Shown in pieces: positions 1 through 64,000 of a stretch of DNA of 64,000 nt. Positions within the stretch are counted from its first letter, which is position 1. Each line of letters opens with the position of its first letter. The stretch lies in contig OZ220672.1 of assembly GCA_965116315.1 (NCBI GenBank), positions 579,208-643,207 on the forward strand, read 5' to 3'. Both the position numbers and the translations under genes were made by a program. The notes under the pieces are model-generated. The model was given only the letters and a program-made list of their open reading frames with translations. It searched no databases and had not been told where the DNA came from. The stretch is from Dehalococcoidia bacterium. Its GTDB lineage: Bacteria > Chloroflexota > Dehalococcoidia > Lucifugimonadales > CAJWER01.

Positions 1-1
1 C

Positions 2-877
2 CTGGGGCTGGCGATCTGCAAGGGGATAGTGGAGGCCCACGGGGGACGCATCTGGGCCGAGAGTGACGGGCCGGGCCTGGGGGCGCGGTTCGTATTCACC
101 ATGCCGGTGGTCCAGGAAGCCGAACCTGCCCGTCGTACCACACGTTCTCAGGACAGCCGGCAGTCCCAGGGAGCGGTCCTGGTGGTAGACGACGACCCCA
201 CATTGCTGAGGTCGGTTCGAGACGCCCTCTCGACGGCGGGCTTCCACCCGGTAGTTACGTCGGAGCCGGAGGAGGCGCTGGCGCTGATGGAGGAACACAG
301 CCCCCGCCTGGCCCTGCTGGACCTGATGCTGCCGGAGCACGACGGCGAGGAGCTGATGGGGGACATCCTGTCCGTTTCCCGCATCCCGGTGATATTCCTG
401 TCTGCCTACGGCAAGGACGAGGTCGTCGCCAGGGTCCTGGAGCAGGGAGCCACCGACTACATCGTCAAGCCATTCTCGCCCACGGAGCTGGTGGCCAGGG
501 TGAAGGCTGCCCTGCGCCGGTTCGGGGAACCGGAGCGCCCCGAGCCGTCAGGGACCTTCGAGCTGGGCGACCTGAGCATCGACTACGCCCAGCGCAGTGT
601 GACGGTTTCGGGGCGCCCGGTGCCCTTGACGTTCACCGAGTTCGACCTGCTGACGGGGCTCGCCGTGGATGCTGGGCGTGTGGTGTCCCATGACCGGCTA
701 ATGAGGCGGGTGTGGAGTCCGGCAAGGCCGGGGAACCTGCGGGTGCTGCGCACGCACCTGATGAGGCTTCGCCGCAAGCTGGGCGAGGATGCCGACAACC
801 CGAGGTACATCTTCGCCGAGCCCCGCGTCGGCTACCGGATGCCGAAGGGCAAGACGAGCCGGGAGGCGCGAAAGTGA
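2..877 (+). CDS. Hybrid sensor histidine kinase C-terminus fused to an OmpR-type response regulator (5' end cut by window edge)
   Basis: Frame 2 is open from nt 2. [21 protein letters not shown]...FVFTMP (end of the HATPase domain) continues without a stop into a receiver domain (VLVVDDDP...[10 protein letters not shown]...KPF) and a winged-helix Trans_reg_C-like tail (LTFTEFDLL...RVGYRM). Confidence 0.8.
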
Positions 878-1200
878 ACCTATGTTTTAATCCGGAGGAG
901 AATGGCCATCACCATGATTGTGCGGACAACCGTCGGGCTGATGCCGGCGTACCCGGCGGTGTACACCGGTGGCCCACATGAAGCGGCAAGATCTGAGAGA
1001 CTAGGTGTCTGTTCCGGTGTGCCGTAGTGGTACTGATGTGGCACTTGGGGCTCAGCTATGGCGGAGTCCTATGGCCTACGAATCCTGCCTGGGACGCCAC
1101 CTACCCCTCCTGCCGGTACCAGCGCCTTCCCATACGTCCACCAAGTCAGCAATAATAGGCATTCTCTCGCCCAAAGCCCTTTCCCTTAGGGAGGCAGACC

Positions 1201-2487
1201 ATGGGAAGATACAATCTGAAGTACGGGACGATGAGCGCGCCGGTCGAGCGGGACCCGGGCGAGCCGTCCTGCTATACGGACGAATGGAAGCGCAGCAGCC
1301 CGGACTACGTGGTGTACCTTCCGCAGGAGTTCATCGGGCACGACACAGACAACGTGCACTTCCTCGTAGTTGCCACGACGAAGGGCAACCTGATTGGGAC
1401 GTGGTGCCAGGGCACCTATGAGGCGGCGGACAACTCGTGCGTGGTAGTTGCCCGCAGCGAGGACGGGGGCGAGACGTGGAGCGCGCCCTATGAGATCGAC
1501 GGGCCCAACGAGGCCAGGTACAAGTGCGCCTTCTACGGCTTCCCAATTGTCAGCGACTCCGGGCGCGTCTACATCTTCTACATAAAGCGCCAGGAGCACA
1601 GCGACATGGGAAGTAACTCCCACGGGTTGATTCGCTGTCGTTATTCGGACGACGAGGGGCTGACCTGGTCGGACCCCGAGGTGATCCCAATGAACCGCCG
1701 GCCCTGGGACGACCCTGATCCCGAGCTACCGCCCAACTGGATCGGCTGGGTCAACGCCATTCGCGACTCGAAGGGCAGGTGGCTCTGGGCGTTCGGCCGG
1801 TGGAATCCCAACCGGGACGACTACCCCAAGGACAGGGCCTTCCTGGAGTTCATGCGCTTCAACAACATCGACGAGGGGCCGGAGCCCAAGGACATCGACA
1901 TCACCTGGCTGCCTGACGAGCCGGTGGCCGGCTTGCCCAAGTGGGGGATGGAGCCGTGCCCGGTGCTGCTGCCGGACGGACGGCTCTTCATGGTCCTGAG
2001 GACGAGCGTCGGCTCGGTCTACTACACGGTGTCTGAGGACGACGGGGCGACGTGGAGGACGGTGGAGCCGATGCGGTACAGGGACGGCGGCGAGCGCGTT
2101 CTGAACCCCGGCAGCCCGCCGCCGCTGTTCGCCCTGGGGGACGGCCGCTACCTACAGCAGACCCACAACAACGACGGCTCCGCCAGCTCGGGCCCTCAGC
2201 CGATGTGGGGCCGTCCGTACTTGTTCAATCGCAGGTCGATGTTCTTCCTGCTGGGCGAGTACAGGCCAAACGCCCGCCAGCCCATATGGTTCAGCCAGCC
2301 CAAGCTGTTCGCCGACAGCGACGGCGTGTCTGCGGGCGTGCAGAACCGGACAGAGATGGGGACGTACGACAGCCTGACGGAGCTGGACGGCAAGCGCATC
2401 GTCTGGTACCCGGACCGCAAGCACTTCCTGCTGGGCAAGGATGTCACCGACGAGTGGCTGTCGGACATGGAGGTGCCGGCCGAGTAG
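1201..2487 (+). CDS. BNR/Asp-box repeat, sialidase-like glycoside hydrolase family protein
   Basis: 428-aa ORF with three Asp-box motifs (SEDGGETWS, SDDEGLTWS, SEDDGATWR). GGGAGG lies 6 nt upstream of the ATG. Confidence 0.75.
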   Translation: MGRYNLKYGTMSAPVERDPGEPSCYTDEWKRSSPDYVVYLPQEFIGHDTDNVHFLVVATTKGNLIGTWCQGTYEAADNSCVVVARSEDGGETWSAPYEIDGPNEARYKCAFYGFPIVSDSGRVYIFYIKRQEHSDMGSNSHGLIRCRYSDDEGLTWSDPEVIPMNRRPWDDPDPELPPNWIGWVNAIRDSKGRWLWAFGRWNPNRDDYPKDRAFLEFMRFNNIDEGPEPKDIDITWLPDEPVAGLPKWGMEPCPVLLPDGRLFMVLRTSVGSVYYTVSEDDGATWRTVEPMRYRDGGERVLNPGSPPPLFALGDGRYLQQTHNNDGSASSGPQPMWGRPYLFNRRSMFFLLGEYRPNARQPIWFSQPKLFADSDGVSAGVQNRTEMGTYDSLTELDGKRIVWYPDRKHFLLGKDVTDEWLSDMEVPAE

Positions 2488-2518
2488 CCCGGGGGCACAC
2501 CAACCCCTGTGCGGTCGC

Positions 2519-3163
2519 CTACTTCAGGCTGGCGATTGGCCCCGGGCACTTGATCTGGGATAGCAGGGCCAGGCCGCGATTTGCCTCGCTCTCGAGGTCC
2601 TGGAGGACTGTGTTGCTCTGTACGGTGGCCGGCTCGACTGCCCTGTACTCCGCAACGTAGGCCTGCGCCGCCGCGAGCTGTCCCTCCCATTGGGGCAGCA
2701 GGGAGCAGATGTGCTCAGTCTCATCCCCGTCGATGACGCCGTCGGCCGTGCTGGCCTTCGTGCTGGACAGGAAGGCCCTGAGGTTTGACCAGTGCTCGGT
2801 GCGCTCGTTCCAGCGTGCGAGCCTGGCCTCCTCTTCAGGACTGTTCTCCAACCCAAGCGCGGACTTGATTCTCAGGTAGGTGTTGAGGCTGACGCTGTAT
2901 GTTCCCGGCGCGTCGGCCTGGAAGTCTTCGAGCTCGGCCCTGGCCGTGGTGTAGCCGTCGGTGTCGGGGTTGAGGATCAGCGGCGGCTCGCCCTCCGCCG
3001 AAATGAAGAATACCCCGGTGGCGGCCCAGTAGTTACTCTGAGGCGAGACTATGAACACCCAGACGATCGCGCCGATAGCGGTCGCGGCGACGATAGCCCA
3101 TTGCCTGGCAGTCAGGCCCCGTGGGTCACCGGACTGCACGCGCTCTTCCACACTCATCTTCAT
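2519..3163 (-). CDS. Hypothetical membrane-anchored protein
   Basis: ORF 2519..3196. A GGAGGGAAGGGAAG purine tract precedes the internal ATG at 3163 (MKMSVEE...). One hydrophobic helix (WAIVAATAIGAIVWVFIV). No recognisable domain. Confidence 0.45.
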   Translation of the reverse strand: MKMSVEERVQSGDPRGLTARQWAIVAATAIGAIVWVFIVSPQSNYWAATGVFFISAEGEPPLILNPDTDGYTTARAELEDFQADAPGTYSVSLNTYLRIKSALGLENSPEEEARLARWNERTEHWSNLRAFLSSTKASTADGVIDGDETEHICSLLPQWEGQLAAAQAYVAEYRAVEPATVQSNTVLQDLESEANRGLALLSQIKCPGPIASLK

Positions 3164-3420
3164 GGCCCTGCTTCCCTTCCCTCCGTACGCACGCATCCAG
3201 TGTCCCCAACCCGTTTAGCCCGCTTCAAGGCCTTCTACCCTTACCTTTTGCAACGTATGGGGCGTGCTGGGGTTGGCAGCCTGACGGCCCACAGGAGGGG
3301 ACGAGCAAGGGGTGCATGGGAGATGGCGCGTGCTGACTGGACGCAGTTCAGGGGCTATCGGACTCGCGGAAGAGAACCCGCGTCCAGTCGGCGGCTAGTG
3401 CGGGGCAGGCTCGCCTAGCT

Positions 3421-5337
3421 TCAACAGGGTTCAGCACCGGGTCCCACCGGCCTTATGCCCAGGCGGCTGAGGGTGGCCGGGTCGAAGGGATTCCCTCCAT
3501 CGCGCAGGGTCCTCAGCCAGGACGACCGGCTGGCGTGGTAGTTTTGCCGGCAGCTCTCCTTGAAGGAGGCGTTCACCCAGTCCAGGAATGCTTCGAACTC
3601 GGCTATCGCGTCGGCGTGCCGTCCCATGGTTGCGTAAACGAGCCCGCGGGCGTCCCTGGCCTCCCCGACGTTGGCCGCGACCGCTGCGTCGCAGTAGGGC
3701 AGGGCCTTCGCCGGCTTTCCGCTGACCCCCATCTGCCAGCACAGGGTCCTGTTGTAGGACGGGTCCTCCGGGCGAAGCTTGCGTGCGCGCTGCAAGTCGG
3801 CGACAGAAGCGTCGAGATCTCCAAGAGCCGAATGGATCAGCCCACGGTTGTAGTAGGCGCTGGGCGAATCGGGCGCCAGCTCGATGGCCCTTTCGAAGTC
3901 CTGCCTTGCCAGGTCGAGGTTGCCCGCGCCACCGCGCACCAGGTATGCGTTGCCCCTCGTCAGGTACGCCTGGGCAAGATCGGGCTCGATCCTTAGCGCG
4001 CGTTCCAGGTCGCCGAAGGCGCGATCCAGGTCTCCGGGGCCGTTTCTCTGCACGTACGCGCCGGCCCTGTTGACGTAGGCGGGGGCGTAGTCGACCCGAA
4101 GGGTCATGGACTTGGTGAGGTTGGCGATAGCGTGATCGAGGTCTTCGCCGCTGCCGCTCTCCATGTAGGCCACCGCCCGGTTCAGGTACGTCGCGGCGTC
4201 TTCGGGGTCGATCTCGGCTGCAGTAGTCAGGTCTGCCAGCGCCAGCTCCACGTCGCCGCCGGCCCCCCGGTCGAGATATGCGAGGGCCCGGCTGTTGTAC
4301 GTGTCGACCGACCTTGGTCGCACGGACAGCACCTGGGTGAAGAGCCCTATCGCCTCGTCCAGGTCCGTCGACTCCCCGCCCTGGTATGCCCGCCCCAGCC
4401 GAAAGCGTAGGCTCGCCAGCGTGTCGGGGTCCGTTGGAGGCTCGTTCATCGCGCGCAGCAGCACGAGCCTGGCCGCGTGGAAGGACTCCTGGTCCAGGTA
4501 GAGCTGGCCAAGCGTCAACAGCGCCGCGTATCGCACCTCCTCGGCTAGCCCGACGTTGATGGTGGCGGGCAGCTCCGAGGGCGACGTAGCCAGGTCTACG
4601 ACCTGCTGGTCGTGGGGCTCGGAGCGGGTCTGCGGCATCGTGAACGAGGCGACCACCCGCCCGCTGTCGTACTCGCCCCAGATGACGATCTTTGCGCCCG
4701 ACTGGAGTCCTGCCGCGACGGCCGCCTCCTCGGCGGCGATCTCGTCCGGCCACTCGGCCGTCCTCACGTCCGGCAGGCCCGCGGCCGCTATCTCCCGCTC
4801 TATCTGCTCCTTGAGGCGCCCGTGGACGTTGAAGCCGTGCTGTCCGCCCGTGTAATTGACGAAGGGCGCCATTACGATCAGGGACTCGCCCCCCTCGGCG
4901 GATGGGTAAGGGGCGCTTCTCAGCACCCTAAACGCCATCAAGCCTCCCAGGATCAAAACCAGCAGGGCGGCCGCCGCGGCCATGGGCCAGAGGTCTCTCC
5001 TGTGGAGCCACCGCTTCCGGCTCGAGGGCATTTCGGGCGTCTCAGGAGGACTTGCATCCAGCGGATCCGGCGGTACGGGTTCTGCCGGCGCATCGGTTGG
5101 GGGCTCTTCACTGGGAGGGAAACCGGCCGCCAGGAGGAATTCAGCCTTCTCCTCCGTGGTCAGGCGCAGAAGGTCCGCGCAGCGGGCCACGTCGTCGCTA
5201 TGCCGGGGCCGTGTGGTGACTCCGAGCTTCCAGCGGACGAGGGTGAGGCGGCTAATGCCGATGCGGCGGGCCAGCTCGGCGTCGCCGATGCCGGTCCGGG
5301 CCATGTATGCGGTCAGCAGCTCTGCGAAAGTCCCCAA
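3421..5337 (-). CDS. Membrane-anchored XRE-type HTH regulator with C-terminal TPR repeats
   Basis: N-terminal HTH (LARRIGISRLTLVRW), Pro-rich linker, one TM helix (LWPMAAAAALLVLILGGLMAF), then many TPR-like units (A.AY.NRG..Y). TTG start. Confidence 0.7.
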   Translation of the reverse strand: MGTFAELLTAYMARTGIGDAELARRIGISRLTLVRWKLGVTTRPRHSDDVARCADLLRLTTEEKAEFLLAAGFPPSEEPPTDAPAEPVPPDPLDASPPETPEMPSSRKRWLHRRDLWPMAAAAALLVLILGGLMAFRVLRSAPYPSAEGGESLIVMAPFVNYTGGQHGFNVHGRLKEQIEREIAAAGLPDVRTAEWPDEIAAEEAAVAAGLQSGAKIVIWGEYDSGRVVASFTMPQTRSEPHDQQVVDLATSPSELPATINVGLAEEVRYAALLTLGQLYLDQESFHAARLVLLRAMNEPPTDPDTLASLRFRLGRAYQGGESTDLDEAIGLFTQVLSVRPRSVDTYNSRALAYLDRGAGGDVELALADLTTAAEIDPEDAATYLNRAVAYMESGSGEDLDHAIANLTKSMTLRVDYAPAYVNRAGAYVQRNGPGDLDRAFGDLERALRIEPDLAQAYLTRGNAYLVRGGAGNLDLARQDFERAIELAPDSPSAYYNRGLIHSALGDLDASVADLQRARKLRPEDPSYNRTLCWQMGVSGKPAKALPYCDAAVAANVGEARDARGLVYATMGRHADAIAEFEAFLDWVNASFKESCRQNYHASRSSWLRTLRDGGNPFDPATLSRLGIRPVGPGAEPC

Positions 5338-5604
5338 GTGTTACATCTCCGATACACAGACAGCGGCGAATGTAACAACTGTGTCGTTCGGAGTGTACAT
5401 GATTCCAGGCGATGCTGGATGTATGACGCAGGAGAACGCGGCGGCTTCGAAACGCGCAGATGGGAGCGGGCTGCGATTCCTGTCAAGCCCAGCTAACCCT
5501 CCTGGCGGTTCCAGCGTTTCACCGTTTGGGCGCTCGAACAAATCCGCCCATGGACGGGCAAAATGCAACGAAAGCCGGCTATAGATTATCCTAGGAGGTT
5601 CGGA

Positions 5605-7734
5605 ATGCACTTCATTGGAGGAATTGGGTCACGAATCATGGATGGCACCGGCTTCGGGAACACCGGCAGGGTCCTGCTCGCTTCGCTTGCCGCGATGCTC
5701 GTTCTCACAGTCGCCGCGTGCGGGTCGTCCGAGGAGGGCACTTCGCCGGCGGCCGCAGAGATCGCCGCGGCAGTCGAAAGGGCCGTCGCCCCGGAGGGCC
5801 AGCTGACCGCCGACGATGTCGCCAAGATCGTCGAGGAGTCCAAGGACGGTAACTTGACCGCCGCCGACGTACAGAAGATCGTACAGGAATCCTCGGGACA
5901 GCAACTTACTGCCGCCGACGTGCAGCGGGTTGTCGACGCGTCGGCCGGCGGCCAGCTAACCGCCGCCGACGTGCAGAGGATCGTCGAATCGTCTGTGGGG
6001 AAGGCGGTGTCCGAAGCGGTGGCCGCGGCGCCCGTGGCGTCTCAGCAGCAGTCCGGTTCGCAGTCGACGGCCAAGGGTTCGGAGGCTGCGGCGGCACCTA
6101 GCGCGGCGCCCACGCCGGCGCGCCAACTGGCGCTCGCGCGATTGCCGTCGTTGAGTGCCGAGTCGTCGCAGCAGTCCTCATCTGGTGGCGCATCGGCGGC
6201 GCAGCAGGCGCCGCCTTTGGGTCAGGGCGGCCCCGTGGTGAAGCAGGCGGGCGCTGTGCCTCCTGTCAGCCGCCCGGCGCCAGTGAGCCCGCCGCCGGCG
6301 ACGACGTTCCGGGACTACCAGCAGTCCAGGTTCGCGTCGACTATCGAGGACAGTGTGTCGACGTTCAGTCTCGATGCCGACCGCACGTCGTTCCAGCTCG
6401 CGCTGAACTGGGCGCGGGCGGGTCATGCGGTCGAACCGGACTCAGTGCGGGCGGAGGAGTGGATCAACGCCTTCGACTACAACTACCCGCCTCCGCCTCA
6501 CCAGGACAGCTTCGCCATTACCACGGACGTGTCCGCCCACCCGCTGGACGGCGGCATGCACCTGGTCCGGCTTGGCTTCCAGGCGCCGGAGCTGGAGGAT
6601 GACACGCCGCTCAACGTGACGCTGGTGCTCGATGCTTCGGGGTCGATGGCGGACGGCAACCGTGTCGCGATAGCCCGAGAGGCCGCCGATAGCATCAGGC
6701 GCAGCCTGGGGAGCCGCGACCGGATCGGCGTCGTCCACTTCACGACGGACGTGATCGATGAGCTGACGGTCGAGCACGCCGGGCCCGACGACCGCGCCGT
6801 GCGCAGGTCTATAAGCCGTCTCGCCCCACACGGGAGCACGAACGTGCAGGCCGGTCTCAATCTCGGGGTGAGGCTGGCTGACCGTGTGCGCCGGGAGCGC
6901 CCTGAGGCGTACAACTACATCATCCTGATGTCGGACGGCGTGGCGAACGTGGACGCGACGGACCCGTTCGCGATCCTGGAGTCGGCGTACGACGCTGACA
7001 GCGGCAACCCGCTCAGGCTGATCACCATCGGCGTGGGAATCAACAACTACAACGACTACCTGCTGGAGCAGCTTGCCCAGCACGGGAACGGCTGGTACCG
7101 GTACCTGAGTGACACTGAGCAGGCACGGGCGACGTTCAGCCGCGAGAGCTGGCTTGCGCTGTCGATTCCATTTGCCGACCAGACACGCGCACAGGTCACG
7201 TGGAACGACCAGGTCGTCGAGTCCTGGCGCATGATCGGCTATGAGAACCGCGTGACGTCCGACGAGTCGTTTGTCGAGGACCGCAAGGAGTTTGCGGAGA
7301 TTCCGGTCGGCGCCGCGACGACGGTCTTCTATGAAGTCAGGGTACGCGAGGACGCACTGAGCAGGCCGTCCAAGCAGGTCGAGCTTGGGGGCGTCCAGCT
7401 CAGGTGGGTAACTCCGATGAGCGGGCTGACCAACAGGCAGTCTGCCTCGATGGTGTCCCGGCTGGACGGCGACCTGTGGAGCATAGGCGACCCGCTGCTG
7501 GACTTCGGCGCAGTGGTCGCGCTGGCGTCGGACCGCTACAGCAGCCTTCCCTACGTGGACGGAGAGGGAACGGGGACGGTCAGGAGCGACCTGTGGATCC
7601 TGTACGACCGGCTGCAGCCGCTGCGGGACCAGCTAGGGCACCTGGATTCCTACCAGGACTTCGCATTCCTGATGGAGCACATGACGGCTGACATGCCGCA
7701 GCACGTGGTCACGAAGTCGGGCTACAGCCGCTAG
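5605..7734 (+). CDS. von Willebrand factor type A domain lipoprotein (YfbK-like)
   Basis: AGGAGG lies 6 nt upstream of ATG 5605. Lipoprotein-type signal (LVLTVAACGSS). YfbK-like module (FSLDADRTSF...EEWINAFDY) followed by a vWA domain with MIDAS motif LVLDASGSM. Confidence 0.8.
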   Translation: MHFIGGIGSRIMDGTGFGNTGRVLLASLAAMLVLTVAACGSSEEGTSPAAAEIAAAVERAVAPEGQLTADDVAKIVEESKDGNLTAADVQKIVQESSGQQLTAADVQRVVDASAGGQLTAADVQRIVESSVGKAVSEAVAAAPVASQQQSGSQSTAKGSEAAAAPSAAPTPARQLALARLPSLSAESSQQSSSGGASAAQQAPPLGQGGPVVKQAGAVPPVSRPAPVSPPPATTFRDYQQSRFASTIEDSVSTFSLDADRTSFQLALNWARAGHAVEPDSVRAEEWINAFDYNYPPPPHQDSFAITTDVSAHPLDGGMHLVRLGFQAPELEDDTPLNVTLVLDASGSMADGNRVAIAREAADSIRRSLGSRDRIGVVHFTTDVIDELTVEHAGPDDRAVRRSISRLAPHGSTNVQAGLNLGVRLADRVRRERPEAYNYIILMSDGVANVDATDPFAILESAYDADSGNPLRLITIGVGINNYNDYLLEQLAQHGNGWYRYLSDTEQARATFSRESWLALSIPFADQTRAQVTWNDQVVESWRMIGYENRVTSDESFVEDRKEFAEIPVGAATTVFYEVRVREDALSRPSKQVELGGVQLRWVTPMSGLTNRQSASMVSRLDGDLWSIGDPLLDFGAVVALASDRYSSLPYVDGEGTGTVRSDLWILYDRLQPLRDQLGHLDSYQDFAFLMEHMTADMPQHVVTKSGYSR
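5797..6000 (+). repeat. Four in-frame tandem 51-bp repeats inside the vWA gene
   Basis: Units at 5797-5847, 5848-5898, 5899-5949 and 5950-6000 encode GQLTADDVAKIVEESKD / GNLTAADVQKIVQESSG / QQLTAADVQRVVDASAG / GQLTAADVQRIVESSVG. Confidence 0.85.
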
Positions 7735-8020
7735 GGTTGGGGTGACGACCAGTCAGCGCAGGCAACCTCCCGCCTGCCTGACCGGCCACCAACATTGCGC
7801 GTGAGGCGCCAGCATCGGCGGGCTCGATATCGGGTCCGCCGGTGCTTCACGTTAGGGACCGGAAGATGAGAGCCGAGGTGGTGTTGGTATTCTTGACGGT
7901 CCTATGGCTCGGCGGCTGCCCATCATGTCATGCCGGACGGAGCCCTTCGGCAGGGTCAGGACAGGCTCAGCTTAAAGACGCTGCCGGCAGTACAACCCCG
8001 GCCCTGTGAACAGCCGCCTT

Positions 8021-8047
8021 AGATTCCTCGCTGCGCTCGGAATGACG
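8021..8047. repeat. Short intergenic hairpin repeat, family D (AGATTCCTCGCTGCGCTCGGAATGACG)
   Basis: ATTCC/GGAAT stem. A second, slightly expanded copy lies at 28999-29037. Confidence 0.65.
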
Positions 8048-8064
8048 CGATATGTCAACACTGC

Positions 8065-9879
8065 CTAGTGAAACTGGTCCGACCTAGGCCCGAGGATGCG
8101 TCCTGCCAGGGCGCCGGTAGGCTTGCCGTGCTTCAGCGCGGTCTGGCCGTTCACTAGCACCAGGTCGACGCCTTCGCTGTAGCGGTGCGGAGTGCGGAGG
8201 TTGGAGTGGCCGCGTATGGCATCCAGGTCGAGGACTACGATGTCGGCCTTCGCGCCCTCGCGGATGATCCCCCTGTCGGACCATCCCAGGATCTCGGCGG
8301 GCAGTCCGGTGCAGGACCGTATGGCATAGGGGAGGGAGATCGTGCCGCGCTCCATCGCGTACTTGCGGAGCTTGGTCGCATACGTCGAGTAGGCCCTGAT
8401 TGCCTGGGGCGCGCCAAGCTGGCCGCCGACGGCGCCGAAGTAGGGGAAGTCGCCGTCGCTGCCGGTCGCGACGAAGTCCTTTGCCATTGCGTACTCCAGG
8501 TCGTCTTCGGAGTGCAGGATGGCTATGGCCCGCGCGCCCTCGAGTCCGAGAGTGATGGCGGCGTCCACCTCGCCCAGGCCCATCTCGTCTGCCGCATCCG
8601 CCAGCGGCACAAGCTCGAGGTGGGGCAGGGACGTGCCGAAAACGAGCAGGTTGTCGGGCCCTCCCTGGCCATCAAGGTGCGCCTCTACCTCCGTCGCTAT
8701 GCGGCGTCGTTCGTTCGTGTCTTGCATTCGCGCCATGAAGCGGGCGCGGGCCGAGGGGTTGCCCGGGCCCTGGGGCACGCCGTTCCAGGACGCTGCACCC
8801 ATCAGGGCGCTGCCCTCCAGCGGCGTTGCGCGGGCCAACGAGCTGGACACGGAGTCGAGCAGGAGGTCCGGCCTGTCTCGCCAGAATGCGGTCTCCTCCG
8901 GGTCGGGGAGCGCCCCCGCCAGGCTGGCGCGTAGGGTCAGCAGCGATTCGATGGGAAGTGACCCGAGCGCGTCGCGTATGTCCCGCTCCGTGTCTTCCAC
9001 CGCGCCGGGCGAGCCGCTCCACGTCTCGGGCGGGATGAGCGGAACGGGACCGCCCTCGACGAAGGGGTATTGGTCGGCGTACACGCGCACGCCGCGGTTC
9101 CTGGCGCTCTCGATCAGGTCGGTTGCCTGCCTGAGCCTGCCCCAGTTCCTGCGATAGACGGCCTTGAAGTGGGTCACGACCGTCGTCGCGCCCGAGCGCT
9201 CGCCTATGGAGATGGCCTCCTCCACGGCCTCTATCAGCCGGTCGGCCTCGTCGCGGACGTGCGTGTGGTAGATGCCGCCGAAGCGGGCGGCCTCACGCAC
9301 CAGCTCGACTATGCCGGCGGTGTCGAAGTACATGCCGGGCGCGAAGATCAGCCCTGAGGAGATGCCGATAGCTCCGCTGCCCATGGCTTCGCGGATACGG
9401 CCTTTCATGGCATCCATCTCGCCGGGAGTGGGCTCGCGGTCGGCCATCCCCATCACCTGCCGGCGCACCTGTCCCAAGCCGACCATCAGGGCCGCGTTCG
9501 TGCCGATGCCCTGGGAGACGAGCTTCGACGACAGGTCGTTCATCGAGCTGTGTATCGGCCACGCGCCGTAGCCGTCCGCCCCGCCGAGCACCGTGGTCAC
9601 GCCCTGCTTCAGGTGGTGGACGCTCGGCGCAAGCTCAGGGTAGGGGAGGCCGCGCTCGGCGTGTGTGTGCATGTCGATGAACCCGGGCGCGACGTGCCTG
9701 CCGGTGGCGTCGATTGTGCGGCCGGCAGAGTGGTGCTCCAGGTCACCGACGGCGGCTATGGTGTCGCCTACGATGCCCAAGTCGGCCTTGACGGGGCCTG
9801 TGCCGGTGCCGTCGAGGACTAGGCCGTTGCGTATGGCTATGTCGAAATCCGACGCTATTCTGACACCCTCGGCGCGCAA
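8065..9879 (-). CDS. N-acyl-D-amino-acid deacylase (D-aminoacylase) family amidohydrolase
   Basis: IRNGLVLDGTG...ATGRHVAPGFIDMHTHAE metal-binding N-terminus, plus GVTT, IYHTHVRDE and VTHFK motifs typical of the family. TTG start 20 nt after the mmsA stop. Confidence 0.85.
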   Translation of the reverse strand: MRAEGVRIASDFDIAIRNGLVLDGTGTGPVKADLGIVGDTIAAVGDLEHHSAGRTIDATGRHVAPGFIDMHTHAERGLPYPELAPSVHHLKQGVTTVLGGADGYGAWPIHSSMNDLSSKLVSQGIGTNAALMVGLGQVRRQVMGMADREPTPGEMDAMKGRIREAMGSGAIGISSGLIFAPGMYFDTAGIVELVREAARFGGIYHTHVRDEADRLIEAVEEAISIGERSGATTVVTHFKAVYRRNWGRLRQATDLIESARNRGVRVYADQYPFVEGGPVPLIPPETWSGSPGAVEDTERDIRDALGSLPIESLLTLRASLAGALPDPEETAFWRDRPDLLLDSVSSSLARATPLEGSALMGAASWNGVPQGPGNPSARARFMARMQDTNERRRIATEVEAHLDGQGGPDNLLVFGTSLPHLELVPLADAADEMGLGEVDAAITLGLEGARAIAILHSEDDLEYAMAKDFVATGSDGDFPYFGAVGGQLGAPQAIRAYSTYATKLRKYAMERGTISLPYAIRSCTGLPAEILGWSDRGIIREGAKADIVVLDLDAIRGHSNLRTPHRYSEGVDLVLVNGQTALKHGKPTGALAGRILGPRSDQFH

Positions 9880-9899
9880 GCTTTACCCATCAGGGTGCG

Positions 9900-11354
9900 T
9901 CACCAGCGGCTAATGACGACCTTGCGGTCTGTGTAGAAGTCGACCACCTCCCGGCTCTGGGGGTGGAGCGTGCCAAAGAAGGACTGCTTCATCCCTGCGA
10001 ACGGAAAGAAGGCCATCGGCGCCGCCACTCCGATGTTGATGCCGATGTTGCCAGCGTTGACCTGATACCGGAATTGCCTTGCTGCGCCTCCGCTGGTGGT
10101 GAACAGGCTGGCCGCGTTTCCGAAGGGCAGGTCGTTGATACGTCCGATGGCCTGGTCAAGGGTATCCACGGGCATTATGGAGGCGACCGGCCCGAATATC
10201 TCCTCTCGCGCGATGGACATGGTGGGTTGGACCTCGTCGAACACACATGGACCGACGAAGTACCCGGCCAGCTCCTCTTCCTGCCGGGCGTGGCGGCGGT
10301 CCACAAGGAGCTTCGCGCCCTCCTCTTCACCCGTCCGCACGTAGCTCAGCACCCGGTCCATCGCCTGTTGTGAGATCACTGGCCCCATCTCGGACGATTC
10401 GTCCCGACCGTTCCCGATTCTCAGGGCGCGGGCGCCCTCTACCAACCGCTCCCTGACAGGCCCGTGCGCTTCGCCTATGGGCACGACCACCGAGCCAGCC
10501 AGGCACCGCTGGCCGGCGGACCCGAAGATCGAGCTCATCAAGCCATCGATCGTCGTGTCCATGTCGGCATCCGGCATGACCACGAGAAAGTTCTTCGCCC
10601 CGCCGCCGCACTGGACGCGCTTGCCCTCGGAGGACGCTTTGGCGTAGACGTGCCTGGCCACAGGAGTAGACCCGACGAAGGACACCCCCCGTACGTCGGG
10701 ATGCTCGATAAGGGCATCGACCGCCTCCCTTGCGCCATGTACGAGGTTCACCACACCGTCCGGTATGCCCGCTTCGAGGGCCAGCTCCACGAACCGGGTC
10801 TGGGACCGCGGCACCTGCTCGGATGGCTTGATGATCACCGTGTTCCCCGTGGCGACCGCATAGGGAATGAACCACGTCGGGACCATCAGGGGGAAGTTGA
10901 ACGGGCCGATGACAGCGAAGACGCCAAGGGGCTGGCGGACCGCCTCGGCGTCGATGCCCCGGGCGATGTCCTCAAGCCCGTAGCCCATCATCAGCGACGG
11001 GATCCCTGCGGCCACCTCGACGTTCTCGATGGCACGCAGCACCTCACCTCGTGCGTCGTCAATGGTCTTGCCATGCTCTTCGGTGATTGTGGCGGCTAGC
11101 TCTTCGGCGTGCTCTTCCATCAGCGCCTTGAGGCGGAACAGGTACCGGGCCCGCTCGACCGGTGGCACCTCGCGCCATTCCGTGAACGCGGCGCGGGCCG
11201 CCTGTACGGCCTGGTGGACGTCGTCCGGCCCGGACACGGCGACCTCGTGAGTCGTGTCCGTCGTGGCGGGGTTCTCCAGTGCCAGCCACCGGTCCGTTTC
11301 GGGCGGCCCCCACCGGCCTCCAATGAGATTGAGGAGTCTACCGCGGTCATTCAT
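9900..11354 (-). CDS. mmsA: CoA-acylating methylmalonate-semialdehyde dehydrogenase
   Basis: Aldehyde dehydrogenase core with the MmsA-type C-terminus FFPFAGMKQSFFGTLH...FYTDRKVVISRW. Start placed at ATG 11354 (MNDRGRLLNLIGGRW); the 57 upstream codons of the track ORF look non-coding. Confidence 0.9.
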   Translation of the reverse strand: MNDRGRLLNLIGGRWGPPETDRWLALENPATTDTTHEVAVSGPDDVHQAVQAARAAFTEWREVPPVERARYLFRLKALMEEHAEELAATITEEHGKTIDDARGEVLRAIENVEVAAGIPSLMMGYGLEDIARGIDAEAVRQPLGVFAVIGPFNFPLMVPTWFIPYAVATGNTVIIKPSEQVPRSQTRFVELALEAGIPDGVVNLVHGAREAVDALIEHPDVRGVSFVGSTPVARHVYAKASSEGKRVQCGGGAKNFLVVMPDADMDTTIDGLMSSIFGSAGQRCLAGSVVVPIGEAHGPVRERLVEGARALRIGNGRDESSEMGPVISQQAMDRVLSYVRTGEEEGAKLLVDRRHARQEEELAGYFVGPCVFDEVQPTMSIAREEIFGPVASIMPVDTLDQAIGRINDLPFGNAASLFTTSGGAARQFRYQVNAGNIGINIGVAAPMAFFPFAGMKQSFFGTLHPQSREVVDFYTDRKVVISRW

Positions 11355-11494
11355 CGAGTCCCTCGCATTAGCAGCACCAATTGTCGCAAGAGTATACGCG
11401 GACGGTAGCTGACCTGCCATACGGTTGAGCTGCTTCAGGATGACCTGCAGTGCCCAGCAAGTTCGGGCCATGCTTGAATGAACATGTGTGCTAT

Positions 11495-11599
11495 CAAAGC
11501 AGTATAGGTACGCCGACGATGCCAACGTCGGGCTCGGCGGGTTCGGCGCCGGTGCTGTCGAGGACGAGGCCGTTGCGTATGGCTACCTGGAAGTCCATC
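11495..11599 (-). pseudogene. Relic 5' fragment of a D-aminoacylase gene (34 codons then stop)
   Basis: The minus-strand ATG at 11599 gives MDFQVAIRNGLVLDSTGAEPAEPDVGIVGVPILL*, which parallels DFDIAIRNGLVLDGTGTGPVKADLGIVG of the intact gene. DNA 11557-11596 matches 9811-9850 at about 34/40 positions. Confidence 0.6.
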
Positions 11600-12800
11600 G
11601 CTGGCGAGATGCAGGTTGGAGAGACTGGGTTGCGCCCAGCCAGGGACGGTATACCCTGCCGGCCTTGATGGTGCGTTCGTGGGTGAGGCGCTTCGAGGCC
11701 TCGACCGACGATGGCGCCTCCCAGCGTGTCCCGCCCAGCGACGTGGCCGTGCTGAGGCGGTCCCTGAGTGTGAAGCGCCCCTCCTCGAGCCGCAGGAGCG
11801 TGACGTCGCCGTGGGCGCCGGGTTTCAGTGTGCCCAGCTTGCCGTCCTTTCTGATTACCCGCGCCGTGGCGTCGGTGCAGCGGCTGATGACGTCGTCGAG
11901 GGACATGCCCAGGTGCATGAACTTGGACATGGTCGTCACCAGGTCGTACACCGGGCCCTCGATGTTGTCTATGTGCAGGTCGCTGCTGATCGTTCCGGGC
12001 ATGACGCCTTCGGACAGCGCTTTCTCGGCAGCGGGGAAGGAGAAGCCGCCCGCGCCGTGGCCCACGTCGATGACGACGCCCCGGGCCTGGGCCTCCTTCA
12101 TCCCCTCGATCACGGCGCCCGCATCATCCAGAACGCCGTCGGCGAACCCGTGGAAGGAGTGGGTGACGGCGTCACCGGGCCGGAGCATGCGCATCAGGTC
12201 GGGCAGGGGAGTTGCGCTGTTGCCGACGTGGATCATCACGAAGCCGCCGATGGCCTCGGCTGCTTCGATGGCGCGCTTCAGGCTATCGACGTCATTGGCC
12301 GCCGCCTGGACCCGGCCCAGGCGCGCCTTGATTCCCACGACCACGTCGCTGTTGAGGTTACCGGCCTCGACCGCCTGGCCGACGTCGGCTATGTTCATGT
12401 GGTGCAGCTCAGCATTGTCGTGGAACACCATGCCGGCGGCCGAGATGTTGAGCAGGGCGTAGAGCCGCGTGTCCGCGCGGTCCATGACGTGGCTGCGGAA
12501 GGCGGGGAAGGTCCACGCGCCCGCGGAGCCGGCGTCCACGGCGGTGGTGACGCCGCGGCTGATGTTGCCCGCGTCAGGCTCTATGCCGTAGGTCGAGCCT
12601 CCCCAGAAGGCGTGCACGTGCAGGTCCATCAGCCCTGGCGAGACGATCAGGCCCGTGGCGTCGATGGTCTCGGCGGCATCGCCGTCTATTGAGGGCTCGA
12701 CGGCGGCCACGAGCCCGTTCTCCAGCGCAACGTCGCGGACGGCGTGCAGGCCCTGGGACGGGTCGACTACGGTCCCTCCCTTGATAAGCAGGTCGTACAA
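11583..12800 (-). CDS. Amidohydrolase/deacetylase family metallohydrolase (dihydroorotase-like)
   Basis: MYDLLIKGGTVVDPSQG...ATGLIVSPGLMDLHVHAF (HxH metal site) and GVTTAVDAGSAG motifs. 405 aa. Confidence 0.8.
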   Translation of the reverse strand: MYDLLIKGGTVVDPSQGLHAVRDVALENGLVAAVEPSIDGDAAETIDATGLIVSPGLMDLHVHAFWGGSTYGIEPDAGNISRGVTTAVDAGSAGAWTFPAFRSHVMDRADTRLYALLNISAAGMVFHDNAELHHMNIADVGQAVEAGNLNSDVVVGIKARLGRVQAAANDVDSLKRAIEAAEAIGGFVMIHVGNSATPLPDLMRMLRPGDAVTHSFHGFADGVLDDAGAVIEGMKEAQARGVVIDVGHGAGGFSFPAAEKALSEGVMPGTISSDLHIDNIEGPVYDLVTTMSKFMHLGMSLDDVISRCTDATARVIRKDGKLGTLKPGAHGDVTLLRLEEGRFTLRDRLSTATSLGGTRWEAPSSVEASKRLTHERTIKAGRVYRPWLGATQSLQPASRQRWTSR

Positions 12801-12953
12801 GGTCTTTTCTCCCCAGTGGTTTGGCCAGGCGCTTACTGCAAGACTGGCGGACGGAGTATATCCTGTTTGCGTATAGGTTGGATTGGTCGCCAGTGGTCGG
12901 AGGGATGTCTCGTCGCCTGAAGGGGCCCTCGCGCGGCCTCGAAATCTACGGCG

Positions 12954-12984
12954 AGGGGAGGGCGGGTTTGAAACCCGCCCCTAC
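12954..12984. repeat. REP-like palindrome, family A (GGGCGGGTTTGAAACCCGCCCCTAC)
   Basis: Perfect arms GGGCGGGTTT/AAACCCGCCC in a divergent intergenic region. Other copies: 31261-31284, and one split by an IS at 17454-17470 / 19175-19195. Confidence 0.7.
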
Positions 12985-13011
12985 GACGACACATTTGTTC
13001 GGAGGTGAGGA

Positions 13012-13758
13012 ATGGGCTCGCATGAATTCTCATTGAAGGGGAGGGTCTGCCTGGTGACCGGGGGTTCCCGGACGCTTGGGGCATCCATCGCGCGGGCGCT
13101 GGCCGAGCGCGGGGCCGACGTTGCGGTCAACTACAACCGGTCTACGGACGCGGCAGGGGACCTGTGCGAAGAGCTGCGTGCTCTCGGCTCTAGGGCTGAG
13201 CCGGTCCAGGCAGACGTGGGGGACCCTGTCCAGGCGTCGCGGATGGTGGCCGAGGTGTGGGAGCGCTTCGGCAGGGTCGACGTGCTGGTCAACAATGCCG
13301 GTCCCTACGTCGACAAACCCTACCTGGAGCTGGACGTGGCCGACTTCGACCACATCATGGAGACGAACGTGCGCGCGACCTACGTGGTGACGAGAGAGGC
13401 GGGCGTGCGCATGAAAGACGTGGGCGGCGGATGCGTGGTCAACATAGCCGCCACGAGCGCTTTCGGGAATGTGCACAGCGTCTACGGCCTGGCGAAGGCG
13501 GGCGTGGTGCACCTCACGCGGCAGCTTGCCATCGAGCTTGCGCCGGAGGTCAGGGTGAACTGCCTGGCGCCGGCGCTGATTGCCGACAACGAGGGCATGG
13601 ACCCGGCGAAGGCAGCCGAGGTCGTGGAGGGGACGCCGCTGGGACGGCTAGTGACGAGGGCCGAGATCGCGGAGGCGCTCTGCCTGCTGTGCGGCCCGGC
13701 CTTCGGGAGTGTCACCGGGCAGACCGTAGTGATGGATGGGGGGCACTCGATGGCCTGA
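13012..13758 (+). CDS. SDR family oxidoreductase (FabG-like)
   Basis: LVTGGSRTLGASIA Rossmann motif, NNAG, and the Y..AK catalytic motif (YGLAKAG). GGAGGTGAGG precedes the ATG. Confidence 0.85.
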   Translation: MGSHEFSLKGRVCLVTGGSRTLGASIARALAERGADVAVNYNRSTDAAGDLCEELRALGSRAEPVQADVGDPVQASRMVAEVWERFGRVDVLVNNAGPYVDKPYLELDVADFDHIMETNVRATYVVTREAGVRMKDVGGGCVVNIAATSAFGNVHSVYGLAKAGVVHLTRQLAIELAPEVRVNCLAPALIADNEGMDPAKAAEVVEGTPLGRLVTRAEIAEALCLLCGPAFGSVTGQTVVMDGGHSMA

Positions 13759-13820
13759 ACGGCTAGTATCGAGGCCGTTTTTTCGTTGTGGTTAGGCAGG
13801 TTTCGTAGCTGATGTGCCCA

Positions 13821-14050
13821 CTGGCACAGCCGACGGGTCACAGGCAAGCCTTGCTTTCCGCAGCGCGAGAGCCCCCATCCTAACCTTCCCCCTCGGGGGG
13901 AAGGGACAAGCCCGCCTCCCATTGGCACAGTCGACGGGTCACAGGCAAGCCTTGCTTTCCGCAGCGCGAGAGCCCCCATCCTAACCTTCCCCCTCGGGGG
14001 GAAGGGACACGCCGTCTCCCCTCAACCTTCCCCCTCGGGAAGGGACAGGC
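13821..14050. repeat. Tandem array of a composite 101-bp intergenic repeat (family B), two full units plus one partial
   Basis: 13821-13908 and 13922-14009 are near-identical (..GGCACAG(C/T)CGACGGGTCACAGGCAAGCCTTGCTTTCCGCAGCGCGAGAGCCCCCATCCTAACCTTCCCCCTCGGGGGGAAGGGACA). A third partial hairpin lies at 14020-14050. Confidence 0.85.
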
Positions 14051-14105
14051 CGCTTCCCGTCAACTCTGAGACACGCGCCTGTCGTGGAATCGGGGTCGGC
14101 CCGCT

Positions 14106-14978
14106 TTAGTGCAGGGTGTCGCCGCCGGGGTAGGGCTGTGCGGTGCGGCCGGTCTGCCAGCGGGCGAAGGCCAGCCGGTTGCGGACGGTGCTGTACGTCA
14201 GCGCTGCCATGAAGGCGGCGGCCGAGATAAGCACGACCGAGGGTCCCGACGATATGTCGAGGTACCAGCTCGCGTAGACGCCGCACAGGCCGCACAGGGC
14301 GCCGATCGCCGTGGAGAGGAGCATCATGCGGTTGAAGTCGCCGGTGAGGAGGCGGGCCGCGACGGGCGGGATTACGATGGCCGCCGCGATCATCGTCACG
14401 CCCAGGATCTGCAGCGACACCACTATGACGCCGGCGAGCGTCAGGGCAAACATGGCATCCACCCACGCCGTCGGCACGCCGTAGAACCCCGCGACCTCCG
14501 GCTCGAACGTCGTGAAGAGCAGGTACTTGTAGCCGACGACGATCACCGCCAACGCAGCCAGGCTCACGGCGACCACCGCGAACAGGTCACTCTCGCTCAC
14601 AGCCAGCACGTTGCCGAACAGGGCGGCCTCGAAGCTGCGGGTGAAGCTCTTGAACCTGCTGATGAGCGCCACGCCCAGCGCAAAGCTCGACGTCGTGACG
14701 ATGCCTATGGCCGCGTCGGCCCCTATGTTGCGCTTGCGAGCCGCCAGGTTGATCAGCATCGCGGACACGAAGCCCCAGATGCTTGCGCCTATGAAGAAGT
14801 TGATGGACATGACGTAGCTGGCGACGGCCCCGCCGAATATCGCGTGGGACAGGCCGTGGCCGACGTAGGCCATGCGCCTGAGCACTACGTACACGCCGAT
14901 CATGCCGCACAGCCCGCCGACGAGCGAGGCGACGATCAACCCCCTGAGGAAGAACTCGTACTGAAACGGCGCCAGCAT
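14106..14978 (-). CDS. Metal (Zn/Mn-type) ABC transporter permease
   Basis: MLAPFQYEFFLRGLIVASLVGGLCGMIGVYVVLRRMAYVGHGLSHA is typical of ZnuB/MntB/TroC permeases. The start sits next to the upstream ATPase stop. Confidence 0.85.
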   Translation of the reverse strand: MLAPFQYEFFLRGLIVASLVGGLCGMIGVYVVLRRMAYVGHGLSHAIFGGAVASYVMSINFFIGASIWGFVSAMLINLAARKRNIGADAAIGIVTTSSFALGVALISRFKSFTRSFEAALFGNVLAVSESDLFAVVAVSLAALAVIVVGYKYLLFTTFEPEVAGFYGVPTAWVDAMFALTLAGVIVVSLQILGVTMIAAAIVIPPVAARLLTGDFNRMMLLSTAIGALCGLCGVYASWYLDISSGPSVVLISAAAFMAALTYSTVRNRLAFARWQTGRTAQPYPGGDTLH

Positions 14979-14979
14979 C

Positions 14980-15881
<902 letters not shown>

Positions 15882-15882
<1 letters not shown>

Positions 15883-16892
15883 TACTCTGGGTAGACCGCC
15901 CCGCTCTCACCTTCGAATACCGGCCCAGCGTCGAACCCTGACAGTGCCTCAGCGCTTCCGCCCAAGGACTCGACCATGACCTCGACGTTGGTGAGCATCA
16001 GGCCCATGTAGGAGTGGCGGGGGTCGCCGTGGGACCCGGGCAGGTCGTCATCCCTGAGCTGGTCGATGAACACCGCGCCGCCCTCCTTGGCAATCTGCTC
16101 CATCACGGGGCTGGGGAAGACCTCAGAGCCGAATATGGCGGGGACGCCCGACTCCCTCACCTGGTCGATGAGCCCTGCCACGTCGCGGGCTGACGGCTCG
16201 GTGAAATCCGAAGGCTGGACGGCGCCCACGATCTCCAGCCCGTAACGGGGCCCGAAGTAGGGGAACGAGTCGTGGTATGTAAGCAGCTTCCGGTTCGCGG
16301 GCGGGATGGTGCCCACCGCCTCCGAGATTCGCCTGTCGAGGTCTTCGAGGCGAACCTTCAGCTTCTCGTAGTTCTCGCTGTAGTAGTCCGCATTGCCGGC
16401 GTCCAGCTTTGCGAGCTCGTCCCGTATGAGCTCGGCGTACTTCATTGCCAGCACGGGGCTGGTCCACAGGTGCGGATTGGGATGCCCGCCGTCCTCCGGG
16501 AATGAGAAATCGAACACCCACTCGTCGCGGGAGATGGCGCGGTCGGCCAGGGCGAGGATGACGGCGCCGGGCTTCTTGTTGGCCTCCGCCATCTCCAGCG
16601 ACGGCTCCTCGAGGAACAGGCCGTTCAGCACGATCAGGTCTGCCTCCGACAGTACCTGGGCCACCGACGGGGCCGGCTCGAACGTGTGGGAGTTCGTGCC
16701 CTCGGGAACGATGCCCTCCAGGCGGATCCTGGTGCCGCCCACGTTCTCGGCCAGGCTGGTGATGGGCGACACGGTCGTGACAACCCTGAGCGCACCGGAG
16801 TCTGCGGTTTGCGTGTCACCGTCGCCCTGGCCTCCGCAGGCCGTCGCCGCAAGGGCAGCGACGGTGAGGGACAAGCAAATGACAGCCCGCAT
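15882..16892 (-). CDS. Metal ABC transporter substrate-binding lipoprotein (ZnuA/TroA family)
   Basis: Start set at ATG 16892 (MRAVICLSLTVAALAATACGG, lipobox). TroA-like body, in an operon with the ATPase and permease. Confidence 0.85.
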
Positions 16893-16918
16893 CGCGGGAG
16901 GCCATGCGCGTATCAGCA

Positions 16919-17338
16919 TCAACGGCAGCACTTGCACACTCCGAATATTGCGAAATGGTCTATGTCGGCCTGGAAGCCGTGGTCCTCGAGCAGCTTTGCG
17001 CCCAGCTCCGCCAGGTTGCCGTCGTCCAGCAGGATGACCCTGTCGCAGCTTCGGCATATGAGGTGGTGGTGCCGCTCGCGCTCCACCCACTCGTACATCG
17101 ACTCGCCCACGCCCATGTCCGTCTCGGACACGAGCCTCATGTCCTTCAGCACCGCCAGCGTGCGGTAGACCGTGGACGCGTCTATGTAGGGGTAGGAGGT
17201 CTTGACCCTGTCGAGTATCTGCGCGGCGGTGACGTGCTCGCCGGCGTGGCGGACCTCCGAGAGGATCATGAGGCGCTGGGGAGTGGGGCGGTGGCCCGAC
17301 TCCTTGAGGGCTTGTACGGTCTTGATCTCGCAGCTCAT
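16919..17338 (-). CDS. Fur family transcriptional regulator (Zur-like)
   Basis: MSCEIKTVQALKESGHRPTPQRLMIL...HHHLICRSCDRV...CKCC (two CxxC pairs). Start at ATG 17338 downstream of a consensus promoter. Confidence 0.85.
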   Translation of the reverse strand: MSCEIKTVQALKESGHRPTPQRLMILSEVRHAGEHVTAAQILDRVKTSYPYIDASTVYRTLAVLKDMRLVSETDMGVGESMYEWVERERHHHLICRSCDRVILLDDGNLAELGAKLLEDHGFQADIDHFAIFGVCKCCR

Positions 17339-17368
17339 GGGGTTACCTTGAAGCTCTGTGGACGAGCA

Positions 17369-17397
17369 ATCATACGGAAACAGCGTGTTAGTGTCAA
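17369..17397 (-). promoter_or_regulatory. Sigma70-like promoter of the Fur-family/metal uptake operon
   Basis: Minus strand reads TTGACA (17397-17392), a 17-nt spacer, then TATGAT (17374-17369). AAGGT Shine-Dalgarno lies before ATG 17338. Confidence 0.5.
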
Positions 17398-17470
17398 ATG
17401 CAAGTATTTGCAAGAAATGATAGATGCGGCCTGCTGGGCGGATTGCCGGCGGAGGGAGGGCGGGTTTCAA

Positions 17471-19174
17471 GAGCCTGTTTCAGTAGGTGGGATTGGCTAT
17501 TGAGACCTGTGGGTATGTTGTCACGCTTGTGGGATGCAAGGCCTGGGGCGCAGCAGGAGTTCGAATGCGCGGGTGATAATCACCTGGACCACGAGATATG
17601 CCGGTGCTGTGGTGTTGACAGCGGCTCGCAAGCCACGGTTTGCCTGGAGTGCGGGGCCCCACCCACCAATCCGATCTATCGTGGCTCGCCACATCCGCCA
17701 GAGGGTGCGCAGGTTGAAGGCGGTGGCGAGCAGGGTCCACTCGGCAACGACGTTCGCTTTCCCTCGCAGCAGGAATCGCCGCCCTCCCTGCTGCTCCTTG
17801 ATGATCCCGAAGACCGGCTCGACTATGTACTTTCTCTGGCTGTAGGCCTCAATGGCTTCGTCAGTGGACATCCAATCCCGATGGCGACGCAACAGTGTCT
17901 CGTGCGGCCCGACCTCAAGTGCTCGCCCGTGTCGCCCGTCCTTCGTACAGACCCCGAAGGCCGGGCAGGCCCGGCAGACGGTCCCGGAGGCGCGGTACAG
18001 ACGCATCGGCACTCCTCGAGTCCGCTTCAATCTGGCGAATCGAAGCCGATGGCCTTGCGGGCAGTCATATGTGTCGCCCGTCTCGTCGTAGATGAAGCGG
18101 TCCTTGTGGTAGGGGCTCGACAGGGCCCGGTTCTGTGACTCGGGCATCGCCACGAGCTGCTCGCGGCGGGCACACTCCTCAAGCGCGCTCCCAGAATGGT
18201 ATCCGGCGTCGGCCAGCGTCATCTCCGCCTTATGTCCAGTCGTCTCCTCGGCCTTGTCCATCATTGGACACAACTGAGACGCGTCGTTCGGCTCATCCAC
18301 CACGTCGACCGCCGTGATCAGCATACCGGACTGGCCGTCGCCATCCTCCACAGGCGAGACCACCGCCTGTGCGTTGTAGGCCGGCATGATGCCTTGACGC
18401 GTCTTGATGAACCGCGCATCCTTATCGGTCAGGTTGAGACCCTTGCCGCCATCCTCGTCCGAAAGCTCGGTCAACGCCTCACGCAATTGGTCCCTCAGGG
18501 CCTTGCGGTCTCTCAACGCGTCTGGCAACTGGGCTGACGCCGACTCTTCCCCTGCCTCGTTCTGCGCCTCCAACTCGTCTATCTCCCGCTCCAACCGGCC
18601 CAACAACCGGCCCAGCCCGTCGGCATCGTATGTCCGGTCTGCCGCCGCATCCGCACCCACCTTCGTCCCATCCACTGCCTGTACAGCCAACTTGACCAGG
18701 TCCATCTTCACCGCAGTGCGCACCGTCCGCTCCAACAGCTTGCGCATCCCCTCCCTATGCATACTGTAGAACCGCCACAGCGTCACGTGATCCGGCTGCT
18801 GGCAGCCCGTCAGCCACATGTAGGGAATCTGCTCCCGGCAGGCCAACTCCAACTTCCGGCTCGAACGCACTCCCATCATGAAGCCGTAAACCCACACGCT
18901 CAACATCGCGCGTGGATGGTAGGCTGGCGCTCCCTGCTGGTTCCCATCTACGTCGATTCCAAGTTCAGACCACTCGTCAGGGCTGAGCGCATCCACGAAC
19001 TCGGCTACGAACCGAGCTGCATGGCCTGGCGGCAGCCATTCATCAGGACTCGGCGGCAACATCCATATCTGCTCACGGCTCATCGGTCGATGCGGCATCT
19101 CTGTTCACCCAAGAGCATGACAAACCTGACCTTCTCCCTGACAATACCCCATCTCAGACTAATGAAACAGGCTC
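17471..19174 (-). mobile_element. IS1182-family insertion sequence (1704 bp)
   Basis: Terminal inverted repeats GAGCCTGTTTCAGTAG (17471-17486) and reverse complement GAGCCTGTTTCATTAG (19174-19159), 15/16 identical. Flanked by a direct TCAA duplication (17467-17470 and 19175-19178). Single transposase ORF. Confidence 0.8.
17521..19098 (-). CDS. IS1182 family DDE transposase
   Basis: 525 aa. The N-terminus MSREQIWMLPPSPDEWLPPGHAARFV...YHPRAMLSVWVYGF...SSRKLE and the DAGYHSG segment are typical of IS1182/IS5-like transposases. Confidence 0.9.
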   Translation of the reverse strand: MPHRPMSREQIWMLPPSPDEWLPPGHAARFVAEFVDALSPDEWSELGIDVDGNQQGAPAYHPRAMLSVWVYGFMMGVRSSRKLELACREQIPYMWLTGCQQPDHVTLWRFYSMHREGMRKLLERTVRTAVKMDLVKLAVQAVDGTKVGADAAADRTYDADGLGRLLGRLEREIDELEAQNEAGEESASAQLPDALRDRKALRDQLREALTELSDEDGGKGLNLTDKDARFIKTRQGIMPAYNAQAVVSPVEDGDGQSGMLITAVDVVDEPNDASQLCPMMDKAEETTGHKAEMTLADAGYHSGSALEECARREQLVAMPESQNRALSSPYHKDRFIYDETGDTYDCPQGHRLRFARLKRTRGVPMRLYRASGTVCRACPAFGVCTKDGRHGRALEVGPHETLLRRHRDWMSTDEAIEAYSQRKYIVEPVFGIIKEQQGGRRFLLRGKANVVAEWTLLATAFNLRTLWRMWRATIDRIGGWGPALQANRGLRAAVNTTAPAYLVVQVIITRAFELLLRPRPCIPQA

Positions 19175-19357
19175 TCAAACCCGCCCCTACGAACGAGATT
19201 AGTCCGACGTGGCGGGTGGTATGGGCAAGGTTAGCGAGGAGGTCCCGGCGTGGCGGGCGTGCGGGCCAACGCTGGTATTCGGCCACCCGGATATAGTTTC
19301 AGGGGGCGCTAGGAAGTGGGGAATGAGGGGTCGGGACTCAGGAGGTTGGACGCCGGG

Positions 19358-19747
19358 CTACGTGCTTATGAGAACCCCATTCGCGCGCAACCCGGCCGAG
19401 TGGGCGATGCCGTTGACCGCCGCGGTGAACAGGTCCCACTCGCTGCGCAGGCAGACGAGCCGTTCCCTGCCCAGGGGGGTAATGTGGTAGTAGCGGCGGC
19501 TCTGGCCGGACTTCGCCTCTTCCCACTCACCCTCTACGAGCCCGTCGCGCTCGAGCCTGTGAAGGGCGGGGTAGAGGGTGCCCTCCTTGAGCTGGAAGTA
19601 CCCGTCGCTTCGCCGGTCGATCTCCTTGACGAGCATGTAGCCGTACATCGACTCATCGGACAGGAGCGACAGGATCAGCGTCTCGGTGCTCCCCTTAAGC
19701 AGCTCTCGCCTGTATGACTGGAGGACGGTTTCCCGGTGAGTGCACAT
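19358..19747 (-). CDS. PadR family transcriptional regulator
   Basis: LLKGSTETLILSLLSDESMYGYMLVKEI...LKEGTLYPALHRLERDGLVEGEWE...RRYYHITPLG. ORF open to 19777; the ATG at 19747 is preferred. Confidence 0.85.
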   Translation of the reverse strand: MCTHRETVLQSYRRELLKGSTETLILSLLSDESMYGYMLVKEIDRRSDGYFQLKEGTLYPALHRLERDGLVEGEWEEAKSGQSRRYYHITPLGRERLVCLRSEWDLFTAAVNGIAHSAGLRANGVLIST

Positions 19748-19875
19748 CTCCCCGTTTCCTGCAGCGGATAACCCCAATTACGAAGGCTGGCACTTGGTCG
19801 GATTCATAAACATGGGTCAATCGCCCCCCTCTCGTGTAGAATTACAGGCGGCCCACTTCGCGATCAGGAGCAACT

Positions 19876-21048
19876 TTGAGCGGGAACACGGTCCAGCGGC
19901 TTCCCGGCATGAGGGACATGGCCGGAGTCGAGTACAGCGCGGTCCAGGCAGCCTCGGCCGCCTTCGAGTCCCTTGCGACCGGGCGGGGCTACGACATGCT
20001 GGACACGCCGCTGCTGGAGCAGACGGAGCTGTTCGTGCGCAAGTCCGGGGGGGAGCTGACCACCCAGCTCTACTCGTTCGTCGATCCCGGCGGCAACCGC
20101 GTCAGCCTCAGGCCCGAGTTCACCTCGTCCGTGATCCGGCACTATGCGGAGCAGGGATACTCACCCGGTGAGCCCGTGCGGTGGCAGTACCGCGGGCCGG
20201 TGTTCAGGCACGACGGCGCGTTCCGGCAGTTCACACAGGCGGGAGCGGAGCTCATAGGCTCCGCGGGCGTGGAATCGGACTTCGAGATCGCGAGCCTGGC
20301 CTCCAACGGGCTTGCGGCGATGGGGGTCGAGAGGCACACGCTGCGGGTAGGCCACCTGGGGGTGATTCACGACCTGCTTGACTCGTTCGACCTGTCGGAG
20401 TCGGCCAAGCTCTTCGTCGTCAGCAGGATCAACGACCTCAAGTCGGGCAGCGCCGACTCGGCCGGCCTTGGCGCGGAGGCTCGCAGCCTCGGGCTCGTGC
20501 GAAACGGCTTCGACTCCGACGTGACCAGCGTCCTCGTCTCGCTGGGCCCGGATGCCGCTCGGGAGCTCATCGACGGCATGATGTCCGGCTCGACCGCCAG
20601 CTCCATGGGCCGGCGCACGACCGACGAGGTCGTCGGGCGCCTTCTGCGCAAGGTGAGGACCGCGGACCGGGCTGACAGGCTCGAGGAGGCCCTGCGAGTT
20701 GCCGGCGAGGTGGTGCGCATAGAGGGGGAGCCCTCGGACGCCCTGGCGCGCGCCCGCGCGAATGGCGTCCGGTCGGAGAGGCTGGACCAGGTTGCCGAGC
20801 TCACGGACAGGCTGGCGGGCGACGCCGCGGTCGACAGGCGCGTAGTCGTCGATCTAGGCGTGGCACGAGGGCTCGCCTACTACACGGGCTTCATCTTTGA
20901 CGTCGAGATCGACGGGCCGGATGGCGTGCTCTCCCTCGGCGGCGGCGGCAGGTATGACGGCCTCGTGCGGGCGCTGGGCGGCGATGACACCCCGGCGCTC
21001 GGGTTTGCGTACACCCTCGAGTCCGTCGCCGCGGCGGTTGGGGGGTAA
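19876..21048 (+). CDS. hisZ: ATP phosphoribosyltransferase regulatory subunit (HisRS paralog lacking the anticodon-binding domain)
   Basis: LPGMRD..., TPLLEQTELF, RLYSF-like and LRPEFT motifs, then GGGRYD...LGFAY at the C-terminal end with no anticodon-binding domain. Lies immediately upstream of hisG. AGGAG lies 5 nt before the TTG start. Confidence 0.8.
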   Translation: MSGNTVQRLPGMRDMAGVEYSAVQAASAAFESLATGRGYDMLDTPLLEQTELFVRKSGGELTTQLYSFVDPGGNRVSLRPEFTSSVIRHYAEQGYSPGEPVRWQYRGPVFRHDGAFRQFTQAGAELIGSAGVESDFEIASLASNGLAAMGVERHTLRVGHLGVIHDLLDSFDLSESAKLFVVSRINDLKSGSADSAGLGAEARSLGLVRNGFDSDVTSVLVSLGPDAARELIDGMMSGSTASSMGRRTTDEVVGRLLRKVRTADRADRLEEALRVAGEVVRIEGEPSDALARARANGVRSERLDQVAELTDRLAGDAAVDRRVVVDLGVARGLAYYTGFIFDVEIDGPDGVLSLGGGGRYDGLVRALGGDDTPALGFAYTLESVAAAVGG

Positions 21049-21052
21049 GGGG

Positions 21053-22048
21053 ATGCTCCGGCTCGCGGTTCCCAGCGACGGCGCACTGCACGAACCGTCC
21101 CTCGACTTCCTGGGCGCGTGCGGCCTGGGAATCCGGCGGTCCAGCCTCCGGCGGTACACGGCGGAGGTGCCGGCCCTGCCGGGCGTCGTCGTCCACTTCC
21201 AGAGAGCCGCCGACATCGGGCTCAAGGTGGAGGATGGAAGCTCCGACATGGGGCTGATCGGGCGCGACCGCTTCCTCGAGACGCGGCGGGAGAAGGGCGA
21301 CACGATCGTGGCCGTGGACAATCTCGGCTTCGGGCAGTCCGATCTCGTGATAGGCGTCCCTGACGGCTGGCTGGACGTCTCCTCCATGGCCGATCTCGCG
21401 GAGCTGTCGATGGAGTTCAGGGAGCGTGGCAGGGACCTGCGGATAGCCACGAAGTACCCCAGGCTGGTCGAGACCTTCCTCCTGTCAAGGGGGGTCTCCT
21501 TCTTCTCCCTCGTCGAGTCCAGCGGCACCCTCGAGGCCGCGCCCGCTATGGGCTACGCGGACATCATCGTCGACATCTCGACCACCGGCACCACACTCAG
21601 GGAGAACCGCCTCAAGACTATCGACGGGGGCTCGGTCATGTCATCGGAGGCGTGCCTGATAGCCAACGGCGCGCTGGTGCCCTCGAATCCGGAGACCCTT
21701 GGCCTGGCGACGGCGCTGCTGGAGCGCATCGAGGCCCACATGCTGGCGCAGGACTTCTACAGCGTGACGACCAATATGCAGGGCGAGGAGTCGGAGGACA
21801 TCGCCCGCCGCGTGCTGGAGCACGAGGACATCTCGGGGCTTCGCGGGCCGACCATTTCCAAGGTACACACCCGGGACGGCGAGGGCTGGTACGCCGTGAC
21901 CGTGATCGTCGAGAAGGAGCGCCTGCTGGACGTCGTGGACAAGTTCAGGACGATAGGGGGCAGCTCGGTCACGGTGTCCCAGCCGGGGTACGTGTTCAAG
22001 TCGGAAAGCGCCGCCGCGAAGCGCCTGAGGGCGGCGGGCCGCGTCTGA
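21053..22048 (+). CDS. hisG: ATP phosphoribosyltransferase, long form with C-terminal regulatory domain
   Basis: MLRLAVPSDGALHEPSLDFL..., GYADIIVDISTTGTTLRENRL, and a C-terminal ~90-aa HisG_C-like domain (GPTISKVH...WYAVTVIVEKERLLDVVDKFRTIGGSSVTV). Confidence 0.9.
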   Translation: MLRLAVPSDGALHEPSLDFLGACGLGIRRSSLRRYTAEVPALPGVVVHFQRAADIGLKVEDGSSDMGLIGRDRFLETRREKGDTIVAVDNLGFGQSDLVIGVPDGWLDVSSMADLAELSMEFRERGRDLRIATKYPRLVETFLLSRGVSFFSLVESSGTLEAAPAMGYADIIVDISTTGTTLRENRLKTIDGGSVMSSEACLIANGALVPSNPETLGLATALLERIEAHMLAQDFYSVTTNMQGEESEDIARRVLEHEDISGLRGPTISKVHTRDGEGWYAVTVIVEKERLLDVVDKFRTIGGSSVTVSQPGYVFKSESAAAKRLRAAGRV

Positions 22049-22049
22049 C

Positions 22050-22781
22050 GTGCCCAACCTGCCGGCGCACATAGGTCTCGCCCGCGACGCCGCCGATCGA
22101 ATCGCCAGCCCGGTCATCGTCGGGAACATGGGGTACTTCCTGCTGGGGTCGACCGCGCCGGACATGCGGGCGATCACGAAGCGTACCAGGGAGCACTACC
22201 ACTTCGCGCCGCTCGACTTCGAGCAAGTCGGCGATGGCGTGGGGGCCATGCTGGAGTCCAACCCGCACCTGGCAGGGCTGGACGGCAGGAAGGCCGCTTT
22301 CGTAGCCGGGTATATCTCACATATCGTCCTCGACGAGTGCTGGATTACGGGTGTATTCAGGCCCGCCTTCGTGGGTGCGGGCGCCGCTCCCGATGCCAGG
22401 GGCCTCGTGCTGGACAGGGCGCTACAGCTGGAGCTGGACCGCCGGACGGATGGAGAGGGGGAGTACCTGGGCCTGATGCGGGATGCCTCCTTGCCCCTCG
22501 ACCTGGGCTTCGTGTCCGACGAGGAGGTCGCGGGGTGGCGCAGCTGGGTGGTCGAGTTCCTGGAGCGCGACTTTTCGTGGGAGCGGCTTCGATTCATGGC
22601 CCGACGCATCGCCAGGGGCGACGAAGCCCACGCGGCCCACGCCGTTGCAGATGAGCTGCTGCGCTCGACTCCAGAGAGCCTGGAGGCGATGTTCGAGGTC
22701 GTCTCCCGCGACGAGCTGCGGGAATTCGAACGACGCTCGGTGGACACGCTGTGCGAGCACCTCGAGGGTTACCTGCGATGA
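22050..22781 (+). CDS. Zinc-dependent phospholipase C-like (PLC/P1-nuclease fold) metallohydrolase family protein
   Basis: MPNLPAHIGLA...FLLGSTAPD...GYISHIVLDECW resembles the His/Asp metal-ligand pattern of Zn_dep_PLPC proteins. The GTG start is 1 nt after the hisG stop, and its stop overlaps the hisD ATG (ATGA). Confidence 0.55.
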   Translation: MPNLPAHIGLARDAADRIASPVIVGNMGYFLLGSTAPDMRAITKRTREHYHFAPLDFEQVGDGVGAMLESNPHLAGLDGRKAAFVAGYISHIVLDECWITGVFRPAFVGAGAAPDARGLVLDRALQLELDRRTDGEGEYLGLMRDASLPLDLGFVSDEEVAGWRSWVVEFLERDFSWERLRFMARRIARGDEAHAAHAVADELLRSTPESLEAMFEVVSRDELREFERRSVDTLCEHLEGYLR

Positions 22782-24106
22782 TGATCGTCCACGGGGCGGC
22801 GGAGGCGGCGAGGGTTCTCCGGGACCGTCGCATCAGCCAGCGGGACGACATTCCGGCCGGGGTGCTGGAGACGTCGTCCAAGGCCCTGGGACAGCCTGTG
22901 TCTTCGGTCGACGAGTTCGTACGGCTGGTCCTCGCAAGGGTGCGCGAGGGGGGAGACCGGGCGGTGTGCGACCTGACCGAGAAGCTGGACGGCCGTGACC
23001 CGGGCGAGCTTGAAGTGCCCCGCGCGGCCATCGCGGACGTCTATGAGCAGGTGCCCGTCGAGGTGGTGGAAGCTCTGCGGCTCGCAGCCGACCGCGCGCG
23101 GGAGTTTCACCGCCGGAGTCTCCCTGCGGGGTGGTTCGACGAGGAGAAGGGGTACGGCGAGGTCTTCAATCCCGTGGGCCGGGCGGGAGCGTACGTTCCC
23201 GCGGGCTCGGCGCCGTTACCTTCCACTGCGATCATGACGATCGTGCCGGCCAGGATTGCCGGTGTGACGGAGGTGATCGCGGTCACGCCTCCCGGACCGG
23301 GCGGATCGCCAGACCCGTCGGTGCTGGTGGCCGCCGACATCGCGGGCGTCGACCGCGTATTCGGCATCGGCGGGGCGCAGGCAATCGCCGCCATGGCATA
23401 CGGGACCGAGACGGTGCCGGCCGTCGACATGCTGTGCGGGCCGGGCAACGTCTTCGTCACCGCGGCCAAGAAGATGCTCTTCGGCGAGGTGGGCATAGAC
23501 GGCCTGTATGGGCCCACCGAGACGCTGGTCGTCGCGGACGGGTCGGCCAACCCGACGCTGTGCGCCGCCGATCTCCTGGCCCAGGCCGAGCACGACGTTA
23601 TGGCGACGCCCATTCTCGTCACAACGTCGGCGGACCTTGCCGACGACGTCCGCCGAGAGCTGGAGGTGAGGGCGGGCCGGCTCGAACGCGGGGCCACGGC
23701 GCTTCAGGCGGTCGAAGGCCGGGGCTGCATCGCGGTGGTGGACAGCGTGGAGGAGGCGATAGCGATCGCCAACGACTTTGCGCCCGAGCACGTCTCGCTG
23801 ATGGTCGAGGACGCCCGCGACCACGTGGACAGCATAACGAGCGCGGGGGCCATATTCGCGGGCGAGCTGTCGCACGAGGTGCTGGGGGACTACGTGGCGG
23901 GGCCGAGTCACGTCATGCCGACAGGCGGCACGGCGCGGTTCGGGTCCGGGCTGAACGTGCGGTCGTTCCTGAAGGTCAGCCCTGTCGTCGCGCTCGACGA
24001 CGAACAATCGTTGGAGCTGGGCAGGGCCGCGGCTACAATAGGACGGGCGGAGGGGCTGACGGCCCACGCCGAGGCGGCGGAGATACGCGAGGAGCTTCGG
24101 CCCTGA
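22778..24106 (+). CDS. hisD: Histidinol dehydrogenase
   Basis: Full-length HisD-like sequence (GAYVPAGSAPLPSTAIM, GIGGAQAIAAMAYGT, AEHD, SHVMPTGGTARF). ATG 22778 overlaps the upstream stop. Confidence 0.95.
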   Translation: MMIVHGAAEAARVLRDRRISQRDDIPAGVLETSSKALGQPVSSVDEFVRLVLARVREGGDRAVCDLTEKLDGRDPGELEVPRAAIADVYEQVPVEVVEALRLAADRAREFHRRSLPAGWFDEEKGYGEVFNPVGRAGAYVPAGSAPLPSTAIMTIVPARIAGVTEVIAVTPPGPGGSPDPSVLVAADIAGVDRVFGIGGAQAIAAMAYGTETVPAVDMLCGPGNVFVTAAKKMLFGEVGIDGLYGPTETLVVADGSANPTLCAADLLAQAEHDVMATPILVTTSADLADDVRRELEVRAGRLERGATALQAVEGRGCIAVVDSVEEAIAIANDFAPEHVSLMVEDARDHVDSITSAGAIFAGELSHEVLGDYVAGPSHVMPTGGTARFGSGLNVRSFLKVSPVVALDDEQSLELGRAAATIGRAEGLTAHAEAAEIREELRP

Positions 24107-24119
24107 CGGAGGTACAACA

Positions 24120-25232
24120 GTGAGCAGCACGCAGACGAGGCCGGGCATGGAAGACCTGATTCGCGCCCACCTGCAGGACGTAAAGACGTACGAGCCGGTG
24201 GACCCGCCGGAGGTGCTGGCGCAGAGGGCGGGGATTCCCGCCGACCAGGTCATCAAGCTGAACGGCAACGAGAACCCCTTCGGCAGCGCGCCGGAGGTTG
24301 TGGAGGCCGTCTCGAAGGCGCCGTTCCACGTGTACCCCGACCCGTTCCAGAGGGCCATGCGCGCATCAATCGCCGGCTACACAGGCGTCGACGAGGGTCA
24401 CATAGTCGCGGGCGCGGGCAGCGACGAGCTGATCGACCTGCTGTTCCGGCTGTTCATCTCGCCCGGCGACGCGATCATCGACAGCGATCCCACCTTCGGG
24501 ATGTACGGCTTCTGCGCGAGGATTGCGGGCGCCGAGACGGTGATGGTGCCCCGTACGGACGACTTCGACGTGGACGTCGACGGGGTCGCGAGGGCAGCGC
24601 GGAAGCCCGGCGCCAAGATCATATTCGTGAGCTCGCCGAACAACCCCACGGGGAATGCCGTTTCCGAAGAGCAGGTGAGGGCGCTGCTCGACACGGGCCT
24701 GGTGATCGTCGTCGACGAGGCGTACTTCGAGTTCTCGGGGCTCACCGCCGCCGGACTCGTCCCCGAGTACGAGAACCTGGTCGTGCTGCGGACGATGAGC
24801 AAGTGGGCGGGGCTGGCCGGACTGCGCGTCGGCTACGGGCTAATGAGTCCCCGGCTCGTGCAGCACATCATGGACATCAAGCCGCCGTACAACGTGAACA
24901 TCGCAGCCGAGGCTGCGCTGATTGCGTCGATGGAGAACGCCGGGGGGCTGCTGGAGCGCGTGCGGGTCATCATCGACGAGCGGGAGCGCATGTTCCGGCT
25001 ACTGCAAGAGATCCCTGGGGTATCGCCTTGGCCGTCGTACGGCAACTTCATACTGTGCAGCTTCGCGCCCGGGGTAGCCGGGGCCGTCTACGACGGGCTT
25101 GGCGCCCGCGGCATCTTCGTACGGCGCTTCAGCACGGAGCGCCTCGCCGACACTTTTCGTATAACCGTCGGCAGCCGGGGGGAGACCGACGCTGTGATAG
25201 CCGCTATGAGGGAGCTGGTTCCCGGCACGTAG
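24120..25232 (+). CDS. hisC: Histidinol-phosphate aminotransferase
   Basis: LNGNENPFG, VFVSSPNNPTG-like segment and RTMSKWAGLAGLRVGY (PLP lysine). GGAGG precedes the GTG start. Confidence 0.9.
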   Translation: MSSTQTRPGMEDLIRAHLQDVKTYEPVDPPEVLAQRAGIPADQVIKLNGNENPFGSAPEVVEAVSKAPFHVYPDPFQRAMRASIAGYTGVDEGHIVAGAGSDELIDLLFRLFISPGDAIIDSDPTFGMYGFCARIAGAETVMVPRTDDFDVDVDGVARAARKPGAKIIFVSSPNNPTGNAVSEEQVRALLDTGLVIVVDEAYFEFSGLTAAGLVPEYENLVVLRTMSKWAGLAGLRVGYGLMSPRLVQHIMDIKPPYNVNIAAEAALIASMENAGGLLERVRVIIDERERMFRLLQEIPGVSPWPSYGNFILCSFAPGVAGAVYDGLGARGIFVRRFSTERLADTFRITVGSRGETDAVIAAMRELVPGT

Positions 25233-25266
25233 GGTGATCGGCCTTCTCCCACTTGGAGGCTGTCAA

Positions 25267-25297
25267 TCGTCGTTCCTGCGAAGGCAGGAACCCAGAG
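25267..25297. repeat. Hairpin repeat, family E (CGTCGTTCCTGCGAAGGCAGGAACCCAG)
   Basis: 8-bp stem GTTCCTGC/GCAGGAAC. An inverted copy lies at 26607-26635 and a diverged copy at 36427-36453. Confidence 0.7.
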
Positions 25298-25479
25298 CGT
25301 GGGGGGAGTGGCCAGTCCTAGCCTAGCCGTCACTGTTCAGGAGTGTTGTGTCCTGGACCACTTCGCCCTTCAGCGGGGCGAGAGCCCCCATCCTCTCGGC
25401 AAACTCAGGACAGGCTCAATCTTCCCCCTCGGGAGACCTGTGTATAACACCGTAGAGTGCGGGAAGGGACCCCACCCTC

Positions 25480-26606
<1,127 letters not shown>

Positions 26607-26635
26607 CTGGGTTCCTGCCTCCGCAGGAACGACGG
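26607..26635. repeat. Hairpin repeat, family E, inverted relative to 25267-25297
   Basis: CTGGGTTCCTGCCTCCGCAGGAACGACGG is the reverse complement of the left copy with one mismatch. Confidence 0.7.
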
Positions 26636-26775
26636 CTATACGCGCAACTCGGCCGCGCACGAGGTTGTGCAAAGGTTCCCTCGGGGGGAAGAGGTCGAGC
26701 CGCCGGCCAGCTTCTCATGGTGCCCTCAGCCGGGCTAGTCGGGTACAATGATGCCCGGTCCCAGCCAGCTCGGAG

Positions 26776-28398
26776 GTGGCAGCCTTGGGCAGTAGCAACG
26801 ACGTAGCCGATGTTGTCGTGATAGGGGCGGGGGCGTCGGGCGGGGCTTTTTCGTGGCGCCTGGCGAGGGCCGGTTTCGACGTAGTGTGCCTGGAGCAGGG
26901 CGGCTGGCCCGACCCCCACGACTACGCGAGCGGCAGGGACGACTGGGAGCTGTCCCGCCTCTCCTACATGAGCCCGGACCCGAACGTGCGCGGCCTGCCG
27001 GAGGACTACCCCGTCAATAACGACGACTCGCCCATCGCGCCGCTGATGCATAACGCGGTCGGCGGCAGCACGATCCACTGGAGCGCCCACTTTCCGCGCT
27101 TCCGGCCCTCGGACTTCAGGGTGAAGTCCCTGGACGGGGTGGCCGACGACTTCCCGATGACCTACGATGACCTGGAGCCGTTCTTCGATGAGAACGACAG
27201 GATCAGCGGCGTCGCAGGATTGACGGGCGACCCCGGCTACCCTGAGAAGTCGGAGCGCCAGACGCGGGCCATCCCACTCGGCAAGCCTGGCGAGACCATA
27301 GCCCGGGGGTTCGACAAGCTGGGGTGGCACTGGTGGCCCTCGGACAGCGCCATCCTCACCGAGGCCTACGACGGGCGCGCGGCCTGCAACAACTGCGGCC
27401 CGTGCGACATCGGCTGCTACCGCAAGGCCAAGGCCAGCACCGACGTCACATACTGGCCCAAGGCCATCGCCGCCGGGGCTGAGCTCAGGACCCGGTGCCG
27501 CGTCAGCGAGATCACCCTGGGCAGCGACGGTCGGGCGGACGGGGTCGTCTACTATGACGAGAGCGGCGCGTTGCAGCGCCAGAAGGGCAGGGCGGTCGTC
27601 GTCGCGTGCAACGGCATCGGCACGCCGAGGCTTCTGCTCAACTCGGAGTCAGGGCGGTTCCCCACTGGGCTTGCCAACAGCAGCGGGCTGGTCGGCAAGA
27701 ACCTCATGTTCCACCCCTACGCCATGGTCTCGGGGGTGTTCGACGAGAGGCTCGACGGCTACAAGGGGCCGATCGGATGCGCCATCCTGAGCCAGGAGTT
27801 CTACGAGACGGACCTGTCGCGCGGCTTCGTGAGGGGCTACACCTTCCAGATCGCCCGCAGCTCGGGTCCGGTCAACACGGCCCTGGGGGGACTTGGCGGC
27901 CACGGCCCGATTCCGTGGGGCACGGAGCATCACGACGTCATGCGGGAGCGGTTCGGCCACACCCTGACCATTGCGGTCATCGGCGAGGACCTGCCGGAGC
28001 ACCACAATGCCGTCACCATCGACGGCGACCTGGCCGACAGCCACGGCATCCCCGCGCCGAAGGTCACTTACACCATGAGCGAGAACAGCACCAGGATGAT
28101 GGACCACGGCATCGAGAAGTCCACCCTCGTTCTGGAAGCGGCCGGCGCGAAGGACGTACTGGTCAATCCACTGCTGCGACCGGCGGGCTGGCACCTGATG
28201 GGAACGGCGAGAATGGGCAACGACCCCGAGACGTCGGTGGTCGACGCGGAGGGCAGGGCGCACGACGTCGACAACCTGTACATCATCGACGGCAGCATCC
28301 TGGTCACTGGCGGGGCGGTCAACCCCACGTCGACCATACAGGCGCTGGCGCTCTACGTAGCCGAGCGGTTCGTGGAGCGCGCCGGCAGCGCGGGGTAG
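26776..28398 (+). CDS. GMC family FAD-dependent oxidoreductase
   Basis: VVVIGAGASGGAFSWRLARAGFDVVCLEQG dinucleotide fold, and the GMC C-terminal H..GT.RMG...VVD..GR.HDV.NLYI.DGS motif. Confidence 0.85.
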   Translation: MAALGSSNDVADVVVIGAGASGGAFSWRLARAGFDVVCLEQGGWPDPHDYASGRDDWELSRLSYMSPDPNVRGLPEDYPVNNDDSPIAPLMHNAVGGSTIHWSAHFPRFRPSDFRVKSLDGVADDFPMTYDDLEPFFDENDRISGVAGLTGDPGYPEKSERQTRAIPLGKPGETIARGFDKLGWHWWPSDSAILTEAYDGRAACNNCGPCDIGCYRKAKASTDVTYWPKAIAAGAELRTRCRVSEITLGSDGRADGVVYYDESGALQRQKGRAVVVACNGIGTPRLLLNSESGRFPTGLANSSGLVGKNLMFHPYAMVSGVFDERLDGYKGPIGCAILSQEFYETDLSRGFVRGYTFQIARSSGPVNTALGGLGGHGPIPWGTEHHDVMRERFGHTLTIAVIGEDLPEHHNAVTIDGDLADSHGIPAPKVTYTMSENSTRMMDHGIEKSTLVLEAAGAKDVLVNPLLRPAGWHLMGTARMGNDPETSVVDAEGRAHDVDNLYIIDGSILVTGGAVNPTSTIQALALYVAERFVERAGSAG

Positions 28399-28422
28399 CA
28401 GCGGACCAGCGAGGAGAGGCGC

Positions 28423-28893
28423 ATGACTGGAGGCGAGACCACTACGTCGCTCACTGAGGAGCAGACTGCCCTGGCGTCGGAGGTGCTGGACCAGTTGATT
28501 CCGGGCCGCGACGACTTCCCAGGAGCGGGCGAGTTGGGGATAGCCCAACACCTGGAGGGCGTAGCCGCGTCCGACCCGGGCCTAGGGCGGCTCTTCCACG
28601 ATGGCCTGGCCGCCATCGAGTCGACGGGCCGAAGCACTTACTCGGCAGCCTTTGGCGATCTTGGCGACGACCAGAAGGTCCAGGTGCTGCTCGCCGTCGA
28701 GGCCGAGAGGTCCCAGGCCTTCGCAATGCTGGTCAGGCATGCGTACGCGGGCTACTATTCGAACCGCAGGGTCATCGAGCTGATGGGCTTGGAGGCGCGC
28801 CCGCCCCAGCCGCTGGGGTTCGACCTGGACCCGTTCGATCCAACGGCGGTGGAGCATATCAAAGAACGAGGCAAGATCTGGCGAGACGTTTAG
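28423..28893 (+). CDS. Gluconate 2-dehydrogenase subunit 3-like small subunit
   Basis: LTEEQTALASEVLDQLIPGRDDFPGAGELGI...YAGYYS pattern. Lies directly downstream of the GMC large subunit. No twin-arginine signal is visible. Confidence 0.65.
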   Translation: MTGGETTTSLTEEQTALASEVLDQLIPGRDDFPGAGELGIAQHLEGVAASDPGLGRLFHDGLAAIESTGRSTYSAAFGDLGDDQKVQVLLAVEAERSQAFAMLVRHAYAGYYSNRRVIELMGLEARPPQPLGFDLDPFDPTAVEHIKERGKIWRDV

Positions 28894-28998
28894 CCGAAGT
28901 CCCGCGGCATACCGACCGCAGGGAGGAATCTAAGGTGTCTTGCCGTCGCGCCAATGGTGTCGGTCCAGCTACGAGACCAGTTCCCGAAGCAAGGTTCC

Positions 28999-29037
28999 TA
29001 GATTCCTCACTTCGCTCCGCTGCGTTCGGAATGACGG
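28999..29037. repeat. Hairpin repeat, family D, expanded copy
   Basis: TAGATTCCTCACTTCGCTCCGCTGCGTTCGGAATGACGG, compare 8021-8047. Confidence 0.65.
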
Positions 29038-29140
29038 ACGCGGAGGTCTTGCATAGGTCTCTTGAGGCGGAAGGTTACAATGGGACCTGGCACGCAGGGT
29101 GTGAACAGGGCTCCAGGGAATCACAGACACTAGCGAGAGG

Positions 29141-29740
29141 GTGAACTTGGACAATAGGACGGCGAAGCTGACACGCGAGACCGGCGAGACCCAGGTCTCA
29201 GTTGCGGTGAACATCGACGGCGAGGGCTCATACGACATCGTCACCGGCAACGGGATGCTCAATCACATGCTGGCCCAGCTATCGAGGCACGGGCTAATCG
29301 ACCTGCAGGTATCGGCCACGGGGGACATCGATGTTGGGTGGCACCACCTGGTCGAGGACACGGCGATAGTGCTGGGACGCGCCCTGAACGAGGCTGTGGG
29401 AGACGGGCAGGGGATCGTGCGGATGGGTCACTCCTACGTGCCCCTCGACGAGGCGCTGGCATTCGTGGCCGTCGATTTCGGCGGGCGCGGCTACGCAGTC
29501 GTCGACACCCAGCTCACCGAGACGGACCTGGGCGACCTGTCGCCCCAACTCGTGCACCACTTCCTGGAGACGCTGGCGCTGGAGGGCCGGTTCAACCTGC
29601 ACGTTCGCGTGCTGGCGGGCGCGAGCAATCACCACAAGGCCGAGGCGGTCTTCAAGGCCCTGGCGCGGGCGTCGCGAGCTGCGTTATCGCTGGACCCGCG
29701 GCGCACGGGCATCCCCAGCACCAAGGGCACCATCGGCTAG
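29141..29740 (+). CDS. hisB: Imidazoleglycerol-phosphate dehydratase (monofunctional)
   Basis: RETGETQVSVAVNIDG, GNGMLNHMLAQLSRHGLIDL, HHLVEDTAIVLG, HHKAEAVFKALARA. 199 aa, so no N-terminal phosphatase domain. Confidence 0.9.
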   Translation: MNLDNRTAKLTRETGETQVSVAVNIDGEGSYDIVTGNGMLNHMLAQLSRHGLIDLQVSATGDIDVGWHHLVEDTAIVLGRALNEAVGDGQGIVRMGHSYVPLDEALAFVAVDFGGRGYAVVDTQLTETDLGDLSPQLVHHFLETLALEGRFNLHVRVLAGASNHHKAEAVFKALARASRAALSLDPRRTGIPSTKGTIG

Positions 29741-29813
29741 CACGGGGGCGGAGACTAGGGCGTTCGCAGTTAGCTTGTCGAAGGGCAGGCCCAGCCAGCA
29801 AAGGGTAGCTGTC

Positions 29814-29917
29814 CAGAGTTGATGAGACATAGACAATTCGCTCTTCGGCAGCGCGAGAGCCCCCATCTCAATCTTCCCCCTCGGGGGGGAAGAGGCCGAG
29901 CCGCCTCCCTTCAACCC
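29814..29917. repeat. MITE/REP-like element, family B
   Basis: CAGAGTTGATGAGACATAGACAATTCGCTCTTCGGCAGCGCGAGAGCCCCCATCTCAATCTTCCCCCTCGGGGGGGAAGAGG... Closely similar to 32716-32805. Confidence 0.7.
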
Positions 29918-29968
29918 TGAACATTTGCAGCGAAGGTTGTCTCTAGCTACTCCCGAAGGAGGACACTC

Positions 29969-31240
29969 ATGCCGGACATCAAGATAGCGCAGGTGGGATG
30001 CGGCGGGATGGGGCTCCGACACCTGTACGGACAGGCCGAGTCCCAGCGTGCGTACGACACGTTCGACTACGTGGCGGTCTGCGACGTGAGCGAGTCCGCC
30101 GCAAGCCACGTGGCGGCTGAAGCCGAGAGGATGCTCGGCAAGCGCCCCAAGGTCTACACGAGCTTCGGCGACCTCCTAGCCGCCGAGCCGAGCCTGGACG
30201 CAGTCGACATAGTGACCGCGGCGGGGCAGCACCACACCCTTGCCGTGCAGGCGGCGGAGGCGGGCGTGCACGTCGCCACCGAAAAGCCGATGGGAATCAC
30301 CGTCCGGGCGTGCATGAGGATGATGGAGGCCGCGGACAGGGCCGGCATCGTCCTGTCGGTATCGGAGAACTACCGCCGCGACCCGCTGAACCGGCTCAAC
30401 AAGGCCATACTCGACGCCCAGGTGCTCGGCAGGCAGCGGCTCTTCCTAGACATGGCCGCCCGTGGGACCCGCCTGATGCCCCACGGCACAGCGTGGCGTC
30501 ACACCAAGACCGGCGGCGGGTACATGCTGGACTACGCCGTGCACAACGCCGACCTGCTGCTGTACTTCATGGGGCCGGTGGAGCGCGTGTACGCGGAGAC
30601 CCAGCTGTGGGAGGAGACCAGGCTCGTTGCCGATCCCGAGGGCGACCAGATGAGGCCCTTCTACGCCCACCGAGAGCCACTGGAGGTCGAGAGGGCAGGG
30701 ACGGTCGAGTGCACGTCGGAGGACATGGCGTCCGGCGTCGTCAGGTTCGAGTCGGGCGCCATGGCGAACTTCCTGAGCACCATCGCGGCCCCGGGCGAGG
30801 GCACGGGCGCGAACATCATCTACTGCGACGATGGCTCCATACGCCTTGGCGGGAGCAGGTCGGGGCGCCCCTCGGTGATCACGAGGATCGACAGCGAGGA
30901 GCCCATACCCGAGGGCGACCTGCTGGACCTCGTCCCGGACTTCGAGCTGGACGACATGACGGCCCGGATCTTCGGGGGCGAGCGCCGCATGTCATCGTAC
31001 GACATCGGCTTCCCGGAGATCGATGCGAAGATCATCGCGCTGGAGCTGGAGGACTTCGCCGAGGCCATCCGCACCGGGCGCGAGCCGGAGGTCACCGGTC
31101 AGATAGGTCTGGACGCCGTGGCGCTGACCTTCGCGTTCCTGGAGTCGGGCGCCGCCAACAAGCCGGTGTCCTTCGCCGACGTGGCCGCCGACCGCACGAA
31201 CGCGTACCAGCAGGAGATCAACGAGGCCTTCAGCCTGTAG
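29969..31240 (+). CDS. Gfo/Idh/MocA family oxidoreductase
   Basis: IKIAQVGCGGMGLRHL Rossmann N-terminus and the EKP motif (HVATEKPMG). 423 aa. Confidence 0.85.
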   Translation: MPDIKIAQVGCGGMGLRHLYGQAESQRAYDTFDYVAVCDVSESAASHVAAEAERMLGKRPKVYTSFGDLLAAEPSLDAVDIVTAAGQHHTLAVQAAEAGVHVATEKPMGITVRACMRMMEAADRAGIVLSVSENYRRDPLNRLNKAILDAQVLGRQRLFLDMAARGTRLMPHGTAWRHTKTGGGYMLDYAVHNADLLLYFMGPVERVYAETQLWEETRLVADPEGDQMRPFYAHREPLEVERAGTVECTSEDMASGVVRFESGAMANFLSTIAAPGEGTGANIIYCDDGSIRLGGSRSGRPSVITRIDSEEPIPEGDLLDLVPDFELDDMTARIFGGERRMSSYDIGFPEIDAKIIALELEDFAEAIRTGREPEVTGQIGLDAVALTFAFLESGAANKPVSFADVAADRTNAYQQEINEAFSL

Positions 31241-31260
31241 CAGGGGTTGAGCTTGGCGTC

Positions 31261-31284
31261 GTAGGGGCGGGTTTCAAACCTGCC
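31261..31284. repeat. REP-like palindrome, family A, between convergent genes
   Basis: GTAGGGGCGGGTTTCAAACCTGCC. Confidence 0.65.
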
Positions 31285-31294
31285 TTCTTGGCGC

Positions 31295-32260
31295 TCAGGC
31301 ATGTCCTTCCGAATCGGGCCACATCTCCAGCTTTGACATGACCTCTATCAGCTGGGTCGTTCGCTCGCGGCGGACCTGCTCCGGGTCGCGGCCGCTCCAG
31401 TCGAAGAACCCTCGCCCGGACTTCAGCCCCAGGTCGCCCCGCTCTACCATCTCGACCACAGGCGTGAAGGGCCGGTCGGACTTGCTGAGGTGCGGCCACA
31501 GGCCTCGTGCCAGGGCGACGTGCAGGTCGAGGCCGCCGAGGTCACGCTGCTCCAGCGGGCCGGACACCATGAACCGCAGCCCGAAGCTGGTCTGCACGGC
31601 GAGGTCGATGTCCCCTGCGCTGGCGACCCCCTCCGCGACCAGGTTGGTGGCCTCCCTGACGAGGGCACCCTGCAGCCGGTTGGCCACGTAGCCGTTCACG
31701 TCCTTCTCGATGCGGATGGGGCGCTTTCCGCACGACCGCCATAGCTCTATCGTCCACTGCATCGTCTCGTCGCTGGTGCGGGGACCTCGTGATACCTCCA
31801 CCAGCGGTACGACTTGGGCCGGGAGGAAGAAGTGCGACCCAACGACGCGCTGCTGGTGCGCGAGATGGCCCGTCATGTCGCCCACGGACATGCCTGACGA
31901 ATTGGAGGCGATGATCGTATCCGGCGGTACGAGCCGCTCCAGCTCGGTGAAGAGGCGCCGTTTCAGCTCCATGTCCTCGGGGGATGCCTCGACCACGACC
32001 GCGGCCCCTTCGGCGGCCTCGGCAAGGTCGGTGGTGCCGCTGATTCGGCCCGCGATGCCGTCCGCCTCTGCCTGATCGAGTATCCCATGCTCGACTAGGC
32101 TCTCGAGTGTGTCGCGGACCCGGACGTCAGCCAGGTCCAGTGCCTCGTTCGACACGTCATACATGGTCACGGAGTCCGCACGCTGGGCCAGGACGTGGGC
32201 TATGCCGTGGCCCATCAGACCGGCCCCGATCACCGCCGCGGTGAGGCCTTGCTCACTCAA
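31295..32260 (-). CDS. 3-hydroxyacyl-CoA dehydrogenase family protein
   Basis: AAVIGAGLMGHGIAHVLA NAD-binding motif. ASNSS and the C-terminal 3HCDH-like domain. Confidence 0.85.
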   Translation of the reverse strand: MSEQGLTAAVIGAGLMGHGIAHVLAQRADSVTMYDVSNEALDLADVRVRDTLESLVEHGILDQAEADGIAGRISGTTDLAEAAEGAAVVVEASPEDMELKRRLFTELERLVPPDTIIASNSSGMSVGDMTGHLAHQQRVVGSHFFLPAQVVPLVEVSRGPRTSDETMQWTIELWRSCGKRPIRIEKDVNGYVANRLQGALVREATNLVAEGVASAGDIDLAVQTSFGLRFMVSGPLEQRDLGGLDLHVALARGLWPHLSKSDRPFTPVVEMVERGDLGLKSGRGFFDWSGRDPEQVRRERTTQLIEVMSKLEMWPDSEGHA

Positions 32261-32693
32261 CGGAGGCGGCCCTTTGCCAGACGATGCGGCCTGTCCTCAG
32301 CACCCCTGCCAGCACCATCGGCGGCGTGGTCAGTATGAGCGTGTCGCCGTCGAGGTCAACGAACCTGGTCTGCTCGGTGCCCACGCGGTTGGGGAAGAAC
32401 GCCGCCTCGATCTTGTGGATGACACGGTCGCCCAGGTATTCGTACTTGCCGCAGTAGGACACGTACGAGCCGGCCGCCGCGATCTTCTCCTCGTCGGTGC
32501 CCGCGAACATGTCCCCGCCGGCGAAGCTCGTCCGGCCCGCCGCCATCATCGACACCGACATGTAGCCGTCGTGGGTGTACATTATGTAGCCGGTCGCGTC
32601 TTCCCCGAGCGGGTAGAGCACGTTGTCGCCGGTGCGGCCCTCGTATGACACGAGCCGCCACGCCCCGATCAGCGGATTCGATTCCATAGCCAC
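32253..32693 (-). CDS. Lipocalin-like domain protein
   Basis: LIGAWRLVSYE...GYIMYTHDGYMSV pattern. Overlaps the downstream dehydrogenase start by 8 nt. Confidence 0.6.
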   Translation of the reverse strand: MAMESNPLIGAWRLVSYEGRTGDNVLYPLGEDATGYIMYTHDGYMSVSMMAAGRTSFAGGDMFAGTDEEKIAAAGSYVSYCGKYEYLGDRVIHKIEAAFFPNRVGTEQTRFVDLDGDTLILTTPPMVLAGVLRTGRIVWQRAASVE

Positions 32694-32715
32694 CCCTCAG
32701 CTTTCCTGTGACAGT

Positions 32716-32805
32716 TCAGAGTTGGTTAGACATGGCCAGCTTGCTCGTCGGCAGCGCGAGAGCCCCCATCTCAATCTTCCCCCTCGGGGGGAAGAGGGGG
32801 AGCCA
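32716..32805. repeat. MITE/REP-like element, family B
   Basis: CAGAGTTGGTTAGACATGGCCAGCTTGCTCGTCGGCAGCGCGAGAGCCCCCATCTCAATCTTCCCCCTCGGGGGGAAGAGG. Confidence 0.7.
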
Positions 32806-32814
32806 TCGCTCTTC

Positions 32815-34860
32815 CTAGACTGCCAGCTGTCTCGCGAGAGCCTGCGGCTCGGTCACTGGCAGGTCGCAGGTGTAGTTGCGGCACACGTAGGCCGTCGCGC
32901 GGCCTTGGATCTTGCCCCTGTCCTTCAGCAGCGGCAGCTCGGCTGTCCCATGGTCGTCATCGTCCCCCAGCCCGACCAGCACCCTGTTGGGGAGGTAGTG
33001 CCTGAACGCCTCGGCCGCGAGACCGGGCGCGCCGTCGGTTTCGTCGCCGATGATCGCTATCTCCTTCACCGTTGCTAGGTAGAAGTCGAGCGCGGAGAGC
33101 CAGTGCCCCGCGCCCATCGGGTACTGCGACATGAGGGTTATGGTCGAGCGCATGGACGTGACGGCGCGCCTTTCCAGGTCGCCGTCGCCGGTGACGACCC
33201 CCAGCCTGAGCAGCACGTCGGCGGCCATTGCGCTGCCCGACGGTGTGGCGTTGTCCTGGATGTCGCGGGGCCTGACCACCAGCTCCTCGTGGTCGATGCC
33301 CGTATCGTAGAACTGGCCCGCGGGCTCGTCCCAGAACAGGTCGACCATGTCGCGGCCCAGGTCGATTGCCTCACGCAGCCATCGTCCGTCGAACGTCGCC
33401 TCGTGCAGCAGGAGCAGGCCGCTCACCAGGTAGGCGTAGTCCTCGAGGTACGCCTTCAGCTTCGCCTCGCCGCCCTTGTAGGTCCTGAGCAGCCTGTAGC
33501 CGTCCCGCAGGCTGTCGAGCAGGAATCCGGCGCACGTGGAGGCCGTCTCGACGTAGTCGCTCCGGCCCAGCACCATCCCGGCCTCCGCGAACGCCGCCAG
33601 CATCAGCCCATTCCACGACGTGAGGACCTTGTCGTCCAGCCCGGGGCGCACCCGCTCCTCGCGGGCCTCAAGCAGCTGGGCACGGCCTCTCGTGAGCAGG
33701 GCAGTGAGCTCATCCTCGCTCAACCCCTCCCTGGCCGCGAACTCCGCGGGAGGCGACTTGACGTTGAGGATGCTCATCCCCTCGAAGTTGCCGTCGACCG
33801 TCACGTCGAAGTACCGGTTGAATAGCTCGCCGTCGTCTTTGCCCAGCACCTCGGCGACCGCCTCGGGCCGCCAGACGAAGAACTTGCCCTCCTCGCCCTC
33901 GCTGTCCGCGTCCTGCGCCGAGTAGAAGCCGCCGGTCTCGTCCGTCATCTCGGCCAGCACGTAGTCGAGCGTCTCCTCGACGACGCGCCTGTACAGCGGC
34001 TTGCCGGTGACCTGGTAGGAGTGGAGGTAGAGGCGTGCCAGCAGGGCGTTGTCGTACAGCATCTTCTCGAAGTGGGGCACGAGCCAGAACGTGTCCACGG
34101 AGTAGCGGTGGAAGCCGCCCCGAAGCTGGTCGTATATGCCGCCCATCGCCATCCGGTCCAGCGTCGTCTCCACCATTTCCAGGGGCTCGGGATCGCCCGT
34201 CCTGAGGTGCTGACGGAGCAGGAACTCGTACGTCATGGGCTGCGGGAACTTGGGCTGTAGGCCGAAGCCGCCGTTCTTGTTGTCGAACTGCGCGGCCAGG
34301 TGTGCGAAGGCGCGGTTCATCACGTCGGTCGTGAGCGGCTCCACGCCGCGCACCCCGGCCGACGCCTGGCGCATGTGGGCCAGCAGCTGTTCCGTGGTCT
34401 GCACTATCTGCGACCGGTTGTTCCTGTATGCGGACGCGATGGCCTCGAGTACCCTCGGGAACGCCGGCAGGCCGCCCCGGTCCTCGGGCGGGAAGTACGT
34501 GCCGCCGTAGAAGGGCTTGCCGTCGGGCGTCATGAACACCGTCATCGGCCATCCGCCCTGGCCGGTCATCGCCTGGACCGCGCCCATGTATATCGAGTCG
34601 ACGTCGGGGCGCTCCTCCCGGTCGACCTTGATGTTCACGAAGTGCTCGTTCATGATCGCGGCGATGCCCTCGTTCTCGAAGGACTCGCGCTCCATCACGT
34701 GGCACCAGTGGCATGCCGAGTACCCGACGCTCAGCATCACCGGCCTGTCCTCCGCCCTGGCGCGAGTGAAGGCCTCGTCGCCCCACGGGTACCAGTCCAC
34801 CGGGTTGTGGGCGTGCTGTAGCAGGTAGGGGCTCGTCTCTTTCGCAAGCCGGTTCGTCAT
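32815..34860 (-). CDS. Thioredoxin-domain protein, YyaL/SPATA20-like (DUF255 + six-hairpin domain)
   Basis: [29 protein letters not shown]...[19 protein letters not shown] signature. 681 aa. Confidence 0.9.
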
Positions 34861-36371
34861 GCCATCATCCTCTCCGCGAACTCCGCCCAGTCCAGCTCCA
34901 GTGTAGTGACCTCCATCGTCTTGATGTCGGCCACGCGAATGGCGTGGTTGTTCGTGTCGGCTACATACACCAAGCCGTTCGCTAGGCTGACCCCGCAGGG
35001 CTCGTGGAAGTCGGCTATCACCGCCGGGCCGTCCCTGTGGCCCGCCTCGCCGCTTCCCAGCAGCCGCATGGACTCGCGCTGCAGGGGATCGATCTTCTTC
35101 ACCTTATTGTTGTAGGTGTCCGCTATGTAGAGCGCGCCGTCCTGGTACTCGATGCCCTGTACGTGCTGCAGCCTCACGTCGTCGCCGAACCCGTCACGGT
35201 CGCCGAAGGTGAACAGGTCCTCGCCGATAATCGTGCCGACGCGCCCTGCGGGGTCGAAGTCCGACGTCCTCACGGCGCTCGTCTCGCTGTCGGCGAAGTA
35301 GAGCCTCACCCCGTCGGTTGTGACGCCGTTCGGCTGGGCAAGCTGGGCGGACCCGTGCTGCCCGTCGACGATGCCCTCGCGCCCGCTGCCGGAGTGAGGC
35401 TGGACCGTGCCTGATGCGAGGTCCATCCGCCACAGCTGGTGGAATCCTGCCATGGCTATGTACAGGATGCCGTCGCGCAACTCTAGGTCCCACGGCGAGT
35501 TCAGGTCGGTCTCCGGGCCGGCGCCGCCTCGATGGAACATCATGGCCTGGCGGCCTGTGCCAGCTATGGTTTTTGCGTTGTGGTTAGCTAGATCCACCAT
35601 ACGAATGGCGTGATTCTTCGCGTCCGCCACGTACAGCGTGTCGCCGTCGAGCGCCATGCCCTGGGGGTCGTCGAAACGCGCCTCCTCGAACGTGCCGTCC
35701 GCGAGCCCGGCGTCCGGCCCGCCCACGATTGCGGTCACCCGTCCGCCCAGGGTCGCGACCACGATCCTGTTGTGGTTCGAGTCCGCGATGAAGAGCCGGT
35801 CGCTCTCCGCGTCGGCGAGGACCTTGCCGGGGAACGAGAGGGGCCGAGCGGACTCCTTCTCCCGCTCCGTGACGAAGTGGATGTCGCGCCGGTCGATTGC
35901 TCCCTCAGCGTCGAACTCGGCGATCATCTCGCCGATGAGCCGGTCGAACGTGTCGTAGCGGATCTCACCCTCGTGCTTGCCTATGACCTTGCCGGCGGGG
36001 TCGACGAACATCAGCGTCGGCCACGCCCGCACGGCGTACTGTCGCCATACCTCAAACCCGGCGTCGTTGACCACGGGATGCTCGATCTCGTACCTGAGGA
36101 TCGCCTGCCGGACGTTCTGCGTGGCCTTCTCAGCGTCGAACTTTGCCGAATGTACGCCCACCACGGCCAGCTCGCTGCTGTACTTCTCTTCCAGTTTCCG
36201 CAACTGCGGAAATACGTGCATGCAGTTGACTCAGCAGTACGTCCAGAAGTCCAGTATCACCAGCTTGCCGCGGAGCTCCGCCAGCGTCACCGGCCGCTCG
36301 CTGTTGAGCCAGTCGAGTCCTGCCGGGAACTCTGGCGCGTTCACTTTCCCTGAATACGACCTCGTACCCAC
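34857..36371 (-). CDS. Thioredoxin-fold + NHL-repeat protein (NHLRC2-like), candidate selenoprotein with in-frame TGA at 36233..36231
   Basis: Track ORF 34857..36221. The frame stays open upstream through one TGA to GTG 36371 (GAGGAGG upstream). The extension gives ...[25 protein letters not shown], the redox motif of the family, followed by NHL repeats. Confidence 0.75.
36195..36212 (-). promoter_or_regulatory. Candidate bacterial SECIS hairpin
   Basis: mRNA UUUCCGC-AGUU-GCGGAAA: a perfect 7-bp stem with a 4-nt GU-containing loop, starting 18 nt after the in-frame UGA. Confidence 0.4.
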
Positions 36372-36426
36372 CCGCACACCTCCTCGTTAGTGCTCAACGA
36401 CTACCCTACACGAAGTCCACCGCCTT

Positions 36427-36453
36427 CGTCATTCCCGCGACGGCGGAAATCCA
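36427..36453. repeat. Hairpin repeat, family E (diverged copy)
   Basis: CGTCATTCCCGCGACGGCGGAAATCCA. Confidence 0.5.
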
Positions 36454-36510
36454 TCCTGGCAGGAGGCTCCGCAGCGACTACGAGGGTGCGCCCTCACATG
36501 TTGCCCTGGT

Positions 36511-36547
36511 GAGCACTGGCCTTCGACAAGCTCAGGCCGAACGTAAC
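36511..36547. repeat. Intergenic repeat, family C (..GGCCTTCGACAAGCTCAGGCCGAACGTAAC)
   Basis: Near-identical copy at 43401-43438. Related units at 43492-43517, 7943-7970 and 25394-25416. Confidence 0.7.
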
Positions 36548-36662
36548 TTGGCTCCCGGCAGTTGCTACCAGCCCACGCACGGCCCGCGGAGCGGGCATGT
36601 CGCTGACCGGGACGAGCGGGTTTACGGGCCATAGGCTCTTCGGAAGAGTTTTGAGATAGTTT

Positions 36663-37940
36663 CTAGGTGACCCGGATGGGGTGCGGCGCCGGGGCGTTGA
36701 AGAGGTAGCCTTTTTCGTTGAACGGCACGCTGTCCGGCTGGGTGTTGCCGGCTGCGTCCGTCGCCCTCGTCATGACGACGTGCTCTCCCGGCCGGGCATC
36801 CCATGTGAACTCGAAGCGCGCCCACGAGTACTGCACCTGCGGCTCGAGCACCGTCGAGTCAGACCAGGTCTGCCCGGAGTCCGCGGACCACACCACGTCC
36901 GTGATGGGGCCGTCGGGCGAATGGGCGTAGCCTCGTATTCGGTGCGAGCCTGCGGGAAGCTCGGCGGGCCAGGGTAGGGCGAGTGCGCTCTTGATCACCT
37001 GGGACGTGGCCACCTTGCCGGGGGCGTCGCCCTCAGGCGGGTAGGCGTCGCCTATGAGCACGTATGACGTGGTGTTGTTGCGCGTCCAGAGGTGCTCGGA
37101 CGTTACGACTATGCGGCTCAGCCACTTGATGCTCGAGCTGCCCACCCATCCCGGGGCCAGCGCCCTGAGGGGGTAGCCGTGGTCTTTGGGCAGGTCGTCG
37201 CCGTTCAGCCCGTATGCCAGCAGCGTGTCCGGGTGCATCGCCTTCTCGATCGGCATGACACGCCGGAAGCCCTCCTCGGGCGACTCCGTGTCCAGGCCTA
37301 TCAGGAGCACGCCGACCGCATCCCCGGACACACCGGCGAGCTCAAGGACGTCCCTGAGCGGGACGCCCGTCCACTCGCCGTTGCTGATGCCGCCCGTCTT
37401 CCACTGGTCGCCCTTCGCCGTCCTGCCGTTCACCAGGTCGAACATGGCGCGGTGGTTGCCGCCGCACTCCAGGTACGAAACGAGGGTGCGGCTCGGCATC
37501 TTCCGTATCTCGTCGTAGGAGAGCTCCAGTGGGCGCGACGCCGCATCACCCTCGACCGACAGCCGCCATTCGGTCGCGTCCACGTCGACGCTGGCGGAGT
37601 TGTTGCGGACGAAGAACAGCCGGTTGGGAGTTAACAGGCCCTGCATGTTTTCCAGGCGCGTCTCCAGGTTCTTGCCGCTGTGCACGATGAAGGGCTCGGG
37701 GTCTTTGAACCATTGAGATTGTTCTGCCGTAGCTGTCGATCCGCCTGACTGGGATGACGACGTGGCCGCTTCGTCGGGCGCTCCGAGGTCCGAACAGGCC
37801 GCCAGCACCGCCGCCGCCCCACCGACCGACAGGAGCTGAAGGAACCTGCGCCGGTCCATGCCCCTCTCGCGCACGAGCTGCCAAAGTCTCCCCGCTTCTG
37901 CGAAATCAGACATCTTCGCCCAGGAGTCCCCCTCTCTCAT
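36663..37940 (-). CDS. Sulfite-oxidase-family molybdopterin oxidoreductase with Tat signal
   Basis: MDRRRFLQLLSVGGAAAVLAACS twin-arginine signal; the probable true start is ATG 37859. YLECGGNHR Mo-ligand Cys region and a C-terminal Mo-co dimerisation-like domain. Confidence 0.85.
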   Translation of the reverse strand: MREGDSWAKMSDFAEAGRLWQLVRERGMDRRRFLQLLSVGGAAAVLAACSDLGAPDEAATSSSQSGGSTATAEQSQWFKDPEPFIVHSGKNLETRLENMQGLLTPNRLFFVRNNSASVDVDATEWRLSVEGDAASRPLELSYDEIRKMPSRTLVSYLECGGNHRAMFDLVNGRTAKGDQWKTGGISNGEWTGVPLRDVLELAGVSGDAVGVLLIGLDTESPEEGFRRVMPIEKAMHPDTLLAYGLNGDDLPKDHGYPLRALAPGWVGSSSIKWLSRIVVTSEHLWTRNNTTSYVLIGDAYPPEGDAPGKVATSQVIKSALALPWPAELPAGSHRIRGYAHSPDGPITDVVWSADSGQTWSDSTVLEPQVQYSWARFEFTWDARPGEHVVMTRATDAAGNTQPDSVPFNEKGYLFNAPAPHPIRVT

Positions 37941-37945
37941 TGACG

Positions 37946-37975
37946 TTGACGTCGACCCCCCGAGCGCTGTATATC
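37946..37975 (+). promoter_or_regulatory. Promoter-like element directly upstream of higA (possible leaderless transcript)
   Basis: TTGACG (37946-37951), an 18-nt spacer, then TATATC (37970-37975). ATG 37983 lies 7 nt after the -10 box and there is no Shine-Dalgarno. Confidence 0.35.
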
Positions 37976-37982
37976 GTATCCT

Positions 37983-38297
37983 ATGGGGAATACTATGGCG
38001 ATTGACCTGATGGGAGAGTCGAATGCCGCGATTCCGCCCGGGCTGTTGATTCGGGACGAGCTCACGGCCAGGGGGATGAGCCAGCGTAAGCTAGCGGCTG
38101 CGATGAGGCGGCCTGTCAATACCATCAACGAGATCGTCTCGGGGAAGAAGGCGATCACCCCAAGGACCGCCTTAGGACTTGAGCAGGTGCTGGAGGTGCC
38201 GGCCCATGTCTGGCTGAGACTGGAAGCCGACTACAGACTTGCGTTGGAGCGGGAGAAGATCGAAAGACTGGAGCCGATAGCGGCGTCACCAGCTTAG
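37983..38297 (+). CDS. higA: HigA family antitoxin-like XRE HTH protein
   Basis: PPGLLIRDELTARGMSQRKLAAAMRRPVNTINEIVSGKKAITPRTALGLEQVLEVPAHVWLRLEADY matches the HigA/VapI pattern. Confidence 0.8.
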   Translation: MGNTMAIDLMGESNAAIPPGLLIRDELTARGMSQRKLAAAMRRPVNTINEIVSGKKAITPRTALGLEQVLEVPAHVWLRLEADYRLALEREKIERLEPIAASPA

Positions 38298-38353
38298 CGT
38301 TATGGTAGCGTCTGCCCGCTCCACAGCGGGGGCGGTGGGATGGGGGAACTAGC

Positions 38354-39172
38354 TTGCCGGAGGCCCCGGAGCTCGAAGTAGTCCGAGAATTCCTCGACCG
38401 GGAGGTCGTGGGGTCTGGTGTGACCGGGTTCGAGGTCCTTCGCCCCGGTGTCCTGAGGCCCATGGCAGGAGACCCGAAAGACCTGGCCGGGCAGCGCGTC
38501 GTGAATGTCTGGCGGACGGGCAAGTTCCTGGGAATCGACTTCACCGGCGGCGTGTCCCTCGTCGTCAATCCTATGCTCACAGGCTCCTTCCAGTACTCCG
38601 ACCCCGCGGACCGCGTATTCAAGAAGACCTGCTTCATCATCTCGTTGGACACAGGGAGGCAGCTCCGCTATCTGGACGGCCGCAGGATGGGCAGGGCCTA
38701 CTACGTGGGTTCCGAGCAGATGGGAGACGTGCCGCAGCTCGACTCCCTGGGGGTCGATGTGCTCGCGCCTGACACCTTCGAGGACTTCGCAGAGCGCATC
38801 AGGCCCTTCCGGGGCGAGATCAAGGGCGTCATCACCAGGGGCCGGGTGATCTCCGGGATAGGCAACGCCTACGTCGACGAGGTGCTATTCGAGGCAGAGG
38901 TCTACCCGTTCAAGAAGCGGACCGCCCTCTCGGAGGAGGAGCTCAGAAGGGTCTACGAGGCGGCCCGCAGGGTCGTGAGAGAGGCCGTCGACGAGGTGAG
39001 GGCCCGTATGGGAAGCGACATCCAGCTCAAGCCACGCGACTTCCTCAAGGTCCACAATCGCGGCGGCGAGCCATGTCCCCGGTGCGGCAACAAGATCACC
39101 GAGATCACCGCCAACCAGCGCATCACGAGCTACTGCCGCCGCTGCCAGCCCGGTCTCCTGATTAAGACCTGA
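38354..39172 (+). CDS. mutM: Formamidopyrimidine-DNA glycosylase / Nei family
   Basis: TTG start giving MPEAPELE (catalytic N-terminal Pro-Glu). H2TH region and the C-terminal zinc finger CPRCGNKI...YCRRCQ. Confidence 0.85.
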   Translation: MPEAPELEVVREFLDREVVGSGVTGFEVLRPGVLRPMAGDPKDLAGQRVVNVWRTGKFLGIDFTGGVSLVVNPMLTGSFQYSDPADRVFKKTCFIISLDTGRQLRYLDGRRMGRAYYVGSEQMGDVPQLDSLGVDVLAPDTFEDFAERIRPFRGEIKGVITRGRVISGIGNAYVDEVLFEAEVYPFKKRTALSEEELRRVYEAARRVVREAVDEVRARMGSDIQLKPRDFLKVHNRGGEPCPRCGNKITEITANQRITSYCRRCQPGLLIKT

Positions 39173-39428
39173 AACGCGCCCCAGTCTGAGTGGCCGGGTC
39201 GCAGCCCCTTAAAGTCTCCTGGGGGGACGGTTCCAGGGGCAGGAATCACCATGGCCTTGCGGGCCACACTGGGGGGATGGAACCGGCGTCGTCTCTTGGC
39301 ATGGTCGAGGCCGACCCCGCCCCAGGTCCCTCGGGGCTCGGGACGACATGGCGGGTGAACCGGGCTATTTTCGTAGCGATGACGGTCCTGCAAGGCATGC
39401 TGAAATAGGGCGTGGGGCGACGGAACTA

Positions 39429-39437
39429 TGGTATATT
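39429..39437 (+). promoter_or_regulatory. Extended -10 element upstream of sdhA (possible leaderless mRNA)
   Basis: TGgTATATT at 39429-39437. ATG 39445 lies 7 nt downstream and there is no Shine-Dalgarno. Confidence 0.3.
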
Positions 39438-39444
39438 CTTAGCT

Positions 39445-41121
39445 ATGTTTGACCACGATGTTCTTGTCATCGGCGCGGGCCTCGCGGGTATGAGAGCGGC
39501 CCTCGCCGCACAGCAAAACGGCGCAGACGTAGCAGTAATCACCAAGGTCCACCCCGTTCGCAGCCACTCCAACGCGGCGCAGGGTGGAATCAACGCAGCC
39601 CTCACCGAGCGCGGCGACCCTTGGGAGGACCACGCCTTCGACACGGTGAAGGGCAGCGACTACCTGGGCGACCAGGACGCCATCGAGATCATGTGCAGTG
39701 AGGCTGGCCGCGAGGTCATAGCCATGGAGCACATGGGGGTCATATTCAGCCGGGACGAGGAGGGCCGGCTCGGCACCCGTTCATTCGGCGGCCAGCGCCA
39801 GGCACGCACCTTCTTCGTAGCCGACTTCACCGGCCAGGCGCTCCTGCACGTCCTCTACGAACAGGTCGTGAAGGCCAACGTCAGGATATACGAGGAGTGG
39901 TTCGTGCTATCGCTCGTCGTCGAGGACGGCGAGTGCTGCGGCGCCGTCGTCATGGAGATGCGAACGGGTGATGTGCACCTCGTGCGCGCCAAGGCGGTCA
40001 TCATAGCCGCCGGGGGGCTGGGCAGGGTATTCGAGCCGAGCACCAACGCCCTCATCTGCACCGGCGACGGCATGGCCCTGGCATACAGGGCCGGCGCGCC
40101 GCTCATGGACATGGAGATGGTCCAGTACCACCCCACGACCCTCAAGAGCAACGGGGCCCTGATGTCAGAGGGCGCGCGTGGCGAGGGCGCATACCTGATC
40201 AACTCCGACGGCGAGCGGTTCATGGAGCGCTACGCCCCCAATATGATGGAGCTGGCGTCCCGCGACGTGGTGTCGAGGTCCGAGCAGACCGAGATAAACG
40301 AGGGCAGGGGGGTGAACGGCTGCGTTTTTCTCGACTGCCGCCACCTGGGCGAGAAGCTCATCGACGAGAAGCTGTCGCAGATCCGCGACCTGGCCCGGGA
40401 CTTCGCCAACGTCGACATGGCGACCGAGCCGGTGCCCATCCGGCCCGGCATGCACTACCAGATGGGCGGCGTGAAGACCGACGTAGATGGCCGGACGAGC
40501 GTGCCGGGTCTCTACGCGGCGGGAGAGGCGGCCTGCGTCAGCGTCCACGGCGGGAACAGGCTGGGCGCAAACTCGCTGCTGGACACGCTCGTATTCGGGC
40601 GCCGGTCCGGCGAGCACGCGGCGGAGACGTCCAAATCGATGCAGCACAAGCCCATCGACGATTCTGAGGCAGAGTCGGAGAAGGCCGGACTGCAGGCCAT
40701 GCTGGACAGGGACGGCGGAGGCGAGTCCTTCGGCAAGATCAGGTTCGACATGGGCTCGACGATGAACGACAAGCTCGCCGTGTTCCGCGACCGCGACGGC
40801 ATCAGGGAGGCTATGGCTACGCTTGCGGAGCTGAAGGAGCGCTTCAGCCGGGTCGTCGTCATGGACAAGGGCAAGACCTTCAACACGAATCTCATCTTCA
40901 CCCTCGAGCTCGGATTCATGCTCGACTGCGCCGAGACCATAGCCCTGGGGGCGCTGGAGCGTGAGGAGAGCAGGGGGGCCCACTTCCGCACCGACATGGA
41001 AGGACGGGACGACGAGAACTGGCTCAGGCACATCCTACTCTCCCAGGGGCAGGAGGGGCCGAGCGTCGGGTACCTGCCCGTAGTCATAACCCAGTGGCAG
41101 CCCCAGGCCCGGACCTACTAG
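39445..41121 (+). CDS. sdhA: Succinate dehydrogenase/fumarate reductase flavoprotein subunit
   Basis: MFDHDVLVIGAGLAGMRAAL, HPVRSHSNAAQGGINAA (FAD-His), HYQMGG and RGAHFR motifs. Confidence 0.9.
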   Translation: MFDHDVLVIGAGLAGMRAALAAQQNGADVAVITKVHPVRSHSNAAQGGINAALTERGDPWEDHAFDTVKGSDYLGDQDAIEIMCSEAGREVIAMEHMGVIFSRDEEGRLGTRSFGGQRQARTFFVADFTGQALLHVLYEQVVKANVRIYEEWFVLSLVVEDGECCGAVVMEMRTGDVHLVRAKAVIIAAGGLGRVFEPSTNALICTGDGMALAYRAGAPLMDMEMVQYHPTTLKSNGALMSEGARGEGAYLINSDGERFMERYAPNMMELASRDVVSRSEQTEINEGRGVNGCVFLDCRHLGEKLIDEKLSQIRDLARDFANVDMATEPVPIRPGMHYQMGGVKTDVDGRTSVPGLYAAGEAACVSVHGGNRLGANSLLDTLVFGRRSGEHAAETSKSMQHKPIDDSEAESEKAGLQAMLDRDGGGESFGKIRFDMGSTMNDKLAVFRDRDGIREAMATLAELKERFSRVVVMDKGKTFNTNLIFTLELGFMLDCAETIALGALEREESRGAHFRTDMEGRDDENWLRHILLSQGQEGPSVGYLPVVITQWQPQARTY

Positions 41122-41132
41122 GAGCGCCTATC

Positions 41133-41531
41133 GTGGCTACTACGGCCCGCCACCAGGAAATCAGCGCCCGATTCCTTCGACATGCCCAGGAAGAGCTCGA
41201 CAAGGGCGACTTGCTCCAGGCATCGGAGAAGTCCTGGGGGGCGGTGGTCCACTACGTGAAGTCCATCGCTCGGCAGGAGGGCTGGCCCAACAGATCGCAC
41301 CGGGACGTTGGCAGGAACGCCGACAGGCTCGTAGCCCTGACCGATGACCCGCTCCAAAACGAGCTGCTGTTCAAGGCGGTGGAGAATCTCCACGTCAACT
41401 TCTATGAAGATACCTACGAGGACAGACCACACATCGTAGAGCACGGCATTGGGCACGCAAGGGAGCTGATAGCCGCAATGAGTGCGGCGGCAACGCGGCT
41501 GGGGAATGGGCGCGGGGCCGGGCCGACTTGA
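41133..41531 (+). CDS. PaREP1-like (HEPN superfamily) small protein
   Basis: GTG start 8 nt after AGGAG. FLRHAQEELDKGDLLQASEKSWGAVVHYVKSIARQEGWPNRSHRD resembles the PaREP1 family. Lies between sdhA and sdhB with 11- and 17-nt gaps. Confidence 0.55.
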   Translation: MATTARHQEISARFLRHAQEELDKGDLLQASEKSWGAVVHYVKSIARQEGWPNRSHRDVGRNADRLVALTDDPLQNELLFKAVENLHVNFYEDTYEDRPHIVEHGIGHARELIAAMSAAATRLGNGRGAGPT

Positions 41532-41548
41532 TAGGGGTATAGACACGC

Positions 41549-42505
41549 ATGGAAGTCACTCTTAGCGTCAGGAGGTTCGACCCGGACGCCGAAAGGCCGG
41601 CGCCGTACTTCCAGGACTACACGCTGGAAATGGACGAGGGCGCGGTCGTCCTGGACGGCCTGATCAAGATACGCGAAGACGTGGACGGCACCCTGGCACT
41701 CCGGTGCTCGTGCCGCAGCGCCATATGCGGCTCGTGCGCCATGAGGATCAACGGCGAGGCCATGCTCGCGTGCAACACGAAGCTATCGGACGTCGCCCGC
41801 AACGGCCAGCCGATCGTGGTCGAGCCGGCCGGCAACATGCAGGTCATCAAGGACCTGGTGGTGGACTTCCAGCCGTTCTGGGACAAGGTCAGGGCCGTGG
41901 AGCCGTGGCTGCAGGTCGAGGGACCGCCGCCGAGCCCGGACGAGGAGTACGTCGCGCCCAACGAGGACATGCTCCACCTGTCCGGCGTGATGGCGTGCAT
42001 CATGTGCGGCGCGTGCGTTTCGGACTGCACGGTGCTCGAGGTCGACGACGCATTCCTGGGCCCGGCGGCCCTTGCGAAGGCCTACCGCTTCGTCGCCGAC
42101 CCCCGCGACGAGGCGGATGGGTCCCGGCTGAGCGACCTCGTGGAGTATGGGGGCGTGTGGGACTGCACCAGGTGCATGCAGTGCGTCGAGGTGTGCCCGA
42201 AGGGTGTCGACCCGATGGGCAGGATCATGGCCATGAGGGACCGGGCGATGGAGGCCGGTCACACGGACTCGTATGGAGCGCGCCACACCTCGGTCTTCAC
42301 CGACATGGTCGAACACAGCGGCCGGGTCGACGAGCTGCGCCTGCCCGTCAAGACCAAGGGGATGTTCAACGTACCCGAGATGCTCAAGCTGGTGCCGGTG
42401 GGGCTGCGGGCACAGTTGAAGGGCAAGCGGCCGCCCATCATCCACGGCAAGAACCCAGGCCAGGACAACGTCCGGCGCATATTCGACAAGGCAGAGGATA
42501 GATGA
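41549..42505 (+). CDS. sdhB: Succinate dehydrogenase/fumarate reductase iron-sulfur subunit
   Basis: 2Fe-2S motif CSCRSAICGSCAMRINGEAMLAC. 4Fe-4S/3Fe-4S cysteine clusters CIMCGACVSDC and CTRCMQCVEVCP. Confidence 0.9.
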   Translation: MEVTLSVRRFDPDAERPAPYFQDYTLEMDEGAVVLDGLIKIREDVDGTLALRCSCRSAICGSCAMRINGEAMLACNTKLSDVARNGQPIVVEPAGNMQVIKDLVVDFQPFWDKVRAVEPWLQVEGPPPSPDEEYVAPNEDMLHLSGVMACIMCGACVSDCTVLEVDDAFLGPAALAKAYRFVADPRDEADGSRLSDLVEYGGVWDCTRCMQCVEVCPKGVDPMGRIMAMRDRAMEAGHTDSYGARHTSVFTDMVEHSGRVDELRLPVKTKGMFNVPEMLKLVPVGLRAQLKGKRPPIIHGKNPGQDNVRRIFDKAEDR

Positions 42506-43392
42506 GATACGCGTTTTACCCTGGCTGCGTCTCCCGCGGCGCGGCACCCGAGCTGTTTGCGTCGACCATGGAGGTCTGCGGCAAGCTCGGCATCGAACTG
42601 GACTTCGAGCCGATGCGCTCCGCTTCATGCACGGGCTCCGGCGTACTCCAGGAGAAGAACCTGCGCCTCGGCGACACGCTGAACGCCCGCAACTTCGCCC
42701 TTGCAGAGCGAACGGGCTTGCCCCTGATGAACATATGCAGCACGTGCCAGGGCGTCATGTCCCAGGCGAACGAGCGGCTGAAGTCCGACCCTGACTACCT
42801 GGCGTCGATCAACGAGGACCTGGCCGAGGAGGGCCTGGAGTACAAGGGCACCGCCGATCCCAGGCACCTCATGTGGGTGATAGTCGAGGACGTGGGGCTG
42901 GACAAGCTCAGGTCGCAGGTCGTGAGGCCTTTGACGGGGTTCAAGGTCGCGCCCTTCTACGGCTGCTATATCGTCAGGCCGACTTCGGCCCTGGGATTCG
43001 ACGAGCATCCGGAGCGCAAGGACTCGCTGGAGCGCGTCATCGAGGCCGTGGGCGCGGAGGTAGTGGACTTCCCGGGCAAGACGCTCTGCTGCGGCTTTCC
43101 CATCCTGACCATCAACGAGTCGAACTCGGTGAAGATGGTCGCCAATCACACACTCGACGCGAAGGAGGGCGGGGCGCAGGCCATGGTCACGCCGTGCCCG
43201 CTATGCCACCTGAACCTGGACGGCTACCAGCCCCAGGCATCCGCGGCTGCCAACCAGCCCATCGACCTGCCCATCATCCACCTGCCGCAGCTTCTCGGCC
43301 TCGCGCTGGGCATCGACCCCAAGGCCATGCGTCTGGACAAGCACATAGTCTCCACGACGAAGCTGCTGTCCGAGGTGGCGCTTACCCCCTAG
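42502..43392 (+). CDS. HdrB-like CCG-domain subunit (SdhE-type subunit of non-classical succinate:quinone oxidoreductase)
   Basis: MRYAFYPGC..., FYGCYIVRP and TLCCGFP cysteine-rich CCG motifs. Overlaps the sdhB stop by 4 nt. Confidence 0.8.
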   Translation: MRYAFYPGCVSRGAAPELFASTMEVCGKLGIELDFEPMRSASCTGSGVLQEKNLRLGDTLNARNFALAERTGLPLMNICSTCQGVMSQANERLKSDPDYLASINEDLAEEGLEYKGTADPRHLMWVIVEDVGLDKLRSQVVRPLTGFKVAPFYGCYIVRPTSALGFDEHPERKDSLERVIEAVGAEVVDFPGKTLCCGFPILTINESNSVKMVANHTLDAKEGGAQAMVTPCPLCHLNLDGYQPQASAAANQPIDLPIIHLPQLLGLALGIDPKAMRLDKHIVSTTKLLSEVALTP

Positions 43393-43400
43393 TTGTCCGG

Positions 43401-43438
43401 CAGAGCACTGGCCTTCGACAGGCTCAGGCCGAACGTAC
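43401..43438. repeat. Intergenic repeat, family C
   Basis: CAGAGCACTGGCCTTCGACAGGCTCAGGCCGAACGTAC, with a second half-unit at 43492-43517. Confidence 0.7.
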
Positions 43439-43535
43439 TCTCAGGCAGCTGCGCGCCACTACCCCAAAACGGCCCCCTGTGCTGGAGTAACGCTGGTCAG
43501 GCCGAACGTACCCTGACTGCGCAGGCTGCGGTTGC

Positions 43536-44384
43536 CTACTCGGTCCAGAAGGCCGCGCCGAGCAGCCCTGCGCCCGTATGCGCGCCCATGACGGGCGAGA
43601 ACTCCGTGACGTATATGTCGCGGCAGTCGAAGCGCCTCTCGATCTCCAGCCGCATCTCCTCGGCTTCCTCCAAGGCGTCGCCGTGCATCACGTTGGCGTG
43701 CACAGGCCGGCTCCCGACTCTCTCGTCCATCAGCTTCAACAGCCTCTCACCGGCGCGCCGGCGGGTCCTTGGGCGGGCGACATTCCTGACGCGGCCGCCG
43801 GCCATTTCCAGGACCGGCTTCAGGCCGAGCAGCGCCGAACCCGCATAGGCGATCATCGGGACCCGGCCGCCCTTCCACACGTAATAAAGCGTATCCAGGT
43901 AGGCCAGGAGCGACACGCGGCGCGCGACGCCCTCGGCGGCTCCGCGCACTTCCGGCAGGGATGCGCCTGAGAGAGCGGCCTGCTGCGCGGCAAGGACGAC
44001 CAGGCCCTCGCCCCCAGCGGCGCTGCCTGAGTCCACCAGATCGATCTCAAGGTCCGGCAGAGCTTCCCTGGCCGCATCGATGGCAACCCTGGCAGAGGCG
44101 TAGGTCGAGCTGAAGGCCGGCGATACTGTGATGCACAGGACCGATGAGAAGCGCCCCGCCAGCTCTTCGAACGCGTCCAGGAATCCCTGGGGAGAGGGGC
44201 CCGACGTCGTGGGCGGCTCGTTGAGGGATCTGAGCCTGCGGTAGAACTCGGTCGCCGTCAGGTCGATGCCGTCACGCAACTCCTCCCCGTCGAGTACCAG
44301 CTTCATGGGCACAATGACCGGGCCGCCGCCCGCGGGCAGCGAAGCAGCGCTGTCGGTGACTATGGTTACACTCTGGTCGCTCAT
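43536..44384 (-). CDS. DegV family fatty-acid-binding protein
   Basis: VTIVTDSAASLP N-terminus and DegV-like body. 282 aa. Confidence 0.85.
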   Translation of the reverse strand: MSDQSVTIVTDSAASLPAGGGPVIVPMKLVLDGEELRDGIDLTATEFYRRLRSLNEPPTTSGPSPQGFLDAFEELAGRFSSVLCITVSPAFSSTYASARVAIDAAREALPDLEIDLVDSGSAAGGEGLVVLAAQQAALSGASLPEVRGAAEGVARRVSLLAYLDTLYYVWKGGRVPMIAYAGSALLGLKPVLEMAGGRVRNVARPRTRRRAGERLLKLMDERVGSRPVHANVMHGDALEEAEEMRLEIERRFDCRDIYVTEFSPVMGAHTGAGLLGAAFWTE

Positions 44385-44440
44385 CCTTTCCAGGTGTGCG
44401 GGTGAGCAGGGGAGTCTGGCATGAGGCAGGGTGGCTGCGC

Positions 44441-45307
44441 CTAGTTGGCCAGGATGGTGCCGGCTATGTCGGCATTGTCCAGGACTGCGCCGGACAGCTC
44501 CGCGCCCTCGAGGGCGGCGTTTTTCAGGATGGCGCTCCTCAGATTCGCCCTCGTCAGGTCGGCGCTCCTGAGGTCTGCCGACTCCAGGTCTGCGTCCCTT
44601 AGGGTAGCCAGGAAGAGATCCGCATCCCGCAGGTCCGCCTCGCGCAGGTCCGCCTGCGCCAGGACCGCGTCCCTAAGGACGGCCCCTGTCAGGTCCGCGC
44701 CCCTGAGGCGTGTCTCCGACATCCTGGCCTTGGTCAGATTGAGCCGGCTCAGGTCGAGGCCGGACAGGTCCAGCCCGCACAGATCGGCCCCGGTGAAGTT
44801 TGCACCGGCCAGCTTTGCGCCCCTCAGATTGGCCAGGAACAGGTTTGCGTTCTCCAGGTCGGCGCCCCGCAAGTCCGCGCCCCCGAGGTCGGCGTCCCTG
44901 AGATTGGCCCCGCGCAGGTCCGCCCCCCGGAGATCGGCGTCCTTGAGCGACGCACCCTCCAGGCTAGCCCCGGAAAACCTGGTGCGGCTTAGGTCGGCGC
45001 CGTCCAGGCTGCCGAAGTCCAGCTTGGAGCCTTCCATGTCGACTCCCGGCAGCCTGGAGCCGGACAGGTCGATTCCGGCAAGCCCGGTGAACGCAAGGCT
45101 GGTGCCCCGCTCCGCGCGGTCCTCGACCTGCTCCCGGGTCAACTCGGCCGGTTGAGCCGATGAGGCGCCTGCGCTCGCGCCGGAGGTATCGTTGTACGCC
45201 GGCTCTCCAGCAGGCTCCGATATCTCCGAACTGCCGCATGCCATGGCGGCACACGCTAGGGCGGAGATCGCCAACATCGCAGGCAGTCTGCGGTCAATGG
45301 CCTTCAT
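44441..45307 (-). CDS. Pentapeptide-repeat lipoprotein
   Basis: Signal plus lipobox (LAISALACAAMACGSS), followed by a long run of A(D/N)LxG pentapeptides (ADLRGADLRGANLRDADLGGADLRGADLENANL...). Confidence 0.85.
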   Translation of the reverse strand: MKAIDRRLPAMLAISALACAAMACGSSEISEPAGEPAYNDTSGASAGASSAQPAELTREQVEDRAERGTSLAFTGLAGIDLSGSRLPGVDMEGSKLDFGSLDGADLSRTRFSGASLEGASLKDADLRGADLRGANLRDADLGGADLRGADLENANLFLANLRGAKLAGANFTGADLCGLDLSGLDLSRLNLTKARMSETRLRGADLTGAVLRDAVLAQADLREADLRDADLFLATLRDADLESADLRSADLTRANLRSAILKNAALEGAELSGAVLDNADIAGTILAN

Positions 45308-45722
45308 CGGAAGCCTCTATCCCTAGGTTAACGCTGATTCTACCACGAGCCTGCAGCGGCACGGAGCAGGGCAGGGGAGGGGAGAGGAGAGCCTGTCGCC
45401 GCAGTTCCGAAGTGGCACCGTATTCCCGCGATCCGGGGCTCGATGGTCGCCCTGACTTCAGCACTTGGACATACCTCTCAGCTTGGCGAAGCGCCATAGA
45501 GGCCCTTAATCGGTCTGCCATGACAAATGTACCGGCTCCCCACAGAAGGACGTTTCCTTCCCGGCTCCCGAAGAGCCCAGGGCTACTGCGGCGCTCCCAA
45601 GACCCATGGATGAGGTACGGCACCAGTTGAGCCTGGAGGCCAGGCGGAAGGGGCTGTTGGCCTATCTGTATTCAGTGATTGAATAGCCGTGAAAACTTCT
45701 CAGAACTCGACTGAAAACCTAG

Positions 45723-45752
45723 TTGACACATTGCCAAGACTGCCGTTAGGAT
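45723..45752 (+). promoter_or_regulatory. Sigma70-like promoter of the small HTH gene
   Basis: TTGACA (45723-45728), an 18-nt spacer, then TAGGAT (45747-45752). AAGGAGGAG Shine-Dalgarno precedes ATG 45786. The local sequence is AT-richer. Confidence 0.5.
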
Positions 45753-45785
45753 GGATTCAAGTCTCAACACTCAAGGAGGAGACAA

Positions 45786-46013
45786 ATGGCAAGGAGGAAG
45801 ACGAAGAAGATGATCGCGGTCGAAGAGAGGTTCAAGCAGCCTCTCGAGGAAATGCTGCCGCCGATGGTGACCGAGAACGGTCTTTCGGCAACAGCGGATG
45901 AGCTCGGGGTGAGCAAGGCTACCCTGGGATACTGGCTCCTGAAGCTCGGTATCAACGTGCAGAGGGTAGCGCTGGCGCCAGGCGAGTTCATCGAGGTCAG
46001 GAGAGCCAGCTAG
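45786..46013 (+). CDS. Small basic HTH-containing protein (75 aa), function unknown
   Basis: Strong promoter, Shine-Dalgarno and terminator bracket the ORF. LSATADELGVSKATLGYWLLKLGI looks like a helix-turn-helix. Confidence 0.6.
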   Translation: MARRKTKKMIAVEERFKQPLEEMLPPMVTENGLSATADELGVSKATLGYWLLKLGINVQRVALAPGEFIEVRRAS

Positions 46014-46036
46014 GTTCTCAGACCCCCAAAGCACGA

Positions 46037-46096
46037 GGCCGGATCCCTCCATCGTTCAACCCCCGATGGGTAAGGGATCCGGCCCCACTCTTTTTC
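46037..46096 (+). terminator. Rho-independent terminator
   Basis: GGCCGGATCCCT (46037-46048) pairs with AGGGATCCGGCC (46073-46084). An inner CCATCG/CGATGG stem is present, followed by CCACTCTTTTT. Confidence 0.6.
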
Positions 46097-46117
46097 AAGG
46101 GTGACCGGGGAGGAAGC

Positions 46118-46561
46118 TCAGCCTCGCCGGACGGCAGCGCGGGCCTCTCGCTCCCTTTCGCGATCTATGATCGCCCGGCGCTTGTCCTGCCTGCGCCGGC
46201 CCCTGGCCAGCCCGATCTCCAGCTTCGCCCTGTGCCGTCTGATGTAGAGCCGCAGGGCAACGATGGTCAGGCCCCGTTCATCGACCTGCTTTCCAAGCCT
46301 GAGCAGCTCCTTCTTGTGGAGCAGCAGCTTGCGGGGCCGCGAGGGGTCGTGCGTGTGAATACCCCCGGCGGAATACTGGGCGATGTGGGCGTTGAAGAGC
46401 CACATCTCGCCGTTCTCCCGCCTGGCGAAGGACCCGCTGATGTTGCCGCGCCCCTCGCGGAGGGCCTTGATCTCAGTGCCGAGCAGGACTATGCCCGCTT
46501 CCAGGGTGTCGAGTATCTCGTAGTCGAACCGGGCCCGCCGGTTCACGGCAAGTGTCTTCAT
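46118..46561 (-). CDS. smpB: SsrA-binding protein
   Basis: NRRARFDYEILDTLEAGIVLLGTEIKALREGR...HDPSRPRKLLLHKKEL. Confidence 0.95.
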   Translation of the reverse strand: MKTLAVNRRARFDYEILDTLEAGIVLLGTEIKALREGRGNISGSFARRENGEMWLFNAHIAQYSAGGIHTHDPSRPRKLLLHKKELLRLGKQVDERGLTIVALRLYIRRHRAKLEIGLARGRRRQDKRRAIIDREREREARAAVRRG

Positions 46562-46643
46562 TTCGCCAGCGGTGGCCAGGCTTGACTCCGCGGGGCCTGG
46601 GAGAGCTCGACCGCTCCTCAGCGCCCCGTGGATGCAGGCGGCC

Positions 46644-47933
46644 CTAGGCCTCGTCGACCATGCGGGTCAACTCCTCGATGGCGCGCCTGAGCTGCTGTAC
46701 GTCCTGCTCCTGGGCGTCGCGGTGGGTGACCTCGATATCGGGAGTGATTCCCTCGCCGTGAATCAGCCGCCCGGTTGGCGTGTGCCAGTGGGCTATGGTG
46801 ATGTACAGCCCGCCGCCGTTGCTGAGCGGGCGAAGGATGTTGACGCTGCCCTTGCCGAAGGACTGTTCGCCGATGATCGTTGCCCGGCCGTGGTCCTGCA
46901 ACGCCCCTGCAAGCACCTCGCTGGAGCTCGCGCTGCGCTCGTTGATGAGCATCACCATCGGCACGTCGGTAGCTATCTGCAGGCCAGGCCTGACCGGCCA
47001 GTTCTGCCGGGTCCCGTCGCCCTTCTCGACGTAGAGCACCAGGTCGTCTTCGGGATTCAGGAAGAGGCTGGCGATGCCCACCACGGAGTCCAGGGTACCG
47101 CCGTCGTTGTCGCGGACGTCCAGGATAATGCCCTCCGCGCCCGCCTCGACGGCCTGCAGGACCGTCTCCCTGAGGTCGTCCGGAGTGGTCGGGTAGAACT
47201 GCTCGATCCTCACGTGTGCAAAGCGGTCGTCAGGCTGGCTCCTCAGCCTCACGCTGACCAGGGGGATTTCGTCGCGGATGACGGCTATGAGGACCGGGTC
47301 GAGGGCGCCCAGGTGCTTGACGAGGAGCTCGACAGTGCTGCCCTTTGGGCCCCTCACCTTGGAAACTGCTTCCAGGAGGCTCATTCCCTCCAGCTTTTCT
47401 CCGTCCGCCTCGAGGATGATGTCGCCCGGCTTGATGCCGGCGGCCTCGGCCGGACCGCCTGGGATAGGCTTGACGATGACGAGCATACCGTCGCGGTTCA
47501 TGTTCACGTGGGCGCCGATGCCCTCGAAGTTGCCTCGGAACACGTCCTGGAAGCTGCCGGTCATGATCTCCGGGCTCAGGTACGCCGTCTGGGGGTCGTT
47601 CAGGACTGTCAGCATGCCCCTGATGGCGCGCTCGGAGAAGTCCTCGCCGTCCAGCTCCGATGGGTCCACGTAGTCCCGGTTGAGCAGGGACCACGCCTCC
47701 CACACCACGCCCAGGTCGCCCGGTACGGCGTCGGGCCGGACCACGGGCTTGTCGGACGGGACAGGTTCGGGAAGGGTAGGGTATTCGACAGCTCCCTGGG
47801 GCTGCGCCTGTTCGGGGGCGACCGCCGCGGCAGGACTGCTGTCTTCCGTCTCGGATGTGCATGCGAGGGCAAGTGCCATTACCAGGACTGCCAGCGCAAT
47901 CGCCGCCAATCGCCGGTCGAGAACTGTTGTCAA
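46644..47933 (-). CDS. S41 family C-terminal processing peptidase with PDZ domain
   Basis: FEGIGAHV, PGGPAEAAGIKPGDIILEADG (PDZ), NERSASSSEVLAGALQD (catalytic Ser) and GEQSFGKGSV. TTG start preceded by AGGAGAGG and TGcTAGAAT. Confidence 0.9.
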   Translation of the reverse strand: MTTVLDRRLAAIALAVLVMALALACTSETEDSSPAAAVAPEQAQPQGAVEYPTLPEPVPSDKPVVRPDAVPGDLGVVWEAWSLLNRDYVDPSELDGEDFSERAIRGMLTVLNDPQTAYLSPEIMTGSFQDVFRGNFEGIGAHVNMNRDGMLVIVKPIPGGPAEAAGIKPGDIILEADGEKLEGMSLLEAVSKVRGPKGSTVELLVKHLGALDPVLIAVIRDEIPLVSVRLRSQPDDRFAHVRIEQFYPTTPDDLRETVLQAVEAGAEGIILDVRDNDGGTLDSVVGIASLFLNPEDDLVLYVEKGDGTRQNWPVRPGLQIATDVPMVMLINERSASSSEVLAGALQDHGRATIIGEQSFGKGSVNILRPLSNGGGLYITIAHWHTPTGRLIHGEGITPDIEVTHRDAQEQDVQQLRRAIEELTRMVDEA

Positions 47934-48249
47934 GGGCCTCTCCTGGGCACTGGTGGTGCCTATCTGTCTATTCTAGCACCAGCCATGAATCAGGGTGTGA
48001 AGACCGTTGGACCCGGCAGGCTCGACCGGGAACAGGCGTCCTCGATCAGGGTGTTCGCGGCCCTCCCGGGGTTCTGCCCCTGGAGGAGTAATCTATGGTA
48101 TTTCAGGCCATTTCAGGAGGTTCAATTATATTCACGGGACTCTTCAACAAGTACGCTGGGGGTGAATATGCTGGATTGACGGATTGGAGGCAGTGCTCTA
48201 TATTTCAACGTATTCAGCATGGACGCACACGTCCTGAAAAGGTGGGCAG

Positions 48250-49287
48250 GTGACGACGGCAGGTAGTCAAGGCAGACGCAGGCGAAGAACCAGGCCGTAC
48301 CCCCAGAGGACGTTGGACCACTGCATGGAGGTGGTCGAGGCCCTGTACAGGCATGGGGCAGAGGGCTCGATGAACAGGGTCGTGCTTGCCGGAAAGCTAG
48401 GTACGACGCCGGCTAGCAGCGCTTTTGTGATACGTCTCAGCTCGTGCGAGAGGTATGGGCTCACCGGCACCGACGAGGGGAACGTCGAGCTGACGTCCCG
48501 CGGTGAGGCTGCTGCTGCTCCCAGCAGTCCGGAAGAGCGCCAGGCAGCCCTTCTCGAAGCAGCCCTGGAGCCCGAGCTCTTCCGGCGCTTCTACGCCGCG
48601 TATGACGGCCAGAAGCTCCCGGATGACGATATGGCCAGGAATATGCTAAGGCGCGACCTGGGAGTGGAAGAGGAGCTGACGGCGGAGTGCCTGGAGATCC
48701 TGAAGCAGAACGGGCACTATGCCGGGCTGCTTGGTGACGTAGCCGGAAGCCTGTACGTCAGCGCGAACGGCGCCCATGCAGACCAGCCGGCCGAAATGTC
48801 TCCGGCTGAACCCGTTCCCGCGTCGAGTGTCGAGGCAGGCCGCCAGGGGCAGGCTCCCATGGAGAGAGACATCCTGATCGGCCACGCGGGAGCCTCTGAC
48901 GTCGCCCGGACTATCGAGTCGACCCTGGCGCTGTTCGGGGTCTCGTTCCGGACGCTCGACCTGGATGGGGGCGCAACCTATGACGGAAACGCCGCCGAGA
49001 TTACCGCGACCTGCGGTGCTGCCGTCGTGGTCCACGCCGGGCCAACCTCGCCGCCACTCGACGACTCAATGGAGCGGAGGGCCAGGGAGGACGCGGTCAA
49101 CCTCATCGGCGGAGCGACGGCACTCTTCGGGAGCCGTGTGCTGCTGCTGAGGGAGAGGGGCCTCGAAAGGCTCCGGCAGGAGTCGTCTGTCGATACGATG
49201 CAGTTCCGCCGCGATGCGTCCGATGAGCTTGGCCTGGAGCTGCTCCGGCGTTTGCACGAGATGGACATAATCCAGGTCCTCTCGTGA
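48250..49287 (+). CDS. Hypothetical protein: N-terminal winged-helix-like domain + C-terminal TIR-like/SLOG-like nucleotide-binding domain
   Basis: 345 aa. The C-terminal ILIGHAG...ALFGVSFRTLD...AAVVVHAGP...REDAVNLIGGATALFGSRVLLL parallels by eye the strand/helix pattern of bacterial TIR-like (PF10137-type) domains. The N-terminus (VLAGKLGTTPASSAFVIRLSSCERYGL) looks like a wHTH. Confidence 0.45.
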   Translation: MTTAGSQGRRRRRTRPYPQRTLDHCMEVVEALYRHGAEGSMNRVVLAGKLGTTPASSAFVIRLSSCERYGLTGTDEGNVELTSRGEAAAAPSSPEERQAALLEAALEPELFRRFYAAYDGQKLPDDDMARNMLRRDLGVEEELTAECLEILKQNGHYAGLLGDVAGSLYVSANGAHADQPAEMSPAEPVPASSVEAGRQGQAPMERDILIGHAGASDVARTIESTLALFGVSFRTLDLDGGATYDGNAAEITATCGAAVVVHAGPTSPPLDDSMERRAREDAVNLIGGATALFGSRVLLLRERGLERLRQESSVDTMQFRRDASDELGLELLRRLHEMDIIQVLS

Positions 49288-49496
49288 CGTGGGGCCGGGA
49301 GCGCCTCTGCGCCCGTAGCTGTTCTTGACATAACGTATATAGTGCGAATATGGGATTTACCGCCGTTTAACCCTGCCCTTGGGCAGCATCGCACGTTGGA
49401 CGGCTCGATCGAGCCCTGGGCGTATCGGCGTAGAGCGCTTTTTCGGTGCGGGACGTGTAAAACCCCCGCCCTTCGCTCGAAAACGGCGCTGTGCCA

Positions 49497-50678
49497 TCAG
49501 GCGAATATGGTCTGCGGCACGGGCCGGAGGTCCGTCTCGGCCATGGCGGCTGCGACCTGGGAGTCGATCTCCTCGAGCAGACCGTCCATACCGTCCCCGG
49601 TAAGCGCGGAGACCGGCACCGCGCCGGCGTAGCTCTCGAACAGGTCCCGTGCACTCCCCTGCCCCGACTCCCCCGTGTCGGCGTCGAGGCGGTCGGTCTT
49701 GTTAAGGACCAGCACCCTCGGCTTGTGCAACAAACCGAGATCTCCCAAGATTCCTTCTACTACCTGCGCGTGGGCGGCCGCGTTGCGATGGCTGATGTCA
49801 ACGACGTGGAGCAGCACGGCGGACTCCTCGGCCTCCTCGAGGGTTGCGCGGAACGCGGAGACGACCGCCGGGGGCAGCTTCTGGATGAAGCCGACAGTGT
49901 CCGTCATCAGGACGTCCCGGCCCGAGGGAAGGCGCACGCTGCGGGTGACTGGGTCCAGCGTCGAGAACAGCCTGTCCTCGGCGGACACGTTCGCGTTAGT
50001 CAGGCTGTTGAGCAGCGTGCTCTTGCCCGCGTTGGTATACCCAACCAGGCCGACCACCGGAATCTCGCTGCTTCTGCGCCTGGCCCTGTACTGGGACCTG
50101 TGCCTCCGGACGGCGTCCAGCTCCTTCTTGATCCTGCCAATGCTCTTGCGGACTATCCGCCGGTCGGTCTCGATCTGGGCCTCGCCGGGTCCCCTGAAGC
50201 CGATGCCGCCCCGCTGCCGTTCCAGGTGCGTCCACTGGCCGGCAAGCCGGGGGAGCAGGTACTCGTACTGGGCCAGCTCCACCTGCAGGCGCCCCTCTCG
50301 CGTCTGGGCGCGCTTGGCGAACACGTCGAGGATGAGGGCCGTGCGGTCGATGACGCGCACCTTGCCGCCGAGGGCCTGTTCGAAGGTACGCTGCTGCGAC
50401 GGCGCGAGCTCGTCGTCGCAGATGACGGTGTCGAAGGCGTCATCCGCGGCCCTCTGGCGCAGCTCCTCCAGCTTGCCCTTTCCCAGGTAGGTCTGCGATG
50501 GACGGCTCGGCCGCTGCGTGACCGAATCGACGACCTGGGCACCGGCGCTGCGGGCCAGGTCGCCCAGCTCCGCGACGGAGTCCTTCAGGTTCCACAGCCC
50601 CCGCTTGCCGCGAACCTCGACGCCCACCAGGCAGACACGTTCGCGGCGGGCCGCCGTGTGCTTTAGCTTTCGTGCCAT
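49497..50678 (-). CDS. hflX: GTPase HflX
   Basis: GKGKLEEL, EGRLQVELAQYEYLLPRL, and G1 box GYTNAGKSTLLN, DTVGF. Confidence 0.9.
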   Translation of the reverse strand: MARKLKHTAARRERVCLVGVEVRGKRGLWNLKDSVAELGDLARSAGAQVVDSVTQRPSRPSQTYLGKGKLEELRQRAADDAFDTVICDDELAPSQQRTFEQALGGKVRVIDRTALILDVFAKRAQTREGRLQVELAQYEYLLPRLAGQWTHLERQRGGIGFRGPGEAQIETDRRIVRKSIGRIKKELDAVRRHRSQYRARRRSSEIPVVGLVGYTNAGKSTLLNSLTNANVSAEDRLFSTLDPVTRSVRLPSGRDVLMTDTVGFIQKLPPAVVSAFRATLEEAEESAVLLHVVDISHRNAAAHAQVVEGILGDLGLLHKPRVLVLNKTDRLDADTGESGQGSARDLFESYAGAVPVSALTGDGMDGLLEEIDSQVAAAMAETDLRPVPQTIFA

Positions 50679-50827
50679 GTGACCCTCCCTAGCGCCATTC
50701 TAGCATTCCATCGGAGGCGTCGTAGATTAGAGCCGGGAATAAGGCTCAATGCCGGTCCGGCTACCGAGGCTCAGGAACGGTAGGGGCATTTGGCCGGTCT
50801 ATGCGAAGCTGCAGGGACGGGCCTCGC

Positions 50828-51988
50828 CTACATCTGCCAGGTCGAGAGGCGGTCGACTGCCTCGTCTAGCTGGTCGTCGGCTACCGTGAGGGACAGGCGT
50901 ACATATCCTTCGCCGTGTTCTCCGTAGCCGGTGCCCGGCGTGATGAATATGTCACGCTCCTCCAGCACCCTCTCGGAGAACTCGGCGGACGTGTAGCCCT
51001 CGGGGACGCCGGCCCACACGTACAGGCTGGCCCTGGGCGTCTCCACGCCCAGTCCCATCGACCGCAGCGCGTCGACCACCAGGTCGCGGCGGCGCTGGTA
51101 GGCAGCGTTCCGCTCGTCGACGGAGTCGAGTGGCGCTTCCAGGGCGGCGATGCCCATGTGCTGGACTGCCTGCGGGACGCCCGAGTCCAGGTTCGACTTC
51201 ACCGTGAGCAGGTCGTCGACGAGCTTCGCGTTCCCGACGGCCATGCCCAGCCGCCAGCCGGTCATGTTGTAGGTCTTGGACAGGGAGTGGAACTCAACGC
51301 CGACGTCCATCGCGCCGTCCACTTCGAGGAAGCTCGGCGGCAGGTACCCGTCGTACGCGACCTCGGTGTAGCAGGCGTCGTGCATCACGGCCACGTCGTA
51401 CTTCCTGGCGAATGCAACTGCCTTCTCGAAGTAGGCCAGGTCGGCAGTGGCCGCCGTGGGGTTGTTCGGGTAGTTGATCCACAGCACAGTGGCCCTTTCA
51501 GCCGTCTCCTCGGGTATGGAGTCCAGGTCGGCGAGCCAGCCGTTCTCCTCGCGCAGGGGCATTATGTGCGACTCGCCGCCCGCGAAGAGCGTCCCGACCG
51601 AGTAGACCGGGTATCCGGGGTCCGGCACCAGGGCGACGTCGCCCGGCTCTACGAATGCCAGGGAGGCGTGGCCGATGCCCTCCTTGGCCCCAATCAGCGA
51701 TATGACCTCGCTCTCCGGGTCGAGCTTCACGCCGAACCGACGGTCGTACCATGAGGCTACGGACTCCCGGAATTCCGGGAGCCCCTCGGACTCGGGGTAC
51801 CGGTGGTTCGGAGGATTGAAGGAGGCCTCCTTGAGACCGTCAAGGACGTGCTGGGGAGTGGGGATGTCGGGGTCACCGATGCCGAAGCTGATGACGTTGA
51901 TGCCCTGGGCCTTCTTCTCGGCGATCTTGCGGCTGATCTGTACGAACAGGTATGGGGGAACTGCGTTCACCCTGGCGGCTGTTTTCAC
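50828..51988 (-). CDS. dapL: LL-diaminopimelate aminotransferase (class I/II aminotransferase)
   Basis: VPPYLFVQISRKIAEKKAQGINVISFGIGDPDIPTP and SLSKTYNMTGWRLG (PLP Lys). Lies near dapF. GTG start. Confidence 0.75.
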   Translation of the reverse strand: MKTAARVNAVPPYLFVQISRKIAEKKAQGINVISFGIGDPDIPTPQHVLDGLKEASFNPPNHRYPESEGLPEFRESVASWYDRRFGVKLDPESEVISLIGAKEGIGHASLAFVEPGDVALVPDPGYPVYSVGTLFAGGESHIMPLREENGWLADLDSIPEETAERATVLWINYPNNPTAATADLAYFEKAVAFARKYDVAVMHDACYTEVAYDGYLPPSFLEVDGAMDVGVEFHSLSKTYNMTGWRLGMAVGNAKLVDDLLTVKSNLDSGVPQAVQHMGIAALEAPLDSVDERNAAYQRRRDLVVDALRSMGLGVETPRASLYVWAGVPEGYTSAEFSERVLEERDIFITPGTGYGEHGEGYVRLSLTVADDQLDEAVDRLSTWQM

Positions 51989-52095
51989 GTTCGAACTCCA
52001 GTTTTTGCGTTGTGGTTAGATGACTTTCGTATCTATGGACAGTTTCGCCAAGTCAAGGTCGTCTTGTTGTCACCGTGGGAGTGTTCGCTGATCGT

Positions 52096-52647
52096 CTAAC
52101 CGAACACCCTGCCAAGTTCGAGGGTGAGGCCCTCCAGCGTGGGCGATGTCAGAGCGTCTTCTCGCCCGTACTCTCCTACTACATCGAATCTGCCATCCCT
52201 CAATAGCATGACCGCTACCGTCTGCGCCACGGGGTCCGCTATCCAGTACTCCTTCACGCCATGCTCGGCGTACAGGTCCCGCTTGGTCGTCCTGTCCATG
52301 CTGGCCGTGGAAGGAGATAGTATCTCGACCACCAGGTCGGGAGCGCCCTGGATGTTTGCGGAGGTGACGACGTGCTCTCTGCCATTGGCGACGAATACCA
52401 GGTCCGGCTGGACCACGTCCGTATCGGTCAGGATGACGTCGGTGGGGGCATGGAAGACTCGTCCCAATGCCCTCTCCCTCACGAATCCACCTACTTCCAG
52501 CGAAAGGCTCATGCTCGCGGCCTGATGGGCTATGCTAGGCGACCCGACCACGACCAGACCTCCGTCAATTAGCTCGTAACGCTCGTCGCCGGGCGCGTTC
52601 AGATAGTCGGCGTATGTGAGCTTGGTTGCAGGCTTGGTGACCACCAT
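52096..52647 (-). CDS. Uma2 family (DUF820) restriction-endonuclease-fold protein
   Basis: YELIDGGLVVVGSPSIAHQ...PTDVILTDTDVVQPDLVFV...APDLVVEILSPST...KRDLYAEHGVKEYWIADP. Confidence 0.85.
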   Translation of the reverse strand: MVVTKPATKLTYADYLNAPGDERYELIDGGLVVVGSPSIAHQAASMSLSLEVGGFVRERALGRVFHAPTDVILTDTDVVQPDLVFVANGREHVVTSANIQGAPDLVVEILSPSTASMDRTTKRDLYAEHGVKEYWIADPVAQTVAVMLLRDGRFDVVGEYGREDALTSPTLEGLTLELGRVFG

Positions 52648-52669
52648 GGTCCGTCCTCCTGTCGCCCCG

Positions 52670-53509
52670 CTACGATGGCCAGTCGCCCTCGAAGACCTTG
52701 GCGATGGGGCCCTCCATCATCACGCCGCCCTCGCCCGGCCAGTCGATATGGAGGTCGCCTCCCGGCAAGGACACCGTGACGTCGCCCCTGGTCTTGCGCT
52801 GGAGCCTGCCTACGGCGACGACCGCGCAGGCGCCCGTGCCGCACGCCTCGGTCAGCCCGGAGCCGCGCTCCCACACCCTGGCCCTCACATGGCCCTGGTC
52901 CAGTATGTTGACTATCTCGAAGTTGACCCGCTCGGGGAACATCGGGTGATGCTCCACCTTCGGGCCTATCTCGTGCAGCGGGTAGTCCGCAACCGGGGTC
53001 TTGATGAAGGCGACCGCGTGGGGGTTGCCCATGGAAACGCAGCTAATGGGTATCGTTTCGCCGTCTATCTCCAGGGGGTAGTCCATGAGCATCGCGTAGC
53101 CAGGCACGTCGACGGGCACGTCTTCGATTGCCACGCTGGGTTCGCCCATATCCACCCTGGCGTGGGTCATGAGGCCGTTGTCCCAGACGGGCGTCACGAC
53201 CTTCACTCCCGACGCCGTCTCTACGGCGATGGGGGACCTGTCGCCCGGCACTATCCCCTGCTCCACGGCAAAGCTGACCAGGCAGCGGACGCCGTTGCCG
53301 CACATCTGGCCCTCGGAGCCGTCGGCGTTGAACATCGTCATTCTGACGTCGGCGTGGTCGGACTCACTCGCCAGGATCAGCCCATCGGAGCCTATGCCGG
53401 TGTGCCTGTCGCTAACCACGGCGGCCAGCGCCGGCCAGTCCTCGTCCTTGCCGCGGGCGTCGACGTATACGTAATCGTTGCCCGCGCCGTGCATCTTCGT
53501 GAATCTCAT
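52670..53509 (-). CDS. dapF: Diaminopimelate epimerase
   Basis: MRFTKMHGAGNDYVYVD, FNADGSEGQMCGNG and ACGTGACA (the two catalytic Cys). Confidence 0.95.
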   Translation of the reverse strand: MRFTKMHGAGNDYVYVDARGKDEDWPALAAVVSDRHTGIGSDGLILASESDHADVRMTMFNADGSEGQMCGNGVRCLVSFAVEQGIVPGDRSPIAVETASGVKVVTPVWDNGLMTHARVDMGEPSVAIEDVPVDVPGYAMLMDYPLEIDGETIPISCVSMGNPHAVAFIKTPVADYPLHEIGPKVEHHPMFPERVNFEIVNILDQGHVRARVWERGSGLTEACGTGACAVVAVGRLQRKTRGDVTVSLPGGDLHIDWPGEGGVMMEGPIAKVFEGDWPS

Positions 53510-53621
53510 GGTCGTGTGATTGTAGCACAGCAGCTACGGATTCAGCCCGTTGAAGGCGCCCATTGTTGCGGGCGGACACTTGGGTCCGCCCCTACCGAGC
53601 AGAGACATGGGGAAGGCTTCC

Positions 53622-54359
53622 CTACCCTTCACCGACGAGGACGCCGTAGGTGTCGAACAGGAAGCCCGACGCCTGTGACCGCGAGATGAGAGCGCCGTTG
53701 ACGCGGGCGACGTCGAGGCGAAGGTTGGACAGACGGGCTCCTCGAAGGTCCGCTCCGTTGAAGTTCGTTTCGGGGCTGACTATTGCGTTCTCGATGCGGC
53801 AGTCCTCGAACACCGACTCGGTGAAGTCGCAACCCGAGAGGTCGGCATCCGAGAAGTCGACTCCGCTGAGGCGCTGCTTGCGGAAACTCTTGTGCGCAAT
53901 GGAGGCCATGGCGAAGCTGGCCCCGTCCACAGTCGCGCCTTCGATATTGGTCGTACCGAAACTCACAGTGCGGAACCGGGACCTGCCCAGGTCGGCGCCG
54001 AAGAGGCTCGCGCCCTCGAAGCCGCAGAGAGAGAAGTCGCACCCGGTGAGGCGGGAGAGGTTCATCCTGGCGTTCCGGAACATCGCCGACGCGCAGTTCG
54101 ATTCGGTGATACGGGACTCCTCGATGTGGGCCCGGTAGAACTCGGCCCGCTGAAGATCGCAGCGCGAAATACGAAGCCCTCCACACGTAAGGTGCGAGAA
54201 GTCGGCGTCCTGGAGCGAGCAGGCTGTCAGATCGAGCGCGTCGACTGTTAGTCCTGCGAACGGGCCACCGTCGAAGGTGCAGTCGACGAAGGAGTCGTCT
54301 TCCCGGAGCAGGTGGTGAAGCTCGGCGGCGTTGGCGACGATGAGTCCTCGATGAGGCAC
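53622..54359 (-). CDS. Cytoplasmic pentapeptide-repeat protein
   Basis: 245 aa of degenerate pentapeptide repeats (ADFSHLTCGGLRISRCDLQRAEF...ADLSGCDFTESVFEDCRIENA), no signal peptide. The GTG start overlaps the grpB stop. Confidence 0.85.
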   Translation of the reverse strand: MPHRGLIVANAAELHHLLREDDSFVDCTFDGGPFAGLTVDALDLTACSLQDADFSHLTCGGLRISRCDLQRAEFYRAHIEESRITESNCASAMFRNARMNLSRLTGCDFSLCGFEGASLFGADLGRSRFRTVSFGTTNIEGATVDGASFAMASIAHKSFRKQRLSGVDFSDADLSGCDFTESVFEDCRIENAIVSPETNFNGADLRGARLSNLRLDVARVNGALISRSQASGFLFDTYGVLVGEG

Positions 54360-54919
54360 TACTGCAGCTCCCCGGCGGCCTTTGCCAGGACCGCGCTGAT
54401 GAACGATGCCTTGCCCTTGCTGTATGACACCCTGTCGTCCGGGTGCCTGTCCGCAAGGGTGAACTTAAGCTGCATGTACTCGGCCGCAAGCTCCGGGTGT
54501 GCTATCAGGTAGTCACGAAAAGCGAGGTGGTTACGCGCTATAGGACTGTCGAGCGGGTACATGTGGAGGATGTGTGTCCTAACCTCCTCCCCGCCTGAGC
54601 CGCGCTCTCGCGGTGGAAGGCTCTTGACGAAGAAGCGGTCACCGGGGATGTCGTCATTCAGACCCCTGTGGGAGTAGCCGATGCTCTCCATCGGTCCAAT
54701 GCACCGCTCACCGTCCTGGAACTCGCGGAGCATCACGGCGATGTCGAGTATCGGCTTGGCGGCCATGCCCGGGATGGAAGTGCTGCCCACATGATGGACA
54801 CCCGCCGCTATGTGGCCGACGACGGAAGAGATGCGGGATCGCTCCTCCTCGAACAGCGTGGGCCACCGCGGGTCGTAGTCTACGACGACAGCCTTGTCCC
54901 TGGTGAGTCCGAGAGGCAT
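54359..54919 (-). CDS. GrpB/UPF0157 family protein
   Basis: VVVDYDPRWPTLFEEERSRI...HHVGSTSIPGMAAKPILDI...HILHMY...LAFRDYLIAHPELAAEY. Start at ATG 54919, just after the miaA stop. Confidence 0.8.
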   Translation of the reverse strand: MPLGLTRDKAVVVDYDPRWPTLFEEERSRISSVVGHIAAGVHHVGSTSIPGMAAKPILDIAVMLREFQDGERCIGPMESIGYSHRGLNDDIPGDRFFVKSLPPRERGSGGEEVRTHILHMYPLDSPIARNHLAFRDYLIAHPELAAEYMQLKFTLADRHPDDRVSYSKGKASFISAVLAKAAGELQ

Positions 54920-54921
54920 AG

Positions 54922-55842
54922 CTAGGGACTCAGCCTTTGGTCCACGTGGTCGAGAATGGCCTGTCCGGGCCCCGACGCGTCGAACCATGCGATGCGCTCG
55001 TCGTCGGCGCGGAACCAGGCGTGCTGCTGGCGTGCGAACCTGTGGGTCCTCGTCTTGATCACTCGCACAGCTTCGTCCAGCTCCATCTGGCCCTGCAGGC
55101 AGCTTCCCAGCTCCATGTAGCCGAGGCTGGACATGGACGGCAGGTCCAGGGAGAAGCCGCGGTCCACCAGCGTCCTGACCTCGCCCAGCCACCCGGCGTC
55201 CATCATCGAGTCTACACGGGCGTCTATGCGGCCGTAGAGCTCCGCGCGTGGGAGACTCAGGCCTATGATCACGGGGTCGAACGGCGGCGGCGCTTTCCGC
55301 ATTGGGGAGACGGCTCCAGGAGAGGTCAGGCGAAGCTCCAGCGCCCTGATTACGCGCCGGACGTTGCGCGGATCGATGCGCTCGGCGGCCTCCGGGTCCG
55401 ACGCGGCAAGCTCGCGGTGCAGGGCCTCGCCGCCCTCGGACGCGGCTCTCGCCTCCAGCTCCGCCCTTAGCTCAGGAGACGGTGGCGCCTCGGGAATCTG
55501 CCAGCCCTCCAGCAACCCCCACACGTACTGCCCGGAGCCTCCGGCCACCACCGGGAGCTTGCCGCGCCCCAGTATGTCCGCGATGGCCCTCCTGGCCTGC
55601 CGGAGGTATAGCGCGATGCTGTAGGGCTCGTCCGGCTCGACGATGTCGACCATGTGATGCGGCACGGCTGCGCGCTGTTCGCGAGACGGCTTGGCCGTGC
55701 CGATGTCCATGCCCCTGTAGACCTGGCGGCTGTCGGCGCCGACGATCTCGCCGTCGTGGCGGAGAGCTATCTGGACGGCAATCTCGGACTTGCCGGTCGC
55801 CGTTGGGCCGACGACGGCTACGATTGCGTCTCTGCCGGCCAT
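54922..55842 (-). CDS. miaA: tRNA dimethylallyltransferase
   Basis: VVGPTATGKSEIAVQIA...GADSRQVYRGMDIGTAKP...VPHHMVDI. Confidence 0.95.
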   Translation of the reverse strand: MAGRDAIVAVVGPTATGKSEIAVQIALRHDGEIVGADSRQVYRGMDIGTAKPSREQRAAVPHHMVDIVEPDEPYSIALYLRQARRAIADILGRGKLPVVAGGSGQYVWGLLEGWQIPEAPPSPELRAELEARAASEGGEALHRELAASDPEAAERIDPRNVRRVIRALELRLTSPGAVSPMRKAPPPFDPVIIGLSLPRAELYGRIDARVDSMMDAGWLGEVRTLVDRGFSLDLPSMSSLGYMELGSCLQGQMELDEAVRVIKTRTHRFARQQHAWFRADDERIAWFDASGPGQAILDHVDQRLSP

Positions 55843-56604
55843 TCAGGCGCCGGCGGCCGCGGCGTTGCGGACCAGGCGCACGAAGACGTCCGGCTTCAGG
55901 CTTGCGCCGCCTACGAGTGCGCCGTCGACTTCGGGCTCGTTGACCATCTCGGCTACGTTCTCGTCGGTGACGCTGCCGCCATACAGGAGCGGCACGCCCG
56001 CGCCGGCTGCCCCAAACTGCCGCGACAGGAGGGACCTGACGTGGGCCATCATGGCCTGGGCGTCTGCGGCGGTCGCGGCCCTGCCCGTACCTATGGCCCA
56101 GACCGGCTCGTAGGCCACCAGCAGCCCGTCGGCCGACGAGACTCCATCAAGAGCCGCGGAGAGCTGATTTCCGACCACGACCTCGGCGTCGCCCGCTTCG
56201 CGCGCCTCCAGCCGCTCTCCGACGCATACGATGGGCTTCAGACCCGCCTCCAGCGCCGCGCCGACCTTTCGCCTGACGGCCTCATCGGTCTCGCCGAAGT
56301 GCTCGCGCCTCTCCGAATGGCCGAGGATGACGTACTCGCACAGTTCCGCCACCATCTGGGCCGATACCTCGCCGGTGAAGGCGCCGCTCGCCTCGTGGTG
56401 CATGTCCTGCGCCCCGACTCCTATGCCTGAGCCTTCGAGGAGGCGGCCGACGGCCTGGATCGATGTGAAGGGCGGGCATACGGCAACCTGGACGCCGGAG
56501 ATTCCGGCCAGGCCGTTCCTGATTGCCGATGCGAGGCTGTGAGCCTCGTCGGCAGTGGCGTTCATCTTCCAGTTGCCGACGATAGTCGTGACGGCTCGGC
56601 CCAT
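55843..56604 (-). CDS. tpiA: Triosephosphate isomerase
   Basis: IVGNWKMN, ILGHSERR, AYEPVWAIGTG and YGGSV. Confidence 0.95.
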   Translation of the reverse strand: MGRAVTTIVGNWKMNATADEAHSLASAIRNGLAGISGVQVAVCPPFTSIQAVGRLLEGSGIGVGAQDMHHEASGAFTGEVSAQMVAELCEYVILGHSERREHFGETDEAVRRKVGAALEAGLKPIVCVGERLEAREAGDAEVVVGNQLSAALDGVSSADGLLVAYEPVWAIGTGRAATAADAQAMMAHVRSLLSRQFGAAGAGVPLLYGGSVTDENVAEMVNEPEVDGALVGGASLKPDVFVRLVRNAAAAGA

Positions 56605-56616
56605 TCTCCCCTGCCC

Positions 56617-57624
56617 TTACGACGTGTACTTGATGCGGGGGTCTACGACGGCGAGAAGCAGGTCGGACAGGAGTGTGCCCACAACCGTCAGGACGCCGAG
56701 CATCAGTACGATGAAGCCGGCCGTGTAGGTGTCCTGCTGTTCGATTCCGTCCAGGAGCACCGGCCCGAGGGTCGGCAGGCTCAACACCACGGACACGATG
56801 ACGCTTCCGCTGACCAGCTGCGGCAGGAGGTAGCCGACCGTGCTCACCAGCGGGTTGATGGCGACCCTCGTCGGGTACTTGAGGATCAGCCGAAACGGCC
56901 GGACTCCCTTCGCCCTGGCCGTGACCACGTAGGGCTTGCCGAGCTCGTCGAGGAGGTTGTTGCGCATCACCCTGATGAGCCCGGCGGTGCCGGAGGTCCC
57001 CAGGACGACGGCGGGTATCCAGAGGTGCTTCAGCATGTCCCAGGCCTTGGCTGCGTTCCACGCCGCGTCCTGGTAGTCCGCCGAGAAGAGGCCTCCCACA
57101 GATTGGTCGAAGTAGGCGAACCCTACGTACATGAGCACGAGGCCGAGGAGGAAGTCGGGCACGGCCAGACCAGAGAAGCCTACGAGGGTGAACAGGTAGT
57201 CACCTACCGAGTGCTGGCGCACTGCCGAGTAGATCCCAACGGGGATGGCGAAGGTCCACGTGACGATGATGGTGAAGCCGGTCAGGATGATGGTGGTCCA
57301 GATGCGGTCGCCGATCACCTCCTTAACGGTCCTCTCGGTGGCCCATGAGGAGCAGAAGAACTGGAAGGAGCGCCCCAGGTCACCGCGCATCAGGTTCCAC
57401 ATCCACGCGGCGTAGCGCTGGTAGATGGGCTTGTCCAGCCCAAGGTAGACCCGCAAGTGCTCTGCCTGCTCCTCCGAGGCGCCGACGCCGCTGCTCATCA
57501 GCCGGTCGATGTGCTTGGTGGCCGAGTCGCCCTCAGGCAGCTCGATGATGAAGTACGCGAGCATGCTGATGACAAGGACCGTGAACGCGGACAGTATCAG
57601 CCGCCTTGCGATGTACGCGGTCAC
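56617..57624 (-). CDS. ABC transporter permease, DppB/OppB-like (paralog 2)
   Basis: MTAYIARRLILSAFTVLVISMLAYFI... and YVVTARAKGVRPFRLILKYPTRVAINPL (EAA loop region). 335 aa. Confidence 0.85.
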   Translation of the reverse strand: MTAYIARRLILSAFTVLVISMLAYFIIELPEGDSATKHIDRLMSSGVGASEEQAEHLRVYLGLDKPIYQRYAAWMWNLMRGDLGRSFQFFCSSWATERTVKEVIGDRIWTTIILTGFTIIVTWTFAIPVGIYSAVRQHSVGDYLFTLVGFSGLAVPDFLLGLVLMYVGFAYFDQSVGGLFSADYQDAAWNAAKAWDMLKHLWIPAVVLGTSGTAGLIRVMRNNLLDELGKPYVVTARAKGVRPFRLILKYPTRVAINPLVSTVGYLLPQLVSGSVIVSVVLSLPTLGPVLLDGIEQQDTYTAGFIVLMLGVLTVVGTLLSDLLLAVVDPRIKYTS

Positions 57625-57630
57625 GACGCC

Positions 57631-58638
57631 CTACCCCGTGAGCTTGATGCGGGGGTCCACTAATGCCAGGAGGATGTCCGAGATGAGCGTGCCGGCCACT
57701 GTCAGCATCCCCAGCATGAGCACGATGAACCCGGCCGTCATCGTATCCAGGTTCACTATGGAGTCCAGCAGCACCGGGCCGAGGGTAGGCAGGCTGAGCA
57801 CGACCGATACGATGACACTGCCGCTCACAAGCTGCGGCAGCAGGTATCCTACGGTGCTGATCAGCGGGTTGATGGCAACCCGCACCGGGTACTTGACGAT
57901 CATCTTGAAGGGGGCGACCCCCTTGGCCCGCGCGGTGACCACGTACGGCTTCGAGAGCTCGTCGAGCAGGTTGTTCCGCATGATGCGGATCAGGCCAGCC
58001 GTGCCCGACGTACCCAGCACGATGGCGGGGATCCATAGGTGATTCAGCATGTCTAGGGCTCTGGGCACGCTCCACGGGGCGTCCTGGAAGTCCCCCGAGA
58101 AGAGTCCGCCCACCGACATGTTGAAGTATGCGAAGGCGACGTACATGAGCACGAGACCAAGGAGGAAGTCCGGCACCGCCAGCCCCGTGAATCCCAGGGT
58201 CGTGAAGACATAGTCGCCGACTGTGTGCTGCCTTACCGCGGAGTAGATGCCTATTGGGATTGCGAACGTCCACGTGAAGATAATCGTGAAGCCGGTCAGG
58301 GCGACCGTCGTGAATATGCGGTCGCTGATCAACTCCCTCACAGGCTTTTGAGCAGGCGTCGAGCTGCAGAAGTACTGGAACGAGCGCCCCCACTTGCCCT
58401 GGAGCAGGTTGCCGACCCACCAGAAGTAGCGCAGGTGCACCGGCTTGTCCAGCCCGAGGTCCTCGCGGATCTGCTCGGCCATTCCCATGGCCACGTCGTC
58501 TCCGCGTGTCATCAGGGCGTCGACATACTTGCTGGCGGCGTCTCCAGGGGGGATTTCCATAATGAAGAAGGCCAGCATGGATATGACCAAGGTGGTGAAA
58601 GCGGCGAGGATAAGGCGTCTGGAGAAGTAGGCCAGCAT
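57631..58638 (-). CDS. ABC transporter permease, DppB/OppB-like (paralog 1)
   Basis: MLAYFSRRLILAAFTTLVISMLAFFI... and YVVTARAKGVAPFKMIVKYPVRVAINPL. Same length as the downstream gene and collinear with it. Confidence 0.85.
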   Translation of the reverse strand: MLAYFSRRLILAAFTTLVISMLAFFIMEIPPGDAASKYVDALMTRGDDVAMGMAEQIREDLGLDKPVHLRYFWWVGNLLQGKWGRSFQYFCSSTPAQKPVRELISDRIFTTVALTGFTIIFTWTFAIPIGIYSAVRQHTVGDYVFTTLGFTGLAVPDFLLGLVLMYVAFAYFNMSVGGLFSGDFQDAPWSVPRALDMLNHLWIPAIVLGTSGTAGLIRIMRNNLLDELSKPYVVTARAKGVAPFKMIVKYPVRVAINPLISTVGYLLPQLVSGSVIVSVVLSLPTLGPVLLDSIVNLDTMTAGFIVLMLGMLTVAGTLISDILLALVDPRIKLTG

Positions 58639-58703
58639 TCTCGGGCTCCTGCCGACAGGTTCATCGCCGCCCAGGGGCTGCTACGAGCCCACCGGACGCG
58701 GGA

Positions 58704-58732
58704 ATATTAGCAAACCCGCCATCAACTCTCAA
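58704..58732 (-). promoter_or_regulatory. Sigma70-like promoter upstream of the permease operon
   Basis: Minus strand reads TTGAGA (58732-58727), a 17-nt spacer, then TAATAT (58709-58704). GGCAGGAG Shine-Dalgarno precedes ATG 58638. Confidence 0.4.
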
Positions 58733-58821
58733 CATGTAGAGCGGGTCGGTAACCGTCCACCATTGACCAGGAGGATGTCCCGGCTCCGATTGGCTCGCGG
58801 CCGAACGTGAAAGGGCGACTC

Positions 58822-59017
58822 GCCGAGTCGCCCCTACGTACATGCTACGGGCGTTCCTTCTCATCAAGCCTGGGCAGGTACCCGGCCTGCTACTTCTCCG
58901 CGACGGCTACTTGCCTGCCGAGTCGCCCCTACGTACATGCTACGGGCGTTCCTTCTCATCAAGCCTGGGGAGGTACCCGGCCCGCTACTTCTCCGCGACA
59001 GCTACTTCCCTGCCGAG
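58822..59017. repeat. Tandem duplication, 95-bp unit x2 plus a partial unit, including the 3' end of tsaC
   Basis: 58822-58916 and 58917-59011 are near-identical (GCCGAGTCGCCCCTACGTACATGCTACGGGCGTTCCTTCTCATCAAGCCTGGG.AGGTACCCGGCC.GCTACTTCTCCGCGAC.GCTACTT.CCT). GCCGAG starts a third unit. Confidence 0.85.
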
Positions 59018-59641
59018 GACTTCCGCTATGGCGTTGGGGGACACACCTCCGGCGCGCAAAACGGACGGCTCAGACCCTGTCAAGTCCAGCACCGTCGAGG
59101 GCACTCCCGAGCGGACGGAGCCGCCGTCCAGCACGTAGTCGACGCGGCTGCCGATCTGCTCTCGCACCTCGGCGGCCGTGGTTGCGGGCGGGAGCCCGGA
59201 CTTGTTGGCGCTGGTGCCGGTGATTGGCGCACCCAGGCGCAGCGCGATCTCCCTCGGCACGGGGTGGTCGGGCATGCGGACGCCGACCGTGTCTCCGCCC
59301 CCCGTCACGGTGTCGGGGACCGCGTCCGAGCGGCGCAGCACCAAGGTCAGGGGGCCCGGCCAGAAGGCTTCGGCGAGGACCCGGACGAAGTCGGGTACGT
59401 CAGTGCAGCACAGCGAGAGGTCATCGACACTAGCGAGCAGCAGCGGCAGAGGCATCCTCTCTTGCCGGCCCTTGACCTCGAACACCCTGGCGGCGGCTGC
59501 CTCGTCCAGGCCGTTGGCGGCGAGGCCGTACACCGTGTCGGTCGGGATGGCCGCCACCCCCCCGTTCCTCAGGACTCTCACGGCCTCGGCGACCGGATTC
59601 ATGGCGAGGTGTCCGGATGCGGTTTCGCGTTCATTGACCAC
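58985..59641 (-). CDS. tsaC: L-threonylcarbamoyladenylate synthase (YrdC/Sua5 domain)
   Basis: [30 protein letters not shown]...PLPLLL...WPGPLTLVL...GVRMPDHP...[12 protein letters not shown]. Confidence 0.85.
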
Positions 59642-59679
59642 AAGATATTATAGATGCTAGCCTTTTAACCACTACAGGT

Positions 59680-61284
59680 ATGACTTCGACGGATTCCACA
59701 GCGACGTCCACCCGGCGTCCCAAACAGCCCTCGCACACCCACTCCGGGCGTGAGTCCATACTCATCATCGACTTCGGGTCCCAGTACAGCCGCCTGATAG
59801 CCCGGCGCGTGCGGGAATCGAACGTCTACTGCGAGATCATCTCTCACGACGCGACATGGGAATCCGTCAGCGGGCTGAACCCGAAGGGCGTCATCATGTC
59901 CGGCGGGCCCGCCAGCGTTTACGATCCGGGCGCTCCGATGGCGCCATCCTGGGTGTATGAGAGCGGCCTGCCCGTCCTGGGCATATGCTACGGGATGCAG
60001 GTGATGGTCCACCAGCTTGGCGGCAAGGTTGCGCCGAGCGCGAAGAAGGAGTACGGCCACGCCGTCCTGGACCAGAGCGCGAGCGGCGAGCCGCTGTTCG
60101 CGGGGCTGCCGTCCGCGATGCCCGTCTGGATGAGCCACGGCGACCGCATAGTGGAGACGCCGCGAGGCTTCACACCGCTGGCGCGCTCCGACAACTCCCC
60201 TATCGCCGCCATCAGCAACGGCAGCGGCATGCTCGGCATCCAGTTCCATCCCGAAGTCGTGCATACGCCGAACGGCAAGGACCTGCTGGGCAACTTCGTC
60301 CACGAGGTCTGCGGCTGCGGCCGGTTGTGGAATCCCGCCAACTTCATCGCCGACACCGTGGACAGCATCCGTGACGAGGTCGGCGGCGGCAAGGTGATAT
60401 GCGCCCTATCCGGCGGCGTCGACTCGGCCGTGGCCGCCGCCCTGGTGAACAGGGCCGTCGGCAGCCAGCTGACGTGCATCTTCGTCGACAACGGGCTAAT
60501 GAGGCACGGCGAGCCGGACCAGGTCGTGGAAACCTTCAACCGTCACCTGGAGATCGACCTGCTGCACGTCGATGCCGCCGAGAACTTCCTTGGCGAGCTA
60601 GCGGGGGTGACGGACCCCGAGGAGAAGCGGCGACGCATCGGACGGGTCTTCATTGAGGTATTCGACGCCCAGGCCGCCAGCCTGGGGCAGGTCGACTTCC
60701 TGACCCAGGGCACGCTCTACCCTGACGTGATCGAGAGCGAGACCACCGACAACAAGGTCTCGGCCAAGATCAAGACGCACCACAACGTCGGCGGCCTGCC
60801 GGAGAACATGAAGCTGAACTTGGTGGAGCCGCTGCGGTACCTCTTCAAGGACGAGGTGCGCGAGGTGGGGCTGGAGCTGGGCCTGCCCGAGGAGATGGTC
60901 TTCCGGCAGCCCTTCCCTGGCCCGGGGCTGGCCATAAGGATCATCGGCGAGGTCACACATGAGAAGCTGGAGACACTGAGGGCGGCCGACTGGATAGTGA
61001 TGGACGAGATCAGGGCCGCGGACCTGTACAGGGAGCTGTGGCAGAGCTTTGCCGTGCTCACCGACACGCGCTCGGTGGGAGTGACCGGCGACTTCAGGAC
61101 ATACGGCGGCGTCATAGCGGTGCGCGCCGTGACCAGCGACGAGGCCATGACGGCCGACTGGAGCCGCCTGCCCTACGAGGTCCTGGCGCGCATCTCCAGC
61201 CGCATCGCCAACGAGGTGCCGGGGGTGAACCGGGTGGTCTACGACATCACGAGCAAGCCGCCGGGTACCATTGAGTGGGAGTAG
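59680..61284 (+). CDS. guaA: Glutamine-hydrolysing GMP synthase
   Basis: [46 protein letters not shown] and the C-terminal KPPGTIEWE. Confidence 0.95.
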
Positions 61285-61357
61285 GCCCGCTCGAGTGCGG
61301 GGAGTACGAGTTTGAACGACGCCAAGCGCCCATTCTTGAAGGAATCTTCAAGGTTTC

Positions 61358-62161
61358 TTGCTACTTTACCGGGAAATCTCGACCAGGAGTAGAGACTTGA
61401 GAACCCACAGACCTCGCCTGGCGCTATCGCTGTTCCTTGCTGCGGTCGCCCTCTCGGCCCTTGCCGCAGCGTGCTCCTCCACCGATCCGACCCCAACCCC
61501 GACTACCGCTCCCGCCGCAGCCCCCACTACTGCACCTCCGCCGACGGCCGCGCCCCAGCCGACCGCCCAGCCCACCGTGGCAGAGGCGTCTTCTACATCT
61601 ATGGAGGCGGAGGCCGGCGGCGCGTCCTTCACTATCGGACCGGGCTCGATGGCGCGGTACCTGGTCAACGAACAGCTGGCCCGGATGAACTCTCCCATAG
61701 ACGCCATCGGGGAGACGGATCAGGTCGAGGGGGCCATAGTCTTCGCACCGGACGGCTCTGTGGACTCGTCCAAGTCCACGATCACTGTCGACATGGCGTC
61801 CCTGAGGTCCGACTCGGACAGGCGCGACGGCTACGTGCGCAGCAACACACTCGAGACGAGCAAGTACCCAACTGCCGAGCTCGTCGTGACAGGCACGCCG
61901 GGCCTGCCGTGGCCCCTGCCCTCCTCGGGCGAGGTGAGCTTTCAGATCGTGGGCGACATGACCATACACGGCGTGACCAGTGAGCTCACGTGGGAGGCGA
62001 CGGCCCAGGCCGGCGAAGGCGGCAGCGTAACGGGCACTGCGAAGACAAACTTCACCTTCGACACCTTCGACATGGATATTCCCAGCGTGTTCGTCGTGGT
62101 CAGCGTCCAGGACAACATCAGGCTTGAGATCGACTTCATCGGCACGGTGAGCGGTGGATAG
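61358..62161 (+). CDS. YceI family lipoprotein with Pro/Thr/Ala-rich linker
   Basis: Lipobox LSALAAACSS, PT-rich low-complexity tract, then a YceI-like domain (ASLRSDSDRRDGYVRSNTLETSKYPTAELV...MTIHGVT). Confidence 0.8.
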   Translation: MLLYREISTRSRDLRTHRPRLALSLFLAAVALSALAAACSSTDPTPTPTTAPAAAPTTAPPPTAAPQPTAQPTVAEASSTSMEAEAGGASFTIGPGSMARYLVNEQLARMNSPIDAIGETDQVEGAIVFAPDGSVDSSKSTITVDMASLRSDSDRRDGYVRSNTLETSKYPTAELVVTGTPGLPWPLPSSGEVSFQIVGDMTIHGVTSELTWEATAQAGEGGSVTGTAKTNFTFDTFDMDIPSVFVVVSVQDNIRLEIDFIGTVSGG

Positions 62162-63443
62162 CGGCAGTCTCAAGGTCCTGCTCGTCGGGAGCGGCGCTCG
62201 CGAGCACGCCATAGCCTGGAAGCTCACCCAGAGCCCACGGCTCGGCGAGCTGGTGACGGCGCCCGGCAACGCTGGGACCGCGCGGCTCGGCGCGAACTTC
62301 CCCTTAGCGGCTACGGACGTGCAGGGCATGGTCGACCTTGCCAGGCAGCAGGCGGCCGACTTCGTTGTGGTGGGCCCCGAGGCGCCACTGGCCGCAGGGC
62401 TTGTAGACGCGCTGGCGGAAGCCGGAGTGAGGGCATTCGGCCCTACCCAGGCCGCCGCGAGGATCGAGCACAGCAAGGCCTTCGCCAAGGACCTCATGCT
62501 AGCCAACGGTGTCCCCACAGGGCGTGCCTCGCGGCACTCGGACTACGAGGACGCCCTGCGCCGTCTCGATGAAGTGGGCGCGCCCATCGTCGTAAAGGGG
62601 GACGGACTCGCGGAGGGCAAGGCCGTTCTGGTCGCACAGACGCTACAGGAGGCGGAGGACGCCCTGCGCGACTACATGGTCGAGGGCAAATTCGGGGACT
62701 CGGGCCGCGTCGTCCTGCTCGAGGAGTACCTGGAGGGCACCGAGATCAGCGTCTTCGCCTTCGTGGACGGGCGGAGCATCTCTTCGCTGGTGGCAGCCTG
62801 CGACTACAAGCTGTCGGGCGACGGCGACACGGGCCTGAACACCGGCGGCATGGGCTCGTACAGCCCGCCCGTCGACGAGCTATGGAACGCTGAGATGGAC
62901 GACCGTGTGCGGCGCGAGATCATCGAGCCGACGGTCGCGGCACTTGCGGCGAACGGTTCACCCTACGCCGGCGCGCTCTACGCAGGACTGATGATCACGC
63001 GAGAAGGCCCGAAGGTGATCGAGTTCAACTCGCGGCTGGGAGACCCGGAGACCCAGGTGATACTGCCGCGGCTGAAGAGCGACCTGCTGGAGGTGATGCT
63101 GGCCGCGGCTTCCTGCAACGTGGGGGCCGTGCCCCTCGAGTGGGACGATCGTGCCTGCGTCGGAGTGGCCATCGCCTCGGGAGGCTACCCGGCTGCGTAC
63201 ACTACGGGGTATCCTATTCACGGGCTCGATTCGGTGGACGACGGCGCGATGGTGTTCCACGCCGGCACGAAGGAGTCTGGAGACGGCGCCGTCGTGACCA
63301 ATGGTGGCCGCGTCCTGACGGTCGCGGCGCTCGGCTCGACCGTTGCCGAGGCCCGCGCCGGGGCCTATGAGAATGCGGCGCGGATCGGCTTCACCGGCTC
63401 CTTCTACCGTACCGACATAGCCGATGTTGGAGGATCGTCTTGA
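62154..63443 (+). CDS. purD: Phosphoribosylamine--glycine ligase
   Basis: KVLLVGSGAREHAIAWKL, APGNAG, VVKGDGLAEGKAV and FNSRLGDPETQ. Confidence 0.95.
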   Translation: MDSGSLKVLLVGSGAREHAIAWKLTQSPRLGELVTAPGNAGTARLGANFPLAATDVQGMVDLARQQAADFVVVGPEAPLAAGLVDALAEAGVRAFGPTQAAARIEHSKAFAKDLMLANGVPTGRASRHSDYEDALRRLDEVGAPIVVKGDGLAEGKAVLVAQTLQEAEDALRDYMVEGKFGDSGRVVLLEEYLEGTEISVFAFVDGRSISSLVAACDYKLSGDGDTGLNTGGMGSYSPPVDELWNAEMDDRVRREIIEPTVAALAANGSPYAGALYAGLMITREGPKVIEFNSRLGDPETQVILPRLKSDLLEVMLAAASCNVGAVPLEWDDRACVGVAIASGGYPAAYTTGYPIHGLDSVDDGAMVFHAGTKESGDGAVVTNGGRVLTVAALGSTVAEARAGAYENAARIGFTGSFYRTDIADVGGSS

Positions 63444-63817
63444 CGGGAGTTCGCATGGTGCGCTGTGTCTCGCTTGGGGATACCACGCAGACGCCAGGGA
63501 TGTTGCGCTCGGAAGCCTTTGCCGAGGGGACCGTCTGGGCCGGTTCCGTGCAGATGGAGGCCGGAGCGGCCTCCGGGTGGCACCATCACGGCATCAACGA
63601 CAGCTACCTCTACGTGGTGTCGGGCAAGGCGCGGTTCGAGTACGGCGAGGAAGGCCGGCAAGCGGTAGACGCAGAAACCGGGGACTTCGTGCTCATACCG
63701 GCGCACACGGTTCACCGCGAGGTGAATCCTGGCGACGAGGTGTCGTCGGTCGTCCTGTTTCGTGTGGGCGGCGGCGAGCCAGTCTTCAACGTGGATGGCC
63801 CTGAGTGCTCCAGGTGA
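63440..63817 (+). CDS. Cupin domain protein
   Basis: GWHHHG...YVVSGKARFEYGEEG...GDFVLIPAHTVHRE cupin motifs. Overlaps the purD stop. Confidence 0.7.
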   Translation: MTGVRMVRCVSLGDTTQTPGMLRSEAFAEGTVWAGSVQMEAGAASGWHHHGINDSYLYVVSGKARFEYGEEGRQAVDAETGDFVLIPAHTVHREVNPGDEVSSVVLFRVGGGEPVFNVDGPECSR

Positions 63818-64000
63818 GCGACAGGGAGCGCCTTCTCGCGGCCTTCGACTCGGGGGAGCTTCTGCGCCCGTCTCCAGAAGTGCCCAACATCGTCGACCTG
63901 GCGAATGCCCTGCCCGTGGTTGCCGATTCGGACGTGTCCGGCTCCCCGGCCATCGACTCCATCGTCGAGACTATTGGGCCTGCAGACCACCTCGTATTCG
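63814..64000 (+). CDS. Hypothetical protein, 3'-truncated by window edge
   Basis: GTG overlaps the cupin stop (GTGA). The frame is open to the window end (VSDRERLLAAFDSGELLRPSPEVPNIVDLANAL...ADHLVF). No confident family call. Confidence 0.4.
   Translation, partial: MSDRERLLAAFDSGELLRPSPEVPNIVDLANALPVVADSDVSGSPAIDSIVETIGPADHLVF

What the first reader, a model, noticed from the sequence alone, without database searches (positions are those of the whole stretch)
22050..22781. PLC-like zinc hydrolase translationally coupled between hisG and hisD: candidate for the missing histidinol-phosphate phosphatase
hisB here is monofunctional (199 aa, dehydratase only). The pathway therefore needs a separate histidinol-phosphatase, and none of the known types (HisB-N HAD domain, PHP-family HisJ/K, IMPase-like HisN) is present in the operon. 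A 243-aa gene with the metal-ligand pattern of the zinc-dependent phospholipase C / P1 nuclease phosphoesterase fold (AHIGLA...GSTAPD...GYISHIVLDECW) is embedded in the operon. Its GTG lies 1 nt after the hisG stop and its TGA overlaps the hisD ATG, which implies co-translation with the his genes. Histidinol-phosphatase is a step known for repeated non-orthologous displacement, so an additional phosphoesterase fold recruited here is plausible but untested.
Basis: inference. Interest (0 to 1): 0.6.

Follow-up and report, generated by a model that had tools for sequence, protein, structure and literature searches.

The report
PLC-fold metallohydrolase fixed in his operon
A small, uncharacterised metal-enzyme gene with the phospholipase C / P1 nuclease fold sits locked between hisG and hisD in Dehalococcoidia histidine operons; it is a reasonable but unproven candidate for the pathway's missing histidinol-phosphate phosphatase, and relatives that also carry a normal phosphatase weaken that reading.

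Summary
A 243-aa ORF (22050-22781, +) starts with GTG 1 nt after the hisG stop, and its TGA overlaps the hisD ATG.

- **Fold:** it folds confidently (pLDDT 90.9) into an all-helical structure. The only clear solved relatives are Zn phospholipase C and S1/P1 nucleases.
- **Active site:** ligand-like residues for two of the three PLC zinc sites are invariant (N-terminal Pro2, H7, D38, H51, H91, D95).
- **Conservation:** the gene is in 113 of 201 genomes sampled from its class (Dehalococcoidia/SAR202). It lies directly upstream of hisD wherever this could be assessed.
- **The gap:** this genome has hisZ/G/D/C/B and hisH/A/F/IE. It has no HisB-N type HAD phosphatase, no HisJ-type PHP protein and no IMPase with the HisN-specific motif.

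The expected complementarity was not found. A motif-bearing HisN co-occurs with an intact copy of the gene in 31 of 113 carrier genomes, and in one family it lies in the same operon. Many non-carriers also lack any known phosphatase.

I put the histidinol-phosphate phosphatase reading at about 0.45. A different his-linked role is nearly as likely. No publication on this family turned up. This scan had already noted the family in four other genomes.

The parts
22050..22781 (+). Gene X: a 243-aa cytoplasmic metallohydrolase with the PLC/P1-nuclease fold (candidate histidinol-phosphate phosphatase)
   Evidence: Translation. Pfam PF00882 scores 26.7 bits against a 26.8 cut-off, over residues 7-96. 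AF2 model pLDDT 90.9. Structural matches 1ah7 Z 9.2, 1olp 7.5, 8qjl 7.2, 8cqm 7.1, 3w52 6.7, 5fb9 6.5. Invariant P2, H7, D38, R47, H51, H91, D95.
21053..22048 (+). hisG, long form with the HisG_C domain; its stop lies 1 nt before the start of X
   Evidence: PF01634 + PF08029, TIGR00070 + TIGR03455. Start inferred from MLRLAVPSDG, residue 53 of the listed ORF.
22778..24106 (+). hisD; its ATG overlaps the TGA of X (ATGA)
   Evidence: PF00815 at 476 bits, TIGR00069 at 466 bits. The same 4-nt overlap is seen in relatives. hisD follows X in 79 of 80 named loci.
19876..21048 (+). hisZ (HisRS-like regulatory subunit)
   Evidence: PF13393; the TIGR00443 hisZ and NF008953 models match but score below their curated cut-offs
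24120..25232 (+). hisC (histidinol-phosphate aminotransferase, which makes the proposed substrate)
   Evidence: TIGR01141 at 319.8 bits, over cut-off
29141..29740 (+). hisB, IGP dehydratase only (no HAD phosphatase domain)
   Evidence: PF00475 only; NF002111 scores over its cut-off
25626..28893 (+). Insertion between hisC and hisB: IS110 transposase, GMC oxidoreductase and a gluconate-2-dehydrogenase subunit-3-like gene
   Evidence: The GMC/Gluconate_2-dh3 pair, without the IS110, is also present in the 65%-identity relative L027.
19358..19777 (-). PadR-family regulator, divergent from hisZ
   Evidence: PF03551. PadR lies upstream of hisZ in relatives.

Best explanation
Gene X encodes a cytoplasmic, probably two-metal phosphoesterase of the Zn-phospholipase C / S1-P1 nuclease fold. 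It is a fixed, co-translated component of the Dehalococcoidia his operon (hisG-X-hisD).

Proposed mechanism, by analogy to PLC and to the 3'-nucleotidase activity of P1 nuclease:
1. After the initiator Met is removed, the amine of Pro2, together with H7 and D95, holds one metal ion.
2. D38, H51, H91 and D95 hold a second metal ion.
3. A metal-bridged hydroxide attacks the phosphate of L-histidinol phosphate, the product of HisC. R47 helps bind that phosphate.
4. L-histidinol is released for HisD, which is encoded immediately downstream.

The helix DRALQLELDR (residues 122-131) is specific to the his-linked subfamily. It replaces the third PLC zinc site and is proposed to bind the cationic amino-imidazole part of the substrate.

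Shown here: the fold, the conserved ligand-like residues, the operon linkage, and the absence of known histidinol-phosphate phosphatases in this genome. Inferred: the substrate, the metal identity and number, and every catalytic step.
For: - **Coupling:** the start is 1 nt after the hisG stop and the stop overlaps the hisD ATG.
- **Synteny across the class:**
  - X lies between hisG and hisD in relatives at 65-49% identity.
  - The same holds in five other families at 28-33% identity.
  - hisD follows X in 79 of 80 named Dehalococcoidia/SAR202 loci and hisG precedes it in 78 of 80. The three exceptions are contig ends.
  - X is in 113 of 201 class genomes, and all 113 have hisD.
- **Co-divergence:** pairwise identities of X and HisD correlate with r = 0.94 over 77 genomes.
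- **Fold:** pLDDT 90.9. The six best solved matches are all PLC or S1/P1 nucleases.
- **Ligand-like residues:** P2, H7, D38, R47, H51, H91 and D95 are invariant. Their order and spacing match PLC ligands W1, H14, D55, H69, H118 and D122 (ligand list from my own knowledge of the B. cereus PLC structure).
- **The pathway in this genome is otherwise complete:**
  - hisH-hisA-hisF-hisIE are present.
  - There is no TIGR01656 HAD match.
  - The stand-alone PHP proteins are of the nucleoside-bisphosphate-phosphatase/RNase RNM type and the CehA/McbA type.
  - The IMPases lack HisN motif 5; one is SuhB-type with GSAAL (motif from PMC5516325).
  - No HisN-type hit was found with the class's own HisN alignment.
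- **Literature:**
  - hisN is the largest remaining gap in amino-acid pathway annotation, missing in 42 of 208 prototrophs (PMC13759103).
  - That paper also shows that HisN-like IMPases co-occurring with another histidinol-phosphate phosphatase can be phosphoserine phosphatases. This softens the co-occurrence objection.
Against: - **No phyletic complementarity:**
  - A HisN-type IMPase with HolPase motif 5 is present in 31 of 113 X-carrying genomes. The families are f13 (10/10), f87 (9/9), f100 (9), f11 (2) and f117 (1). It is present in only 8 of 77 non-carriers that have hisD.
  - HisJ-like PHP proteins occur in 11 carriers.
- **Same operon in one family:** in 7 of 9 f100 genomes, HisN lies 3.2-6.5 kb downstream of X on the same strand, just after hisB.
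- **X is not decaying where HisN is present:** it keeps every invariant residue there and is no more diverged.
- **Loss without replacement:** related non-carriers have intact hisZ-G-D-C-B and no X, and mostly no known histidinol-phosphate phosphatase. Examples are f92 genus g200 and f2. So X can be lost without a recognisable replacement, and unknown phosphatases exist in the class anyway.
- **A possible stand-in in this genome:** a SuhB-type IMPase (164.9 bits to the HisN model, cut-off 275) could act promiscuously.
- **Incomplete PLC site:** the third PLC zinc site (H128, H142, E146) has no histidine equivalents.
- **No experimental data exist.**
Confidence: 0.45

Rival explanations
1. X is a catalytic phosphoesterase dedicated to histidine biosynthesis but is not the histidinol-phosphate phosphatase. 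It would carry out an unrecognised accessory reaction. Examples would be hydrolysis of a phosphorylated or pyrophosphorylated side-product or dead-end intermediate, or removal of PPi or a nucleotide to pull the HisG reaction. The phosphatase step would then be done by HisN where present, and otherwise by an unidentified or promiscuous phosphatase.
For: - An intact X co-occurs with motif-5 HisN in 31 of 113 carriers, and in the same operon in f100. Stable maintenance of both across whole families argues that they are not redundant.
- Non-carriers with complete his operons mostly lack any known histidinol-phosphate phosphatase, so the class has unknown phosphatases regardless.
- Enzymes of the PLC/P1 fold typically cleave phosphodiesters.
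Against: - No other step of the pathway is missing here; hisIE is present.
- No known his intermediate is a phosphodiester.
- 44% of sampled class genomes do without X, so the reaction cannot be universally required.
- HisN-like IMPases can be SerB (PMC13759103), which would remove the redundancy argument.
Confidence: 0.3
2. X is not a pathway enzyme but a partner of HisD or HisG made in fixed ratio with them. It might be a zinc-handling or regulatory protein that uses the old PLC metal site to bind metal or histidine/histidinol.
For: - X is always adjacent to hisD and translationally coupled to it.
- When hisG is not upstream (f87), X stays with hisD.
- HisD is a zinc enzyme (my own knowledge).
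- A ZnuA gene lies near the operon here and in one relative.
- One database protein reads as a HisG_C-X fusion.
Against: - The whole set of catalytic-type ligands and an Arg are invariant over deep divergence, which is more typical of an enzyme.
- ZnuA adjacency is limited to close relatives.
- The fusion is a single cluster and could be a frameshift artefact.
Confidence: 0.1
3. X is an ordinary phospholipase C or nuclease that merely happens to lie in the his operon.
For: A borderline Pfam Zn_dep_PLPC match, the source name 'zinc dependent phospholipase C family protein', and the fold match to PLC and S1/P1 nucleases.
Against: - X has no signal peptide or hydrophobic N-terminus (sequence).
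- The third zinc site is missing.
- About 10-14% identity to solved enzymes, and no sequence-level hit to any solved PLC.
- Linkage to hisD is invariant in about 190 genomes.
- Non-his paralogs lack the subfamily's D122/R123/Q126 helix.
Confidence: 0.03

Closest known systems
Zinc-dependent phospholipase C (B. cereus PC-PLC 1AH7; clostridial alpha-toxin N-domain 1OLP; Listeria PlcB 8CQM; Pfam PF00882)
   Same: All-helical fold over the whole length (Z 9.2, 7.5 and 7.1). Residues equivalent in order and spacing to the N-terminal amine, H14, D55, H69, H118 and D122 ligands. A Pfam match at the gathering threshold.
   Different: Cytoplasmic, with no signal peptide. Pro2 replaces Trp1 at the mature N-terminus. 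The third zinc site (H128, H142, E146) has no histidine equivalents. 10-14% identity. No sequence-level hit to any solved chain. The context is the his operon, not a secreted toxin or lipase.
S1/P1 nucleases (5FB9, 3W52, SmNuc1 8QJL)
   Same: The same superfamily fold (Z 6.5-7.2). These enzymes also have phosphomonoesterase (3'-nucleotidase) activity, so the fold can hydrolyse a monoester (my own knowledge).
   Different: They are secreted, glycosylated or disulfide-bonded nucleases with three zinc ions. X has neither the secretion features nor the third site.
Known histidinol-phosphate phosphatases: HisB-N (HAD), HisJ/HisK (PHP), HisN (IMPase)
   Same: A position inside a his operon, and a metal-dependent phosphoesterase fold.
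   Different: No homology to any of the three. X co-occurs with HisN-type or HisJ-like genes in 42 of 113 carriers instead of replacing them.

Membership tests
Zn-dependent PLC / S1-P1 nuclease superfamily (Pfam PF00882, clan PLC) | All-alpha fold shared with PC-PLC and P1/S1 nucleases | tested here: met
   AF2 pLDDT 90.9, 15 helices. The six top VIA matches are all from this superfamily at Z 6.5-9.2, and the next is 3.6. Foldseek alone found nothing.
Zn-dependent PLC / S1-P1 nuclease superfamily (Pfam PF00882, clan PLC) | Pfam HMM score over the gathering threshold | tested here: inconclusive
   26.7 bits against a 26.8 cut-off, N-terminal 90 residues only. 26.9 bits in the six-frame genome search. 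Most orthologs carry a precomputed PF00882 hit.
Zn-dependent PLC / S1-P1 nuclease superfamily (Pfam PF00882, clan PLC) | Ligands of zinc sites 1 and 3 (N-terminal residue, H14, D55, H69, H118, D122 in PC-PLC) | tested here: met
   P2, H7, D38, H51, H91 and D95 are invariant in 14, 7 and 80 orthologs, with matching order and spacing. The correspondence rests on spacing and the Pfam-aligned region, not on a residue-level structural alignment.
Zn-dependent PLC / S1-P1 nuclease superfamily (Pfam PF00882, clan PLC) | Third zinc site (H128, H142, E146) | tested here: not met
   No conserved His after D95. The region instead holds the invariant D122-R123-x-x-Q126-x-E128.
Zn-dependent PLC / S1-P1 nuclease superfamily (Pfam PF00882, clan PLC) | Secreted, with the mature N-terminus created by signal-peptide cleavage | tested here: not met
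   The N-terminus MPNLPAHIGLARDAADR has no hydrophobic signal. All orthologs start MP.
Histidinol-phosphate phosphatase (functional class, EC 3.1.3.15) | Hydrolyses L-histidinol phosphate; complements a histidinol-phosphate phosphatase auxotroph | not testable with these tools
   No experimental data were found.
Histidinol-phosphate phosphatase (functional class, EC 3.1.3.15) | Conserved linkage to his genes | tested here: met
   40 of 40 coordinate pairs checked; 79 of 80.
Histidinol-phosphate phosphatase (functional class, EC 3.1.3.15) | Phyletic complementarity with the HAD, PHP and HisN types | tested here: not met
   HisN-type in 31 of 113 carriers against 8 of 77 non-carriers with hisD. 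HisJ-like PHP in 11 carriers. HAD (TIGR01656) in 19 carriers against 22 non-carriers.
HisN (IMPase-type histidinol-phosphate phosphatase), tested on this genome's two IMPase genes as the rival candidate | HolPase motif 5 (GD[CF][YW]x[YH]) and TIGR02067 over its cut-off | tested here: not met
   IMP1 reads RIMGSAALGLSY (SuhB-type) at 164.9 bits. IMP2 reads RITGSTVYEIAM at 124.8 bits. The cut-off is 275. Motif from PMC5516325.

The most novel reading that the evidence does not exclude
X is neither redundant with HisN nor a replacement for it. It catalyses a reaction of histidine biosynthesis in Dehalococcoidia that has not yet been recognised, such as a repair, pull or side-product hydrolysis step coupled to HisD. 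That would explain why whole families keep both an intact X and a motif-bearing HisN, in one family inside the same operon.
Probability: 0.25. Interest if true: 0.8.

Novelty: new variant of a known kind. Interest (0 to 1): 0.55.

Why it matters
Histidinol-phosphate phosphatase is the step most often missing from reconstructed amino-acid pathways. GapMind 2026 (PMC13759103) still cannot find it in 42 of 208 prototrophs.

A fourth, structurally unrelated family built on the PLC/P1 fold would close that gap for a large, mostly uncultured and ecologically abundant class (Dehalococcoidia, including SAR202). It would also show a toxin/nuclease fold recruited to core metabolism.

If the gene instead does something else while HisN is present, it marks an unknown accessory reaction in one of the best-studied pathways. 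Either outcome can be tested directly with a cloned gene.

Tried and rejected
- **Structure and sequence searches that found little:**
  - Foldseek against the PDB gave no match at E <= 0.001. Only the exhaustive VIA search found the PLC/P1 group.
  - A profile search of solved-structure sequences gave only noise.
  - The structural search of the ESM Atlas returned only the family itself.
- **No fused forms:** a search for longer proteins found none (weak evidence).
- **Neighbourhoods that gave no clue:**
  - Distant non-his paralogs sit next to unrelated genes, such as a PRK-family kinase, an esterase, ABC transporters, an FMN dehydrogenase and RuvC. These give no hint of the chemistry.
  - The HisN-type genes in f87, f11, f13 and f70 have no ser or his neighbours.
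  - Genes downstream of the f100 HisN are unrelated.
- **No remnant of X** in the 330-bp hisG-hisD gap of G389.
- **SerB test did not discriminate:** canonical SerB (TIGR00338) is below cut-off both in this genome and in four HisN-carrying relatives. It therefore could not tell whether the co-occurring HisN-likes are SerB.
- **Complex prediction:** HisD with X gave no verdict (score 0.00). This is neither support nor evidence against. The tool was unreachable six times before the job was accepted.
- **Model coordinates are not exposed,** so the ligand geometry could not be measured.
- **Rejected idea:** X is not a substitute for HisE, because hisIE is present.

Full report
**Observation.** The ORF at 22050-22781 (+) is real and placed as described.
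- The hisG stop TGA ends at 22048, and a single C separates it from the GTG at 22050.
- The ORF's TGA (22779-22781) overlaps the hisD ATG at 22778.
- The 243-aa product contains the quoted motifs.
- The surrounding genes are:
  - PadR (-),
  - hisZ,
  - long-form hisG with HisG_C,
  - X,
  - hisD and hisC,
  - an insertion of IS110, a GMC oxidoreductase and a gluconate-2-dehydrogenase subunit-3-like gene,
  - an IGP-dehydratase-only hisB.
- All orthologs begin Met-Pro, which confirms the GTG start.

**Fold and site.**
- Pfam gives only a threshold-level Zn_dep_PLPC match over residues 7-96 (26.7 bits against a 26.8 cut-off). NCBIfam gives nothing.
- An alignment-based AlphaFold2 model is confident (pLDDT 90.9, pTM 0.90) and all-helical.
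- Foldseek found no solved relative. An exhaustive structural comparison put B. cereus PLC first (Z 9.2), followed by C. absonum alpha-toxin, SmNuc1, Listeria PlcB, a plant bifunctional nuclease and S1 nuclease (Z 7.5-6.5). The next match dropped to 3.6.
- P2, H7, D38, R47, H51, H91 and D95 are invariant across 14 diverse his-linked orthologs, six HisN-carrying lineages and 80 named species loci.
- Their order and spacing mirror the PC-PLC ligands Trp1, His14, Asp55, His69, His118 and Asp122. The ligand list is from my own knowledge.
- The third PLC zinc site has no histidine counterparts.
- Instead, the his-linked subfamily carries an invariant DRALQLELDR helix that non-his paralogs lack.
- The protein has no signal sequence.
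- My inference is a cytoplasmic two-metal phosphoesterase whose mature N-terminal proline may serve as a ligand.

**Conservation.**
- The family has 304 close database members and 724 clusters at 50% identity.
- hisZ-hisG-X-hisD-hisC-hisB is conserved at 65%, 51% and 49% identity, and in five other families at about 30% identity.
- In a sample of 201 genomes of the class, 113 carry X and all 113 have hisD.
- In 40 of 40 coordinate pairs that I compared, X ends just upstream of hisD on the same strand.
- In the named species collection, 157 relatives were found. The best 80 are all Dehalococcoidia, SAR202 or Chloroflexota MAGs.
- hisD follows X in 79 of those 80 and hisG precedes it in 78. The three exceptions are contig ends.
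- Pairwise identities of X and HisD correlate with r = 0.94.
- Hits outside the class are weak and not his-linked.

**Is the phosphatase really missing here?**
- The genome is a single 4.19-Mb contig. It has hisH-hisA-hisF-hisIE elsewhere, with no phosphatase beside them.
- It has no TIGR01656 HAD match.
- Its two stand-alone PHP proteins are of the nucleoside-bisphosphate-phosphatase/RNase RNM type and the CehA/McbA type.
- Its two IMPase-family proteins score 165 and 125 bits to the HisN model (cut-off 275). They lack the HolPase-specific motif 5 defined by Kulis-Horn et al. (PMC5516325). One is clearly SuhB-type.
- A search with the class's own HisN-type alignment found nothing in this genome.

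**The complementarity test fails.**
- HisN-type proteins carrying motif 5 separate cleanly from SuhB-type ones (>=225 against <=195 bits).
- They occur in 31 of 113 carriers: all sampled members of f13 and f87, nine of f100, and a few others. They occur in only 8 of 77 non-carriers that have hisD (updated).
- In 7 of 9 f100 genomes, HisN lies 3.2-6.5 kb downstream of X on the same strand, right after hisB.
- HisJ-like PHP proteins were found in 13 genomes. Eleven of these are carriers, and the other two lack hisD in the assembly.
- HAD-type hits are spread over both groups.
- X in HisN-carrying lineages keeps every invariant residue and is not more diverged.
- Non-carriers such as f2, f92 genus g200, f75 and the small-genome lineages have intact his operons without X, and mostly without any recognisable phosphatase.

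**Weighing.** For the phosphatase reading:
- the operon position next to the enzyme that uses the product;
- a phosphoesterase fold known to support monoesterase chemistry;
- a genome in which this is the only missing step;
- a published precedent that HisN-like IMPases co-occurring with another histidinol-phosphate phosphatase are really phosphoserine phosphatases (PMC13759103, section 8).

Against it:
- stable co-occurrence with HisN, including inside one operon;
- loss of X without a visible replacement;
- evidence that the class contains unidentified phosphatases anyway.

I put the phosphatase reading at 0.45, another catalytic his-linked role at 0.30, a non-catalytic partner role at 0.10, and an ordinary lipase or nuclease at 0.03.

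**Literature and earlier notes.**
- Full-text searches found no paper linking this fold to histidine synthesis.
- GapMind 2026 lists hisN as the commonest remaining gap.
- This scan had already noted the same family in four other genomes. Three follow-ups favoured a new phosphatase family. One doubted it because of the in-operon HisN.
- I had reached the co-occurrence result independently before reading those notes.

**Limits.**
- Genomes are a sample and relatives are not independent.
- The assemblies of non-carriers vary in completeness.
- Ligand equivalence rests on spacing, not on a residue-level superposition.
- The invariance of residues 122-131 in the 80-locus set is partly by construction of the search pattern.

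Noticed in passing
window 25626-28893: The his operon is interrupted between hisC and hisB by an IS110-family transposase, a GMC oxidoreductase and a gluconate-2-dehydrogenase subunit-3-like gene. The GMC/subunit-3 pair, without the IS110, sits at the same place in a 65%-identity relative (L027), so it is an older insertion.
   Followed up: partly
window 19876-22048: A hisZ gene lies next to a long-form hisG that keeps its own HisG_C regulatory domain. Textbook HisZ partners with short HisG. The same pairing occurs in relatives.
   Followed up: partly
L045:7485-8900 (-), L046:5120-6520, L056:4684-6087, L059:5163-6599, L060:7430-8857 (-), L061:7578-9014 (-), L052:3218-4849: Small-genome Dehalococcoidia that lack X have a 466-543-aa hisG with two HisG-domain matches (a tandem double HisG) directly upstream of hisD.
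   Followed up: partly
protein P0191: A 355-aa database protein reads as HisG_C followed in frame by X. It may be a real hisG-X fusion or a 1-nt frameshift artefact, since the genes are 1 nt apart.
   Followed up: no
window 15882-19777: ZnuA (zinc/manganese uptake), a DDE transposase and a PadR regulator lie upstream of the his operon and divergent from it. A znuABC-padR block is also upstream in L027, whereas more distant relatives have DegV-padR instead.
   Followed up: partly
G000 whole genome; also G416, G344, G455, G437: No canonical phosphoserine phosphatase (TIGR00338) scores over its cut-off in this genome or in four relatives (best about 30 bits). SerB looks like a second phosphatase gap in this group.
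   Followed up: no
L070:10100-10501: A DUF6941 gene sits between hisB and the in-operon HisN-type gene in one f100 genome.
   Followed up: no
G451:C1:811340-812140: The HisN-type gene of this X-lacking relative has one in-frame TAG within the match. This could be a pseudogene or a sequencing error.
   Followed up: no

Follow-up and report, generated by a model that had tools for sequence, protein, structure and literature searches.

A predicted selenocysteine codon and candidate SECIS hairpin in a thioredoxin-like/NHL-propeller gene of a Dehalococcoidia bacterium

Reading frame of the locus and coding evidence upstream of the TGA

The question raised by this locus is whether a TGA lying in frame just ahead of a called gene is a stop codon or a selenocysteine (Sec) codon inside a longer gene. 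The window (the whole 64-kb stretch of Dehalococcoidia DNA that was analysed) carries on its minus strand a called ORF (34857..36221) whose start ATG is the fourth codon past an in-frame TGA (36231..36233). This TGA is the single internal stop of the minus-strand frame 36371..34857, where it stands in the context DFWTYC-TGA-VNCMH, and upstream of it 46 codons are open, back to a GTG (36369..36371) that is probably the true start codon. A Shine–Dalgarno-like GAGGAGG (36379..36385, minus strand) can be read 7 nt upstream of this GTG, and relatives of the Sec type, with TGA at the same place, have a start codon at the equivalent site, 45–47 codons before the TGA and mostly ATG. A second in-frame GTG at 36377 is an unlikely start, because just 1 nt separates it from the ribosome-binding site.

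The original prediction was that ORF callers had truncated the gene of a UxxC selenoprotein at this TGA. Each of its statements about the sequence (the TGA, the ORF start, the 46-codon opening, the GTG, the GAGGAGG and the position of a hairpin) was confirmed from the letters, and the prediction itself is strongly supported by the conservation of the TGA, by selection on the codons upstream of it and by a covarying hairpin. We conclude from the sequence comparisons that 36371..34857 is very probably the gene of a 504-residue cytoplasmic thioredoxin-like/NHL-propeller selenoprotein, in which UGA 36233..36231 would be decoded as Sec by way of a SECIS hairpin within the gene. The full-length gene (34857..36371, minus strand), as defined by its translation and by Pfam and PDB matches, ends at a TGA stop (34859..34857).

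The 46 codons dropped by ORF callers (36234..36371, minus strand) have the properties of coding sequence. They supply the start of the thioredoxin fold and align to residues of Arabidopsis SOQ1 and human NHLRC2, and the alignment with NHLRC2 and bacterial thioredoxin-NHL proteins that was called for when the prediction was made finds this N-terminal segment present in the homologues. Among Sec-type orthologues the 36 codons that precede the TGA have a dN/dS of 0.17 at a dS of 1.41, the corresponding values being 0.23 downstream of the TGA and 0.19 in Cys forms; purifying selection thus acts on them as it does on the remaining gene. The GC3 of the 51-codon upstream extension is 0.85, a value within the range of the window genes (0.74–0.93) and above that of other, non-genic extensions flanked by TGA (0.46–0.78). 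When every window gene was extended through its flanking TGAs, no other extension with coding-like GC3 was found save one at 55845, where two ordinary adjacent genes share a frame.

Database records reflect the truncation. The Fervidibacter sacchari copy appears in RefSeq as a truncated protein of 442 aa, the truncated length is found in 46 of the best 120 protein matches, and in essentially every database entry examined ~50 residues are missing and the active site is lost. Entries that begin at the MHVFPQL methionine, which would have spoken against the prediction had it been the natural start of homologues, are annotation truncations with a conserved in-frame segment upstream in the DNA. The combination of TGA and hairpin provides a signature that would allow such records to be corrected.

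The TGA column and the hairpin among homologues

The TGA is found in all 44 Sec-type loci (the window and 43 others), and the same column holds TGC or TGT in all 39 Cys-type loci. It corresponds to the first Cys of the CxxC pair in SOQ1, NHLRC2 and the 39 bacterial Cys-type homologues, as had been predicted, and the motif (F/W)TYCCINC, named in that prediction, is indeed present as DFFTYCCINCIH in human NHLRC2 (PDB 6GC1) and as DFWTYCCINCMH in Arabidopsis SOQ1 (7DJJ), which align column for column. The Sec-type loci are mostly from Dehalococcoidia, with others from Chloroflexia, Thermomicrobia, Rokubacteria, Dormibacterota and the cultured F. sacchari. A scan of metagenomes with the hairpin and its context as the query, in which the TGA codon was left as TGN, gave 120 matches on 120 contigs, every one of which has TGA. 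One locus, L085 (P0010), has TGC in place of TGA with the hairpin still intact and the neighbouring DUF255 gene (see below) retained, and represents a natural Sec/Cys swap; in L086 the codon is for Cys and the hairpin has decayed.

These comparisons bear on two other accounts of the TGA. A single-base change from TGC or TGT would suffice to create it, either in a pseudogene or through a sequencing or assembly error, and yet this TGA recurs in 120 metagenome contigs and in 43 genome loci that are independent of one another, sequenced in many studies and on many platforms, for which reason we reject this account as having next to no probability. The Sec-type orthologues share one single TGA without the scattered stops or frameshifts expected of pseudogenes, and purifying selection acts on either side of the codon.

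Alternatively, the UGA could be a genuine stop that ends a 46-residue peptide, with re-initiation at the AUG three codons on to give a 454-residue protein lacking the first β-strand and the first redox Cys, and with the hairpin acting in translational coupling or mRNA stability. We consider this highly improbable. An ATG does follow the TGA closely in the window and most relatives, but at the position where ORF callers place the start, any ATG, GTG or TTG is absent from five Sec-type loci: L008, L023 and L029 (all three UINCAH), L052 (V) and L050 (H). Termination would agree with the database gene calls, all of which (RefSeq WP_326522700.1 included) are of the truncated form, and with the lack of Sec machinery in the DNA of the window and related loci; however, a stop would then have struck the catalytic Cys column in 44 lineages, destroying the CxxC, while the 36 codons before it kept their low dN/dS. 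Moreover, L085 exchanges TGA for TGC and not for the codon of another residue, and the hairpin fits the model of a SECIS element rather than that of a start-site structure.

The hairpin, UUUCCGC-AGUU-GCGGAAA (36195..36212, minus strand; 5′ arm 36212..36206, loop AGUU 36205..36202, 3′ arm 36201..36195), starts 18 nt after the UGA. The features by which bacterial SECIS elements are recognized are four in number (PMC13188914), and it displays all of them: a loop of 4 nt in which the second base is G and the next is U, a 7-bp stem, a distance of 25 nt from the UGA to the start of the loop, and a folding energy (MFE) of −9.3 kcal/mol. It thereby resembles the bacterial SECIS consensus (the bSECISearch model, of the E. 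coli fdhF type) in its small apical loop with G then U, in its 7-bp upper stem, in the spacing of the loop, in an MFE below −7.5 kcal/mol and in its location inside the coding region. It is unlike the E. coli elements in that its sequence is unrelated to theirs and in that it consists of a minimal perfect hairpin and lacks a conserved lower stem, and it departs from the consensus in that a bulged U is seen in one relative only (L050) and in having no Rfam match. The MFE is at or below −7.5 kcal/mol in 42 of the 44 Sec-type sequences, the hairpins of the other two being weak, and in L060 the loop is AUUU, without the consensus G.

An argument from this single sequence would carry little weight. 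A perfect 7-bp hairpin is expected by chance somewhere in the allowed window in ~1 % of cases by a rough estimate, and we dropped the single-sequence argument in favour of comparative evidence because the surrounding 71-nt region folds no better than its shuffles (z = 0.15); the significance of the hairpin rests on comparison with the 43 other loci and the 120 metagenome contigs, not on the window sequence alone. In the hairpin alignment 98.4 % of cells pair, and compensatory changes are present at four of the seven pairs (UA↔CG ten times, UA↔GC/CG, and GC↔CG/UA). The pairing score is attained by none of 500 shuffles, controls slid along the alignment pair in 32–71 % of cells, and RNAalifold returns the same helix. 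The synonymous-site entropies of codons +7 to +12 are 0.62, 0.31, 0.16, 0, 0.27 and 0.81 in the Sec forms versus 1.67, 1.77, 1.38, 1.59, 1.10 and 1.55 in the Cys forms; third-codon positions within the hairpin are frozen, and in the Sec forms only. The hairpin is found in none of the 39 Cys-type loci, and L085 is the lone TGC locus that has it. No gathering-level Rfam match was found in the window, and at E≤10 the segment 36100–36300 gave only chance-level matches to unrelated families; this is weak evidence against the hairpin, since such a miss does not exclude a SECIS element. The suggestion that the hairpin is compatible with a bacterial SECIS element is borne out by its agreement with the published model and by its covariation across Sec-type loci.

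Decoding of the UGA

TGA is, as was originally supposed, an ordinary stop codon in the window, where it ends 16 of the 47 genes (the predicted selenoprotein gene among them), and reassignment of the genetic code is ruled out for this reason. When the window and ~1.4 Mb of related loci were searched with E. coli SelA, SelB and SelD by tblastn, and with ARAGORN, no selA, selB or selD homologues and no tRNA-Sec were found in that DNA, a search that covered only ~2 % of a genome. The only SelB-like match, in L160, is EF-Tu, adjoining nusG and rplA, and a 90-nt 'tRNA-Ala' reported by ARAGORN, considered as a possible unusual tRNA, is not matched by the Rfam tRNA models at E≤1 and is probably spurious.

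The comparative evidence demonstrates recoding and a cis-acting element, and would be the same if the inserted residue were not Sec. The UGA could be recoded locally to Cys through a tRNA-Sec-like suppressor, or be passed by near-cognate read-through (Trp/Cys) stimulated by the hairpin, and the sel genes and tRNA-Sec are not among the DNA searched; we regard such recoding to another residue as very unlikely. A thioredoxin fold with UGA and Cys codons interchanging at its redox CxxC shows, by contrast, the classical signature of Sec. In addition, the loop sequence and the spacing of the element both agree with the SelB-type SECIS consensus (PMC13188914), and at least one carrier of the gene is a documented heavy user of Sec: L015 derives from the Dehalococcoidia MAG UBA1141, to which BSepDB assigns the Sec pathway and 49 selenoprotein genes (PMC13326102). 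Genes for Sec synthesis, selC and an elongation factor specific for Sec are also present in Dehalogenimonas alkenigignens, a cultured member of the Dehalococcoidia (PMC4918011).

We therefore continue with Sec as the preferred reading, in which decoding of UGA 36233..36231 would give C-U-V-N-C, with Sec in place of the N-terminal Cys of the CxxC. The 7-bp/AGUU hairpin inside the coding sequence would direct this recoding and, by analogy with characterized bacterial systems, presumably would tether SelB-GTP-Sec-tRNA(Sec) to a ribosome with the UGA in its A site, so allowing selenium to be inserted; the terminal UGA, which has no such hairpin, would terminate translation normally.

Protein architecture, neighbouring gene and known relatives

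The full-length protein matches Pfam families Thioredoxin_8, AhpC-TSA and NHL (the last at E=1e-23). A thioredoxin-like (TlpA/DipZ-like) domain occupies residues ~13–136 (35964..36335, minus strand), with Pfam stretches at 13–129 and 35–129 and alignment to the thioredoxin domains of SOQ1, NHLRC2 and DipZ, and an NHL-repeat β-propeller occupies residues ~175–494 (34890..35849, minus strand), which aligns to the NHL parts of SOQ1 (7DJM, E=4e-73) and NHLRC2 (6G7W, E=1e-61). The long Cys-type bacterial forms run ~170 residues further in our alignment and, like SOQ1 and NHLRC2, have a YYCE...C domain after the propeller. The window protein ends ~10 residues past the propeller, without a C-terminal domain or its redox Cys pair, a feature of membership in the SOQ1/NHLRC2 family, and we therefore treat it as a relative lacking this domain and not as a full architectural member. 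No signal peptide or membrane anchor was found in the window copy.

Immediately downstream is a DUF255/Thioredox_DsbH (YyaL/SPATA20-like) gene (32815..34860, minus strand; PF03190, E=1.7e-79), whose ATG overlaps the TGA stop of the predicted selenoprotein gene (ATGA), which suggests that the two are translationally coupled. A DUF255 gene is present in the 3-kb downstream flank of 13 of 43 Sec-type loci, adjacent in most, versus none of the 39 Cys-type loci, and it follows in L085 likewise. This thioredoxin-domain protein may be a partner that takes the place of the missing C-terminal domain. As for catalysis, the protein may perform thiol-disulfide or sulfoxide reductase chemistry of the kind reported for SOQ1; Sec would then act as nucleophile, and the NHL propeller would offer a platform for binding substrate.

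It is possible, and we suggest tentatively, that these genes constitute a selenoprotein family missing from the catalogues, made up of thioredoxin-NHL proteins of the SOQ1/NHLRC2 family in a Sec form. Its members would be common throughout Dehalococcoidia and occur here and there in other Chloroflexota and in Rokubacteria, Dormibacterota and Armatimonadota; they would have no C-terminal redox domain and would often be coupled to a DUF255/SPATA20-like thioredoxin protein, the pair forming a cytoplasmic selenium-dependent protein-repair or reductase system. If so, the catalytic nucleophile of the family would be singled out as the first Cys of CCINC, since replacement of a Cys by Sec in nature points strongly to a residue that acts as nucleophile in redox catalysis. 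That the bacterial orthologue carries Sec while having no C-terminal domain argues for demanding redox chemistry being performed by the thioredoxin CxxC itself. NHLRC2 is mutated in FINCA, a fatal childhood disease, and SOQ1 has only lately been put forward as a methionine sulfoxide reductase; the bacterial form offers a tractable system, because one of its hosts (F. sacchari) has been cultured. The gene also adds to the picture of Dehalococcoidia as among the bacterial lineages richest in selenoproteins.

An NHL selenoprotein is absent from an inventory of 119 families published in 2026, two selenoprotein inventories and the BSepDB paper (PMC13326102) nowhere use the word NHL, and no NCBIfam model reaches its cutoff, the best selenoprotein model being NF041054 (WAxxUGC_long), which scores 23 bits where its cutoff is 300. 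That current inventories hold no described Sec form of the NHL-repeat thioredoxin family is consistent with novelty without proving it. The nearest catalogued selenoproteins are generic UxxC proteins of the thioredoxin fold (Prx-like, thiol-disulfide isomerase-like and Redoxin; representatives WP_010940744.1, MGB1650493.1 and HEU0032618.1), which likewise have UxxC in a TlpA/redoxin-type fold, a SECIS directly downstream within the ORF, and widespread Cys homologues. An NHL propeller is mentioned in the description of none of the 119 families, and the thioredoxin part could be lumped into one of the generic UxxC families because both PF00578 and PF08534 match this domain.

The C-terminal thioredoxin-like domain of Mycobacterium tuberculosis DipZ (PDB 2HYX) is similar to the thioredoxin domain of the window protein (E=4e-23), with its CxxC in register (W-Y-S-C-I-N-C), but DipZ, which belongs to the DsbD family of proteins, is linked to the membrane and is a Cys form, has neither an NHL propeller nor Sec. 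With SOQ1 and NHLRC2 the window protein shares the entire two-domain core, residues 11–494 aligning to SOQ1 (7DJJ) at E=6e-124 and residues 9–491 to NHLRC2 (6GC1) at E=1e-107. The CxxC pair of SOQ1 (C431/C434) is redox-active and its function depends on this pair, and its lumenal domains have methionine sulfoxide reductase activity (bioRxiv 10.1101/2024.11.01.621559). The window protein differs from both in its predicted Sec at the first Cys of the CxxC, in being bacterial and of a form often paired with a DUF255 gene, and in having no signal peptide or membrane anchor, and from SOQ1 in lacking the C-terminal domain and Cys pair that are essential there (bioRxiv 10.1101/2024.11.01.621559). The context of the active site, DF(W/F)TYC-C-INC-(M/I)H, is nevertheless common to all three, and places C-U-V-N-C of the window protein in register with the atypical motif CCINC, with the predicted Sec at the middle Cys.

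An in-frame TGA within a thioredoxin-NHL gene

The gene occupies 36371..34857 on the minus strand, and its sole internal stop is a TGA at 36233..36231 in the context DFWTYC-TGA-VNCMH. The mechanically called ORF (34857..36221, minus) begins at an ATG that is the fourth codon past this TGA, although upstream of it a further 46 codons are open, back to a GTG at 36371 that lies 7 nt from a GAGGAGG (36385..36379). A hairpin, UUUCCGC-AGUU-GCGGAAA (36212..36195), is located 18 nt past the UGA. The original prediction, that this is a selenocysteine (Sec; UxxC) gene cut short by ORF callers, was correct in every statement on the window sequence when the frame, TGA, ORF start, GTG, GAGGAGG and hairpin were re-read. 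Read through the TGA, the gene encodes a thioredoxin-like domain at residues 13-136 (Pfam Thioredoxin_8, AhpC-TSA) with NHL repeats behind it, and no NCBIfam model attains its cutoff with this protein. The GC3 of the extension is 0.85, with values of 0.74-0.93 for the window genes and 0.46-0.78 for the other non-genic TGA-flanked extensions tested, and this is the only TGA in the window with coding sequence on both sides, barring two ordinary neighbouring genes. A change of genetic code, already thought unlikely, is ruled out, since 16 of the window's 47 high-GC3 ORFs end in TGA, and this gene is one of them (34859..34857).

Comparison of homologous loci

The best 120 matches in a protein search are bimodal in length, coverage and identity. 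The nearest (46 of the 120) are 440-454 residues long, with 66-94 % identity and 88-90 % query coverage, and the remoter ones (58-65 % identity) cover 97-99 % of the query. All eight short proteins in the alignment start at a methionine right behind the CxxC, and the full-length ones all read DFWTYCCINCMH. For two of the short proteins the underlying DNA, from 3.03- and 3.00-Mb contigs, has the same in-frame TGA after an N-terminal segment that is conserved and differs at numerous synonymous sites, and homologues thus do possess the missing N-terminus, as proposed. Scanning a single genome for each GTDB species yielded 80 loci, of which 41 have TGA at the critical column (Sec-type) and 39 have TGC or TGT (Cys-type), and Arabidopsis SOQ1 and human NHLRC2 read CCINC in register with the C-U-V-N-C of the window protein; the expectation of cysteine at this position elsewhere is therefore borne out. 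Addition of the window and two further loci, L001 and L002, gives a Sec-type set of 44, in which L003 is closest to the window (89 % identity) and places it in the Dehalococcoidia. The Sec-type hosts are for the most part Dehalococcoidia, with others in Chloroflexia, Thermomicrobia, unclassified Chloroflexota, Rokubacteria, Dormibacterota and one unclassified bacterium, as well as the cultured Candidatus Fervidibacter sacchari PD1; the Cys-type hosts include Acidobacteriota, Planctomycetota, Latescibacterota and Anaerolineae, among others. One split in a neighbour-joining tree parts all Sec-type from all Cys-type sequences.

The segment before the TGA is, on this comparative evidence, translated. 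Over the 36 codons preceding it the Sec-type loci have a dN/dS of 0.17 at a dS of 1.41, compared with 0.19 in the Cys-type loci and 0.23 for codons +14 to +50, and every Sec-type locus has an open frame reaching back about 45-47 codons to a start codon, with no scattered stops or frameshifts of the kind expected of a pseudogene. It might be supposed that the gene is split, the UGA being a real stop followed by re-initiation, or that homologues start naturally at the MHVFPQL methionine. Conserved in-frame DNA precedes the TGA, however, and at five Sec-type loci the position chosen by ORF callers holds no start codon (L008, L023 and L029, which read UINCAH; L052, with V; and L050, with H), which argues against re-initiation. 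The UINCAH subgroup, all Dehalococcoidia and including an ALOHA ocean MAG, has alanine in place of methionine past the CxxC, so that ORF callers are forced further downstream or miss the gene.

When the window sequence is folded alone, the local structure is no better than that of shuffled sequences (z = 0.15), and the case for the hairpin thus rests on comparison. In the 44-sequence alignment 98.4 % of cells are paired across the 7-bp helix, and four of the seven pairs show two-sided, pairing-preserving changes (UA to CG in 10 sequences, UA to GC or CG in 4, GC to CG or UA in 2, and CG to GU in 1). In 500 column shuffles neither the covariation score nor the paired percentage of the real alignment was reached, pairing falls to 32-71 % once the 3′ arm is displaced by 1-3 columns, and RNAalifold predicts the same helix unaided. 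The window hairpin has an AGUU loop, a 7 bp stem, a spacing of 25 nt and an MFE of -9.3 kcal/mol, in agreement with the four criteria published for bacterial SECIS elements (PMC13188914), and 42 of the 44 orthologues have an MFE of -7.5 or below; it has no Rfam match, a miss that we regard as uninformative. Third-codon-position entropies over hairpin codons +7 to +12 are 0.62, 0.31, 0.16, 0, 0.27 and 0.81 in Sec forms and 1.67, 1.77, 1.38, 1.59, 1.10 and 1.55 in Cys forms, with the peptide FPQLRK in the former versus IPDLKK in the latter. An independent metagenome scan for the coding context and hairpin, with the critical codon left free as TGN, gave at least 120 matches, and all 120 of those listed have TGA. 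The proposed compatibility with a SECIS element is thus upheld by loop, stem, spacing, MFE and covariation, which support the view that the hairpin behaves as one. Together with the TGA/Cys column and the upstream dN/dS, the covariation supports a Sec gene truncated by ORF callers, and the UGA is very probably the Sec codon of this thioredoxin-NHL gene.

The one exception found with TGC and an intact hairpin lies outside the listed metagenome matches. This locus (L085, 383..1876; P0010) has TGC at the Sec position, a perfect SECIS hairpin and the same downstream DUF255 neighbour as the window, and looks like a very recent Sec-to-Cys change. A second (L086, 528..2054; P0011) has cysteine and a decayed hairpin, and the two look like snapshots of Sec-to-Cys reversion.

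Selenocysteine machinery and neighbouring genes

No selA, selB or selD homologue and no tRNA-Sec was found in the window and about 1.4 Mb of related loci, although with about 2 % of a genome covered the absence says little; a lone SelB-like match among the related loci is EF-Tu. Good, if indirect, evidence for Sec use comes from two Dehalococcoidia. One Sec-type locus (L015) is a contig of MAG UBA1141, a Sec-pathway organism with 49 selenoprotein genes that ranks in the top ten of >16,000 species in BSepDB (PMC13326102), and the cultured Dehalogenimonas alkenigignens carries selC together with genes for Sec synthesis and for a Sec-specific elongation factor (PMC4918011). The sole tRNA call in the window, an ARAGORN 90-nt 'tRNA-Ala (cgc)' at 12898..12987 (+), has no Rfam hit even at E≤1. 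A GC-rich hairpin (GGGCGGG-TTTGAAA-CCCGCCC) closes the stretch, about 25 nt before the short-chain dehydrogenase gene at 13012..13758; the call is probably false, and the stretch possibly a leader or terminator structure.

The start of a DUF255/Thioredox_DsbH (YyaL/SPATA20-like) gene at 32815..34860 (-) overlaps the stop of the Sec-type gene (ATGA). DUF255 is present within the 3-kb downstream flank of 13 of 43 Sec-type loci, mostly adjacent, and of none of the 39 Cys-type loci; it neighbours 16 of 122 metagenome loci listed. It lies directly behind the gene in the window, L001, L002, L003, L004, L007, L009, L020, L044, L060, L070 and L073, and also in L085, and may be a functional partner of the thioredoxin-NHL form without a C-terminal domain. 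Just downstream of DUF255 in the window is a Lipocalin_5 gene (PF13924, E=4e-32; 32253..32693, -), also found near DUF255 in L001 (13472..13906) and L003. A lipocalin, LCNP, is the known substrate of SOQ1, although only the closest relatives of the window show the linkage and PF13924 differs from the classical lipocalins, so it may be coincidental. Directly upstream on the same strand is a sulfite-oxidase-family molybdoenzyme gene (Oxidored_molyb + Mo-co_dimer; 36663..37940), a neighbourhood common only to L001 and partly L003 and thus not a conserved association.

Annotation and relationship to SOQ1 and NHLRC2

The F. sacchari gene is annotated in RefSeq as a 442-residue truncated 'thioredoxin-like domain-containing protein' (WP_326522700.1). 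None of the 119 prokaryotic selenoprotein families in Table 1 of a 2026 inventory has NHL (PMC13188914), and the word NHL is absent from that paper, a 2022 review (PMC9312934), the BSepDB paper (PMC13326102) and the Sargasso and GOS papers. Full-text searches that paired selenoprotein with NHL repeat, or selenocysteine with NHLRC2, gave nothing relevant, consistent with the suggestion that a Sec form of this family is undescribed. Generic UxxC families do exist (Prx-like PF00578, thiol-disulfide isomerase-like cd02966 and Redoxin PF08534), and the thioredoxin part may already stand under such a name in tblastn-based catalogues, BSepDB among them. Mechanistically there is nothing new here, since the Sec/Cys pair and the SECIS are both of the standard bacterial kind. 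The candidate selenoprotein is a clean case, occurs widely and is mis-annotated systematically; it has a bearing on the chemistry of NHLRC2 and SOQ1 and is available for testing in a cultured organism, F. sacchari PD1.

The window copy has no signal peptide and is thus probably cytoplasmic. The Fervidibacter copy (L075, NZ_CP130454.1, ~2890..4460), from a cultured isolate of the Armatimonadota, is a Sec form with the compensated hairpin CUGCCGC-AGUU-GCGGCAG. Its hydrophobic N-terminus, preceded by a good RBS, suggests that this protein is exported or anchored in the membrane. Among solved structures the nearest are the lumenal thioredoxin-like/NHL part of SOQ1 (7DJJ, E=6e-124) and human NHLRC2 (6GC1, E=1e-107). 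From this likeness and the DUF255 coupling we infer that a selenium-dependent thiol-disulfide or sulfoxide reductase is most likely. In such an enzyme the nucleophilic attack would be made by Sec and resolved by Cys50, substrate would dock on the propeller, and the product of the DUF255 gene may serve as redox partner. For NHLRC2 the biochemical function is described as undetermined. The C431/C434 pair of SOQ1 is redox-active (Em -274 mV), is reported to be essential and passes electrons to a cysteine pair of the C-terminal domain, and the SOQ1 lumenal domains have methionine sulfoxide reductase activity (bioRxiv 10.1101/2024.11.01.621559). Unlike SOQ1, the window protein ends right after the propeller, as do the other Sec forms, and all of them lack this C-terminal domain.
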